From contig NW_021832565.1 of NCBI RefSeq assembly GCF_006345805.1, positions 1-64,000 on the forward strand: DNA of 64,000 bases, in the 5' to 3' direction. This document shows positions 1-64,000 of the stretch, piece by piece. Position 1 is the first letter of the stretch. Every line of letters starts with the position of its first letter. A model generated the notes under the pieces. That model was not told the origin of the DNA and did no database searches. It saw nothing but the letters and a program-made list of their open reading frames with translations. The stretch is from Octopus sinensis. Taxonomy: Eukaryota. The position numbers were made by a program, and so were the translations under genes.

Positions 1-21
1 ATATATATATATATATATATA

Positions 22-262
22 TCCGGTGTGATCGTTGCCAGGGCGGCTAACTGGTTTTCATGCCGGTGGCACGTAAAAGGCACCATTCGAATGTGATCGT
101 TACCAGCATCGCCTTACTTGCACCTGTGCTGGTGGCATGTGTAAAAATATTCGAGCGAGATCGTTGCCAGTACTGCCTGACTGGCCCCCGTGCCGGTGGC
201 AGATAAAAGCACCTGCTGTACTCTCGGCGTGGTTGGCGTTAGGAAGGGGCATCCAGCTGTTG
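22..262 (+). mobile_element. SINE-like repeat, family B fragment
   Basis: Motifs tgccggtggcacgtaaaa and ttggcgttaggaaggggcatccagctg recur in other copies (8645-8897; minus copies at 35105, 46738, 57576) that end in a (GAT)n tail. Confidence 0.75.
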
Positions 263-319
263 CGATGGATGCCCTTCCAACTTCTTCCCCCTCCTGTGTT
301 AACCGTCTGTTCGGCAGTC

Positions 320-512
320 GCCATGATAGATCGGTAGCCACTACATACATTTGTTTTCTCTCGTTGTTTTTTTCTGTGTCCCTTTCTGTAGAAGAACGTA
401 GGCTCGAAACGTAAAAGACTTCTTCAATTCCTGAGCGTTATACTGATACATCTGTTTGTTTGTACACCTCCTGTCTTCGTCTTTTGTTTAATTTCGTGAA
501 CTCTCCCTGTAT
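320..512 (+). mobile_element. Short non-autonomous Penelope-like element end with hammerhead-like motif (382-417)
   Basis: Reverse complement closely matches 16700-16918 and a decayed copy lies at 48331-48450; contains cttt-ctgtaga-a-gaac-gtag-gctc-gaaac-gta-aaag. Confidence 0.6.
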
Positions 513-863
513 AGATAAATACATACATATATATATATAGATATATATATATTATATATATATATATAATATAATATATATATATATATATATAGATATA
601 TATATATATATATCATATTATTATACCATCATTCATTTTTATACTTTTTGAGGTCTAGTTATATGTTTTATAAAAATATATATTATTTGTTATTTATGTT
701 TGGTTTATGTCTATCACTGTTTCAGTTGCATAGTAGTGGTTTTCTCTAATTTATATTTAATATATATATATATATAAATATGTATATATGTATATATACA
801 CCCACACCACACACACACACACACACACATATATATAATATATATATATATATTATATATATA

Positions 864-1987
864 GTGGGTCATACCATATATAACGTGATTTTTTTAATAC
901 TTCTAAACTAATATACACAATGTTCTTTTCAAATCTAAATTATGCTCTCCTTCATGTTCTACAATACTGTTCCTGCTTTCTGGTAGACTTGCAAAATTCA
1001 CTTGCCCTCGACGAAAAATACTCATCCAGTACTGTTCTGACCTCGTCTACAGAATTCATATTTTTTCAATCCAAATTATTTTGAAGACTGCATAATAAAT
1101 GGTAATCAGATGGGGCATTATCCATCGAATATGGTTGATGAGGCATCATTTCCCATTCAAACTGCTCCCGCCTTATATGTGGCTGAGTATTATCGTGATG
1201 GAAGATCACTTTTCGTCTTGAAATTAAAGAAGATCGTTTTTCTTCTAGTGTTGCTTACGCCACTAAAGCTGCTGCAGTAGAATTCCTATGTTATTGTTTG
1301 ATTTGGATTTAAAAGTTTCAAGTAGACTAATTTATATCCCACCAAATAGATAACAACACCTTACATGGGTGAAGACCTTCTTTAGCCTGGGTTGCTGCTA
1401 TTTCTCTTTTCCCTGCACATTGTCTACGGCGCTTGACATTTTTATATAGAATCCATCACCAGTCACTATTCGTTCCAAAAGTGGTTCATTCGTGAAACGT
1501 GCCAACAAAGAAGAGCACACATTCACTCTCTGCACGCGATTAGACTCGGAAATTTGTGAGAAACCCATTAATCCAATTTGCTGACTTTTTCGATGGCACG
1601 CAGGTGTTGATAAATGGTTAAATGATCAAATCCAAGCTTTTATGCTATTTCCTCAATAGTTACGATGGGATTTTTTCCCACTATGGTTTGCAGGACATCC
1701 TCTTCGAGCTCTACAGATCTTCCAGGACTAGGCTCGTCTTCTAGGCTGTAGCTTCCAGCTCGGAATTTCTGGAACCACCGTTGACACTTGCTTACTCTTA
1801 TTGTCTGATCCCCATATATTGAATTAATATTCCTCGCCCTCTCGGTTGCATTGTTGCCTTTATTGCACTCAAAGCAAAATATGCCGAATGTGCTCCTGTC
1901 TTACTTTCTTTATAGCATTGAAAAAAAACAACTGTTAAAATTGAACTATACTCTTCAAAACTTGCACTAACAATAAAGACAAGGTAA
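864..1987 (-). mobile_element. Decayed mariner transposon, near-full-length transposase pseudogene
   Basis: Minus-strand translation across stops and frameshifts gives QRWFQKFRAG..LEDEPSPGRS, WVSHK (WVPH-like), ERIVTGD, LHPCKVLLSIWWD and WEMMPHQPYSMDNAPSDYHLL (YSPDLAPSD-like). The 5' end is cut off by the repeat cassette at ~1985. Confidence 0.92.
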
Positions 1988-2099
1988 AATCAGAATTCAG
2001 TTGCATATCATATGATTTCACAATTAGTGCACAAAATGCACTTTTGAATCGTCAGTGCAAGCATAAGTCAAGACACATAAAAGTGAACAAAAAATCAAC

Positions 2100-2134
<35 letters not shown>

Positions 2135-2767
2135 AAAAAATCAACTATGTATAGTAATGTCCTTAATATAAATAAATATATTTAAGAAGAATAGTTGATG
2201 GATTTACCCTTATGAGATTTTTCACGCTAACTACTTGATAAAATCTTATCAAGATTTTATCCTATTTTTCAATCGTAAATTTAACCGGAATAAATTCAGT
2301 GCTGAATCTTATTCTGAATAAACACGTCTACCAAGATGCAATTCGGAAGCCCGCCTTTTACATAGATATATAAGTGTGAACTATTTCTATGTACTATGCT
2401 GGAAGCATTTGGTGTTCGTCTGGTATGTTGATATTTTGCTCATTTTTATGTGTCTTGAATTATTCTTGCACTTACGATTAAAAAGTGCATTTTGTGCACT
2501 AATTTTGAAATCATATGATATGCAGCTGAATTCTGATTTTAAAATGCTCGCTTCGAGGGCTGCATTCCCTCGCGTTCGGTACAATGTATTTATTTGTTAT
2601 GGTAGTTTGACTCTAAGAGTCCCTCCTAGCGTGAGGCATTTATGTATAGTAATGTCCTTAATATAAATAAATATATTTAAGAGGAATAATTTATGGATTT
2701 TTCCCTTATGAGGTTTTTCATGCTAACTACTTGATAAATTCTTATAAAGATTTTATCCTATTTTTCA

Positions 2768-2773
<6 letters not shown>
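1985..2773. repeat. Cassette with a 117-bp inverted repeat (1985-2101 / 2425-2541) and ~132-bp direct repeats (2146-2277 / 2641-2773)
   Basis: Both repeat pairs read directly from the sequence. Confidence 0.85.
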
Positions 2774-2811
<38 letters not shown>

Positions 2812-2814
2812 ATT

Positions 2815-2853
<39 letters not shown>

Positions 2854-2967
2854 AACATATGTCTACTATACACCATTTTAAACACGTGAATACTTGTGTG
2901 TAAGTTTGTAAGTGTGTGTGTATGTTTCAGTGTATGTGTGTGTGTGTGTATGTGTGTGTGTGTCACA

Positions 2968-3484
2968 TCCTATAACTGTCTGTCTCTCCACGTTTGTAGG
3001 GTCTTCCGTCAAACTTTTCATAGTTGGTATATTGAAATAATTTTCCACGTTAAATCCGATTTTGCTATTTATTTGTTTCAGAAAAATTGCAGAAAAATGT
3101 TACTGAGGTTTAAAGTTTAATCAATTTGACCTAATCAGAAAACAGGATTTGGAGACTGGCATTTTCAGCATGATACTTGTCTATCACAAAATTAAGACAA
3201 ACTCATTACGAGGAGGATTTTTTATTAAAACAAACGAAAGTAAAGCATTACGACGACCAAAGGTGTTAATTTAAAAAATCTTAGTTTCAATGAAGTCATG
3301 TGAAACGGTCGAGCAGGCATGTAACTAATTTTAAAAAAGAAAATTTGCGAAAAATTTGTCAAATCTGTTCTGATTCAGAGGTCTATCTGTCGGGAAAGGC
3401 ATGGTCTGACAAGGAATAAACAAAAATCTATATAAGACATTCTATTGTAAAAATTGCCCCGGTAACGACGGTCTATGCAGCTAG
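2968..3484 (+). mobile_element. Non-autonomous Helitron
   Basis: A|TC at the 5' end (2967|2968), 3' short hairpin ccg-gtaacga-cgg followed by CTAG|T (3481-3485), no TSD. Confidence 0.7.
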
Positions 3485-3653
3485 TACACACGCACACACA
3501 CACACACATATGGCATGCAAGTCCAGTTTCTGTCAAACTCATGCCACCATTGATAAGAGACATTAACCGGCGATGATGATAAAGAAGTTTATATATGTAT
3601 GTGTGTGCTGTGTGTGCCCGCGCTGTGTGTGCCCACGCTGTGTGTGCCCACGC

Positions 3654-3726
<73 letters not shown>

Positions 3727-3863
3727 ACGTGCGCGCAGGCTGTGTGTAGCCAAAAGATTTTAGATTCTTTTTATATACAAGAACTTTGCCGCACTACTTA
3801 ATTCCAGATCCGAATTTTTTGCAAATGTTACCATAGAGGCAAATTTATTTTGTCCAACATATA

Positions 3864-5129
3864 CAGAGTGCGGTGAATAAATTGTCGTCTAAATTACGCA
3901 AAAATGAAAATAATACTGACATTTCATTTTAACAGATACATTTACCAAAATTACAAAATATATCTTGAAATACTAAAGAGTAAATTTATTCCAAAAAATC
4001 GCCATTGGCTTCAACCACGACCTCCAGACGACTTCGGAATCTTCTGCAACTCTTCTGGACGGTCTCCTTGTTTAAGTTGGTGAATGTTGCCATAATCGTT
4101 GTCTTCAGTTCATCTTTGCTGTCACAAGGAGTTTTGTTTGTCTCTCGCTCAACTGCGCACCACACATGATAATGAAGGCGATTGCAGTCTGGGAAGTTAA
4201 GTAGTCAGATGTTAGGGGTGGTGTGGTCTCACAAATTGTCTGACAACCATGAATGAGTCCTCCTGCTGGTATGGCATGGTGCTGAATCTTGTTGCCAGAC
4301 ATAGGGTCTTCCAGTAGCCCCCACCCTCTTTACCCAGGGTAGCGCTACCTCCTCCAGGCACTTGATGTAGGCTTCCGTGTTGATTGTGAGGCCCACTTGT
4401 GATCACTCCAAACGTCATGATGTTGACTGGATGTTTGGTTTTTATCACTCTCGGTACATGTCTTGGGAACACGGCAGGCCACGGTTGTTCTGTGTGTTCA
4501 CGATCTGATCCTGGCAGAAATTTTTCTCGTCTGAGAAAAACCAAAGCATGATCGGTTGGAAGGGATGCTTGAATTTGTTCAAAAGATTCGTAGCGCAGTC
4601 TTTCCTCTTGTCCTTGATGGTGTGGGATAAACATTGTCTCTTTCTCATCTTGTATGAGGAATATCTAATGTCTTCATGCATTAGCTGCCTTGTTAGAAAC
4701 TCAGACACTCTCATGTCCCTTGTGATGGACCTGATTGACTTGGAGGGATCGTTGTCAATCATGGCCTGGATCTCACCAACAATTTCAGTTCTTTCTTTCT
4801 TTCTTTCTTATCAGAACGATCAGAGTGAGTTTTCCGAACTGCTGTATCTTCGTAATCGCCTTTAGACTCATTGACTCTCGCCGAATCCTCTGCACTCTTC
4901 TCAGATTGACATCCAAGCACTCTGAAGAAATGTTAGGACTGGAGCTTCAGGTGAAAAATATAGCATGTCGTTTCCAAATTTCCGGAAGAATGAACTGCAT
5001 CGTGATGCTGTTTTTCTCGTAGACGGTGTCTAACTGACCCTATTATACTGTGTAGTCAACAAAATCAAAAACAAACAATGCGCGAAAGGTAAATATATAA
5101 AATGACGACAATTTACCCATCGCACCCTG
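3864..5129 (-). mobile_element. Decayed maT-type (DD37D) Tc1/mariner element with both TIRs
   Basis: 26-bp imperfect TIRs 3864-3889 / 5104-5129, left TA present. Translation gives WFFSDEKNF, VPRVIKTKHPVNIM, WQQDSAPCH and FPDCNRLH, with 37 residues between the second D and the third catalytic position (now H). Confidence 0.9.
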
Positions 5130-5184
5130 TGTGTGTATGTATGTATGTATGTATGTATATATACACATACATGTATATACATAC

Positions 5185-5215
<31 letters not shown>

Positions 5216-5264
5216 ATATACATACATGCTTGTGCACGTTCGCGCACGCATACACGCATGCATG

Positions 5265-6056
5265 CACCACGCTCGTGGGTGACCGACTAGATCTCCTGTA
5301 CGTATCTGGGGCCGGCGCGTGTCTTTGGGTTCTCCCACGCCTGTCGCCGCGGGACCACTCTTCCATCTTCCCCTTTCCCCCCTCTCCGCTGCAGTTTTTT
5401 TTCCTTAACCCCCCCTCTTTGTACACACACGCACACACATACACACACCCACTCACACACACACATTTGCATATATATATACATTACACTTACACACACT
5501 TCAAATTTACTTGCCATACACACAACTACGCACACTGGACACACACACACTACCACTCAACACACACACGCACGCGCACACACTCACACATACATACACA
5601 CGCACACACACATACCTCCCTGTTTCTGATCCGCCTTTCTGACTTGCTAGGGTACCCCCACACCACTCCTTTAATTCTACTACTGCCTGCTACTAGCCAC
5701 TGTCCACCATACACACACATACACACACACGCACACACTCACACACACACCCTCGTCATCTCGCCCACCTTTTTTACCATTCCCTCTTTGATTCAGCTCT
5801 CCTGTTTTTAAAAAACATTTTCCTCCTTTTTTACCACTTCCGTCTTTTTAGTATGTGACCTCGTGAAGACTACCTGCAATTTTTTTCCTCTGTCCTCCCG
5901 TCTCGGGATCTTTCTTTCTCCTATGTTTCCGACGAAGAGCTCCGCTCGAAACGTCATACCCTCCTTCTTCCATTTTCCTGAGCGCCTAATAATAATAATA
6001 CTGTAATTGTTCCACGTGTTGTTGTTTTTTCTGTTTTCCCGTTTGGATTAACCTTA
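5265..6056 (+). mobile_element. CT/CA-rich Penelope-like remnant with degenerate hammerhead-like motif (5925-5959)
   Basis: gttt-ccgacga-a-gagc-tcc-gctc-gaaac-gtc-atac followed by ttcctgagcg, as in the 320-512 family. Confidence 0.45.
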
Positions 6057-6435
6057 TATATATATATATATATATATATACATACATACATACATATATA
6101 CATACATATATATATATACATACATATATATATATATACATACATACATATATATACATATATATATATATATTATATACATATATATATATATATAATA
6201 TATATATATATACATACATATATATATATATTATATATATATAATACATACATATATATATATACATACATATATATTATATATATATAATATATATATA
6301 TATAATACATATATATATACATACATATATATATACATACATATATATATATATATGCATTCATACATACATATATATACATATATATATATACATATAT
6401 ATATTACATATATATATATACATATATATATATAC

Positions 6436-6490
<55 letters not shown>

Positions 6491-6552
6491 ATATATATAC
6501 ATACATATATATTATATATAGATATATATATATATATATACAAATATATATA
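6055..6552. repeat. Long compound (TA)n/(TACA)n microsatellite
   Basis: Direct reading. Similar tracts at 520-620, 9590-9780, 10585-10805, 16330-16702, 19045-19250, 45880-46325, 56228-56525, 57840-57996. Confidence 0.97.
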
Positions 6553-8644
6553 TGTCCTCAGTGAGCTCAAATCAGAGGTATTTCACTCAACTTTTATACC
6601 CTAGGGTACTACATTATCTGAACTGATTGTCTAATAGTTTAGATGGAGTTGCTTATCATGTTCATACTAATGCTAGTCTTTAAGGAGTTATTGGGTTTGT
6701 AATGGCGGTGGTTGAGTCAGTTTTGGTGTTGATGGATGTTGTGTTGATAGATCCAACAGCCTATTTGAAGAAACTTTGCATTAGCTATCACCGTGAGGGA
6801 GGTAAGGCAAATGAATGCATTGGTTTTAGTATGTATTATTTTACCTAATCGACGTATTTGAGAATTTGAATTGGAAAAACCTTCTTCAATAGATCTTGAT
6901 GTTTTAAACAAAGGCATAAAAATGCAATGCTGAAATTTTACGTTGCTCTGGTTCATTAATATAGAGAAATTGTTACTTCAAGCTCTAACTTGCTCGAGTT
7001 AAATATTCTCTCTTGATGCTTAACCCGATTATACTACGAATTTGTTTTTGTGATCTAACTTGGGAAACGTGGCTATATCAATTTAAACTCGTTATTTGTG
7101 CAATAGTTTTGCTTAACGGCATAATGTTGAAGTAGAAAATGCACACAATAAAATTTTTGTTACCTATTTAAAAATCCTCATTCGGTTTAATGCAAATGCT
7201 TAGCTCTACGGTATCTATACTATATTAGTAGTAATCTGATTCGTTCAACTGATCAGATTTAAAAGAAAAATGACAATTAAGCTCAATTATTGTATGATGA
7301 GTTTAAGTTGTCGAAGCAGAGAAATAGAATGGCAAGTATATTAATTAGCATCTGACAAAAATGAAATCTACCCATTTATCATTACAATTTAATTTGATTG
7401 TTGTAATTTGTTCAATTTTACGTATATTGGATCTCGAAGTATTCTGTGTATTAGATCAATCTTAAACACTGAGTCGTTCATAAAAGCTGAAAGAGATATA
7501 AGTATACTATTATGGTAATAGAACCGCAGTAGAATCACTGAATCTGAATTGATATTTTGCAAAGCATATACTTTAAAGTGTATTGGAAATAAGAAGCATT
7601 TCGTGTATTGGATCAGCGTTAAGCATTCATAAAAGTTCGTTAAAGTATAAGTCAGTATTGTACAATGGTAATAAAGCATTTAGCGCTTGGCCCTTGAAAA
7701 TTAAGCACTCATAACTTATGCTATTCTTGATGCTGGTTTCATACGGCATTAAGTAATAGCAGCTGTTCCTTATATAGTTACTGGCCGGTAATATACGAAG
7801 CGATAAACTAATCCGTGGTAAGTGCTTTCTCAGAGATGTTCCAGTTGTTTTATATACAGACATATATGTACATTTCCACCATAATTTTGCAGCCATGCTA
7901 TTATCATACCGAAAACTTGGGAATTCCTCAACAGGAAAATTCCCTGAAAACGTCTCGGTACTTCTTTCTCTCTATATTCAAGAAGGTTCCTCGTACATGC
8001 TCTACAATATTCCTATACACATTTACTATTTATAGAATATTAATGTTTCTATCACAGCTCCAAATGCCAGACAGCTATTTTTTGCCTTAAAGTAACCCAA
8101 TTTAGTTTTAGTTATTAGTTGTGAACAGACATAGCTTTCAGGGGCAGATAGGTTTATCTCACCATTCAAATATCTCTGAAGTTGACTCAATTTCAATACA
8201 TTTCAAAACATCGAGAACTGGCACCCCAAGACATCCCTGTCATGGAGAAGCTGTCAGTAAAGGAATTTTCTAACAATGGGCATATGACAATCAAAAAAAA
8301 AAAAAAAACTGTCAGAAAAATTTGAATTTTATTTTTGCCAAATGCTGTTGAAACAATTTCTTACATAGTCACAAAGTTTTAGATTTAAGGAAGAGAATAG
8401 GTGATTATATCGATTTAATCTCTATAAACTCGGAGTACAGATGAAAAGCACTATATACAGCGGTTTTCACTCTTTTGTAGCTCAAAAAGCCCTTTATAAC
8501 GAATTGCATTTTGTATGTTTGAAACAAACTGAAGCTGATTATACACATTGACTTGACCAGGAGATGTGGTGATTTGCTATATTTGATAATACGAGTCAAG
8601 CTAATTAGAATTGATGTCTTCCACACATACAGGTTTGTCCTTCA

Positions 8645-8897
8645 GGTACCGGTGCCACTTAAAAATCACCCGTGCCAGTGCTGCATTGATGCACCCGTGC
8701 CAATGCTACGTAAACGCACTTGTACCGGTGGCACGTAAAAAAGCACTCAGAACACTCTGCTTAGTGTCTGGCTTTAGGAAAGGCATGTCACAACAGACAG
8801 TTGGAATCTGAACAACTCTTTGCTAGCCAGTAGCATGTCAAACCATATAACCCATGCCAGCATGAAAAGAGGACGTTAAACGATGATGATGATGATA
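8645..8897 (+). mobile_element. SINE family B with (GAT)n tail
   Basis: ccggtggcacgtaaaaaagcac body and catgccagcatgaaaagaggacgttaaacgatgatgatgatg tail. Confidence 0.8.
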
Positions 8898-9644
8898 ACA
8901 TCACCAGTTATGTTTCTACTTACTGATAACAATATACTAATCCCAAACATAGATTTTCAAAACGTACCTTGTTTAAATACATCATTTCTAAGGTGTTACG
9001 TAATGGGACTGGACCTGGAACCATGTGGTTGATAAGCAAACTTCTTACGGTACAACTACACCTGTGCCTATTTATTTCAATTGAAATACTTTGCCGCTTG
9101 AAAGAAGAAGAAAAAAACTGAGAATATTTTACCAAGGTTACCATTTGAAATAGAAGGACTGTTTTACTCGCGATAACATTTTAACATAAAGTTTGTGTGC
9201 GTGTGTGTGTAAGCGAGCGTGTGTGCGCACGTGCAAATTAGCAGAATTGTTAGCAAGCTGGGCTCAAAGCTTTACAACATTTCATTTGTCTTTATGTTCT
9301 CAGTTCAAATGCCGCCAGTGTCGATACATGAACCCCTGTTCAGACCGAAAGGGCGATCAACAAAAAGAAGCAAATATTCTGGAAGGTAACACATAAATAC
9401 AAAAGGAAAAGAAGAAAATGCAAAATGCTGGAAAAGAAGCATAGTAATACAGCAAGGCAAAAATTAACACAGCAAAGCGAAAATGAGAACATGCACAAAG
9501 GTAATTTCATGTGGTTAAGCAAGCTCCCGGTTTGCACTATATCAGTCAGTTCAGATATAGGTACACGACGACAACTGCGAGTCGTAGTGATGTATTTATG
9601 TATATATATATACATATATTTGTATATACATATATTTGTGTGTG

Positions 9645-9727
<83 letters not shown>

Positions 9728-9777
9728 ATATACATATATTTGTATATACATATATTTGTATATACATATATTTGTAT

Positions 9778-10404
9778 ACTCTTTTACTCTTTTACTTGTT
9801 TCAGCCATCCGGCTGAGGCCATGCTGGGGCACCGCCCTTGTTGCTACCCTCTCTAAGTCCAGTTTGCCGTGGCTGGCCACTGATCTAAGAGAGAGTTTGT
9901 AGCTGCTGCCCTTAGGTTACCTTCGTACCTTGCAGTGGGTTCATCTGGGATCCCGGAAAGCAGCTTGTCTAGATGTTTTTTGAAAATGTCCACATCCGCA
10001 TCATGTAGATCTCTTAGTTTTCTTGGCAGTTTGTTGAACAGCTGAGGGCCCCTGAACCCCAGGCTATTACAGTATCTGCTCCTTACCCTGGATGTGGAAG
10101 ACGGGACCTTTGGCACCACACTGTGACGTCCTGTACGGGGATTGGAACAGCTCTCAATTCCAAAATTTGGTGCTAGTCCCTCCAGGATTTTCCATATGTA
10201 TATCACTGCATATCTCTCTCGTCTTCGTTCCAAGGAGTACAAATTGAGTTCCCTAAGCCTCTCCCAATAGTTCTTTTCTTTCATGGTGGAAATCCTCTTG
10301 GTGAAATGTCTTTGGATTGTCTCAAGCTCTGTGGTTAGTTTGACACTATGCGGTGACCACAGTTGGGAGCAGTAGTCCAGGCGGCTTAGGACAAATGTCC
10401 TCCA
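9778..10404 (-). mobile_element. 5'-truncated CR1-type LINE 3' end, reading frame open
   Basis: Uninterrupted frame from ~10404 to stop at 9853: [78 protein letters not shown]. Short 3' UTR ending in (GTAAAAGA)n. Flanked by TA tracts. Confidence 0.93.
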
Positions 10405-10622
10405 TATATATATATATAATAGAAATATGTTTCAAAAAGAAAATAGAAACTACACGTGGAAAATATATGTGGAAAGTATGAAAAAAAAAGCGAAAATGCA
10501 CATTGAATATTAAAAAAATAATAATAATAAAGGCTATATATGAAGAGTAGCGATAAATAAATACAATTAGATGAACTGAGGTATATACATGCATATATAT
10601 ATGTATATAAATATATATGTAA

Positions 10623-10654
<32 letters not shown>

Positions 10655-11042
10655 ATATATATGTGTGTGTATATATATATATATATGTATATATATGTGT
10701 GTTTATATATATATATGTATATATATATATGTATGTATATATACATATATGTATTTAAGTATGTATATGTATATATATATAATATATATGTATGTATATA
10801 TATAAACAATTCATAAATAAGGTCAAACGAAAAAATTCCTAATGCCAAATATGCAGAAAAATTGGACATATTGTCCATTAACCATATAATTTTTCACAAT
10901 ACGCACGCTACTCGAAAAAAGGTCGACAGAAATTTCTAAAAAATTCCATTATTACCATATCGGACTGATTTCAGAGTTAGCTACTAAGAGCCCTCCCTTC
11001 GTCAGTGATACATGTGGCAAAAGAAATAAATGAGATACTTAC

Positions 11043-11185
11043 TCATACCCATGGAAGAAGCAAACACTAAGTCATGAGCACAATTAAGTACCCCAAATAC
11101 ATCCAAAATAGAAATACTCCAGCCCATTCGAGACACGTGCGATTTGAACTGAGGCCCCCACAGAGTGAGAGAGTCCGGAAGTGAA
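11043..11185 (-). other. Candidate first exon ending ATGGGTATGA|gtaagt
   Basis: Consensus donor (+ strand acttac 11037-11042) and an ETS-like ccggaagtg near 11176-11184. The 5' boundary is a guess. Confidence 0.25.
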
Positions 11186-11289
11186 CGCTTAAATTTATAT
11201 CTCTAAATATAAATTTAAGATATAAATTTAAGTGTATGTATATATAGATATATATATATATGTATGTATAGATAGATATGTGTGTAATA

Positions 11290-11327
<38 letters not shown>

Positions 11328-12118
11328 GTCTGTATATATATATGTATATACATACATATATATTCTTATGAAATGAGAAATAAGGATAGCTTCTAACAAT
11401 GCAATTTTGTTTTTAAATAAATGAACGTTTACATATATCCTGCCATTTGGAATAGTTTCTGCGTTGTTATAAGGATTCTTTACGTCTCAGTGCATTTGTT
11501 ATGCAAAAGGCTTACTACATGGTTTCAAGCACACTACATATCTTATATATATATATATATATGGAACAAGAACGCAACAGGTGACAACGAAACACCGGGA
11601 TACAAAAAAAAAAGGACAGGAAAAAACAAGTACGGGTCATTCAGAGCTTTCTTTAGTCGAGTTCCGTATTATTTTTCGTTCTTTTTTTCAGGATTAAATA
11701 AAAAGAGAAACGGAAAATATGACATACCTGTATATATAATTAAAGAAATACGTGTAGTAAATAAAGAAGCGAACATATATCTTCATTAGTATATGTTCGT
11801 TTATTTATTTGCTACGCGTTTTTCTATATTATATATATATATGCATGTCATATTTTCCGTTTGAAGTTTTTTTTATTTAATCCTGAAAATATTATTTATG
11901 TAACGCACGCACTCATTAAGTTTTTTACACACACACACACACACGTATATATATATATATATATATAGGTAAAGTTCAGTCGTCACCAATTGCGAGTTAA
12001 GGTGCTGGGTATCACCTACATTGCTAGAAATAGGAGGTAAATCCTTAAAACTGTTAAAAAGCACATTTTCATATGCTGAAGGGGGAAATAACCACCCCAC
12101 AAGCGAAGCTAGACTCAC

Positions 12119-12137
12119 CGGACGAGACTACTTTCGT
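12119..12137 (-). other. Candidate 19-nt microexon
   Basis: Minus strand ctctaaatttcag|ACGAAAGTAGTCTCGTCCG|gtgagt. Confidence 0.25.
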
Positions 12138-14740
12138 CTGAAATTTAGAGACTCGAGAGTAGTGACTACCCGTTCGCCAGATAGGCTTAGCTAAATCCAG
12201 ACTGTTATTATATATATTTGCTATATAAATTTACGGCGTAGTTAACGGAATGCTAATGTGAAAATTACAAAATAATGTGGGCAGTTATAAGCAATATAAA
12301 ACCAAAACTGAAAAATACAATCGTCACTAATTTGTGACTGAGGGTGCTGGGTAGCGCCTATATTGCTAGAAATAAGAGTTCTTTTTAGTTTTATATTCTG
12401 TGTAGCTGCTTATGTTATTTTATACACACATACACGCACACAATCCTCCAAAACTGATAGGAGGCAAATATTCTCAAACTAGAGATCTAGTATGACTGTT
12501 TGTTACCAACACCCAAAACACTAGCTGGCGGTGTTAAACCGGGTAAGAGATTAAGTCGACCACCCAAATCTTTATCAACTTGATAATCTACTGAAGATAT
12601 TCATTCTCTATAGCTTTAGAACATTACTGGAATTGTGTAGATTCTTTCAAGCTGTATTTCCTTAAACATTTGTGCAGACACATTATCATCTTCAACACTG
12701 ATGTCCAATTCCAGTTAAAAAGCTTCTAAAGAGTTCAAAAGACCGTTTTATCCTTTGTGAAAATCTAAACCCGAAGATAACCTGCTACCTTTTAGCTAAC
12801 GCTTTCTGTATCATAATGATCCAAACAGACGACAATGTTGATTAAAGATAACTTTAGATAGGACTTCGGTTTATTGCAGTAAGTTTTCCATGTGAGAAGA
12901 ATTACATTAGAATTATATGCCAACATAATATACAACAATCCCACAGCATTTCTATTTCTTACAGTAATGTATTTTACCAGTTCTACTTTCAATGTGGTAG
13001 AGAGAAAAACCCCAGAGCAGCGTTCGGTGTAATAATTACGAATGCTGTAAATACATATACCCACATATGTGAGGTGAAAAAGATCTTCGCTCATTAAACA
13101 TTATCCAAACAATTAGCACACAAAAATTTCTTCTTTGGATATTAAAAATCTTCACTATAAAAATAAGTGACGGCACCCCATGACCACGTGACTAATAATC
13201 TACAACATTATTGACTAAAAGTGGCTCTCAACTGCAAATTCTGCTCTAATTCTATTCCATATCTCTCGTAGATTGGAAGATATGGTTAAAAAATTAATAT
13301 TTACAATATATAACTTTAAAACCTTTCGTGGAAAGTTGTATGTGGCCAATTCATATGTATTTCATATTATTTTTATATCCGAATGTTACTTCCTAATACT
13401 GAATGTGAAGCGGAGTAATTAATTTTAACCGATGAGATAAAAATATCAAATAATGATTGAATGATAAAGGCAACGACTCTGTGCGCACGCAAGCGTATAT
13501 ATGTGTGTGTGTGTGTGTATGTGTGTGTATACGTATCTGGTTATGAATGTGTCAATGTAACTGGAACAGTCCTATCTTTCACGCATGTATGCGTGCATAT
13601 AATACAAGTTTGTACATATACTGACGCAATAAAGCAGCACAGCACAGAATTGCAAAGATATAAAAACAGATATAAAATAATAATAAAAAAATAAAAGCAA
13701 TTCCAAGTCGGCCATTCTTTAGATGGATCAAAACTGATAACAATATATATACTATAGCGGTTTACGGTATCAAATGACCAGGCGAAAGCCATCAGTTTTT
13801 AAGTTAGCATCACTGAACTAGTTGCTGGAAGTATTCCAAAATCTCAGCAAGATCTTTTAGAGATTTGTTCTTTCGCATCCTTGATTCTACACTAATAAAA
13901 TCTCTAGGTTTCACTGTTTTTCAACGATGTCAACTCTTTTCTTATAAAGTAATGCCTTCTTTTAATTACGTTTCCATTTTTATGCCTATTTGATGTGGGA
14001 ATTTGGAAATAACTCTCTCCGCATTGTAAGTACTGAATTATTTTGTGTGTGTGTGTGTGTTTGTGCGTGCACGAACACAAACGCACTTAAATGCACATAC
14101 GTATACAAACTAGAGGAAAGGCACACATCACGTATCATGGAGTTTAAATATTTATGTTAACAGCTTGACACGTGTCATGGAGTGTGCATGAGTGTGTTTG
14201 TGCGTGTATATGTACATAGGTACATAGATAGAGAATAGAAGCTGCTTATTATAATGATGACTGGTATAAGAAAAAATTAGTGTAATAAAAATCAATGATT
14301 CCTCAACAATTTTTTACGAACTTTTAGCTTGGTGTTGTTATCGAAAATGTTTCATCACAACGTGACCATAAGAATTAACTTCTATACCTATTTATGTGTA
14401 ACAAGCAAGTTATAACATGTGAGATGTAGCAAGTAATAAATTTCTGATGTATTGAAATAAATTGTTCCGTAATTATATAATTGCAACGTTTCGTAATTAC
14501 ATAATTGCAACGAGTTGGAAGAAATCATAAAAGTTCGTGTCGTGAATGATAGTTTTCATCGAAAATCTCTTGTGCAGTCTTAATGGTAGTTTCCCATCGA
14601 GCCGAAGGAAGAAAATAAGGGATACATGGGTCATGAAAAAGAAGTTTCTTAGTAAGTGTGTATGAAAGTTAAGTCTCCGCGGAGTCGCCAACGGTGTCGG
14701 AAGAACTGGCTGTGTGTTTACAAGTATCACTAATACGTAC

Positions 14741-14979
14741 CTGTGTCAAAGCCGAATAAGGTAATTGAAGTTAGAATTAAATGGGTTTATTTAGATACAA
14801 TTCTCTTTCGCGTAAGACGATGGCAGATTTGTCATATAGAGCAAATAGATTGTAGGTGTACATTCCGAAAGCAATGGAAGCAAATGTGCGCAGACCGAGG
14901 AGGTCTTGGTCACCCGTCGAATAATTTTCGTGTGAGAGAATTTGAAAAAAAAAAAAAAGGCCGGAGCAAAATGAAATAC
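14741..14979 (-). other. Candidate non-coding (5' UTR-like) exon
   Basis: Minus strand cactttcag|GTATTTC...GACACAG|gtacgt; no convincing ORF. Confidence 0.3.
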
Positions 14980-15300
14980 CTGAAAGTGATCATAAAAGGT
15001 TTTTTTTAAAAGAAAAGCAAATCGGAATATCGAAGTGAGCGTAAAAACAAAGTATAAAACACTTAAAGTGAAAGCCTCATAGATGGATATGTTTTGGTGA
15101 GAAGTAAAAGCCAGGTAAATGAACCTTACGTGTAGGGCATAACATAACCAGCATCAAATTTGTATAAAATTACTGTCACAGTATATGTGCAAGCTTTATG
15201 CTAATCCTATGTTCAAACTCTCATTTCCTTTGTTTACCAGGGATTCGAAACCTCAACCGGCAGATAATCGTTCAGGCACCACAAGTAAACCACCATTGCT

Positions 15301-15401
15301 TCACGTGATTGGTCTATTAAGTGAAGAATCAGCGTGCAACCAATCGACGTGACATAGTTTTCTCAACCTTTCGAGAATTTGGCTTCCGGTCTCCTATAAA
15401 A
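15301..15401. promoter_or_regulatory. Promoter-like motif cluster
   Basis: tcacgtgattgg (15301-15312), ccaatcgacgtga (15340-15352), ETS-like cttccgg (15383-15389), TATAAAA (15395-15401). Two more CCAAT boxes at 16072-16086. Confidence 0.45.
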
Positions 15402-16416
15402 ATCGTTTGGAGCACACTTTAGAGCGCAGCCCGCCAAGGACCTCTGTCTCCACGGATATCTGTGCAGTTGACTTCGTATAGTTTTGGGCCGACTGCATGT
15501 TTCCACGCATATAGCCTTCTGTAATTTTAGAGCAGTTGTCTATTTCCCAGTCAGTAATTATTAATGTTAATTATAAATAGCCAACACCAAATATCTTTAT
15601 GTCCAGCAATAAATGTTCTCATGCTTGCTTCAGTTATTATTCATGCAGACAGCGAAATATATCTTAATTTACCAGCTCCACACAGTATCAACAAGTAACC
15701 ATTGCGACAGTTGTAAGTATTAAAAAGCAAAACTTCAGAATATGTGACCTCTGTGAGAAAAGAATCGGTCACTAAGTCCAGTCTTATATAAAAGCACATG
15801 TATATATGCACATGCGTATGCGTGTGTACGAATTTGCGTGCATGTTGAGCCAATTGCGAGAGATTTTGGAGTCTGTTACATTGGTTTTCGAACATTATTT
15901 CAGGTCTCTGCGCTTTAGGTTCAAACCCACCGTTCATCTTTTTGGAATCGATAAGTAACAGTCTAGTACTGCAATCGATCCTTCTTTCTTTGCCTCTTCG
16001 CTTTCTTTCTCTCTTCCTCTCTCTCTCTCTCTCCCTCTCCCTCCCTCTCCCTCTCTCTGTTTCTAAGAGACATTGGCTGTGATTGGATCTGTTCTTAAAT
16101 CTGCCTATGACAAGCTGAATGTGAGGACCGCATTCATACGATTCCAGATGCAGCACCAGCCAATATTTTCTAGAACGAGAGACAGACAGTCAGATACACG
16201 GACAGAAAGAAGGGAGAGATGAAGAGGAGGTTAATCGACTCTGCTTTAGGATTGATACTTTACAAATTCCGAAAAGCAAAATTTGAAGCCAAAACGGATC
16301 AACCCGAAACGATTACTGCAAAGCAAACAACTCTACATATTGACCACCTCTATCTCTCTCTATATATATATATTTATATGTATTATGTATCTATCTATCT
16401 TTATATACACGTACAT

Positions 16417-16532
<116 letters not shown>

Positions 16533-16609
16533 TAAATATAAATATATGCATATATATACATACACACATATATATATATACATATACATATATCTATACA
16601 CACACACAT

Positions 16610-16662
<53 letters not shown>

Positions 16663-16699
16663 ATATATAATATATATATATATAATATATATATATATA

Positions 16700-16918
16700 T
16701 ATAAAGGGAAAGTTTACGAAAATGAACAAAAGACGAAGGCAGGTGGAGTACAAACAAATGTATTAGTATAGCGCTCAGATAAAATAGAAAAGTCTTTTAC
16801 GTTTCGAACCTACGCTCTTCGACAGAAAGATACACAGAAAAAAAGAGAGAAACAAGGAGAGAAAAAAATGCATGTAGGAGCTAACGATCTATCATGGCGT
16901 CCTGACTTTGGATAGTGG
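16700..16918 (-). mobile_element. Short Penelope-like element end with hammerhead-like motif (16794-16829)
   Basis: Same family as 320-512; minus strand cttt-ctgtcga-a-gagc-gtag-gttc-gaaac-gta-aaag. Confidence 0.65.
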
Positions 16919-16939
16919 TCATATATATATATATATTTA

Positions 16940-17597
16940 TTTGGGCCGATCTTGGACTTTCCGGCATGACAACGACTCGAAATACAACTTGCACCTAACC
17001 AGAGATTACATTAGGTCTAAGAGAGTTCGGTTGATGCAGTGACCGACACAGTCGCCCGACCTAAATCCCATCGAAAATCTTTGGGAAAGGTTGGGCAGAG
17101 CTTTCAAAGTAGTAAGCCAAAGAATAAGGTTAATTTTTTTAACATTATTTGCCAAAATTGGGAAAATATCTGAGGAACAGTGATAAATGATCTGAACCAT
17201 TCTGTTTCGCAGAGGATATTGAAAATCTGTGGGCCTTTAAAGCCTAGGCTTTGCAATATCTTGTCCTATATCGTGATGGCAAATTTGGAGTCTTTGACAC
17301 TATGCAGTGTATTAAGAAATTTTGAATACCCAACCAAATTCTGATTATGTGAGCTTATCATTGTTTTTTGTTGATCACTGAATAACAAATCGTTCTTAAG
17401 TCAAATGGTGCTATAATTACGATAATTAAGATTTATTATAGTTTAAAATTAATATGCTGACATTACGCTGTAAATTCGCATACCACATTAAAGCTCGTGA
17501 ATTTTTGATATACATCTTATTCACAATTTACAACATGAATATATAAAAAAATGCCATTTTAACATTAGTATAGTAGCATTCTTAAATTAAATGTCGC

Positions 17598-17600
<3 letters not shown>
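16940..17600 (+). mobile_element. Tc1 (DD34E) transposase 3' remnant
   Basis: FRHDNDSKY..Q*PTQSPDLNPIENLWERL; D at 16968 and E at 17073 are 34 residues apart. Right boundary approximate. Confidence 0.88.
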
Positions 17601-17662
<62 letters not shown>

Positions 17663-18574
17663 TTATATATGTGTGTGTCTGTGTGTGTGTTTGTTTGTAC
17701 TGTTCTTATTGTGTATTTTTAGAATTTTGTTCTGTACTTATCTCTCGCGTGTTTACGCACTCTTCACCCGTTGGTGATGTCCTGTACTTGATGTATTTTA
17801 TATTTATTTATTCATAATCGAACGCCACGCAGCCTTGTCCACAGAAAGTTTTTACTTTTACTTATAATTCCTGCGACTCCACTCTCTGTTCCCTTTCTTT
17901 CTCTCTGTACCCTGTCTATCTTTCTTCCACTCCCTACTATCTCTTGTTCCTTCTCCCTCATCCTCTCTCTTGTCCCCCTTCTCCCCTGCCTGTTTGCTCC
18001 CGCGTGACTATAGGCCATTTTCTCACCTCTGTCTTTTCTGGACGCGTCATCCATCTAGATAGACGTCGTTTTTCTCGCCTCCCGACATTTTCTCTTTTTT
18101 TTCCTCTTTTACTATTTACTTCTCCTCTATTTATTCTATACCCTTTCCAAATTTTTTCCAGGTGTTACCCACTACAATGCATCTTGGCCTAACGCCCTTA
18201 ATATTTGTCTTCGTCTATGGTTTACTCTGTACATCCACTCTGCCATTGTTTGTTCGTTCGAAGCTATAACTCACCACAAATTTTATATTTTAAAAATTCT
18301 GGATGCTACTGTTTTATGAAGGTTTCCTATCTAGTCGTTGAAGGCTCGAAATAGGGAGTAATTAGTAGTCGAGAAATGAGGAGCGGTTAGACTTCTTTTG
18401 TTATTTTGTCCCATACTTGTCTCTCATTATGTGCTTACGTATTTTCATTCGATGGTGATGTCCTGTTCTGATAGTGTATTTTTTTATTATTTTGTCCTGT
18501 GCTTGTCTCTCATGTGTTTACGCATTTTTCACTCCTTGGTAATGTCCTGTACTTGATTATTTTAAATATATAGA

Positions 18575-18616
<42 letters not shown>

Positions 18617-18753
18617 CTTTTTTTCTATCTATGTGTGTGTGTGTTTCAGGAAAGAAATATGATTAAAAAACAAATTTGTTTTACAAGTCTATATAATATA
18701 TTAGAATTGTCATAGCAAATGTATTATACAGTATTATATATGCTTCTCTACAC

Positions 18754-18925
18754 TAGGCACAAGACCCAAAATTTTGGGGGAGGGAGCCAGTCGATTAGAT
18801 CGACCCCAGTACGCGCCTGGTACTTATTTTGTCGACCCTGAAAGGCAAATTCGACCTCAGCGGAATTTGAACTCAGAACGGAAAGACAGGCGAAATAGCG
18901 CTAAGCATCTGTCAGCTCGCCGCCT
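18754..18925 (-). mobile_element. Nin/Deu-domain-like SINE (family C)
   Basis: Minus strand gagttcaaattccgctgaggtcga...gggtcgacaaaataagtaccagg, matching 27161-27390 and 33027-33252. Confidence 0.8.
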
Positions 18926-19048
18926 TATACAGTGTTATATATTAACGATTCTAATATATTCTTTAGTCTTGTAAAACAAATCTTCTGTGGTTTTCATCTT
19001 TCCTTGTATATTCAACCACGTGTAATCACCAACCTTACTTTCTCTTTA

Positions 19049-19087
<39 letters not shown>

Positions 19088-19088
19088 A

Positions 19089-19136
<48 letters not shown>

Positions 19137-19141
19137 ATATG

Positions 19142-19195
<54 letters not shown>

Positions 19196-19374
19196 GTATG
19201 TATGTGTATATGTTATATATAGTATATATATATATATATATATATATTACGGAGATGAACTTGCATAGCGAGTGACTTGATCTGAGATCATGTGCTGGAA
19301 CGAAAACAATTGAGACCGCGACCTGTTCACTGGCAAAGCTTCGTGCTGCATCTGAGAAAGTAAGTTAGTTCATG

Positions 19375-19409
<35 letters not shown>

Positions 19410-19658
19410 TGTATGTATGTATGTATGTATGTATGTGCGTATGTATGTATGTGCATATGTATGTATGCGTGTACATGTATGTGCGCATGCATGTGTGCAT
19501 GCCTATACGCATGTATGTACCTATGTACTTACGTATGTATGTGAGTATTTAGGAGAGTGTGTAGACGTGTCTGTGTGTTTGTACATGTGTATGTATATGT
19601 GAAAGTATGTTTGTGTAATGATATGTGTCAGTTCAACTTGAACTGACAGAATTATATA

Positions 19659-19723
<65 letters not shown>

Positions 19724-19724
<1 letters not shown>

Positions 19725-20302
19725 TGGAGGCGCAATGGACTCGTGGTCGTAGGATCGCGGTTTCGATTTCCAGACCGGGCGTTGTGAGTGTTTATTGAGC
19801 GAAAACACCTAAAAGCTCCACGACGCTCCGGCAAGGGGTGGTGATCCCTGCTGTACTCTTTCATCACTCTTTTTCCCACTCTTTCTTCTGTTGGCCTGCT
19901 CGCTTAGCCAGCGGGGTGGTGTCATTCAGAGGCTAAAACAATGCGAACGCATTGAGACCAGCAATGTGTAACATTTGATGGTCTGGTCGGTCACGTGATC
20001 CCGTGATATATATATATATATACGTGGAGGCGCAATAGACTCGTGGTCGTAGGATCGCGGTTTCGATTTCCAGACCGGGCGTTGTGAGTGTTTATTGAGC
20101 GAAAACACCTAAAAGCTCCACGACGCTCCGGCAGGGGGTGGTGATCCCTGCTGTACTCTTTCATCACTCTTTTTCCCACTCTTTCTTCTGTTGGCCTGCT
20201 CGCTTAGCCAGCGGGGTGGCGTCATTCAAAGGCTAAAACAATGCGAACGCATTGTGACCAGCGATGTGTAACAAAATATGATGGTCTGGTCGGTCACGTG
20301 AT
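19724..20302 (+). mobile_element. Two tandem tRNA-headed SINE copies (19724-19999, 20024-20302) with a cacgtgat-ending tail
   Basis: 300-bp period, near-identical. Head gtggaggcgcaatgg...tttcgatttccagaccgggcgttg is shared with 23510. Confidence 0.9.
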
Positions 20303-20311
20303 ATATATATA

Positions 20312-20419
20312 CACGAGGGTGTATGAAAAGTTTTGAGCTTTCAAGTCTTGTATCTTCATCAGAAGTCTTGTAGCATGTTTTTTTTTTGAGGCTCAAGACT
20401 TTTCATACACCCCCTCGTG
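20312..20419. mobile_element. 108-bp mariner-type MITE
   Basis: TIRs cacgagggtgtatgaaaagttttgagc / gctcaagacttttcatacaccccctcgtg, with TA on both flanks. Confidence 0.85.
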
Positions 20420-20473
<54 letters not shown>

Positions 20474-20474
20474 T

Positions 20475-20539
<65 letters not shown>

Positions 20540-22728
20540 AAGGGAGAGAGAAAGAGCAAGAGAGAGAGAGAGATCCATACTTTTAGCTACAACTGGACTG
20601 CCAGAAAACATGTAACTGTCTCCTAACAAAGTCCATGTATTCTGAAGTTACTTTTTCTATTCTATTTCATGTTTTATTGGTTTGGTTTTTTTGTGGGGAG
20701 GGGGATGAGTCTTCTGAAGAGACTTTGATCTTGCGCCGCCTAAAAATCCTTTGGTCTTACCATTGATTCTTTTGCTTCTCAAGAAGAGCTGAGATTTACT
20801 TTATCCACTGCTGCTTTGTTAAGTCTTATCAGATTTTAGCCACGTAAGAGCTTTTCGGACATCGTCTTAGGAGAACATTTTGTAATCCCATTTTTAGTTT
20901 AGTGTTTATATATATTTTTTGTGCATGTTTTTTTTATATATACATATAGTTTCTGTTGTTGTTTCTTCATCGTTCCCACTGATGTCTTTTACTTCAACTT
21001 CTTTTTTATTTGTTTGTTTGGGGAAGACTATAAAGGGATTTAGAACTGTTTTATATATTTATTTCTATTAGTTGCCGTTTATTTTTTGCAAGATTTTGCG
21101 CTAGATATTTTATAATATTCAGTTTTAAAGGAACCTCTACCTTTGTGGTGAGCAGTAAATACAGTATTTCCGTATTGGATTTTCCTTTTTACTTTTTGTT
21201 TGTTTGTCGATACCGAATATTTCTCAATTTATTCCTGACATGTTTGTTATTAATGGTGTTACTTTACGACTGGTTAATGTTTCCTAGATCCATACTAGAA
21301 AACGCTATCAAAAGCCTTCTAAGCAATCAATCTCTCCCATGATCAGTCCCCTATTTATTTTTCGATTTTGGATTTAGTTTTGTTGCTCAGTAATTGATCT
21401 TTACAATTATATGAGTTTTGTGCTATTCCTTCAGCTCTTCTGGGTGTACATGAGTTTTTTTTCTTTCCTTTATATGTTCAGCTTTTACTATCTGCGATAT
21501 TATTGCGCTTACAACGTTGTATACCGTAAGCAGATAGCTTTAGATGCTTGCTGTTTATTTGAATCTTGTGAATTAATTTTTTTTTTCCCACGACAAATTC
21601 TAAAGGCTTATATTTTGCGTATTTCAGTAGATCATTAAATATTTTGGCCAGTACTCTGTGTGCGCGGCTTAACTATTTTAACCAGAATTTTAGAACTTTA
21701 TTACTTCCTGATATGGGTATTCGCTGGATATATCAGGCCATCTTAACCAAAGTAATTAAAGGTTTGGTAGGCCATACATGAACTAGTATGACGTGAAATT
21801 GCCTTACTCCTTAGGGCTTTAATATCAGATTTCAGCTAAAAATGAGAAAATACTTTCTATACCCGTTGTGACAGAACGGCTTTTTTTATATTTGAATCCA
21901 GATACTTATGCTTTTCAAATGCTGTTGGTTATACTTCTGTATAGAGACGAAATTTTAATGGAGGATATTTGCTAGGTTTTGTAGTGAATATTTCACCTTT
22001 ATTTTCAATGGTTGTTGATGGTGCTGATATATATGAGAAGAAGCAATTATCATCTAGTGTACAATCTTTTTCAGACAGTTTTTCTAAATCAGTGACAGTG
22101 GTTGCTGTGAAAAACGTTAAATATTATTTGCAAGGGGGACTCCTTCATCGAAAACCGGTGCTTACCATGCGTTGACGAGAGGCAATTACCTTGAAACTAT
22201 AGTTCGTATGTAGTACTTAGGTTTTCGAGGGAGGATGACCTCCCTTTGCAAATAACACAAGGGCACTGAGATTGTGTCTAAAGTCCATCTGGTGACGTTG
22301 ATCGCCTGGGGCTAAAAGCATCAGTAACACCCCACCCCCAGTGGCTAGCCACATTCAGATGGCTAGTACACCTTACGTTAAATTTGATATTATTTGAGAG
22401 GTATTCATTGGGTTAGTAACACAAAGTAACTTACGTCCTATTTCTGTGGCCGATGTAGTATTTGAATTAAATCAAGAAAAACTCCTTGACCAAGAATGTG
22501 AAGGTTACTCTAAAATAACAGGAAAGGGAAGCAGAGTGCAAGTTTTAAAAAAAATGGAGCATATATACAAAAATTGGATCTATTGATAGCGCTGCGCATA
22601 AATGTTATGAATGACCTTAATGCAATACTTGAAGTTGAATTAGTGTAGTGAAAGGTACCAATTTCTTTCTTTTTAAGTTTTTGTCAGTGAGCAAAAGAAA
22701 TGTCTTCTTCCAAGTGTATTAAATATAT

Positions 22729-23111
22729 GGAAGCACTCCGTCGGTCACGACGATGAGGGTTCCGGTTGATCCGAATCAACGGAACAGCCTGCTCGTGAAA
22801 TTAACGTGTAAGGGGCTGAGCACTCCATAGACACGTGCACCCTTAACGCAGTTCTCGGGGATATTCAGCGTGACACAGAGAGTGACAAGGCCGACCCCTT
22901 GAAATACAGGTACAACAGAAACAGGAAGTAAGAGTGAGAGAAAGTTGTGGCGAAAGAGTACAGCAGGGATCCCCACCATCCCCTGCCGGAGCCTCGTGGA
23001 GCTTTTAGGTGTTTTCGCTCAATAAACACACACAACGCCCGGTCTGGGAATCGAAACCGCGATCCTATGACCGCGAGTCCGCTGCCCTAACCACTGGGCC
23101 ATTGCGCCTCC
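22729..23111 (-). mobile_element. Full-length tRNA(Arg-like)-headed SINE (family D)
   Basis: A/B boxes, TCG at the anticodon position, 11-bp TSD attaaatatat (22718-22728 / 23112-23122). Confidence 0.92.
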
Positions 23112-23509
23112 ATTAAATATATACAAAGAGTTGGACAGGAAAATAATAAAAGAATATTCAAGATTTTCCATTGACTTTGAAAATGATTTTGATTAGTGAA
23201 ATATAGTCTCTACAGCTTCGGGTGAAACGCACCAACAAGCTCACCAGTTGAAGCCTGTTTCTAGTACAAGAACGTTTCTCGTTAGTCTGAATATAATTTC
23301 ATTCTATTCAGCACAACTGGAATCTTTAAAAATAAGTTCTTCAAGCTGTTTCCATGTGATGTAATCAAACTGTATTATCATGTCCAGGAGCTCGTGATTT
23401 CTATAGACAAAGACAAAAGTAAAAAATAATTCAAATAAATTTTTTTTCGAAAGTCAAACAATTATCAGGGAAATTAGACATATACTGACCTGATAATTTA
23501 CAGAAAGCA

Positions 23510-23916
23510 GTGGAGGCGCAATGGCCCAGTGGCCCAGTGGTTAGGGCAGCGGACTCACGGTCATAGGATCGCGGTTTCGATTCCCAGACCGGGCGTTGTG
23601 AGTGTTTATTGAGCGAAAACACCTAAAGCTCCACGAGGCTCCGACAGGGGATGGTGGTGATCCCTGCTGTACTCTTTCGCCACAACTTTCTCTCACTCTT
23701 ACTTCCTGTTTCTGTTGTACCTGTATTTCAAAGGGCTGGCCTTGTCACTCTCTGTGTCACGCTGAATATCCCCGAGAACTACGTTAAGGGTACACGTGTC
23801 TGTGGTGTGCTCAGCCACTTACACGTTAATTTCACGAGCAGGCTGTTCCGTCGATTCGGATCAACCGGAACCCTCGTCGTCGTAACCGACGGAGTGCTTT
23901 TTTTTTTTTTTTTTTT
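23510..23916 (+). mobile_element. Full-length family D SINE with sense-strand T-run tail
   Basis: 13-bp TSD tttacagaaagca (23497-23509 / 23917-23929); T22 run at 23898-23919. Confidence 0.92.
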
Positions 23917-24194
23917 TTTACAGAAAGCATAATCTACAGATATTGTGTTCTGATACTGGTGGCTTAACTGTAGTAGAATTTCGTCGTAGATCAGTTTTCT
24001 TTTCTTTTTTTTTTTTGTGCCATTTTAACACACCATTATATCATCCTTGGAGAGCAGTTTTTTGCTGTAAATAAGAAAATTTTTAGCCTCTTTTTTTACA
24101 TTTATTACAAACGGTGATGCTAACAAAACACGAGTCCATGAAGGTCAGCAATGGTAGATCAAGGTTTATCTGAACTGTGCATGATAAGTGTTCT

Positions 24195-24485
24195 CTTTAC
24201 TCTTTACTCTTTTACTTGTTTCAGTCATTTGACTGCGGCCATGCTGGAGCACCGCCTTTAGTCGAGCAAATCGACCCCGGGATTTATTCTTTTGTAAGCC
24301 CAGTACTTATATATATATATACGACAGGCTTCTTTCAGTTTCCGTCTACCAAATCCACTCACAAGGCATTGGTCGGCCGGGGCTATAGCAGAAGACACTT
24401 GCCCAAGATGCTACGCAGTGGGACTGAACCCGGAACCATGTGGTTGGTTAGCAAGCTACTTACCACACAGCCACTCCTGCGCCTA
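24195..24485 (-). mobile_element. tRNA-derived SINE family A, internally deleted
   Basis: Head caggagtggctgtgtggtaagtagcttgc and tail ggcggtgctccagcatggccgcagtcaaatgactgaaacaagtaaaagag on the minus strand. Confidence 0.9.
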
Positions 24486-24681
24486 TTCACCATATTTTTT
24501 ATTAACAATTGGTAGTACATGTACTCAATTCGAGAAATTGATAAGCGGACAGGTTTCTGGAGTACTCGAATCCATGCTAATCTTTTAATTATATCACGTT
24601 TTAGTTATTATATGTTTTAAAGTACTCCTTATTTCCGTGTAAATATATATATACTTTTGATATCATAATACATCCAGTCAT

Positions 24682-24910
24682 TATTTACATTATTTACATT
24701 TGACGGATATTTGTCCTCATCTTGTTTGTTAACACAACGTTTCGGCTGATATACTCTCCAGCCTTCATCAGGTGTCTTGGGAAAATTTCGGACCTGGGTT
24801 CTCATTTCTAAGGTATTTTTCGATGTTGTTGTTGTTGTTGTTGTTATTTAGGTCACTGCCTGGAATCGAACTCGGAATCTTGGGGTTAGTAGCCCGCGCT
24901 CTTACCACTA
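24682..24910 (-). mobile_element. tRNA-headed short element carrying a hammerhead ribozyme motif
   Basis: 5'-truncated tRNA-like head with B box gagttcgattcca (24861-24873), (AAC)n linker, hammerhead, (TGTAAATAA)2 end. 12-bp direct repeat acatccagtcat at 24670-24681 / 24924-24935. Confidence 0.75.
24731..24776 (-). ncRNA. Minimal type I hammerhead ribozyme motif
   Basis: GACAC-CUGAUGA-A-GGCUG-(10 nt)-CAGCC-GAAAC-GUU-GUGUU: intact core, 5-bp stem II, 5-bp stem I, minimal stem III. Activity untested. Confidence 0.7.
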
Positions 24911-25080
24911 ATATAGAATTGTAACATCCAGTCATATTTTCTGTAATGTCACTCACCACCTCTTATTTCATCTTTGTAGATTTCTTTCACACTACATTTT
25001 GCTTCCATTTTTTTTGTAACCATTGGGAAATTTTCGTATATCTTTGTATCCTTTTGCGCCTTGTGACAATAAATAAATAA

Positions 25081-25138
25081 TCGATGTTGTTGTTGTTGTT
25101 GTTGTTATTATTATCATTATTATTATTATTATTATTAA

Positions 25139-25176
<38 letters not shown>

Positions 25177-25237
25177 GTAGTAGTAGTAGTAGTATAGTAG
25201 TAGTAGTAGTGTAGTAGTATAGTAGTAGTAGTAGTCG
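25081..25237. repeat. Compound (GTT)n(ATT)n(AGT)n microsatellite
   Basis: Direct reading. Confidence 0.95.
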
Positions 25238-25439
25238 TGTAAAATAAAACGCCAGTTAAACATTGGGGTCGATTTAATCTCCTTGTACCTGTCACCCAAT
25301 TTTCGGACTACGTCGCTATATTATAAACAATCACCCTCAGATGTTGTTTTGCTTCTCTCCCTCTCTCCTTCTTTCGCTCTCTCTCTCTCTCTCCTTCTCC
25401 CCCACCTTCTCTCTGTGATTAGGTGTTTCACCACGATAC

Positions 25440-25825
25440 TTTTATCTTTTATCTTTTATGTGCTCTTAGACTGCAACCATGCTGAGGCACCACCGTGAAG
25501 AATTTTTAGTCGAATGAATTGGCCCCAATACTTTTTTTTTAAAGCCTGGTGCTTATTATGTCGGTGTCTTTTGCTGAACCGCTAAGTTACGGGGTCGGTT
25601 GTCAAGCTGTGGTAGAGGACAAACACAGACTTAAAGACACACACACACACACATATATACATATATGCATACGACAAGCTTCTTTCACTTTCAGTCTATC
25701 AAATTCACTCACAAGGCTTTGATCAGCATAAGACTATATAGTAGAAGGCAAAAGGTGCCTCACAGAAGGACTGAATCCAGAACCATTTGGTTGGAAAGCA
25801 TGCTTCTTACCACACAGCCACCCCT
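25440..25825 (-). mobile_element. SINE family A
   Basis: Diverged copy with head, internal CA tract and tail. Confidence 0.85.
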
Positions 25826-26191
25826 TTTAAAGAAAAAAAAAAGCGACATCAAGAATTTCGGGACGTTTGCTTCATGATCTCGGATTTTTACAAAAAATGG
25901 TTCTTGGGTTCTCCTTTTCCTTTCTTTCTTTTTTAACAAGCAAAATTAATATTCATTGCAGCACAAAGCATTCAATGACTTTTGGTCAATTGAGAATTAC
26001 ACTGACATACAGTTACCCTGATACTTACACGGACGATTCGAAGCTTTTACTCGTGGAAGGTGCAAATAGAACAGCGGTTCAACTGGTGGCATAGAATGCT
26101 CTTGAGCGCAATGGTTTTTGTCCGATCACGGAAGTTAAGCAAAGTCGATCCTAGTTATCGGGTAATCTAGGTGCAGTAAGGATCTCACTTA

Positions 26192-26588
26192 TAGGCGCAG
26201 GCGTGGCTTTGTGGTAAGAAGTTTACTACCCAACCACATGGTTCTAGGTTCAGTCCTACTGCGTGGCACCTTAGACAAATGTCTTCTATTATAGCCTCGG
26301 ATCGATCAAAGTCTTGTGAGTGGATTTGGTTGACGGAAACTGAAAAAGCTCTGTCGTATAAATATGTATACGTGTCTGTTTTCCCCTGTTTTCCCACCCA
26401 CAGCTTGACAACTGATGTTGGTGTGTTTACGTCCCCGTAATCTAGTGGTTCGGCAAAAGATACCGACAGAATAAATATCAGAGTTTTAAAAAAAAGTACT
26501 GGGGGTCGATAATTTCTACTAAAAACTCTTCAGGATGGTGCCCCAGTATGGCTGCAGTCTAATGACTGAAGCAAGTAGAAAGTAAAAA
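26192..26588 (+). mobile_element. SINE family A
   Basis: ggcgcaggcgtggctttgtggtaag head through aatgactgaagcaagtagaaag tail. Confidence 0.88.
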
Positions 26589-26763
26589 GATAGTAAGCTC
26601 CACATAAAGATTTGTTCCCCGAGGACCTGAAAACAACAAAAGAGGAATGAAAGAGAGAGAGAGAGACGCAGGAAATAGTTATCCTTTCACATCTGTAGGG
26701 CCTACGAACTTCACTTTCCTAAAAACTACAAGTCGAATCTTCGAAGATGGCCGAAAGACTCAC

Positions 26764-26890
26764 CTCGCTTCGCTGGGAGTAACCGACATCTTGTGCATCA
26801 ACGTCCAAGGAACCTATACTCCTCTCCCAATAATATGAATCCAATGCAATGGGAAGATGAAAAGTAAATCGAGGATGGACAGACACCAAA
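26764..26890 (-). other. Candidate exon, possibly coding
   Basis: NAGNAG acceptor (cagcag) after a pyrimidine tract and donor GAG|gtgagt. One frame is open throughout (LVSVHPRF..SLDVDAQDVGYSQRSE); another gives MHKMSVTPSEA. No family recognised. Confidence 0.35.
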
Positions 26891-27160
26891 CTGCTGGATA
26901 TATTGAATCAGTAGAATGGAACGAAAAGGAAGCAGAAAATTTGAAATAAGCCCAAATAAATGTCTTGTGAAGTACAGGAATAGATTCACAGTAACTTTTC
27001 TCTTATTCATTTCCCCACTATATAAAGCATCTCCTTACTTTTTGTGTCGTTGTTACTGTTGATCCTTCCCACGATTGTTTAACTACTGCACTAGTAATTT
27101 TGAACGTTCTTGTCCGTATCAATCGATTGAGAATATTTTCAGATTATCTACCACTGCCAT

Positions 27161-27575
27161 GTAGAGCTGGCAGAAACGTTAGCTTGCCGGGCGAAATGCT
27201 TAGCGATAATTCGTCTGTCGCTACGTTCTGAGTTCAAATTCCGCTGAGGTCGACTTTGCCTTTCATCCTTTCGGGGTCGATAAATTAAGTACCCGTTACG
27301 CACTGGGGTCGATTTAATCGACTTAATCCCTTTGTCTGTCCTTATTTGTCCCCTCTATGTTTAGCCCCTTGTGGACGATAAAGAAATAAGAATTATTAGC
27401 ACGCCAGGCAAAATGCTTAGTGGAATTTCGCTCAGAATTTAAATTTCGCCGTTGTCGACTTTACTTTTCGTCCTTTCGGGGTCGATAAAATAAGTATCAG
27501 TTGAACATTGGAGTCGATGTAATCGACCGATGCCTCCTCCGAACTTCAGGCTTTGTGCCTACATTTGAAAGGATT
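27161..27575 (+). mobile_element. Two adjacent Nin/Deu-domain-like SINEs (27161-27390, 27393-27575)
   Basis: gagttcaaattccgctgaggtcgactttgcctttcatcctttcggggtcgataaa in the first; a more diverged version in the second. Confidence 0.88.
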
Positions 27576-28499
27576 ATTACCAACATATTATTTCAACGTT
27601 CCAATATATATGACTGAAACAAGTGAAAAAAATAGTTAAATGGGAGAACTAAATAGTTGGTTTTTACCGTTCTACCTTCGAAACAGGCAGATCGATAAAA
27701 TATAGTACCAGCTAATTACTGGGGTAGATTAAATCGAATATGTTCATAATTCACGATGCATGGCTTTGTGCCATTATTGTAGATCAGGAGATACTTTTTA
27801 AGTAAATATATTCTTTTATTGAAAGATAATGCAATGTAAAATTACTTAATAGAGAGTATATACTTCCTTTTCAGAAGAACCTAGCAATTATTGAATATTT
27901 GTAGATTTTTTTTTCTTAACATTTTTGTGTTTTTGATACTGAAAATACAGTTAACGAAAACTTTGGTCTGATCAAAGGTGATAGAGTGTCTCTATTATTA
28001 AATGATAAGTGAAAACAATTTACAGAAAACAGACGTTTTTAGAACAAGCAGCAAAATAAATGAATAAATTTGAGGTAATAAATAATATAGGAAATAAGTT
28101 TATCCGGAAGATGTACTTCTCTATTTTTATGGGTCTATACTCTCGGCGTGTATATGAATGTGTATATGAGTATGCATATACATTTCATAACAAGACACAT
28201 ACAGGGCACATAACAATTAGTGTTAGCAAGGAATTTCTCAAAGGTTGTTCATATAACATTTGAGTTATTTGAGGCTTCCTGCAATAAATCTTTGTAATGA
28301 AAGAATAAACAGAAATGGTCGACTTAAGATATACGATTTGAAAATGTGATCATATTTCATAGCAATCACTTTCAGCCCTGGCGTTTCTTTTACTGGGCTG
28401 ACATATGGCCTGAGAACTTCTGAGGCACTGGAGACTTGTTTGCTGGGCAGACGCATGATCTGACATCCTTCTGTCACGATTTGCTCGATGGGTGGAATC

Positions 28500-30003
28500 G
28501 AGCAGAACCCGGTGTTGGTAGATGGATGTGCCTCGAAGATAACGCTATTCGGCTCACTTCTAGGAGAAGAACGACCCGCTCACATCAGACCCGTGTTTAT
28601 AGTTCGTGGTATCGTCCACTTAAATACCGACAGCCTCTCGTGGGAGACCTTCTGCCAACGGACAGCAAAGCTTACTCCAATCAATTAACCGGGCGTCGTG
28701 GAGGAAAACCTTCCTCTCGTCTTCGATAGGTAGACATTGAGAGTATCTCTTCGACGTGTGCGTGGGGCAGCCTCGAGGGTTATGCTCTGCCTGAACAAGC
28801 CATTTCATTCTGTAGACGCTTTTTTACTTCTTAGCATGTGGTACCATCCACCTTAAAACAACGGTACCGGCTTGGAGAATAAAGATTTGGGTCAGTATCT
28901 CGTCCTATGCTCGTGTTGCTATCAGTGAGTGCACTGTGGAACTATCCACGTAAACTTCAGAGTAAGTTGCGGTTTCGCATTCATAAAAGTAGCCAAATTC
29001 ATCGACATCTAATTAGTGATATGCATAAACAGATCAACGGGATTTTCACTGTCTCTCTCTGCTGTGTAACAAAATCACAGTTAAGGGAACAGGCTTAGAC
29101 GGATCGTAGGGGAAAGAGAACTCTGCTGAGCTTGACTCTAGTTTTGTTTTATGAGGGTGCTTAGTTGGCGTAGCATAAGCGGTAGCATTTGCATTGACCA
29201 ACGCCGACCGCCGATACTAGCAGCGTCGCGACCGCTGTCCTCTTACGATTTCTCTTGTACCGACGTTGTCGGTTGGTCGGTTTCGTGTCGGGGTGTCGTT
29301 CGCGTTTGCGATGATGAAAAACCGGACCGTGGGGGAAAGAGAACTCTGCTGAGCTTGACTCTAGTTTGGTTTTATGAGGGTGCTTAGTTGGCGTAGCATA
29401 AGCGGTAGCATTTGCATTGACCAACGCCGACCGCCGATACTAGCAGCGTCGCGACCGCTGTCCTCTTACGATTTCTCTTGTGCCGACGTTGTCGGTTGGT
29501 CGGTTTCGTGTCGGGGTGTCGTTCGCGTTTGCGATGATGAAAAACCGTCACTTCCATAGTTACTTCACGCACTAGATGGTAAAGGGATCGAGCAGTCAAT
29601 GAGAAGTGATTCATTATCTGGTGCGAATTGCGTGGTGTATGTCAAGCGCCCCGACGGGTGCCGATGCGACCGATGCACAGCACTTCATCGAGAAAATTGA
29701 CGGTCGAAGAGTCTGACTGAGGCGGTATGTGTGTCAAATAACGCAGGTGTCCCAAGGCGAGCTCAGCGTGGACGAAAACCTCACGTTGAGCAAATGGACA
29801 AAAGCTTGCTTGATCTCGATTTTCCGAAAGAATATGGACACACTCAAAGATCATCACTGTTTGAAGGAAATTGGTTTTCATGATGTCTATGTCTTATCTT
29901 GTCTTGTCGCCTTTAAAGTGTTCACAGAGCATTGATCTGAAGTTATGATGTCGGCATTTCGAAACTCAATGTGAGCCATCGTGATACAGATATCTCTTTT
30001 CCA
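28500..30003 (+). pseudogene. Highly divergent eukaryotic 28S (LSU) rRNA-like sequence, mainly domains IV-V, with deletions
   Basis: Colinear matches to the eukaryotic 28S core as I recall it: gtagccaaa..catctaattagtga (28989), aagggaac..ggggaaaga..gagcttgactctagt, taacgcaggtgtcc..aggcgagctcag..gcttgatct (29738-29822), gatgtcggc (29947), tcgtga.acag. Homology is firm from ~28985 and tentative upstream. Confidence 0.88.
29109..29547 (+). repeat. 223-bp-period tandem duplication inside the 28S-like locus
   Basis: Units 29109-29324 and 29332-29547 differ at about 2 positions. Confidence 0.97.
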
Positions 30004-30470
30004 GCATTCAGTTGGTTTCCATTCCTCCACATCAACAAACGTTTTCTCAACCACAATTTTAATCTCTATGCTCTCTAACGCCATTCATCGATACATCCAG
30101 CTGTTCCAAAAAACAGGAGACATAAGAAATTCGTCAAATTTAAGCCAAACACCCTGTATAAAGTTGACAATTAATTGATGAACCACTGCAGAGGAAACTT
30201 AGAAGCCACATTTACTTTGCATTTCATTCGAATAAACTGTTTAGAGTTTACATCTGTGTCAAAACTCATTATTAGTGAACTAGCGGGACCTGTATTTATT
30301 TCACAGAATTAATGGTAAACCTATTGGGTTATTTCTGAAAATTTTATCCAAAACACCTGAAAGCGCAGCATGTATTGCACCTGTATGGAAAGGTAGTCCT
30401 TCATCTGCTACCCATTGAAAAGTGGAAGGAAATTGGAATACGATGATTTCTTAACGCACTTTATACAGTG

Positions 30471-30872
30471 CAGGAGTGGCAGTGTGGTAAGTAGCTTGCT
30501 AACCAACCACATGGTTCCGGGTTCAGTCCCACTGCGTGGCATCTTGGGCAAGTGTCTTCTGCTATAGCCCCGGGCCGACCAATGCCTTGTGAGTGGATTT
30601 GGTAGACGGAAACTGAAAGAAGCCTGTCGTATATATGTATATATATATATATATATAAGTGTGTGTGTCTGTCTTTGTCCCCCTAGCATTGCTTGACAAC
30701 CGATGCTGGTGTGTTTACGTCCCCGTCACTTAGCGGTTCGGCAAAAGAGACCGATAGAATAAGTACTGGGCTTACAAAGAATAAGTCCCGGGGTCGATTT
30801 GTTCGACTAAAGGCGGTGCTCCAGCATGGCCGCAGTCAAATGACTGAAACAAGTAAAAGAGTAAAAGAGAAA
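30471..30872 (+). mobile_element. Full-length SINE family A, well preserved
   Basis: Complete head, body, internal TA/TG tract and (GTAAAAGA)n tail. Confidence 0.95.
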
Positions 30873-31189
30873 AGAGTAATATACTTTATATACTTTAGGC
30901 ACAGTTTTATAGACTTAATACACAGCGCCCATAAAATAAATATTCACTCTTATTTTTCCATTTTTCCCATAGACAAAAAAAAAATATCCTGTACATATGA
31001 TACAGCCTTTAGTTAAATTGCACATAATACAACCTTTAGTTAGGAATGTGCATGTATTAGGTGATATGTGATGTAAAAAGTTTACTTCAGTTTAAAAAAA
31101 TACACTTTTCAATATCTAATCACCACTACCACCACCACCACCTCAATCTCCACCACAGCCACCATCATCATTTCTCTCTCCCTCTGTCC

Positions 31190-31241
<52 letters not shown>

Positions 31242-31548
31242 TCTCTTTCTTTTCCTTCTCTCTCTACCTTTATTTAAACTCACCATCAGAATATCGCCTC
31301 TCTGCTAAAATTATATTTTTAACTCTCTCCCTCTTACTTCATCTAGCTTTTTTAACCATGTAATAAATATGACGTTCTCTCACCTCACGTCATGGACGCT
31401 TCTGTCTCTCCCTTTTCTTTCTCCCTCTTTCTGTCTCGCTCTTTGCCTTATACTCTTTTCTTCTCTCCTTTACCTTTCTCCTCACTTTCTCTTCAACTAA
31501 TCAAGTGAAGGCATTACAATTACATTCCCTCTACCTCACGTCATGGAC

Positions 31549-31595
<47 letters not shown>

Positions 31596-33026
31596 CTCTC
31601 TCCCTCTTTTTCTCCCTCCCACTTTTTCTCCCTCTTTTTCTCTAATCATACGAAAATGTTACTGATGGGCTAAGTAACGCAATGACAAGCAGAATTATTA
31701 TAAGATGTTTCATACTGTTTCTAAGATTTCTTTAAAAGTAAGGCAAATCTTTACTTCAAGTCTAGAGAAATAGATAGCTGACTAACCAGACAGAAAAATT
31801 TATTTGTAAATTCGTGAAAATATTAGATTTATGATACTCCATGTATGTCTCTAAAACAAGTCTTGCATTTATGTTATGAATTAAAGTTAACTAAAATGCT
31901 TCATTAAAATGCATGTGCTCTTTACCATTATTTTCTGTGATTTTTATGGAAAATAGAGTAACAGAACAAGAGAGAGGGAGAATTACATAGTTTGGTTTTT
32001 AAAAAAAAATTATGGTCATGGGTCTCCAGAAATACCTTGATTATGACAAGAAGTGTAAAGGAATATTTAGCCAAAGGTTTTGAATGAGGTTAATCTGGGG
32101 CCAGTAGAGATTGTAGAAACTGGGATTATAGTTGGAGTAAAGATAGAAAATGCTATGTTCTGATCTCCATGATTTTTATCTGTTTTTCCCATCCACCATT
32201 TCTAAATGCCAATTAAGGAGGTTTGCTTTCTCTGACCTTTTTACATTCTTTGGCAAGAGAAAGCAGAAATACAAATCCCTGAACATTTTGTTTGTGCATT
32301 CTTCAACCCTGAAGATTAGATGTAAGCAGTTCATGTTAGGAAAGATCCTCAGATAATAAACAACCCCATCAAGAGGAGAAGTAGAAAACATGAGGAAGCA
32401 TTTCTTTTGAGGAAAATCATAATTGGAAAAATGAGAAAAGAAACGCGGAAATATCTGAAAGTCTTCAAAATCAATATAACAAAATTCCTTCACAATGTTT
32501 TAATCCAAATCTCCCAAAGGCACAAAGCAATTTGTTAAACAAAGATTACAATGCATGGGAATGCAAAGAAATAAAAACAAAGAATTGTTGGCTGGACTTT
32601 GAGATGCTCTGATATAATGCACAGGTGATTTTAACCTTCAACTGATGATCAAAGACAATGCTGAACCTGAAGGACTTTTAAAAGAAAGGATGGATTCCTT
32701 TGCACATTACTGATGTTGCCTGCTGATTTAAGTTTATTTTTCTGATAGAAATAAAATAAGTTTATGATATTTTCTACAAAACCAAGGATTATGTACATAT
32801 TTGTAATGCTTGTATGTAGATGTACACTAAGAATTCAGATAAGTGTCAATGCTTGAAATATATTTGTATGTTTTTGTAATTCTAAATCTCATGGCACCCA
32901 GTGAATCCCGTTCTGTTGGGTACAGATATCAAGTATGGTGCATACTAAAGTTTAGATTCAAGAAATGCGAGACATGATACACTGACTTATAGAACGATCG
33001 CTTGCAGGTTTCAACCTCATGATATT

Positions 33027-33252
33027 TTATTTCTTTATTGCCCACAAGGGGCTAAACATAGAGGGAGCAAACAAGGACAGACAATGGGATTAAGTCGATT
33101 ACATCGACCCCAGTGCGTAACTGGTACTTAATTTATCGACCCCGAAAGGACGAAAGGCAAAGTTGACCTTGGCGGAATTTGAACTCAGAGCGTAACGGCA
33201 GACGAAATACGGCTACGCATTTCGCCTGGCGTGCTAACGTTTCTGCCAGCTC
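33027..33252 (-). mobile_element. Nin/Deu-domain-like SINE
   Basis: Reverse complement of the 27161 copy; probable 17-bp TSD tttca(a/g)cctcatgatat (33009-33025 / 33263-33279). Confidence 0.88.
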
Positions 33253-33958
33253 ACTGCCTTTCTTTCAGCCTCATGATATGTCAAGTCAACCTGGAAGAAG
33301 TCATCATTGTTTAAGCTATGGTCAGAGTGGTAGAGTGTACTCAGCCTTGCACATGCAAAATGATTCTGCCTGAAATATCGAAGATTTGAGCCAATTAATG
33401 CAGTTTCTGGTAAACTCTATGCAGCTGATAGTCCTGCTAGAAATACCAGCCAGGCTTTCATAAAATTTCAGCATACTATCTCAAAAAAGGGAAGGACATA
33501 TTTGACAATGTGGAGAACGTTAGATAACAAAAGAAAGAGCGAGAGAGAGAGAGAGAGAGCTTGTGAGAATGTTGCTGCTTTTATCATGTTGTCGTAGATC
33601 TGCTATAATTATTGAGTATATTATAATCAAAGCATTCCACTTGTAACCAACCTGTTTCATTTTTATTCACATTTACTGTATCTAGAACTATATAGACCTA
33701 AAAATCTAGATAATTCTAAAACAGACAAGATCATCACAGCTGGAATGCCTTTGATCATAGATCTGCTTCATTGGAGCTGATATTGAGTGAGAAAACAACA
33801 AACTAGGCTTTCTAGATACTCTCCAAAATGATGGGATGATCACAGTAACTGGACTGTTTCAATCAAAGGCCTGATTCTTAAGAGCTGATTCAAGATTAAA
33901 CAAGCAAAAAACAAACTAAGTTTTCATAGCCCATTCTTGCTTGGGTTCTATTCGTTTA

Positions 33959-34178
33959 CCCTTTAGCATTTAAACTGGCCTTATCCAGTCAAAATATTCT
34001 ATTTGTTTTATGTTCAAATTGGCCAAGTACAGTCTGTCACACCTACCCTACAATGCCATACAAAAGTAAACAATCCCATAATCGAAAATCTCAAAGCTAC
34101 AAGATAATGCATGATTATTTATAAACAATGTGAAGAAATAAGCATCACGTTTGACAGAATAATCTGAATGTTAAAGAG
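33959..34178. mobile_element. piggyBac-like MITE, decayed copy
   Basis: ccctttagcatt...aatctgaatgttaaagag ends, same family as 42311 and 59949. Confidence 0.7.
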
Positions 34179-34319
34179 TGAACCTACAGAAAATTACATA
34201 TCTGAAAATGCCAAAGCCATTTGAAATAAACACAAAGATGTATGAAAATAGTAAAATAGTTCAAATGAATCTGTGTAATATGTAAATGTGTACACTAATA
34301 TACACCAAAGCTGTAAGTT

Positions 34320-34622
34320 ATGACAATGAGGGTTCCAGTTGACCTGATCGATGGAATAGCTTGCTCATGAAATTAACATGCAAGTGGTTGAGCACTCCAC
34401 AGACACACATACCCTTAACGTAGCTCTCTAGGAGATTCAGTGTGACACAGAATGTGACTAGGCTAGCCTTTTGAAATACAGGTACTACTCACTTTTGCCA
34501 GCTGAGTGAACTGGGGCAACATGAAATAAAGTGTCTTGCTCAAGGACACAATGTGTCACCGGGAATTGAACTCATGACCTTACGATCATGAGCTGAATGC
34601 CCTAACCACTAAGCCACAAGCC
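34320..34622 (-). mobile_element. SINE with a different tRNA head and core-like body joined to the family D tail
   Basis: Head gtggcttagtggttagggcattcagctc..gagttcaattcc, body ccttgagcaagacac..cactcagctggcaaaa, then the same 3' half as 23510. Confidence 0.8.
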
Positions 34623-35104
34623 TTCCCTACACCAAAAAGGACACATTTAAAACATATATAACTGTGTTCATTAAAATAGGCAGAAAGTCACAAAAGTGAC
34701 TCAAAGGTTGAGGATTTTAATTATATAAAGGTTATATTGTCGTTTAGGAATCCCAAATTAACTCACCATAGATGTATCCTTGGCCTGATGATTAGCTAGC
34801 TGAGTACCCCTCATTGAGTACTTATTACATCAGAAGATTAGCTAGCTAGGAAACATATGTGGCCTGGATTTTACCTGTTCCACTCCCACAATTTGGAGTT
34901 TTATTTGCATTCATAGCAACTCTTGTGCTAACTGTGAGCTATACAAAACATGTTTCTGTTTGTGTGTCTCCCTTATCTTGATATCATGAGCTAATTGTAA
35001 ACAAACTTTCAGTTCTGACATTTTTGGCAGTCTTCTGTAATAACATGTCTGGATTCCTATTTTACTGGGATGAACCCTCAAAGCCTTCTAATCATTATCA
35101 CCAT

Positions 35105-35115
35105 CATCATCATAG

Positions 35116-35152
<37 letters not shown>

Positions 35153-35312
35153 TTAATGTCCACTTTCCATGCCAGCATGGAATAGCTGGTTTGACTGGAG
35201 CTGGTAAGCCAGGGAGCTGCACCAGATTCCAGTCTGATTTGGCATGGTTTCTATGGGTGGATACCCTTCCTAATGCCAACCACTCCAAGAGTATAATGAG
35301 TGCTTTTTATAA
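35105..35312 (-). mobile_element. SINE family B
   Basis: (CAT)n followed by ttaatgtccactttccatgccagcatgg..ggatacccttcctaatgccaacc. Confidence 0.82.
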
Positions 35313-35853
35313 ATGAATATCATTAGGAAATATATATAAAAATATTGTTTAAATATTTCATGCATTGTAGAAGTATAACTCATTTATTGCTGATAAATTT
35401 TAACAAAAAAATTTTATTTGGAACCCCAAGGGCCATATGAACCCCACATGAGAACCACTAGTCTGACCCATACTAACCTGGATAAACAAGTGCAAAGACA
35501 AATGAAAAACGGATGAAGTGTATGATTTTTCTCTTATCCCCTTAACAATGCAAGTAGAATTAAGCATTAGTCTAGAAGACCTGAGAGGAATGTGTAAAGG
35601 TAAACTTTTGTAGGAAACATGTAACATCACATTGATGTGATTATTTCGAAAGTTGAAATGATATCTCTTCTAATGATTGTGGTAAGTATTGATAAAGTTT
35701 TTCATCAATTCCCTGAAGTTGAGTAGCATCATGCTTCGTTGATACTGTGATTGGTGATGCTTCAGAAAAATTACCTTAAGAAAGACAGGTTTTGCCAAGT
35801 TTTAGATCTAAAATCATCTCATGAAACATGCCACAGCAACAAAAGATATATAC

Positions 35854-35885
<32 letters not shown>

Positions 35886-36789
35886 ATACATACATACACA
35901 CATATATGTACACATACACACTGACATATACATGCACACACACAAATATACACACACACAGTGTGTAGTAAGAGAATGAGAGGGAGAGAAGAAAAAAAGA
36001 GGTTTTGGGGAAATATCAATCATTCTAGGCTGATTTTAAGTTTGCAGCTGAGCAATTTGAAGTTTCCTCAATAATCAATCATTTCATAGAACATTAAACA
36101 TCTTACATTGCCCCTGATGTAAAATACTCTTTGCCATATAGTTTATCTGCTTTGAAGTTAGGAATTTTAACTTCAACATTTAACTGAAGGCTATAAAATG
36201 CTTTCAATATTTTCTGGCTAGAATTTTAGCAGAATTTTCAAGATTTAGGCAATAGTATTTAATAGTAGGAGAAGGATTAAAGACACTATGATTAGGGGCA
36301 AAATATATATTTTGATTGAAGTTGAGGCCTGAAGATTATCAGCTAAACTTAAATTTCTAAATATTGTTTTACAGTTTTACATCTAACATACATTCTTTCA
36401 AAACTTTTATTTCCTGCCTGACATCATTATAAATTATTAACAAAATAAATAAACATGATCAATCCAACAAAATATTCAGATTATCATATGATATGTGTAA
36501 AGTTTTTGATGTGATAATGATGAGAACTGCTAATTCATAAAAGGCTCTTTTACCATTTAAATATTCTTGGATGTTTGCTTTTATCAACAACATATAGTTT
36601 GGTTTTACTCAGAACTTTCAGGTTTTGCAATCCTGACTCTTTTAACACTTCTCTTTAAAAATCTCCGAGCATTGGTTCCCAAGGAGTAAAAATTATTTCT
36701 CTTGGGATATTCAGACAACTAATTTAAGCAAATGAGTATTATGCACATATTGTGCAATAAAATTTGCTTAAGTGGTGCCTCCACAACAT

Positions 36790-36975
36790 TATTATTGTGT
36801 TGAGTGAAAAGTTTTGCAATAGTTTGGTAACTTATTTGCATTATTCATCAAGTTACAACAAAAGTAGCCTGGCATTCAAAGAAGATGTCCTTCTGTTGCA
36901 CTGTTTAAAGCCACCTTTCTGTCAGTTCTTTGATCCCATGCTGATACCAGTTTTTGTCCTCCAAGCACCGTATTG
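36790..36975 (-). mobile_element. Mariner 3' terminal fragment
   Basis: LEDKNWYQHGIKELTERWL*TVQQKDIFFE followed by a TIR-like end; abuts the CR1 remnant. Confidence 0.6.
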
Positions 36976-38099
36976 GTGCTGGATTGCTTCGAAATCCAGT
37001 TTGTTTCACACTTTCTGGGGCCTATAGTTGGGAGCAGTAGTCCAAGTGGCTGAGAATGAAAGTCCTCCATAAGAGTAGCAGGGCCTCTCTTGTCCTGGTT
37101 CTAAATGTCCTCAGAATCCAGTCAGTCACTCACCTGCACAGTGCTGTCATCTTGGTAATATGCACATGGAGTGTTGCATTATAGCTCATGAGAACCCACT
37201 CTGGGATCATATTACCTGACTCTGACTCTGGGATCGTATTACCTTCCGATCCAGTGTATTCCGATTTTAGCTATGGTGCTGAACCAATAGTGAAGTACCT
37301 GAAATTTCATTGCATTGAACTGCATGTTATTTTGTTAGCCCATTTGTTGATTTCGTTCAGGTCTTTCTGCAGTTTTAGGATGTCCTCTGGATTCCTAACT
37401 GCCTGTGATACTTTTGTGTCGTCAGCATTACTGGTCAGATTGGTTGACTGTACCATGGAGAGCATGTCTGAGAGAGTCACCACAAATAATTGTGGCCCCA
37501 GTACAGTTCTCTGTGGGACTCCACTGAGAATTGGTGTCTCTTTAGAGTGAGTACTATTGGCTACAACTGTCTGACTCCTGCCTTTCAGAAAGTCATGCAG
37601 CCACCCTCCCAGTTTCCCAGTAATACCAAGGGTTTGCATCTTGTGACATATCATGCCATGATCAACCTTGTTGAAGGCCTTGGCAAAGTCAAGGTATATC
37701 ACATCTACAGCTGACTGGTTTAGCTGTTGTTTCAGTACCCAGTCAAGGTGCTGCAGCAGCTGTGTGAGGCAGCTCCTCCCTGGATGGAAGCCATGTTGTG
37801 TGTTTGTGAGTAGGTTGTTTCCTCCTAGGAACATGATCAGCTTTATTCTAACAATGCATTCCATTGTCTTGCTAACATGTGAAGTCGGAGAGATGGGCCT
37901 GTTTTTAGCATCTGCTCTGCTCCTTCCTTTACGGACAGGGCAAACTATAGCCTCTTTTAGCATGCTGGGAAGTTTACCACATGCAAGGAAAGTCTGAAAG
38001 AGTATCTGCAGTGGCTTTGCAAGAGCCTTTTTATATATCTTTAAGAGAACAGCTGGGAGTCCCTCTGGGCCCATTGCTGAGTTTGATCACATCTCATCA

Positions 38100-38100
<1 letters not shown>
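36975..38100 (-). mobile_element. Decayed CR1-type LINE reverse-transcriptase region
   Basis: RPISPTSHVSK, QHGFHPGRSC, VDVIYLDFAKAFNKV, SGVPQRTVLGP, NADDTK (YADD mutated). Downstream LWRTFILSHLDYCSQL resembles the 9778-10404 copy. Confidence 0.95.
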
Positions 38101-38129
<29 letters not shown>

Positions 38130-38133
<4 letters not shown>

Positions 38134-38335
38134 GTGTGTGTGTCTTTGTCTCTGTGTTTGTTTGTCCCCTCCACTACTTGACAACTAGTGCTGGTGTGTT
38201 TATGTCCCATAACTTAGTGGTTTGGCAAAGAGACCGATAGGGTGAGTACCAAGCTTTAGAAACATAAGTACTGGGGTCAATAAATTCAACTGAAATTTCA
38301 AGGTAGTGCCTCAGGACTGAAATGAGTAAAAGATA
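38130..38335 (+). mobile_element. SINE family A, 3' half
   Basis: ttgacaactagtgctggtgtg..ggactgaaatgagtaaaag. Confidence 0.75.
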
Positions 38336-38399
38336 TACCTATACATACAAACATACATACATACATACATACAACATACATACATACAACATACATACC

Positions 38400-38431
<32 letters not shown>

Positions 38432-39905
38432 CATACATACATACATACATACAAATATATATATACATATATACAGAGAGAGAGAGACAGAGAGAAGGGA
38501 GAGAGATTTTCTACATATGTCTGTGTATGCATCATCATCATCATCTGTGTATTAATAATATCATAATTGTATTAGTCATATATAATTATTTGGCAAGTGG
38601 TTTGCCAAGCAACTTTTGTTTTTCAAAGTTTTAATTCTTTTACTTTGTCTCCACAACCAGGACCAATTTGATGAAGTAATTTATTACTTTGCCATTAAAA
38701 TAAGTAAATTTAATGAATTAGGGAATTAAACTTTCTAATTGTCCTTTGATGGTGCAGAAGTAAATTGTCTAGGCATGTCTTTCGATACTGAGTAATGGAT
38801 TGAAGTATTTCAACCAACAATTCTCAATGCCGGAAGACATAAATCAATGGCAAATTAAATTGACCAGTACAACAAATAATAAGAAATGTAATCTTGCTTT
38901 GACCATTTCTGTTAGATAACAAGATGCTCTAAATATATTTTAACATATTGGAAAACACAAACATCGCAAGGAGTGAAGGCTGGAATTATAATTCCTTTGA
39001 TTGACTACTCTGCTGTTTCAATCAATCTTAATTAGGTATAAGAGAAAATGTGTCGTAATTTGATTGTATTATACATCATTTAAATTCTAATTGCTTTCTC
39101 CTGCTTAGATAACGCTATGGATGAGCTAAATAGTTAAGGTTTTTCTATTTTGGCTCCAAGATTCTGCCAATGACAGATGCTGCAACTGGAGTTGTTTAGG
39201 CCCTAGCCAATGAGGCAAACTCAGAGAATTGCTTATTATCTTTTCATTAGCTTTTAACCATGTTTCTGGCAATGATGTTCAACTTCCAATGTTCCAATGT
39301 TCCTGTACACCAGTTGTAAAATAAGTACCATGGGTATGTACATTTCCCTGTTTTTTGGCAGGCAGCTGTTGGCATTGTTTTCCTAATGAATGTTCATTAG
39401 CTTTCGCAGTGCAGTGCTGTAATTGAATTCTTCATCAGAATTCATCAGTTTGTATTGCATTAAATTTCAGTGTAATGAGAATGATATTAAATTTTGCAAA
39501 TAAGATATGTTATTATTTCACCTCACATATACTTACACCTGTTGTAAATAGATCTTCTAGAAGTTAACTGAACCACTACTTTGTTGTTATGTCAAGTAAG
39601 CTCAACTGTAGGACTGAGGGTCATTTTAGCTTGGAAGATAACCCCTAGTATGATGCACACAAATATAAATAATAATAATAATGAAATTATTGTATACAGT
39701 GCCAGACGTCAAGAGTTTCAATGTATATATATTCGAAGATTTTATTTACCTAGTTACAGTGGAATACATCCACTTGTTTTCAATAATAGAAATATTAAAA
39801 TTACTAAGTCTCTCTAAAGGAGATTACGGCAGCGTTACTGGATATTAATAGTTATCGCCATACTAATATGGCAGTCTATAAATATAAGACTAAAGCTGTC
39901 ACTGA

Positions 39906-40017
39906 TTAGCTCCAAGAGGCCATCGCCTCTAGCTAGCTATATGACACACGAAGGTTGTAATGGACGCAGGTTCGTGTGTCATATAGCTAGCTAGAGGCGA
40001 TGGCCTCTTGGAGCTAA
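39906..40017. repeat. Perfect 47-bp inverted repeat with 18-nt spacer
   Basis: 39906-39952 is the exact reverse complement of 39971-40017. Confidence 0.98.
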
Positions 40018-40029
40018 ACGATGATGATG

Positions 40030-40690
40030 AATGCTCAGGTGCACCACACTTGTCAAAAGTGCATATAAAGCATATGCAGTAATGTACAAATGTCCGGGAA
40101 GTGAACGGTGTATGAGTCAGATACATGCTTCCGTGTGTATGGAGGGGAGAAAATCAGGTGTAGTGTTGGCAAATCCCAGGAAGCATGGAAGTTTTGAAGG
40201 AAGCAGTACTCTGATAACTAAAACTGATGCCGGCAGTTTGTTCCATACTTCAGCAAACAACTTAATGTGAAAAAATGTTTCCAAAAGTCATGGGAGCTGT
40301 GCTGTTTTCTGACTTTGTAAACATGTCCACAGGTATTAGACAGATGGAGTTTGAAAAGGTGCTCAGAGTTATTGTTAGTAAGATGGTTAATAATTTTATG
40401 GGTGTCTGCCAAGTCAGCTGCCAGATGTCAGAGTTTCAATGTATCCATGCCCAGGGAAATAAGGCATTCAGAATAAGGCAAATGCCTGATGGAGAGTATT
40501 CTCTTGGTTGCACGTCGCTGAACAGTTTCCAGACAATTAATATCCTGGGCAAGATAGGGGTTCCAGACCGGTGATGCAAATTCCAGGTGAGACCGCACTA
40601 TAGCTATATAAAGCCTCAGATAGATTGCCGGAGAGTGGCTCACAAAGGACTTGGTAAGTGATGCCAAGACATATCTGTTCATTCAGTTGG
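40030..40690 (-). mobile_element. CR1/L2-type LINE 3' fragment, second family
   Basis: LYIAIVRSHLEFASPVWNPYL..LETVQRRATKRI and, after a frameshift, HKIINHL..GHVYKV..HFFTL..WNKLP. Confidence 0.9.
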
Positions 40691-40814
40691 AAAGCCAGTA
40701 GTATTTAGCTATTTGTCTATATGTGGCAATATAAAATGGATATTTAATAAAAACACTAGTAAATTTGAACGGAAGCAGAGCTACTAACAGAGGTTTTGTT
40801 TTATTTACCATACT

Positions 40815-41292
40815 GGCTGCAGGTGTGGCTGTGCAGTAAGAAGTTTTCTTCCCAGCATCATGGTTCTGAGTTCAGCCCTATTGTGTGACACCTCGGGTAA
40901 GGGTCTTATATTATAGCCTCAACTGACAAAAGGCTTGTGAGTAGATATGGTAGACAAAAACTGAAAGAAGCCCTTCGTATACATATATGTATGTATGTAT
41001 ATATGTATGTATGCATGTATGTATGTATACATTCATGTATATATGTATGTGCATGTATGTGCATGTATGCACATGCGTGTGTGTGTCTTTGTGTATGTTT
41101 GTCTCCCACCACTGCTTGACAACCGGTGTTGGATTGTTTACATTCCAATAACTAAGCAGTTCAGCACAAGAGTCTGATAGAATAAGTACCAGGCTTAAAA
41201 AAATAAGTACTGGGGTCAATTCATTCATCTAAAATTCTTCAAAGCAGTGCCCCAGCATGGCCACAGTCTAATGACTAAAACAAGTAAAAGCT
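40815..41292 (+). mobile_element. SINE family A
   Basis: Diverged full-length copy with an expanded internal microsatellite. Confidence 0.85.
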
Positions 41293-41467
41293 AAAAGATG
41301 TTCAGGACAAGTGAGATTAATGGAATCAGTCCATCTTCAAGCTTTTCCCTAGAGATGGAAATTACAAAAACCAAGAATACAATTTCGATCACAACCATGT
41401 CACAACTACAAATTACAGTGTATAATTCTGTTTCTGGCACCTATTGGAAAAATCGGTTGCCATTTAA

Positions 41468-41674
41468 CCCTTTAACACATAAACCACTCATATCTGGCCC
41501 AAATATTCTACCTGTTTTATGTTCAAATTGGCCCAGATCCTACCTCTCACAACTATCCCTACAATGCCATTCTAAAAATAAGCAATAAGCAATAACAGGA
41601 GATAATGCAGGATTAATTCAAAACAATGTGAATAAATAGGCACTACATTTCACAATAACATGAATGCTAAGGAG
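41468..41674. mobile_element. piggyBac-like MITE
   Basis: TTAA|ccctttaac...aatgctaaggag|TTAA. Confidence 0.78.
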
Positions 41675-42310
41675 TTAAACATGGTCCTGTATTTTATAGG
41701 AAAGTTGAACAGGTATTTTATAGAAAGGTTGAAATTCATGCCTCCCCTAAGGGTTTTTTTACTAATCAATTAGTCAGAGGAGAAAATGCAGTATCCAAGA
41801 CTCTTTTCAGGATTTCTATATTGTTGAGGCAATGGGCTTTGTAACCCTCAGATTACAAACCTAATGCAAATGCTTGCAGTTGAATAGACTCCACTAAAGC
41901 CAACCAAAGACTACATCTATAAAGCAGCATTAACAGAATAAAATGGCTTCAGCCAAGGATTGAAATTATATTGTGATCTCAACTTGCAGGGAGTTTACTT
42001 GTTCTTCTCCACATCTCTCTCTACATTCTTTTATTTAATATGAAATAGAGAGCTGCTGCTATTAGCACAAGCACTGGACTATCCAAAATAGCAGGATCTT
42101 TCTAAACACACATTTCTTTGACTGTATTCCTTCTCAAGTTAGGCCTGGTCCTTTGTGCCTGAAATATAAAGGTTTTCATAAAGCTTCCTGCATTGTTAGA
42201 AACTTTCCTTATTTATCAGTTCATTCATTATTCTACTTTAATATATTTCATTTTGGTTAAGTATTTGAACCTGTAATTTAGGGAGTAATGTCTCACAACA
42301 TCTCTTTTAA

Positions 42311-42574
42311 CCCTTTAGCATTTAAAACAGCCATATCTGGCCAAAATACTCTACCTGTTTTATGTAGAAATTTGGCCAGATATAGCCTCTCACACCAACT
42401 CTATAATGTCATTCTAAAAATTAACATCTACCTCATGAAAATCTCAATGTTACAAGATAATGCAAATGTTTGCAATGATTAATTAAAAATAATATGAATA
42501 GGAGTGGCTGTGTGGTAAGTAGCTTACTTATGAACCACATGGTTATGGGTTCAGTCCCACTGTTAAGCCCGTCG

Positions 42575-42608
<34 letters not shown>

Positions 42609-42819
42609 TGTTGAATTAAAAAATATGTATATGTATGTATGTGTGTGTGTATGTTTGTGTCTGTGTTTGTCTGCCAACATCGCTTGACAACCGAATAAGT
42701 CCAGGGGTCGATTCACTTGACTAAAGGTGTTGCTCCAGCATGGCCACAGTCAAATGACTGAAACAAGTAAAAGAGTAAACTAGCATTACCTTTGACAGAA
42801 TAATCTGAATGCTAAAGGG
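42311..42819. mobile_element. piggyBac-like MITE with a nested SINE A (~42498-42780, +)
   Basis: TTAA|ccctttagcatt...aatgctaaaggg|TTAA; the interior is interrupted by SINE A. Confidence 0.88.
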
Positions 42820-43151
42820 TTAATATTTCGTAAAATACCAAACTATACTTTCAAATTAAAAGTAACTGTAAAATTGGAAGTTTAACCTTTGAAAGACTAT
42901 ATACTCTATAAGTTCCTATTATTTTTTGAATTAATCAAGAATTTCGATGTGTAAAATATTTCACTTCTCCATTCATTTCCTCATGCAGCTGATATTTTGA
43001 ACAGGATTTCATAAAAGGTTCTGACATAGAATTAAGATAAAAAGATTTATATCAAAGATTCATATGCAGTTATAGATGGATGGGTATCAAAAATGTTGAT
43101 ATGTGGGTGAGTGGGAAACACTGTAGAACATGAAGTAACTAGTAGTAGTAG

Positions 43152-43472
43152 GAGCACTCCATCGGTTACGACGATGAGGGTCCCAGCTGATACGATCAAT
43201 GGAACAGCTTGCTCGTGGAATTAACGTGCAAGTGGCTGAGCATTCCACAGACACGTGTACCCTTAACGTAGTTCTTGAGGAGATTCAGCATGACACAGAG
43301 TGTGGCAAGGCTGGCCCTTTGAAATACAGGTACAACAGAAACAGGAAGAAAGAGTGAGAGAAAGTTGTGGTGAAAGAGTACAGCAGGGTTCACCACCACC
43401 CCCTGCAGGAGCCTTGTGAAGCTTTAGGTGTTTTTGCTCAATAAACACTCACAATGCCCGGTCTGGGAATCA
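43152..43472 (-). mobile_element. SINE family D, head truncated
   Basis: Reverse complement of the 23510 body and tail. Confidence 0.88.
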
Positions 43473-43654
43473 AAACAAACATGAAGTAACTACACTGCCA
43501 TGGATAGTCTAGTTCAGTTATACTTTCAACCATTTTTTATTTATTGATCTCTTTCATTACTTTTTCTATTCTGGTGGACCCCCATAGCCATTCAATGTGT
43601 AAAAACTGGTTTTATAAATGCTCCTTCCAAAATTCCTATTTTGTTTTTCACATA

Positions 43655-44005
43655 GGAGTGGTTGTGTGGTATGTAGCTTGCTTACGAACTATATGGTTCC
43701 GGGTTCAGTCCCACTGTGTGGTACCTTGGGCAAGTCTCTTCTACTATAGCCTCGGGCTGACCAAAGCTTTGTGAGTGGATTAGGTAAACGGAAACTGAAA
43801 GAAGCCTGTCGTGTATATGTATGTGTGTGTATATGCTTGTGTATCTGTTTGTCTCCCCAACATCGATTGCCAACCGATGCTGGTGTGTTTACGTCCCAAT
43901 AGAATAAGTTCTAGGCTTACAAAGAATAAGTCCTGGGATTGATTTGCTTGACTAAAGGCAGTGCTCCAGCATGGCCACAGTGAAATGACTGAAACAAGTA
44001 AAGAG
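43655..44005 (+). mobile_element. SINE family A within a decayed MITE-like repeat (~43565-44215)
   Basis: Head and tail match family A; flanks share ggaccc/tgtagatcc motifs with 58820-59500. Confidence 0.82.
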
Positions 44006-45910
44006 TTTGGTAACTTGTGTAAGTTGTACTATGCAAAACATTTGAGAAAGAAACCTTTTTCCTACAATAAATGCATTTAAAGTAATATTTTTTTTCATGG
44101 ACCATTATAATACTGCTGTAGATCCCTAATTTACTATTTCATTTGTGTGGACCCCATAAAGTTTTACACGGATGCTCATGGGTCATATGGACTCCAGTCG
44201 AGAACTACTGGTCTAGTTGAACACACACGCAACTATAACTACCACTTATAATATATAATTGTATTTTCTCCAAGATTGTTATTTTCTAAATTTTTTTCCA
44301 ATAATGCCATAGGAGAAGAACATACTAAAATACCATGTAAGTCATTTTCTCTAATTAGTACTGAATAAAAAGCTCTGAATCTGTTTTCTGAAAACATTTT
44401 GCAGACTTAGAAAATTACTTTATTTATCCATTCATTGCTATGATTTACTGTTTGGTTAAGCATCATCTGGTATAGAATAACATAGTTGTTGTTTTCTCAT
44501 AGTAAATAAATATTCAATGCTGATGGAAACGGGTTAGTATATTGGGTGTTGAAAAAGCAAAACAAAGCAAAAAAAAAAAAAAAAATTACGAGCAGCAAAA
44601 GAATACTAGCAAGATACCCTGAGGGAAGAGAGGAATTAGATTATACTTCCCTTGGCTGTATTTTTTCGAAATCCATCTTCATATTATTGCCATATTCTAC
44701 AGGAATCAGTTTGTTTTATTGATAATTTCTAGATTAATTCTCTCTCTCTCTGCTATCTATCTCAACCTACTCATTGACTTTTACTGATGAATATCAGTTT
44801 TTATTCTCACTAGCAAAGCTCAGTCACATAAACTCCAACTCTATTATTATTCCCTCTCTACTGATAGATTGATAACATTCATTATACACAGAGAAAGATT
44901 TCTTCCTATTTAAAAAAATAAAAACTAATAAAATAATGAATAATGCGAGTGCTGATTGCTGTATATCTTATTAAGATTTATGTTGAGTGCTGGAGTTGAT
45001 ATTAGCGTTGTTTTACTTGTTTTTATTTTTTATCAGTTTTTTTTTTGTTTTTTTTTTTGCAGATGGTGGTGGCAGCATTTTTTGATATAGTGATGGTGGT
45101 ATCAGTGATGGCATTGGTGTTGGTGGGAGGTGTGGTGTTAGTGATAGTGGCTACCATTAAAATCTGTATTCATCTTAGGACACAGAAGTTTCAACCTATT
45201 TAGCCTGTGGAAGATCAATGGTCCATAACATGAAGTCAGACTCCACAAAAACAGATCACAGTGATTAGAGGAATGGCCAAAACAGTAATGAATTCCACCA
45301 GTGAATCACAGTCTGGACTCAATGGAGATTAGGTTCTGAAACACAGTGAATGATTACGGCCAGATGGACTAGGGTGAAGTGCCAGAATACTTTAAGAGGA
45401 ATATGAAAGAAAAGACAGATGGATATGGAGATAGATACATAGCTAGAGTCAGTGAGAGAGAGAGAGAGAGGGGGAGAGAGAGGGAGGGAGAGAGGTAGAG
45501 AGAGAGAGGGGGAGAGAGAGAGGGAGGGAGAGAGGGAGAGAGTGAGGAGAGAGAGAGATTCAGAATGAGAAGATAAAGATCTATTCTCTTTTTACTAACT
45601 TCTACAGATATTCTTCTAATACTACCAGCATGATTAGTTGACAGGCAGGCTGATAAGTTGCCACCAGAATTAGATAGCTACCATTGGATATTACTCATAT
45701 TATAGTAAAGCAAAGCAAAAAAAAAAAAAAAAAAAAGAAATAGGAAAGAAAAGAAGACAGAGTCTAAAACGATAAATATATTTGCAACGTTGTTGTATAT
45801 ATCACAACTTGTATGACCTGATAAACATTCGAAAAAGAACTGTAGAAAAATATGCATAATATGCATACATGTGCATATGTGAGTGTATGCATCCATATAT
45901 ATACCTATAT

Positions 45911-45957
<47 letters not shown>

Positions 45958-46267
45958 GCATACATATATGTATTTATATATGCATGTATGTATGTATGTA
46001 TGTATGTATGTATGTATGTATGTGTGTGTATATGTATGTATGTATCTATGTGTTAATAAATGCATATGCACCAATATGATACTAATATGCTAATATGTAA
46101 ATATGTCTCTGCATGTATGCAAGTAACAGCTTAGCCAAACATAGCAAGATAAATGTGCATATGTGCATACACACACACGTGCACATACATTTGTATGCAG
46201 ATGTGTGTATGTGAATGTGTGCACGTATGTATATGCGTGTGTATGTGAATATATATATATATTTTTT

Positions 46268-46324
<57 letters not shown>

Positions 46325-46737
46325 TTGTGCATACACACACATGCACACACTCACACACTGATATTTATATACACATACTTATAATTATATATCCATATGC
46401 ATACATCATCAGCAATGGTATTTTAACATTCTATTTTCCATACTGGTATAGATGAGATGGGACTTTTTGAAGCATTGTTTTATTGCCATATGTATTTCCT
46501 GATGCCCAACTTTTTACATGCTGCTTATGAATTGCTAGTTTACAGTGTACTGTAGTTATTCTGAAAATTCAAGTCACATACATTTACATATTTAGAGATA
46601 TAATACTCAGAGAGAGAACTTTTAAAACAGTGGTTCCTAACCAATTCACTACCAAGGGCCCCTTTTATTTAAATGAGTTTTCACACAGACCCCAGGATAT
46701 TCTTATCCTTATGTGTATGTGTATATGTAATTATATA

Positions 46738-46892
46738 TCATCATCATCATCATCCTCATCATTTAAAGTCTGTTGTCCATGCTGGCAAAGGTTGGACAGT
46801 TTGATTGGGTTGGCATGTTGGAAGGCTGTGGCTGGCTCCAGTCAGATTTGGCTTGGTTTTCTATGGCTGGATGACCTTCCTAATGCCAACCA
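46738..46892 (-). mobile_element. SINE family B, 3' part
   Basis: (CAT)n..tccatgctggc..ggatgaccttcctaatgccaacc. Confidence 0.75.
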
Positions 46893-47722
46893 CATCTTCT
46901 CTTTTTAACGTCCATGCAGGAAAAGAAAGATCGTCACGTGAGGAAAACAAAGATAGACAATGGTCATATGTGAGCAATGAGAGAAAGAGAGAAAACGTGT
47001 CCCTCCTTCACTGTTTTCTATCTGTCTGTTTGTCTGTCTGTCTCTCTCTCTCTGCCACCCATCTCTCTCTCTCTGCCACCCATCTCTCTCTCTCTCTCTC
47101 TCTCTCTCCTTGCTCACACATGACCATCGTCCATCTTTCCTTTCCTCACATGACCGTCTTTCTTTTCCTGCACCAATATTTAAAAGAGCAGAAGTGCTTT
47201 TTTCTCTCTCTCTTCTATCATTTCTCTTTTCAAAAATAAATGTTTTTCCCAACATTCACTATTTTCCTCTCATTCTGGTCCAACAACCCTCTGTGTTTGT
47301 TTTCACTTGGTTTCCTTGTATGTCTCAACTGTCATGATTTTGTTCCCAACTTTGACCCTCCATAAATCCTAAATTTTATTTTAGAATTTATGGGAGCAAC
47401 TGTCTTTGAAAACTCATATTGTCATTGAATACTTGAAATGAGGAGTAGATAGACAGCTGACAACAGATGAAGGGTCATTTCTCTGTGTTTATTTGACCTG
47501 TTTTCCATTTTTTCTCGTTGTTTACGTATTTAACTCATTTGTTTACATAATCATGTTATTTGCACCAATGGTGACGTCTTGCACCCATATATATATATAT
47601 ATCCTTTAATCAACAGAGAGTAGCTCCCAGAGGAAGCTTGTCTTGAATTATTCTCTTATTGCCTGGAGGACTATGATGAACAAGTGGAAGTTGAGTACCG
47701 ATCCTTTGTATATATATACAAC

Positions 47723-48058
47723 TTATAAACAAGGGCAAAAGAAAAATTATTTCCATGCCGATATGCTGATAACAGACTTTAAATCGTCAATTTCCACATT
47801 TCATTATACATTTACTATAAATATTTATTTCTTATCGTATTTTCTACTGAAGAGGGAAGAATTCATAAGATTAATCCCAAAATTGATTCAATATAGAAAT
47901 AATGAACTTTTTAAAAAAATTCTGTTGGCTAGCTTTCCTTGATTTCAGCACGACGTGTATCTATAGTGAGTGTATAATGAAATGTGGAAATTGACGGTTT
48001 AAAGTCTGTTATCAGCATATTGGCATGGAAATAATTTTTCTTTTGCCCTTGTTTATAA
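47723..48058. mobile_element. Foldback/MITE-like element with 97-bp inverted repeats
   Basis: 47723-47819 vs 47962-48058, 4 mismatches, 142-bp spacer. Confidence 0.85.
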
Positions 48059-48161
48059 TTTTAACCTTTACAGGTATTTTTATATGCTGCCACTTTTGAT
48101 GAAATATTTTTCGGAAAAAAAAAAATTTCATCTTATATTAGTAGTAGTAGTAGTAGTAGTA

Positions 48162-48220
<59 letters not shown>

Positions 48221-48487
48221 GTATTATGAGAATTTATAGAACAAATATCCTATAGAAACTCAACAAACTGTTAAAGAATAGAAGAAAAGATGTTAAAAAT
48301 TTGAAAAGCACACACACACACATTCACATATGTTGAAGAGCGTACGCTTGAAATGTAAAAGAACTTGTTCATTTTCCTGAGCATCAAAGTGATACATCTG
48401 CTTGTTGTTCATACAACTGTCTTCGTCTTTTGTTTCTCTATAAATTTCAACTATGAAATATATATATATATATATACACTTTATATA

Positions 48488-49210
48488 TTTTTTTGCTGAA
48501 CACTAATTATATAAAGTAATGTTTATATTTACCGTAAATGGTCCTTTTACATACTGAACACTGCTTGGTAAAATTATTAATTACTAATTAATTAATTAAT
48601 TTTACCCTTATTATTATTGACAATATAATTCTCTTCCTGATAATAAACTACAAATTCCTCTGTAGGAATTTGTTACTCTATAACTCACGTGGGTGGACAG
48701 GGGTAGATGCAGAGCCTCATTCGTATGTTTTGAATTCGTTGGTACTGGATGTCGAGGGTGGTTTGTCTGAGGTTACTCAAATCAGACGGGTATGTTCGAT
48801 TTTTAGTGCTCTCAAATTTAAATTTAATGAAATCTTGTGCTGATGATGGGAATGTTAGAATAGGTATGTATTTCTAGCATCTCTATATCTGACTAACTCA
48901 GAAACGCGTTCACAAGTAATCTATTTTTCGAGTGAACTTTCGTTATTTTTCCCTCTATGCCTACGTGAATTGTTTTTGAGCATACATTGTCTGGGAGACT
49001 CTTTTTATAGTAGTGGAAATAGCTAAATTCTTTGGTTACTATTTCTAAAAGTTCGGTGTGTGGTAAAGCAATTTTTTTGCTGAACCCTAATTATATAAAG
49101 TAATGTTTATATTTACTGTAAATGGTCCTTTTATATACTGAACACTGCTTGGTAAAATTATTAATACTAATTAATTAATTAATTTTACCCTTATTATTAT
49201 TGACTATATA
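48488..49210. repeat. ~139-bp direct repeats flanking a ~445-bp core
   Basis: 48488-48626 vs 49072-49210, near-identical. Confidence 0.88.
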
Positions 49211-51221
49211 TATATATAACACATATATAATAAGCAACTACCATTTCATATTGCATTGTCTGGATCTACTATTCAGTGGCTTATGGCACTGTCCATGAAG
49301 CTGATAAGGCTGATAATCAATTGATTTTCAATATGAATTTGGAGGTGTGAGTGATAATACACTAAAACATGAAAAAATTAGCGAGCAGTTATTTGTTTTT
49401 CTATATCCAAGAAGGGCAAGTATGAATACCATAACTGATAGGTATACCATATTGTGAATATACCATGGCATACCATGTGTAAACCACAGTTTATAGAACA
49501 AATTGAAACAAAAATCAGAGTATCTTGTAGGTGAGACCAAGTAGACAGACCAAAGTACTGTTAGTGAAATTTGTTATATTTAGGATTTTGAAGACATTTA
49601 TTATTCATTAAGAATTTGGAAACAAAATGTGTCTGATATATGTTTTTTAGCATATTTTAAAGATTTATAGAACTCGTACTGAAATCCATTGATGGAAAGA
49701 CAGATTTCCTTCAAAAGTGAAAGCTTGTTTGTTAAAAATATCTTCACCAGTTAATGTTAATTCTTATACTTTCTGTACGAATAAAGAACTGAAGCAATAT
49801 TGATACAAGGAGCATGTCCATGAGAAGCAATTTAACTAACAAGCTGTAATACAACTGTCTAATATCATTCATTTCGCCAGATTCTTATGTGATAACACTG
49901 GATCATTCACCAACTGTTTGTGTTAATTTTGTGATCTCACAAAAGAAAACTTCTGCTTTCCTTGTTTTATTATTAATAATGCTTATGCATAAGAAAATTA
50001 CATACAATTTTCAAGATGTTCAAATTTTAGCATGGATTATTGAAAACCTTAAGTTGTCTTTCTTAAAAATCTGTGATGCATATACATACCTGTTATGGCA
50101 TATCACTGCACTGTAATTTCTTGATTTTCTTATAATGGTAGCAAAATCTCCCCAAAATATTATCATATTACAAAAAAAACAAAAAAAAAAAAAAAAAAAA
50201 AAACAAGGACAATGTGATCCTTGATATCAAAAAAACAATGAGATATCAAAATTGGATTACTCTTGATCATAAATCTGTTTGACCAGAGTTGACCTGGAGT
50301 TAACCCTTTAGCATTCAGATTACTCTGTCAAATGCAATACTTATTTATTCCCATTGTTTTAATTATCACAAATTATTGAGCTTTCAATGATGTGATTGTT
50401 TATTTTTAGGATGACATTATAGAGAAGATGTGAGAAGCTAGATCAGGACAATTTGAACATTTGTGTTGGAAATGTCAAGGTTAAAAGCTAGACATAAACT
50501 CTTCTAGAAATAATGGATTGAAATAATCAGTTTACAGCATCAAGCACAGATTTCTTGTAAACTGTCATAAGACATCGAATCTATGTTCCATTTAGACAGT
50601 TGAGATGCATCAAATAGAGGGCTGAGATATATTTCTATGTCTTAATACCTACCAAAAATTAAGATTTATGGTAATTAGGAAATGATTTTATTATTTAATT
50701 GAAATAAACGTTAAAGTCTATAGTAGTGTCACAGTCAATGGAAGGAGAAATATAGAAAGGATACTGAATTAATAGTTATTTGTTTGGAAATAACTATGTT
50801 GCAGAGCTGGAGAAGAAACTATGCCTTGGCCTTGGGTCCTCAATCTCCAATGATATCAATGGAGTGCTTTCAGCCAGTCAACATTTAGCATGCATCAGCT
50901 ATTTTAGACCTGGCAGAGTCATTCTTCTCTAGGTCTTATACTAGAAGCAATTTCTTCCAGAGAAAATAAAAGCAGAAAGAGAAAGACAAAAACACAACAA
51001 CAGTGTTGGACTGGTATTTTATTTGCTGATCCCAGAAATGACAAAAGGCAAAAATGATATCAGAGTGATTTGAACCCAAAATGCAGAAAGCTAAATTTAA
51101 ATTGCAAGAAATTCTATCCAACTCTATAATGACTCTGCCAACATGATATCTTTTAGGAGTTGATATAGATTGTTGAATAGCCACAATCAGCATTGCTAAA
51201 ACATACCTATATAATCGTCAT

Positions 51222-51600
51222 GGTACTCCATCAGTTATGGTGACAAGGGTTCCAGTTGATCCAATCAATGGAACAGCCTGCTCATGAAATTAACATGCAA
51301 GTGGCTGAGCATTCCACAGACACGTGTACCCTTAACATAGTTCCCAGAGAGATTCAGCATGACACAGAGTGTGTTGAGGCTGGTTCTTTGAAATACAGGT
51401 ACAACAGAAACAGGAAGAAAGAGTGAGAGAAAGTTGTGGTGAAAGAGTACAGTAGGGTTTGTCACCACCCCACTGCTGGAGTGTCATGGTGCTTTAGGTG
51501 TTTCCACTCAGTAAATACCCTCAAAACCCAGTCTGGGAATTGAAACCATGATCCTACAACTGCGAGTCCACTGCCCTAACCACTGGGTCATTGCACCTCC
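51222..51600 (-). mobile_element. SINE family D, older copy
   Basis: Diverged reverse complement of 23510. Confidence 0.88.
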
Positions 51601-53189
51601 TCTTATATAATACATAGAAGTTGAAATGTTTTGGAACCATAACCAATAAGTCAAACACAATAAGTCAATGCCTTGTTTCAGGTTTGTCTGTTGTTACATT
51701 ACACACTCATTCAGAATTTCATTGAGTGGGATGTTGACTGGTGTTCGGAGATATTTTACAACCATTTTGTTTAATAGCATGGTTTGCTGTGTCAATAGTA
51801 ATTGTAGTACAATTTTGTATAATGTGTCATGATGAAAGCAAGACCTAATCTAGCAAAATTCATTTTCTTTCAACATTATCAAATGAAATGGTTATGATTC
51901 TTCACATGATTAAAAAGATTATGGTGGTTGTGGTGGTGGTGGTGCAGATGTTGGTAGTAGTAGGGATTTTTCTGGTGGTAATGAATACTTGGTATTTCAG
52001 AGAAGTGGGGTTTATAGATTTTTTTCCCCACCACTTTTTCATTCTTGGCATAATGCATTTTTGTAAAGCATAGTATTATCTCGTGAAAATTATTTTATTT
52101 GCCTTTCGTGTATTCATGTTGGTGATTTGTAAAAATTCCCAATGCCCTATTAGATTCAGTAAATCTAATCACGAAGGATAACTCCATCAATTTATCAAAT
52201 CATAAAGCAAGATTATTGCTGAACTTTTCTACTGGATATCGCCTTTGTTAAAATAAATAAAATAAATAAATACAAAAAGAAAAACGAAATAAAGAATTAT
52301 AAATCAGTGTAAATATATCCACTTCTTTCACTGAGTGGATGTAAAAAAAAATATCCTTTTCTTTTTTTATTTTTTTATTTGCTTCAGAAATATGTAATTT
52401 TAGGCAGTGCTACATTTCTTTAGGGAGATATCTATCCCATGCAAATAACTAAGAATTTATGACTTCGAATTTTTATGTGGTTTCTGATTTCAAACTCATG
52501 ATACACTACATTGCCTTTTTCTGATGCAGACACTAACAAATCACAGATAAGTTCCTGTAAAATGGTTGTTTTAAATGATGTAAACATGCTTAAATAATTC
52601 TTTTAATTTTCTCTCATATATCCAAAAACCCTTGAGTATAATAAACTAATTCTGAATCTAACAAATTGGTAATAATTCTAGATCAGTGCAAGCTTTGTAA
52701 ATGAGCCTACATTTCACCAAATATTGTCTTTTTAGATATTAACACTTGAAAGTTTTAAAAAAAAGAAGAGGAATTAAATGAAAACAAACAATAAATATTC
52801 TGTTTTCCTAAGAACTTTTAGTATTTTATGAAAGACAAAAAGAAAGTTCTAACTCTGAAGATACAATATTGATGCTCATTCTTTAATATTTTGCCAAGCT
52901 AAGGTGGGGAGCTGATAGAATCATTAGCATGTTGGGTGAAATGCTTAACGGCATTTCATCCATCTTTACATTCAGAGTTCAAATTTTGCTGAGGTGCCAT
53001 GCAGTAGGTTTGAACCCAGAACCATATAGTTGGGAAACCAGCTTCTTACCACACAGCCACGTCTCTGCCTATCCATCGATGCAATGAGTTCAAATCCACC
53101 TATTATTGACTTAGTTTTTACTTTTCGTGCGTGTCAATAAAATAAGAACAAGTGGTGGGGTTGATTTATTTCACAGCATCAACCTCACT

Positions 53190-53348
53190 ACAATACTGGA
53201 GCACTGCCTTTAGTCGAGCAAATCGACCCCAGGATTTATTCTTTGTAAGCCTAGTACTTATTCTATCAGTCTCTTTTGCTGAACTGCTAAGTTACCGGGG
53301 ATGTAAACACACCAGCATCGGTTGTCAAGCAATGTTGGAGGGACAAAC

Positions 53349-53418
<70 letters not shown>

Positions 53419-53750
53419 CATACTTACTTGGAAGTGAATGCATGGCATTCGATCATCTAATAACTAAATAATATATAAACATATGCATATACACCTACAT
53501 ATAGTACATACCTACATCTATATATGCATATATGGGTACAGTACACCAAAAAAAAGTTGAATACAATGAGAGACGAAAACATACGATGGGCTTCTTTCAG
53601 TTTCCATCTACTAAATCCACTCACAAGGCTTTGGTCAGCCTGAGGCTATAGTAGAAGACACTTGCCCAAAGTGCCACACAGTGGGACTGAATCCGGAACC
53701 ATGTGGTTGGTAAGCAAGCTACTTTCCACATAGCCACTCCTGCGCCTATA
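53190..53750 (-). mobile_element. SINE family A pieces (53190-53345, 53585-53750) separated by microsatellite
   Basis: Tail-side and head-side fragments; a further head fragment lies at ~53000-53065. Confidence 0.8.
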
Positions 53751-54939
53751 TAATTTACTATTATTAGAATGGAGTTTCTATCCCTTAGAGAATTTTTTCC
53801 CCTTTAAGGCTTATTTTGATATCTTACTAAATCAATAAAATTCTTCCTCCATCATGTTAGTTTTAATTTTCAGAATTTTATTGTTAAGGCTTAGCCACAG
53901 GTCATCTGTAAATGAGCAGACTTATAATAGAAATTCCTCCTTTTAGGGGTATGTCAGACTACTTCTGTCGATATGTCGTTTCTTTTTTCAAGTCAACTTG
54001 CAAAATATCTTAGAGGAACATTAGTCACCTTAAAGTCAGCAGCTTCAGAGAGCCTCTGAAAGCTATAGATACAGTCCTTATCTTCTGACCAAACTAATAA
54101 AAATAAGTGTGCTATCATAGACTAAATCAAGTTTGATACTTGATTCTTTCAGCTTACAACTTAACAGAGGAGTTCTTTATCCAATCTTTATGGAGCAACT
54201 GTAATAAATATGTGTCTGTTTACTGTTTACTCCAGTGAATTAATCAGATGAAAACCCACATGATTCAGATGAACTGAATTCTTCAATCAAATAAACACTC
54301 ACGAATGAATATATGAAATCATAGATTTTCCTTAAATACTGGTAGATTGCAATATCAGGTACAATTATAAGAATTCTTCATTATTTTAGTGATGCAGACA
54401 TGAAATTGAAAATGAGAAGCTTCACAGCTAGAATCAGGATAAATAGAGCAGGAATTATCCAATTACATCTGTCACTATTCATAAATGGGTTGGAAAACTT
54501 AAGCAAAACAAAAGACTAGCTTTCTTTTATCTAACACTAAGCATAGATAATTTCACTCGACAAACATTTATGATAAACAAACTGTAAAAGATGAACTGAC
54601 TTCCTTCAATAACCAATGATAGAATCTTTTAGATTTCTTTCGTAATTGTCTGACATTTCCTGACAGTTTCAATATGATTATTTCTCCATTGAGAATATTG
54701 CCAATAATAATGAAATAAAGCCCCCAACTGATCATCTTTCTCCAAAGTCAGAGAAATTCATTCCTTTCAATGTAATTCAATATTTTCTAGTCTGAAATTT
54801 GAAGTCTAAAATGTCTAACTCCCAAAGCTGGAAGACGATGTTATAAATTATTAATTTTTTGAAACAACTTCATAGAAATAAATTTTTAATTTTTAACATT
54901 TTCTCTATCTTTTATCTTTCATTTTTTTTTTATCTTTGT

Positions 54940-55245
54940 CCTTTAATTGTTTCAGTCATTAGACTGCAGCCATGCTGGGACACTACCATGAAGAATTGTG
55001 GGTAAGTAGCTTGCTTACCAACCACATGGTCCTGGGCTCAGTCCCACTGCATGGCACCATGGACGTCTTCTACTATAGCCTCCGGCCGACCAAAGCCTTG
55101 TGAGTGGATTTGGTAGATGGAAACTGAAAGAAGCCCGTCGTATATATGTGCGTATATATATATATATATATGTATGTATGTGTGTGTATATGTTTGTGTG
55201 TGTTTGTCCCCCCAACATCGTTTGACAACCGATGCTGGTGTGTGT
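54940..55245 (-). mobile_element. SINE family A fragments
   Basis: Tail at 54940-54985, head and body at 55000-55245. Confidence 0.8.
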
Positions 55246-55246
55246 C

Positions 55247-55990
55247 TTCCTTGACTTTTTTTGAGAGGTGATTTAGCATGTCCAAGTCATCTCTGATATT
55301 GCTATTGATGTGTTTAAGGAAGGGTTTTCAATAGGATGTCCATAAATAGACTTAGCTTGTGTGTTTCACAGGCTGGGCCAGCTATAATGGCTCACAATTT
55401 TAGGTTTGGTGTATGCATATATGTCATTGGTGATTTTTTATGGTTTCATTTATAATCTGGCTTTTGTGGATTTTTGGTAGACCATACATAAGTTTAGGTT
55501 TGCGTTTAAAATTTGTTGAATAGTTGATTTCTTTTGTTGTTAGTTCTTTTCCATGAATTTTAATTAGTGAGGATGGGGTTTTCATTATTTTTTGGTGGTG
55601 CTCTCATTCAGCATAGAGATTACTAGATTTTTTATAGTATAATGTGTCCATTATTACTACTGCACTTCCTTTATTTGCTTCCTTAATTGTTATATCTTCA
55701 TTATTTTGAAGTTCTGTTAGTTCCTTCCATTGTGTAGTGCTAAAGTTTGAGATAATTGTCTGTTTATGCATGGTGAGGCAGGGGAAGTTCTCAATGTGGT
55801 TGCAAAATTCATCAAGATTTTTATTTCTTCCTTTATGGAGGATGTGTTCACCTTTGTTTTTGACTAGTGAGTTATCTTCAGTATTGTAACTGGTTAATGC
55901 TTCTGTGAGTTTTAATTTTCTACAGAATTCTATTATACCGGCCTTCACTTCATTTTGGTTGGCTCTTCGTGGTGTTGGGGGTGAATTTTA
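55247..55990 (-). mobile_element. Penelope-like element reverse-transcriptase N-terminal remnant
   Basis: ELTELQNNEDITIKEANKGSAVVIMD (IK.ADKG.AVVIM-like), then across frameshifts MYGLPKIHKS, PIIAGPACETHKLS, NIRDDLDMLNHL. Confidence 0.88.
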
Positions 55991-56221
55991 ACCCTTTTCA
56001 GAGGATGTCTATCTTTGTGCTTGTACATCACACCAAAGCAAAGAGATAACACAATATTGGTCAAGAAATTTGAGAAATTTTAAAAGAAAAAACGAAACCA
56101 GTTATTTCTCCAAAAACAATGTCACTATACACAACATTTTATCATATTTTCCTAATATGATAATTTTAATATACTATGTAACCATATAATACAAGTCTTC
56201 TGTAGGTTTTTCATTCTATTT

Positions 56222-56285
<64 letters not shown>

Positions 56286-56324
56286 CATACATACATGAAT
56301 ATTATATACACATATATGTATATT

Positions 56325-56360
<36 letters not shown>

Positions 56361-56912
56361 CATACATATTTTTATATACATATACTTATATTATATATAT
56401 ATAATATATATATATAAATATATAAATAAATATATATATATGTATATATATATATACATACATACATACACATATATCATATACATACATGCATATATAT
56501 ATATATATATATACATATATATAAAACTTAGATAAAACTTAGATATGTTTCAACCATAGATTGGACCAGGCTAAGTCTAACTTAATACCACGTTTTTGAC
56601 TCCTATTTCTAGCAATGCTGGTACTATCTCTGTACCCTTCATCATAATTATAATATAATTATAAATTTAAATTAGATTTACCTCTACAGTTATTTCATGC
56701 ATGCTAGCCACTGATATCATTATTTATTTAATAATAATATCCTTTATATATATAGCATATGAAAGACAGAAGATGTGTACAAGAATTTATTATTAATCAC
56801 GACATGTATGTATATATCTGTGTATATATATACACATATACTATATACATATATATATCATATACATATATATATATATATATATCATATACATATATAT
56901 CATATACATACA

Positions 56913-56950
<38 letters not shown>

Positions 56951-57575
56951 TTATATTCTGTTAAGAACGTAGTAGAGTAGAGTATAAAGCTCAACCACCT
57001 TTAGATTTCACCCGGTGCTATCCAGCAGTAGTATTATAGGTATTGCGTAGATATATAGATAGATACATAGATAGATAGACAAACAAGCAGAGAGACAGAC
57101 AGGCAGACAGACATAGAGATAGAGAGGCCCAGCAATCCTTTAACACAAAGAACATTTCTGCTTTTAAATTCAAACAATATATTTCTTTCCGAGTCAACCC
57201 GTTACTAGATATATTTTAAACTGAACAGCACATGAAGTGTTCCGTTATTTCATTTGTAGACTTATCTGTGTGTATAAAGATGCATGCACACACACACACA
57301 AATACACACATGCATCTCTATCAAATGTTTGAATTAAACATGCTCAGAAAAACTTCAATCTCATTGTCAACAAAATTATTCAAATACTGGAACTCTGCAG
57401 TCACACCGAGTCCCTTATCCAGTTAATGTTTGCTGTTTTAATGCATATATATCACATCCCTCTATCTATCTATGTATCTATCTATCTTATCTATCAATCT
57501 ATCGATCTATTATATATATGTATGTTTATATATGTATATGCATATATATGTACATGTATACAATTATGTATATAT

Positions 57576-57710
57576 CATCATCATCATCATCATCATTTAG
57601 CGTCCGTTTTCCATGCTAGCATGGGTTGGACGGTTCAACTGGGGTCTGGGGAGCCCGAAGGCTGCACCAGGCCAGTCAGATCTGGCAGTGTTTCTACAGC
57701 TGGATGCCCT
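57576..57710 (-). mobile_element. SINE family B, 3' part
   Basis: (CAT)n ttagcgtccgttttccatgctagcatggg..ttctacagctggatgccctt. Confidence 0.8.
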
Positions 57711-57932
57711 TATATACATAAATGTATACATGTACATATATATGCATATACATATGCATGTGTATGTTTACACACACACACATATATCTATACATGTGTT
57801 TATATGAATGTACATATGTATAGATAAATGAATGCATATATATGTATACCTACTGTAAGTATATATGCATATACATATGTGTGTGTGTATGTATGTATGT
57901 ATATATATATTTGTATATATATATATATATGC

Positions 57933-57999
<67 letters not shown>

Positions 58000-58944
58000 T
58001 ATAACACATACGCATGCTCACACACACACATACACACACTCACACACACACATATATATATTCAATACAGTAGCTATCCCCTTGAGATTGAAAGCCAATA
58101 GAAATGCACACGAAGAAATAAGTTGACATATTAGTGGGTAGAATAATTAATGCTTTATTACAGTTTTGAAAAGATGTTAATAAAATGGTTAGAATTCTCA
58201 TAACCATTCAATATCCTTTGCAACATGTCAGCAAATTGCCTGAAGTTTATCTTTCTTTAATTACTCTCTGTCTCCCTTTCTGTCTTTCTCTCTCTCTCTC
58301 TCTCTGTCATACAAATATTTGTAAAGGAAACACATGTAATTACTACTCAGACAACTGTGGGAATCTTGAAACACTTGAAACACAGCAACGAAAGAATTGT
58401 TAAAGTTATTAACAGTAAAGTATAACTATAGGCAGCGAGTGCACACATAAATATTGGCCTGATCACTGAAAGAAGAAAGAAAAAAAAAAGAACCTTGAAA
58501 TGTCTTAAGAATTTTGGCACAATAGTCAAGGAAGTACCACCAAAGAATTGTGGCATTTAATTTGGCAAAGAAAATTTTACCAACAGATATTAAAAATAAA
58601 TGATTCTCCAACCACTGTATTTCCCAGTGTTGAGGTCACTCTGACTTAACGATGTAAATTAGTTTTGGTTTGAAAATTACGAAACTAAAATAAACATCAA
58701 AATTAAGATTAGAGCACTTTCATATACTTTGCAAAAACATTTTGTTAGTGGTTTAGTAACATACATCAGTGATTTTCAGCCATTTTTTTACCTATGAACA
58801 CCTTTGTTTATTATTTTATTTTAGCAGACCCCACCTCACCAACCATAGCCATTCACTGTTTGAAAACTAATTTTATACATACTCCTTTCAAAATTCCTGA
58901 TTTGTCATTCGCTCATTCACTCATTCACTCATTCACTTGCATTG

Positions 58945-59345
58945 GCACAGGAGTGGCTGTGTGGTAAGTAGTTTGCTTACCAGCCACATTGTTCTGGGTT
59001 CAGTCCCACTGCGTGAAACCTTGGGGAAATGTTTTTTACTATAGCCTCGGCCCAACAAAAGCCTTGTGACTGGATTTGGTAGATGGAAACTGAAAGAAGC
59101 CTGTTGTGTATATGTAGATATGTGTGTGTTTGTGTCTGTGTTTGTCCCCCAACATCGCTTGACAACCGATGCTGGTGTGTTTACATCCCCATAACTTAGC
59201 AGTTCAGCAAATGAGACCAATAGAATAAGTACTAGGCTTACAAAAGAATAGGTCCTGGGGTCTATTTGCTCGACTAAAGGTGGTGCTCCAGTATGGCCAC
59301 AGTCAAATGACTGAAACAAGTAAAAGAATAAAAGAATAAAAGAAT
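58945..59345 (+). mobile_element. Full-length SINE family A
   Basis: Complete head to (AAAAGAAT)n tail. Confidence 0.92.
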
Positions 59346-59948
59346 TTGTAAAACATTAAAGAAAGAAAACTAATTGTTTCTTGCAATGCACACCTTTAAA
59401 TCAAAACTTTTCTTGGACCCTTAAAATGCTACTGTAGATCCTCAATTTACTATTTTGCTAATCTTAAATGGACCCTTGTTGAAAACCATGGATATAGATC
59501 CCATTGATCACTTATAATATGCATTTTTCATTTACTTTTACAGAAACATGGCAAGGAAGCATAGACAATTCTATTCTTAAGTTAAATTTGGATTATGAAA
59601 AGCTCTAATCCTCATCTTCTCGTATAGTAACTAAATTTTTTTGAGACTTATTTTTGAAGTTGAGGATTGGTATCCTTGATGCCAGGAAAAATATGGTAAC
59701 TATAAATTTAGACATTTTTAACTGCAAGGCTCTCCATTAAAATATATATATATATATATCTGCAATTGTTTTATTCAGTTTTTGAATTTATTAAATTTCA
59801 TTTTGGTATCAGCTTGTTGAAGTATCAACGATAAGGAACCTACTTTGTAACTTCTGTTTGCAATTAGGTGGTCTAGCCTAATGGGGGTGGGTTCTTTATC
59901 AGGCACAAAGCACCCGCAACACCACCTTATTGATTTAGCTATAATTAA

Positions 59949-60137
59949 CCCCTTTAGCATTTAAACCAGCTATATTTGACCAAAATTTTCAACCTGTTAT
60001 ATTTTTAAACCAACCAGATCATACCTCTCATACAATGTTATTTTAAAATTAAACGATCACATCATCAAATTCTTGAAGCTGCAAGGTAATGACTATATAA
60101 GCATTGTATTTGACAAAATAATCTGAATGCTAAAGGG
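59949..60137. mobile_element. piggyBac-like MITE
   Basis: TTAA|cccctttagcatt...aatgctaaaggg|TTAA. Confidence 0.85.
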
Positions 60138-60296
60138 TTAAATAAATACCACAACTAAATGACCGTTTATACACTCAGGCCCATTTGGCTGCTGTTATCT
60201 GAATTTCTGATATTCATAAGTGATTGAGAGTACAAGACTTGTCTCTGGATAGGATACAAGTCAGTTTCAGGGCTAACAACTACCAGCTATTACTTA

Positions 60297-61158
60297 CGAT
60301 GTGGTATCAAAAAGTTCTTGAACTAGTTCTGTAGCACACCAACAGATGGCAGCACACAGTTGTATGCAAAGCGAGAGCTAGCAGTGACCTCTATAAGGCG
60401 TTGTGCCAAGTGACATCACTGTGTTTACTTCACAAGTTGTGAAACTTGTGTTTTCGTGATCATGTGTTTACTGTAGTCTGCAATTTTTGTCATGGACAGG
60501 AATAAACAGCTAACGTGAAATTTTGTGTTAAACTTGGGAAATCTGCTACAGAGACATTGAGCATGCTTTGGCAAGATTACAATGATGAGGCAATAGGTCG
60601 TTTCAAGTGGCACAGGTGCATGAGAGAGCCACAGCTCAATCAAGAGCATGCTCATTGTTTTTTTGACATCCATGATACTGTGCTTAGAGAATTCATCCCC
60701 TAGAGTCAGACTGCTAATTGAGAGTTCTACTGTGACGTTTTGAAGTGTTTGAGGAAGAGCATTCAGTGAAAGCAAACAGATCTGTGGAGCATGAAAAATT
60801 GGATTCTTCACAATGACATAATGGAGCTCTCCTCATTCACAAGTTTCTCCCCCCCCCCCCCAAAAAAAAATTGTATCACATCTGCACCTGCCCTATTCAC
60901 CAGATCACTCAAAGTGAAAATGCAGCTGAATGGTTACTGCTTTAATACTGTTGTTGAGATCAGAGGTAAATCGCAGAAGGTCCTTGACTCGCTTATGGAA
61001 AATGCCTTCCAGGCCGAATTCCAAAAGTGGCAGGAATGCTGGGACAAGTGTATTATCGTGCAAGGTGATTATTTCGTAGGAGATGATATAAAAACTTCGG
61101 TAAATAAGTTATTTTTTATTCAACATAACTAGCATGGGAACTTTTTGATACCATCTCG
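60297..61158 (+). mobile_element. Internally deleted mariner with both TIRs and TA TSD
   Basis: TA|cgatgtggtatcaaaaagttc...gaactttttgataccatctcg|TA; translation KFCVKLGKSATETLSML, EFYCDVLKCL, WILHND, FQKWQECWDKCIIVQGDYF. Confidence 0.93.
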
Positions 61159-61683
61159 TATGTTCATTGTGGCTGAGTAGACTGTGAAATAAAGTGCTTT
61201 GTTCAAAGCCCATTTGGTTCAGGTATTGAATTTATCACCTTACAAATGTGAGTGCCATACCCTAGGATATGCACCTTCTCCAGTTCATAAATACCAAAGT
61301 TTACTCACTTTCTCATTCATTGACACATATGCACCTTAACTGATTCGCTAATTTAATTATTCATGGATTAACTAATTCAGTGACACATACTTAGTTACTT
61401 GCTCAGGCTTTCACATATTCACTTGTTCATGCTTATACTCTCTCAAAGCCCACAATTTTTGGTTTAGATCTCAATTAGCTCATTTTCTTTATTGCAGCTT
61501 TACAGATTTCTGATAACTGTTTCTTTTCCTTGTGTTGTATTGGAGAATGGTGCAAGCATAGTTGTTGTTATTAAGATGTTGGCTATGCAACCACAAATTT
61601 ATGGGTTCAATTATAGCACACAGTACCTTGATCAAATGCCTGCTAGCACAGCTTTAGGTTGACTGATAATGTGTGAGTAGAGT

Positions 61684-62050
61684 GTGGAGGTGTGCGGCTT
61701 AGTGGTTGGGAAGTTGGATTCATGATTGTAAGATTGTGGTTTCAATTTCTGGACCGGGCGACATGTGTTCTTGAGCGAAACACTTCATTTCACATTGCTC
61801 CAGTCCACTCAGCTGGCAAAAATGAGTAATCCTGCAATGGACCAGCATCTCGTCCAGGTGGAGTTAGGGTTAGGGTTAGGGTTATATAAACACCACAAAA
61901 CCAGGAAACATGTTGCGTTCTTGAGCAAAACACTTCATTTCACATTGCTACAGTCCACTCAGCTGGCAAAAATGAGTAATCCTGCGATGGACCAGCATCT
62001 CATCCAAGTGGGGAATATAAACACCACAAAACCAAGAAACCAGCCCTTGG
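61684..62050 (+). mobile_element. tRNA-headed SINE with a ~150-bp internal tandem duplication; first unit contains (TTAGGG)3
   Basis: Units ~61765-61910 and ~61915-62045; telomeric hexamers at 61864-61881. Confidence 0.82.
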
Positions 62051-62315
62051 GACTTGAGAAGGTAAATTTGTTTTTGTGAATAGAATATGTTAGATGGAAA
62101 CTATACAAAAGTCTGTTGTGTCAGTGTATGTGTTGGAAGGCAGAGGAGGCTACATACTCTAATTACTGACAATATGTAATGTGCTGAATTTAGTTGTAGG
62201 TTTACCATTTGCAGTCTCATCTAGCATTATTTGCACTGTCTCATTAATAACAATTCTTAATGAGCTGAACTCAGCACTCTATTTACTCTATTTACTATGT
62301 TCTCAACAAACACTG

Positions 62316-63547
62316 TGTGATGTGTTCCAGAAGTTTTGAACCTGAATATGATCCCTTTGACAGTGATCCCAAATTATTGTTTTATTTGATTGACTTATTA
62401 CATTATTTACTTATATTGGGATTTCCACTTCAGAAGCAATAGAAAATTTAAGTAATTGATGATGACCAACAAATATCAGAATCAGAAATTGAGAAATTAC
62501 TGTTATTGGATTTTCGACTCTGGAGATGATTGCTTTGTAGAAAATCTATGATTGCATATAAATATGTACCATGAGGACTGTACTTCATATGCAATGGTCA
62601 CACATTGGACTGCCAATAGAGATTACATGGTTTCAAATCACAGTCAGGATGGCCTGTAGAAGTAACTTTTGAGGAAAAGTTCACTGCTGTTGAGTGTTTT
62701 ATAAAGGAAGATCAATAAATGATGGTGCGTGAGACACTTCACATCATGGGACATGGTTTGGCAATGATTGACTAAATCATTTATGATTGTTTGAACACAT
62801 GAAAGGTATTTGTTCATTGGGTGCCATGAATACTGATACTGGAAATAAAATACAGCAGAGTTCAATGTTCTGATAAAAATCTCATGCTCATGTGAGAGAA
62901 CTGGGTTCTGTTTAGGTTGCAGTCTGTAATGTGGGTAGGGGGAGTGATGAAACATAGATCCATCACCATGACTCTATGATGAAAGAAGAATCCAAGCACC
63001 GGAAAAACAACAATTCTTTAACACCAAAGAAATTCACAGTTAGGCCTAATGTAGAACAGGACATGTTGCAATTTTCTATGAACTTGTGGTGTAGGGTTAA
63101 CTACATGTGACACAAGGCATCAGTCACAGGTAACAGAGTTACTATAGGTATCTTGTGTAATTATATCAAGACAAAGTGCCATGGAATTCTGAGTGCTGAC
63201 AGGTCACATGTGAAAAGTTATCATACCAGGTCTATTTATCAGACTTTGCTTTATGTGATATCCACCTGCTTCCAGATTTGGAGCACCGTTTGGAGGGAGG
63301 GCAGGCAGTTTTCCTGTGATGAGTAACTGCAGTTGGCAACAGAATAATGGTTGGTTGAACAGGACAAAAAGCACTATTTAAATGGCATTGAGCAGCTGTG
63401 CAAGAAGTACATAAACTGTATAGAAGTTAGCAAAATAAAAGTCAACAAAATAAAATAAAAGCATTTGTCTAAAAACTACTGAAGTATTCTTTCCCTGTTG
63501 TCATGTCATTAAGTATGTTGTGCTCAAAGCCTTTGAAACACCCTTCA
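62316..63547 (+). mobile_element. Old, near-full-length mariner remnant
   Basis: HEDCTSYAMVTHW, SGWPVEVT, KVFVHWVP, SDET*IHHHD, DFALCDIHLL, YLNGIEQLCKKYINCIE; degenerate TIR-like ends. Confidence 0.82.
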
Positions 63548-64000
63548 TAGATGCACTGCCCTGTAACTGATAGTACATGCGAAGCTGAATTCAATGCTTT
63601 ATTTACTTATATTGTTCTTGCCAAACACTACATGTTCTTTCTGTTATTTTATAAGGATTCTTCTTTAACTATACTTCTCCAATGGAAACATATTTATAAT
63701 GAATAAAACATTGGAAGACGGTTCAGAAGAAACATTATACTTCCTATTTATTTTATCAGTACTACAATCACTGATATTATGAAAGAATTGAAGACATAAA
63801 GTTGTCTGAGTATACAATATTTCTCTTTACTTTTTCCCCCAAATAGAGTTGTCTGCGTATATAACATTCTTCTTTATTTTTCCCTCAAGTAAGGTCCGAG
63901 ATTAGCACATTTCGTAATCTTTCCTCCTTAGATCTAAAACCTTCAAGAAACCTCTCTCACACATTTCATGTTTTTCGTGCAGGTATCAACATATACATAT

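What the first reader, a model, noticed from the sequence alone, without database searches (positions are those of the whole stretch)
28500..30003. Very divergent 28S rRNA-like locus with altered catalytic-centre bases but a structured, CpG-rich expansion segment
Seen: colinear eukaryotic LSU core motifs, roughly one base in five different from the generic 28S core over 28985-29140 by eye. Changes are mostly C>T/G>A, many at CpG (gacgcgcat>gatatgcat, gctcgctt>gcttgctt, aacgtgag>aatgtgag). The P-loop reads gactgAggcggt (A at 29720), the PTC segment reads gagaactc instead of gaagaccc (29116-29123), the A2451 region is unrecognisable and the A-loop region looks deleted. Known: G2251/G2252 (E. coli numbering) pair with the P-site tRNA CCA end and are essentially invariant, so this cannot be a normal ribosomal RNA. 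Inference: either an old rDNA pseudogene, or an rRNA-derived repeat family or second rDNA class. The oddity is that the core looks CpG-decayed while the expansion segment stays CpG-rich and pairable, which uniform neutral decay does not predict.
Basis: partly seen in the sequence, partly recalled or inferred. Interest (0 to 1): 0.75.

Follow-up and report, generated by a model that had tools for sequence, protein, structure and literature searches.

The report
Decayed 28S rRNA gene fragment (pseudogene)

Summary
A eukaryotic LSU (28S) rRNA-like sequence really is there. Rfam LSU_rRNA_eukarya scores 98 bits at 29122-29928. A profile of 47 real LSUs gives E~1e-37 for 28986-29192 and 29526-29839.

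It is not a working rRNA:
- Only about a quarter of the gene is present.
- 50 of 254 near-invariant columns are changed.
- 30 of 114 consensus base pairs are broken, against 1 in a real LSU control.
- P-loop and peptidyl-transferase-centre residues are mutated.
- No other rDNA part lies in the 64 kb.

Because of it the expansion segment appears twice.

The claimed oddity is largely, not fully, explained. Substitutions are biased from G/C to A/T in general, not at CpG (6/20 vs 30/112 changed, p=0.79). The rRNA core is CpG-poor even in real genes (o/e 0.72 vs 0.61 here). The expansion segment is CpG-rich (o/e 1.84), which still needs a very CpG-dense ancestor, but it folds no better than shuffled sequence (z ~0).

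The extent 28500-28985 could not be shown to be rRNA-derived. Homology stops abruptly at 28986, next to the R2 retrotransposon target site, which is an untested lead.

Verdict: an old rDNA-derived pseudogene fragment, of low interest.

The parts
28986..29099 (+). LSU rRNA-like core, from the 3' part of domain IV (AAGG/TAGCCAAAT block) to just before the GGGGAAAGAAGACCC block. About 24% of near-invariant columns are changed.
   Evidence: nhmmer hit 28986-29192, E 5.7e-37. cmscan pieces 28989-29020 and 29070-29098. Substitution list.
29100..29322 (+). Tandem unit 1. It holds the mutated PTC-segment core (GGGGAAAGAGAACTCTGCTGAGCTTGACTCTAG) and expansion-segment copy 1 (29186-29314).
   Evidence: the repeat finder D2. 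TRF period 223, 2.0 copies, 98% matches. 4 differences and a CG microhomology at the junctions.
29323..29545 (+). Tandem unit 2, a near-identical second copy of the same core piece plus expansion-segment copy 2 (29409-29537). cmscan treats most of it as a 341-nt insertion.
   Evidence: nhmmer gives a second hit at 29332-29415, E 2e-12.
29186..29314 (+). Expansion segment at the tip of the helix between GTAGCATAAGYGGNAGC and TGAAAWACC. This is the ES30L/H78 position; that name is from memory. It is 129 nt, 57% GC, with 19 CpG (o/e 1.84), and is built largely of GTCG/CGAC motifs.
   Evidence: the real references have 12-61 nt at this site. Folding is no better than shuffles.
29546..29700 (+). 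Second variable region (H79/ES31L position, name from memory), with insertions relative to the model. CpG o/e is 1.27.
   Evidence: cmscan alignment, composition, folding z = -0.64.
29701..29839 (+). LSU core holding the P-loop (GACTGAGGCGG, A at 29720) and the following helices. About 15% of near-invariant columns are changed.
   Evidence: nhmmer hit 29526-29839, E 1.5e-38..
29840..29976 (+). Much more degraded colinear remnant of the central loop of domain V (…CTTGTCGCC…AAAGTGTTCACAG…GATGTCGGC…), with internal deletions.
   Evidence: cmscan extends to 29928 at low posterior probability. Banded colinear alignment: 4 of 200 shuffles reach the score. Unbanded tests are not significant.
28375..28985 (.). 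GC-rich block (about 50% GC, CpG o/e about 0.95) of undetermined origin, directly upstream of the rRNA-like part. It may be over-decayed 28S or host-specific expansion segment, or the remnant of an element inserted at the R2 site.
   Evidence: Composition. No rRNA signal. No Pfam or PDB protein similarity. Not repeated in the window.

Best explanation
The locus is a non-functional relic. A fragment of a 28S rRNA gene became separated from the homogenised rDNA array and has since drifted neutrally in an AT-rich, transposon-rich region of an octopod genome.

Shown: the fragment runs from the end of domain IV through the middle of domain V.

Inferred:
- Once outside the array it no longer underwent concerted evolution or selection.
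- It accumulated about 0.23 substitutions per site at positions that working rRNAs never change, with a bias from G/C to A/T.
- It lost internal pieces by deletion.
- Late in its history, at roughly 4% of its age, it acquired a 223-nt tandem duplication by slippage or unequal exchange at a 2-nt microhomology.

It does nothing as an rRNA. The CpG-rich expansion segment is read as what remains of an originally very GC- and CpG-rich, motif-repetitive segment, in a locus where CpG is not specially mutable.

Not determined: how the fragment moved (DNA-level displacement or retroposition).
For: - Significant but low-scoring LSU homology: 98 bits over 807 nt, against 562 bits over 511 nt for a real LSU.
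- 30 of 114 consensus pairs are non-canonical, against 1 broken pair in the control.
- 50 of 254 near-invariant columns are changed. C/G changed 36/132 and A/T 14/122 (p=0.0016), a drift toward the window's 35% GC.
- No CpG-specific excess (p=0.79).
- Divergence in the two core blocks does not differ significantly (24% vs 15%, p=0.08).
- Invariant P-loop and PTC-segment residues are mutated.
- The 223-nt tandem duplication has only 4 differences.
- No SSU, 5.8S or other LSU part lies anywhere in the 64 kb.
- Host-type repeats lie on both sides: a SINE-like element in 6 copies, and a jockey-like RT fragment whose best named hits are Octopus and Argonauta.
- Displaced, degrading rDNA fragments are documented in the human genome (PMC5381670).
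Against: - The host's own 28S was not available, so derivation from host rDNA and the relative decay of expansion segment and core are inferred, not measured.
- The segment's CpG o/e of 1.84 implies an ancestral segment of about 74% GC with about 33-36 CpG in 129 nt under the core's rates. That is high, though partly explained by its GTCG/CGAC motif repetition.
- Homology ends abruptly at 28986 rather than fading, which uniform decay of a longer fragment does not predict.
- Copy number in the genome is unknown.
Confidence: 0.85

Rival explanations
1. The fragment is the 3' junction of an rDNA unit that carried an R2-type (28S-specific, non-LTR) retrotransposon. On this reading the unidentified GC-rich block 28375-28985 is a dead, 5'-truncated element, and the 28S sequence begins at its target site. 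This is a sub-variant of the pseudogene explanation rather than an exclusive rival.
For: The universally conserved 140 nt that should precede that point are undetectable. R2 occurs in Mollusca, and dead R2 copies flanked by fragmented 28S are described in birds (PMC5035012, PMC13188248).
Against: The upstream block shows no reverse-transcriptase or endonuclease similarity in any frame (Pfam; PDB, which includes R2 structures). No HDV-like ribozyme or any Rfam hit was found. The bases just upstream (ATAAAAG) could equally be decayed CTTAAGG of 28S. The coincidence was noticed after the fact.
Confidence: 0.1
2. The locus is one member of a dispersed rRNA-derived repeat family, for example a 28S fragment captured and spread by a transposable element, as in SINE28-type elements.
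For: TEs that carry rDNA fragments are known (PMC10946416). The genome-wide copy number could not be counted here.
Against: - There is a single locus in 64 kb.
- No poly(A), target-site duplication or TE coding signal is evident at the borders.
- An expansion-segment 25-mer is absent from the metagenome collection.
- ORFs across the segment have no relatives among 5.8 billion or 1.84 billion proteins.
Confidence: 0.06
3. It is a divergent but functional rRNA, either a second rDNA class of the host or the rRNA of a fast-evolving parasite, or else an assembly chimera with parasite DNA.
For: It passes the Rfam gathering score. The expansion segments sit at the right positions.
Against: - 26% of pairs are broken without compensation.
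- Near-invariant catalytic-centre residues are changed.
- About three quarters of the gene is missing, and no SSU or 5.8S is present.
- The internal duplication disrupts the fold.
- Host repeats lie within 0.5 kb and 2.7 kb.
Confidence: 0.02

Closest known systems
Displaced, degrading rDNA fragments ('orphon' or rDNA pseudogenes), as catalogued in the human genome (Robicheau et al. 2017, PMC5381670)
   Same: rRNA-gene sequence outside an rDNA array, escaped from concerted evolution, highly degraded, patchy in what remains detectable, and embedded in unrelated repeat-rich DNA.
   Different: This one is in an octopod and is only about 1 kb of 28S rather than a near-full unit. It also carries a young internal tandem duplication. 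Origin from the host's array is inferred, not shown.
Dead R2 insertions flanked by fragmented 28S (Kojima et al. 2016, PMC5035012)
   Same: The 28S-like sequence begins at or next to the R2 target site and is preceded by unrelated sequence.
   Different: No R2 coding, 3' UTR or ribozyme similarity could be shown in the upstream block.
TE-borne 28S fragments such as mammalian SINE28 (cited in PMC10946416)
   Same: A piece of 28S found at a non-rDNA site.
   Different: No sign of multiple copies, of a SINE/LINE tail or of target-site duplications. The fragment is much longer than the fragments I recall such elements carrying.
Functional divergent rDNA classes (for example chaetognath or Plasmodium paralogous rRNA genes; from memory)
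   Same: LSU-like sequence differing from the canonical type.
   Different: Those keep full length, base pairing and catalytic residues. This locus keeps none of them.

Membership tests
Functional eukaryotic LSU rRNA gene (including a second rDNA class) | Scores above the curated Rfam threshold for LSU_rRNA_eukarya | tested here: met
   98.3 bits against a gathering score of 50. A real LSU gives 562 bits for a shorter stretch.
Functional eukaryotic LSU rRNA gene (including a second rDNA class) | Full-length, colinear gene with 5.8S/SSU in the same unit | tested here: not met
   Only model positions about 2279-2900 of 3401 are detectable. No other rDNA part lies in the 64 kb.
Functional eukaryotic LSU rRNA gene (including a second rDNA class) | Secondary structure kept (substitutions compensatory) | tested here: not met
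   30 of 114 consensus pairs are non-canonical, against 1 in control locus L001.
Functional eukaryotic LSU rRNA gene (including a second rDNA class) | Universally conserved P-loop and peptidyl-transferase-centre residues intact | tested here: not met
   G>A at 29720 in GACTGGGGCGG. Changes at 29118, 29119 and 29122 in GAAGACCC. All are columns >=95% conserved in the references.
rDNA-derived pseudogene fragment | Significant homology to rRNA together with loss-of-function lesions | tested here: met
rDNA-derived pseudogene fragment | Lies outside an rDNA array, in unrelated DNA | tested here: met
   AT-rich flanks with SINE-like repeats and an RT fragment, and no tandem rDNA units in 64 kb.
rDNA-derived pseudogene fragment | Neutral substitution pattern | tested here: met
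   G/C-to-A/T drift toward the local base composition (p=0.0016), no structural compensation, no CpG-specific effect.
rDNA-derived pseudogene fragment | Derived from the host's own rDNA (expansion segments match the host's) | not testable with these tools
   No cephalopod 28S could be obtained. The references were anonymous metagenome LSUs.
R2-bearing 28S remnant | 28S sequence starts at the R2 target site | tested here: inconclusive
   The alignment starts at 28986, with the envelope from 28966. The few bases upstream could be read either way.
R2-bearing 28S remnant | R2 sequence (RT/endonuclease ORF, 3' UTR, 5' ribozyme) directly upstream | tested here: not met
   No Pfam, PDB or Rfam similarity in 28330-28985. 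A decayed 3' UTR alone would escape these tests.
rRNA-derived dispersed repeat family | Multiple dispersed copies | tested here: inconclusive
   One locus in the window. Nothing related in metagenome or protein collections. The host genome was not searchable.

The most novel reading that the evidence does not exclude
The locus is the eroded 3' junction of a 28S unit that carried an R2-type site-specific retrotransposon, or one copy of a family spread with such an element. On that reading the 610-nt GC-rich block at 28375-28985 is the dead element. As far as my limited literature check went, this would be a trace of R2 activity not yet described in cephalopods.
Probability: 0.1. Interest if true: 0.3.

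Novelty: already known. Interest (0 to 1): 0.1.

Why it matters
It matters little. Stray, decaying rDNA fragments are a known by-product of rDNA array turnover.

The practical value is in annotation:
- The locus should be masked as an LSU-rRNA pseudogene.
- It should not be used as a 28S marker or mistaken for a paralogous rDNA class in cephalopod phylogenetics.
- Its tandem duplication is worth checking against long reads.

If the R2 lead held up, it would add a data point on 28S-specific retrotransposons in cephalopods.

Tried and rejected
- Exact look-ups of three window ORFs in the assembly index found nothing.
- Spurious ORFs were tried as handles to reach related rDNA. The antisense core ORF hit only generic ART2-like rDNA ORFs at 46-79% identity, with insects on top and nothing close. 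The two ORFs across the expansion segment had no relatives at all.
- A 25-mer from the expansion segment gave 0 hits in the metagenome collection.
- The R2 idea was tested by six-frame inspection, by Pfam, and by a PDB search of the three forward frames. No support.
- Selection on the expansion segment's structure is rejected, because folding energies equal those of shuffles.
- CpG-methylation decay of the core is rejected as a specific effect. With only 20 CpG-site bases, a mild effect cannot be excluded.
- Placing the source lineage failed. All 120 reference LSUs are about equally distant.

Full report
**What is there.** The Rfam covariance model for eukaryotic LSU rRNA matches the + strand at 29122-29928. 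The score is 98.3 bits (gathering score 50), covering model positions 2412-2824 of 3401. Weaker colinear pieces lie at 28989-29020 and 29070-29098.

To get real yardsticks I fetched 120 eukaryotic LSU loci from metagenome contigs, using a motif shared with the window. I built a profile from the 47 full-length ones. nhmmer with that profile hits 28986-29192 (E 5.7e-37), 29332-29415 (E 2e-12) and 29526-29839 (E 1.5e-38), and nothing else in the 64 kb. A window-wide permissive Rfam scan shows no SSU, 5.8S or further LSU part. Its other weak hits are microsatellites matching miRNA models below threshold. The rRNA-like nature of the locus is therefore real.

**Extent.** On the right, a much more degraded colinear continuation reaches about 29976. 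It contains recognisable CTTGTCGCC…AAAGTGTTCACAG…GATGTCGGC. In a banded alignment anchored on the last robust column, 4 of 200 shuffles reach the observed score. Unbanded tests are not significant.

The following all give nothing above shuffles:
- BLAST-short;
- local and semi-global alignment to the LSU consensus;
- banded alignment (52 of 200 shuffles reach the score);
- a cmscan of 28330-28984 on its own (no hit at E<=10).

The block 28375-28985 is nevertheless compositionally distinct from the AT-rich flank, with GC about 0.5 and CpG o/e about 0.95. It is not repeated in the window.

Positions 29100-29322 and 29323-29545 are a perfect-register tandem duplication of 223 nt with 4 differences. 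A CG microhomology sits at the junctions. Each unit holds the mutated GGGGAAAGAGAACTC…GACTCTAG core and one copy of the expansion segment. The CpG-rich segment is therefore counted twice in any reading by eye, and cmscan shows unit 2 as a 341-nt insertion.

**How diverged, and in what way.** I compared the window with columns that are >=90% conserved among the real LSUs. Of 254 such columns, 50 (19.7%) are changed. That is 33/139 in 28986-29160 and 17/115 in 29690-29839, which do not differ significantly (p=0.08). The Jukes-Cantor distance is about 0.23 (my arithmetic).

Of the 50 changes, 27 are C>T or G>A. However:
- CpG-site bases changed 6/20 and other C/G 30/112 (p=0.79);
- C/G as a class changed 36/132 against 14/122 for A/T (p=0.0016).

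The bias is thus a general drift toward A/T in a window that is 35% GC. It is not CpG-specific decay. With only 20 CpG-site bases, a mild CpG effect cannot be excluded.

The specific claims hold against columns >=95% conserved:
- GACTGGGGCGG reads GACTGAGGCGG, with A at 29720. By my recollection of E. coli numbering this is G2251.
- GAAGACCC reads GAGAACTC, with changes at 29118, 29119 and 29122.

**Function.** In the cmscan alignment, 30 of 114 consensus base pairs are non-canonical and one is gapped. The same region of a real LSU (L001) has one broken pair and scores 562 bits over 511 nt. The substitutions therefore ignore the structure. Together with the missing three quarters of the gene, the internal deletions and the duplication, this rules out a working rRNA of any class.

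**The claimed oddity.** Three points reduce it.
1. The rRNA core is intrinsically CpG-poor. Real LSUs have a median of 7 CpG (o/e 0.72) in the segment where the window has 4 (o/e 0.61). The core is not notably 'CpG-decayed'.
2. There is no CpG-specific mutability at this locus, so CpG-rich sequence is not expected to lose CpG faster than other G/C.
3. The expansion segment is not 'structured' beyond its composition. MFE z-scores against dinucleotide-preserving shuffles are +0.48, 0.00 and +0.39 for the two copies, and -0.64 for the second variable region.

What remains is that the segment (29186-29314, 129 nt, 57% GC, 19 CpG, o/e 1.84) is the most CpG-dense stretch of the window. It is also far longer than the 12-61 nt found at this site in the mostly microbial references. 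Back-calculating with the core's rates (my inference) gives an ancestor of about 74% GC with roughly 33-36 CpG. That is high. It is helped by the segment's make-up from GTCG/CGAC motifs, which hold 8 of the 19 CpGs; such motif repetition is the cryptic simplicity that I recall being described for slippage-grown expansion segments. Whether it has really decayed less than the core cannot be settled without the host's 28S.

**Context and host.** A SINE-like repeat occurs six times in the window, on both sides of the locus; the nearest copies are at 30508 and 26235. A jockey-like reverse-transcriptase fragment at 37307-38074 has Octopus bimaculoides (78%), Argonauta hians and Octopus sinensis as its best named relatives. 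The fragment is therefore embedded in octopod repeat-rich DNA as assembled.

**Origin.** The best-supported reading is a displaced rDNA fragment that escaped concerted evolution and is eroding. This is a documented kind of relic (PMC5381670; review PMC10946416). The duplication is young relative to it: 4/223 differences is about 0.9% per copy, or about 4% of the fragment's divergence.

One detail is unexplained by simple erosion. Homology stops abruptly at 28986, although the 140 nt that precede this point in every LSU are among the most conserved of the molecule. As I recall the junction (AAGG|TAGCC), that point is the R2 retrotransposon target. R2 occurs in molluscs, and dead R2 copies flanked by fragmented 28S are known in birds (PMC5035012, PMC13188248). 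I found no R2-like coding, ribozyme or other signal in the upstream block. This remains a lead with perhaps 10% probability.

**Copies elsewhere.** I found none. Exact ORF look-ups failed. An expansion-segment 25-mer is absent from the metagenome collection. ORFs across the segment have no relatives. The antisense core ORF finds only generic ART2-like rDNA ORFs at 46-79% identity. These collections do not stand in for the host genome, so copy number is untested.

**Verdict.** This is a real but ordinary feature: an old, fragmentary 28S pseudogene with a recent internal tandem duplication. The repeat-family option is untested genome-wide and unsupported by the searches that were possible, and the 'oddity' is largely explained, with the segment's CpG density as the residual. 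Interest is low.

Noticed in passing
window 28966-28990: Detectable 28S homology begins abruptly at AAAGTAGCCAAAT, within a few bases of the R2 retrotransposon target site (site recalled from memory). The highly conserved 28S sequence that should precede it is undetectable.
   Followed up: partly
window 28375-28985: A 610-nt GC-rich block (about 50% GC in a 35% GC window) with no match to rRNA, Rfam families, Pfam or PDB proteins, and not repeated in the window. Its origin is unknown.
   Followed up: partly
window 29100-29545: A 223-nt tandem duplication, 2.0 copies, 98% identical, with a CG microhomology at the junctions. At all four differing sites unit 1 has A/T where unit 2 has G/C.
   Followed up: yes
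window 24414-24442(-), 26235-26263(+), 30508-30536(+), 43690-43718(+), 53677-53705(-), 58985-59013(+): A tRNA-like SINE-type repeat (core CACATGGTTCCGGGTTCAGTCCCACTGCG) is present six times. ARAGORN calls none of them a tRNA.
   Followed up: partly
window 37307-38074 (-): A 255-aa ORF with a reverse-transcriptase domain (RVT_1, E 4e-19). It is a jockey-like non-LTR fragment whose best named relatives are from Octopus bimaculoides, Argonauta hians and Octopus sinensis, which identifies the host as an octopod.
   Followed up: partly
window 9853-10284 (-): A 143-aa ORF that looked to me like the C-terminal tail of a non-LTR retrotransposon protein. It has no Pfam hit.
   Followed up: no
window, e.g. 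5130-5250, 19400-19530, 35843-35951, 40948-41140, 45850-46360, 57500-58060: (TA)n/(TG)n-type microsatellites give dozens of sub-threshold hits to mir-297, mir-3149, mir-466 and similar models. These are low-complexity artefacts, not miRNA genes.
   Followed up: no
window 31100-31470: A long CT-rich/(CT)n low-complexity tract with strong negative GC skew, just downstream of the locus.
   Followed up: no
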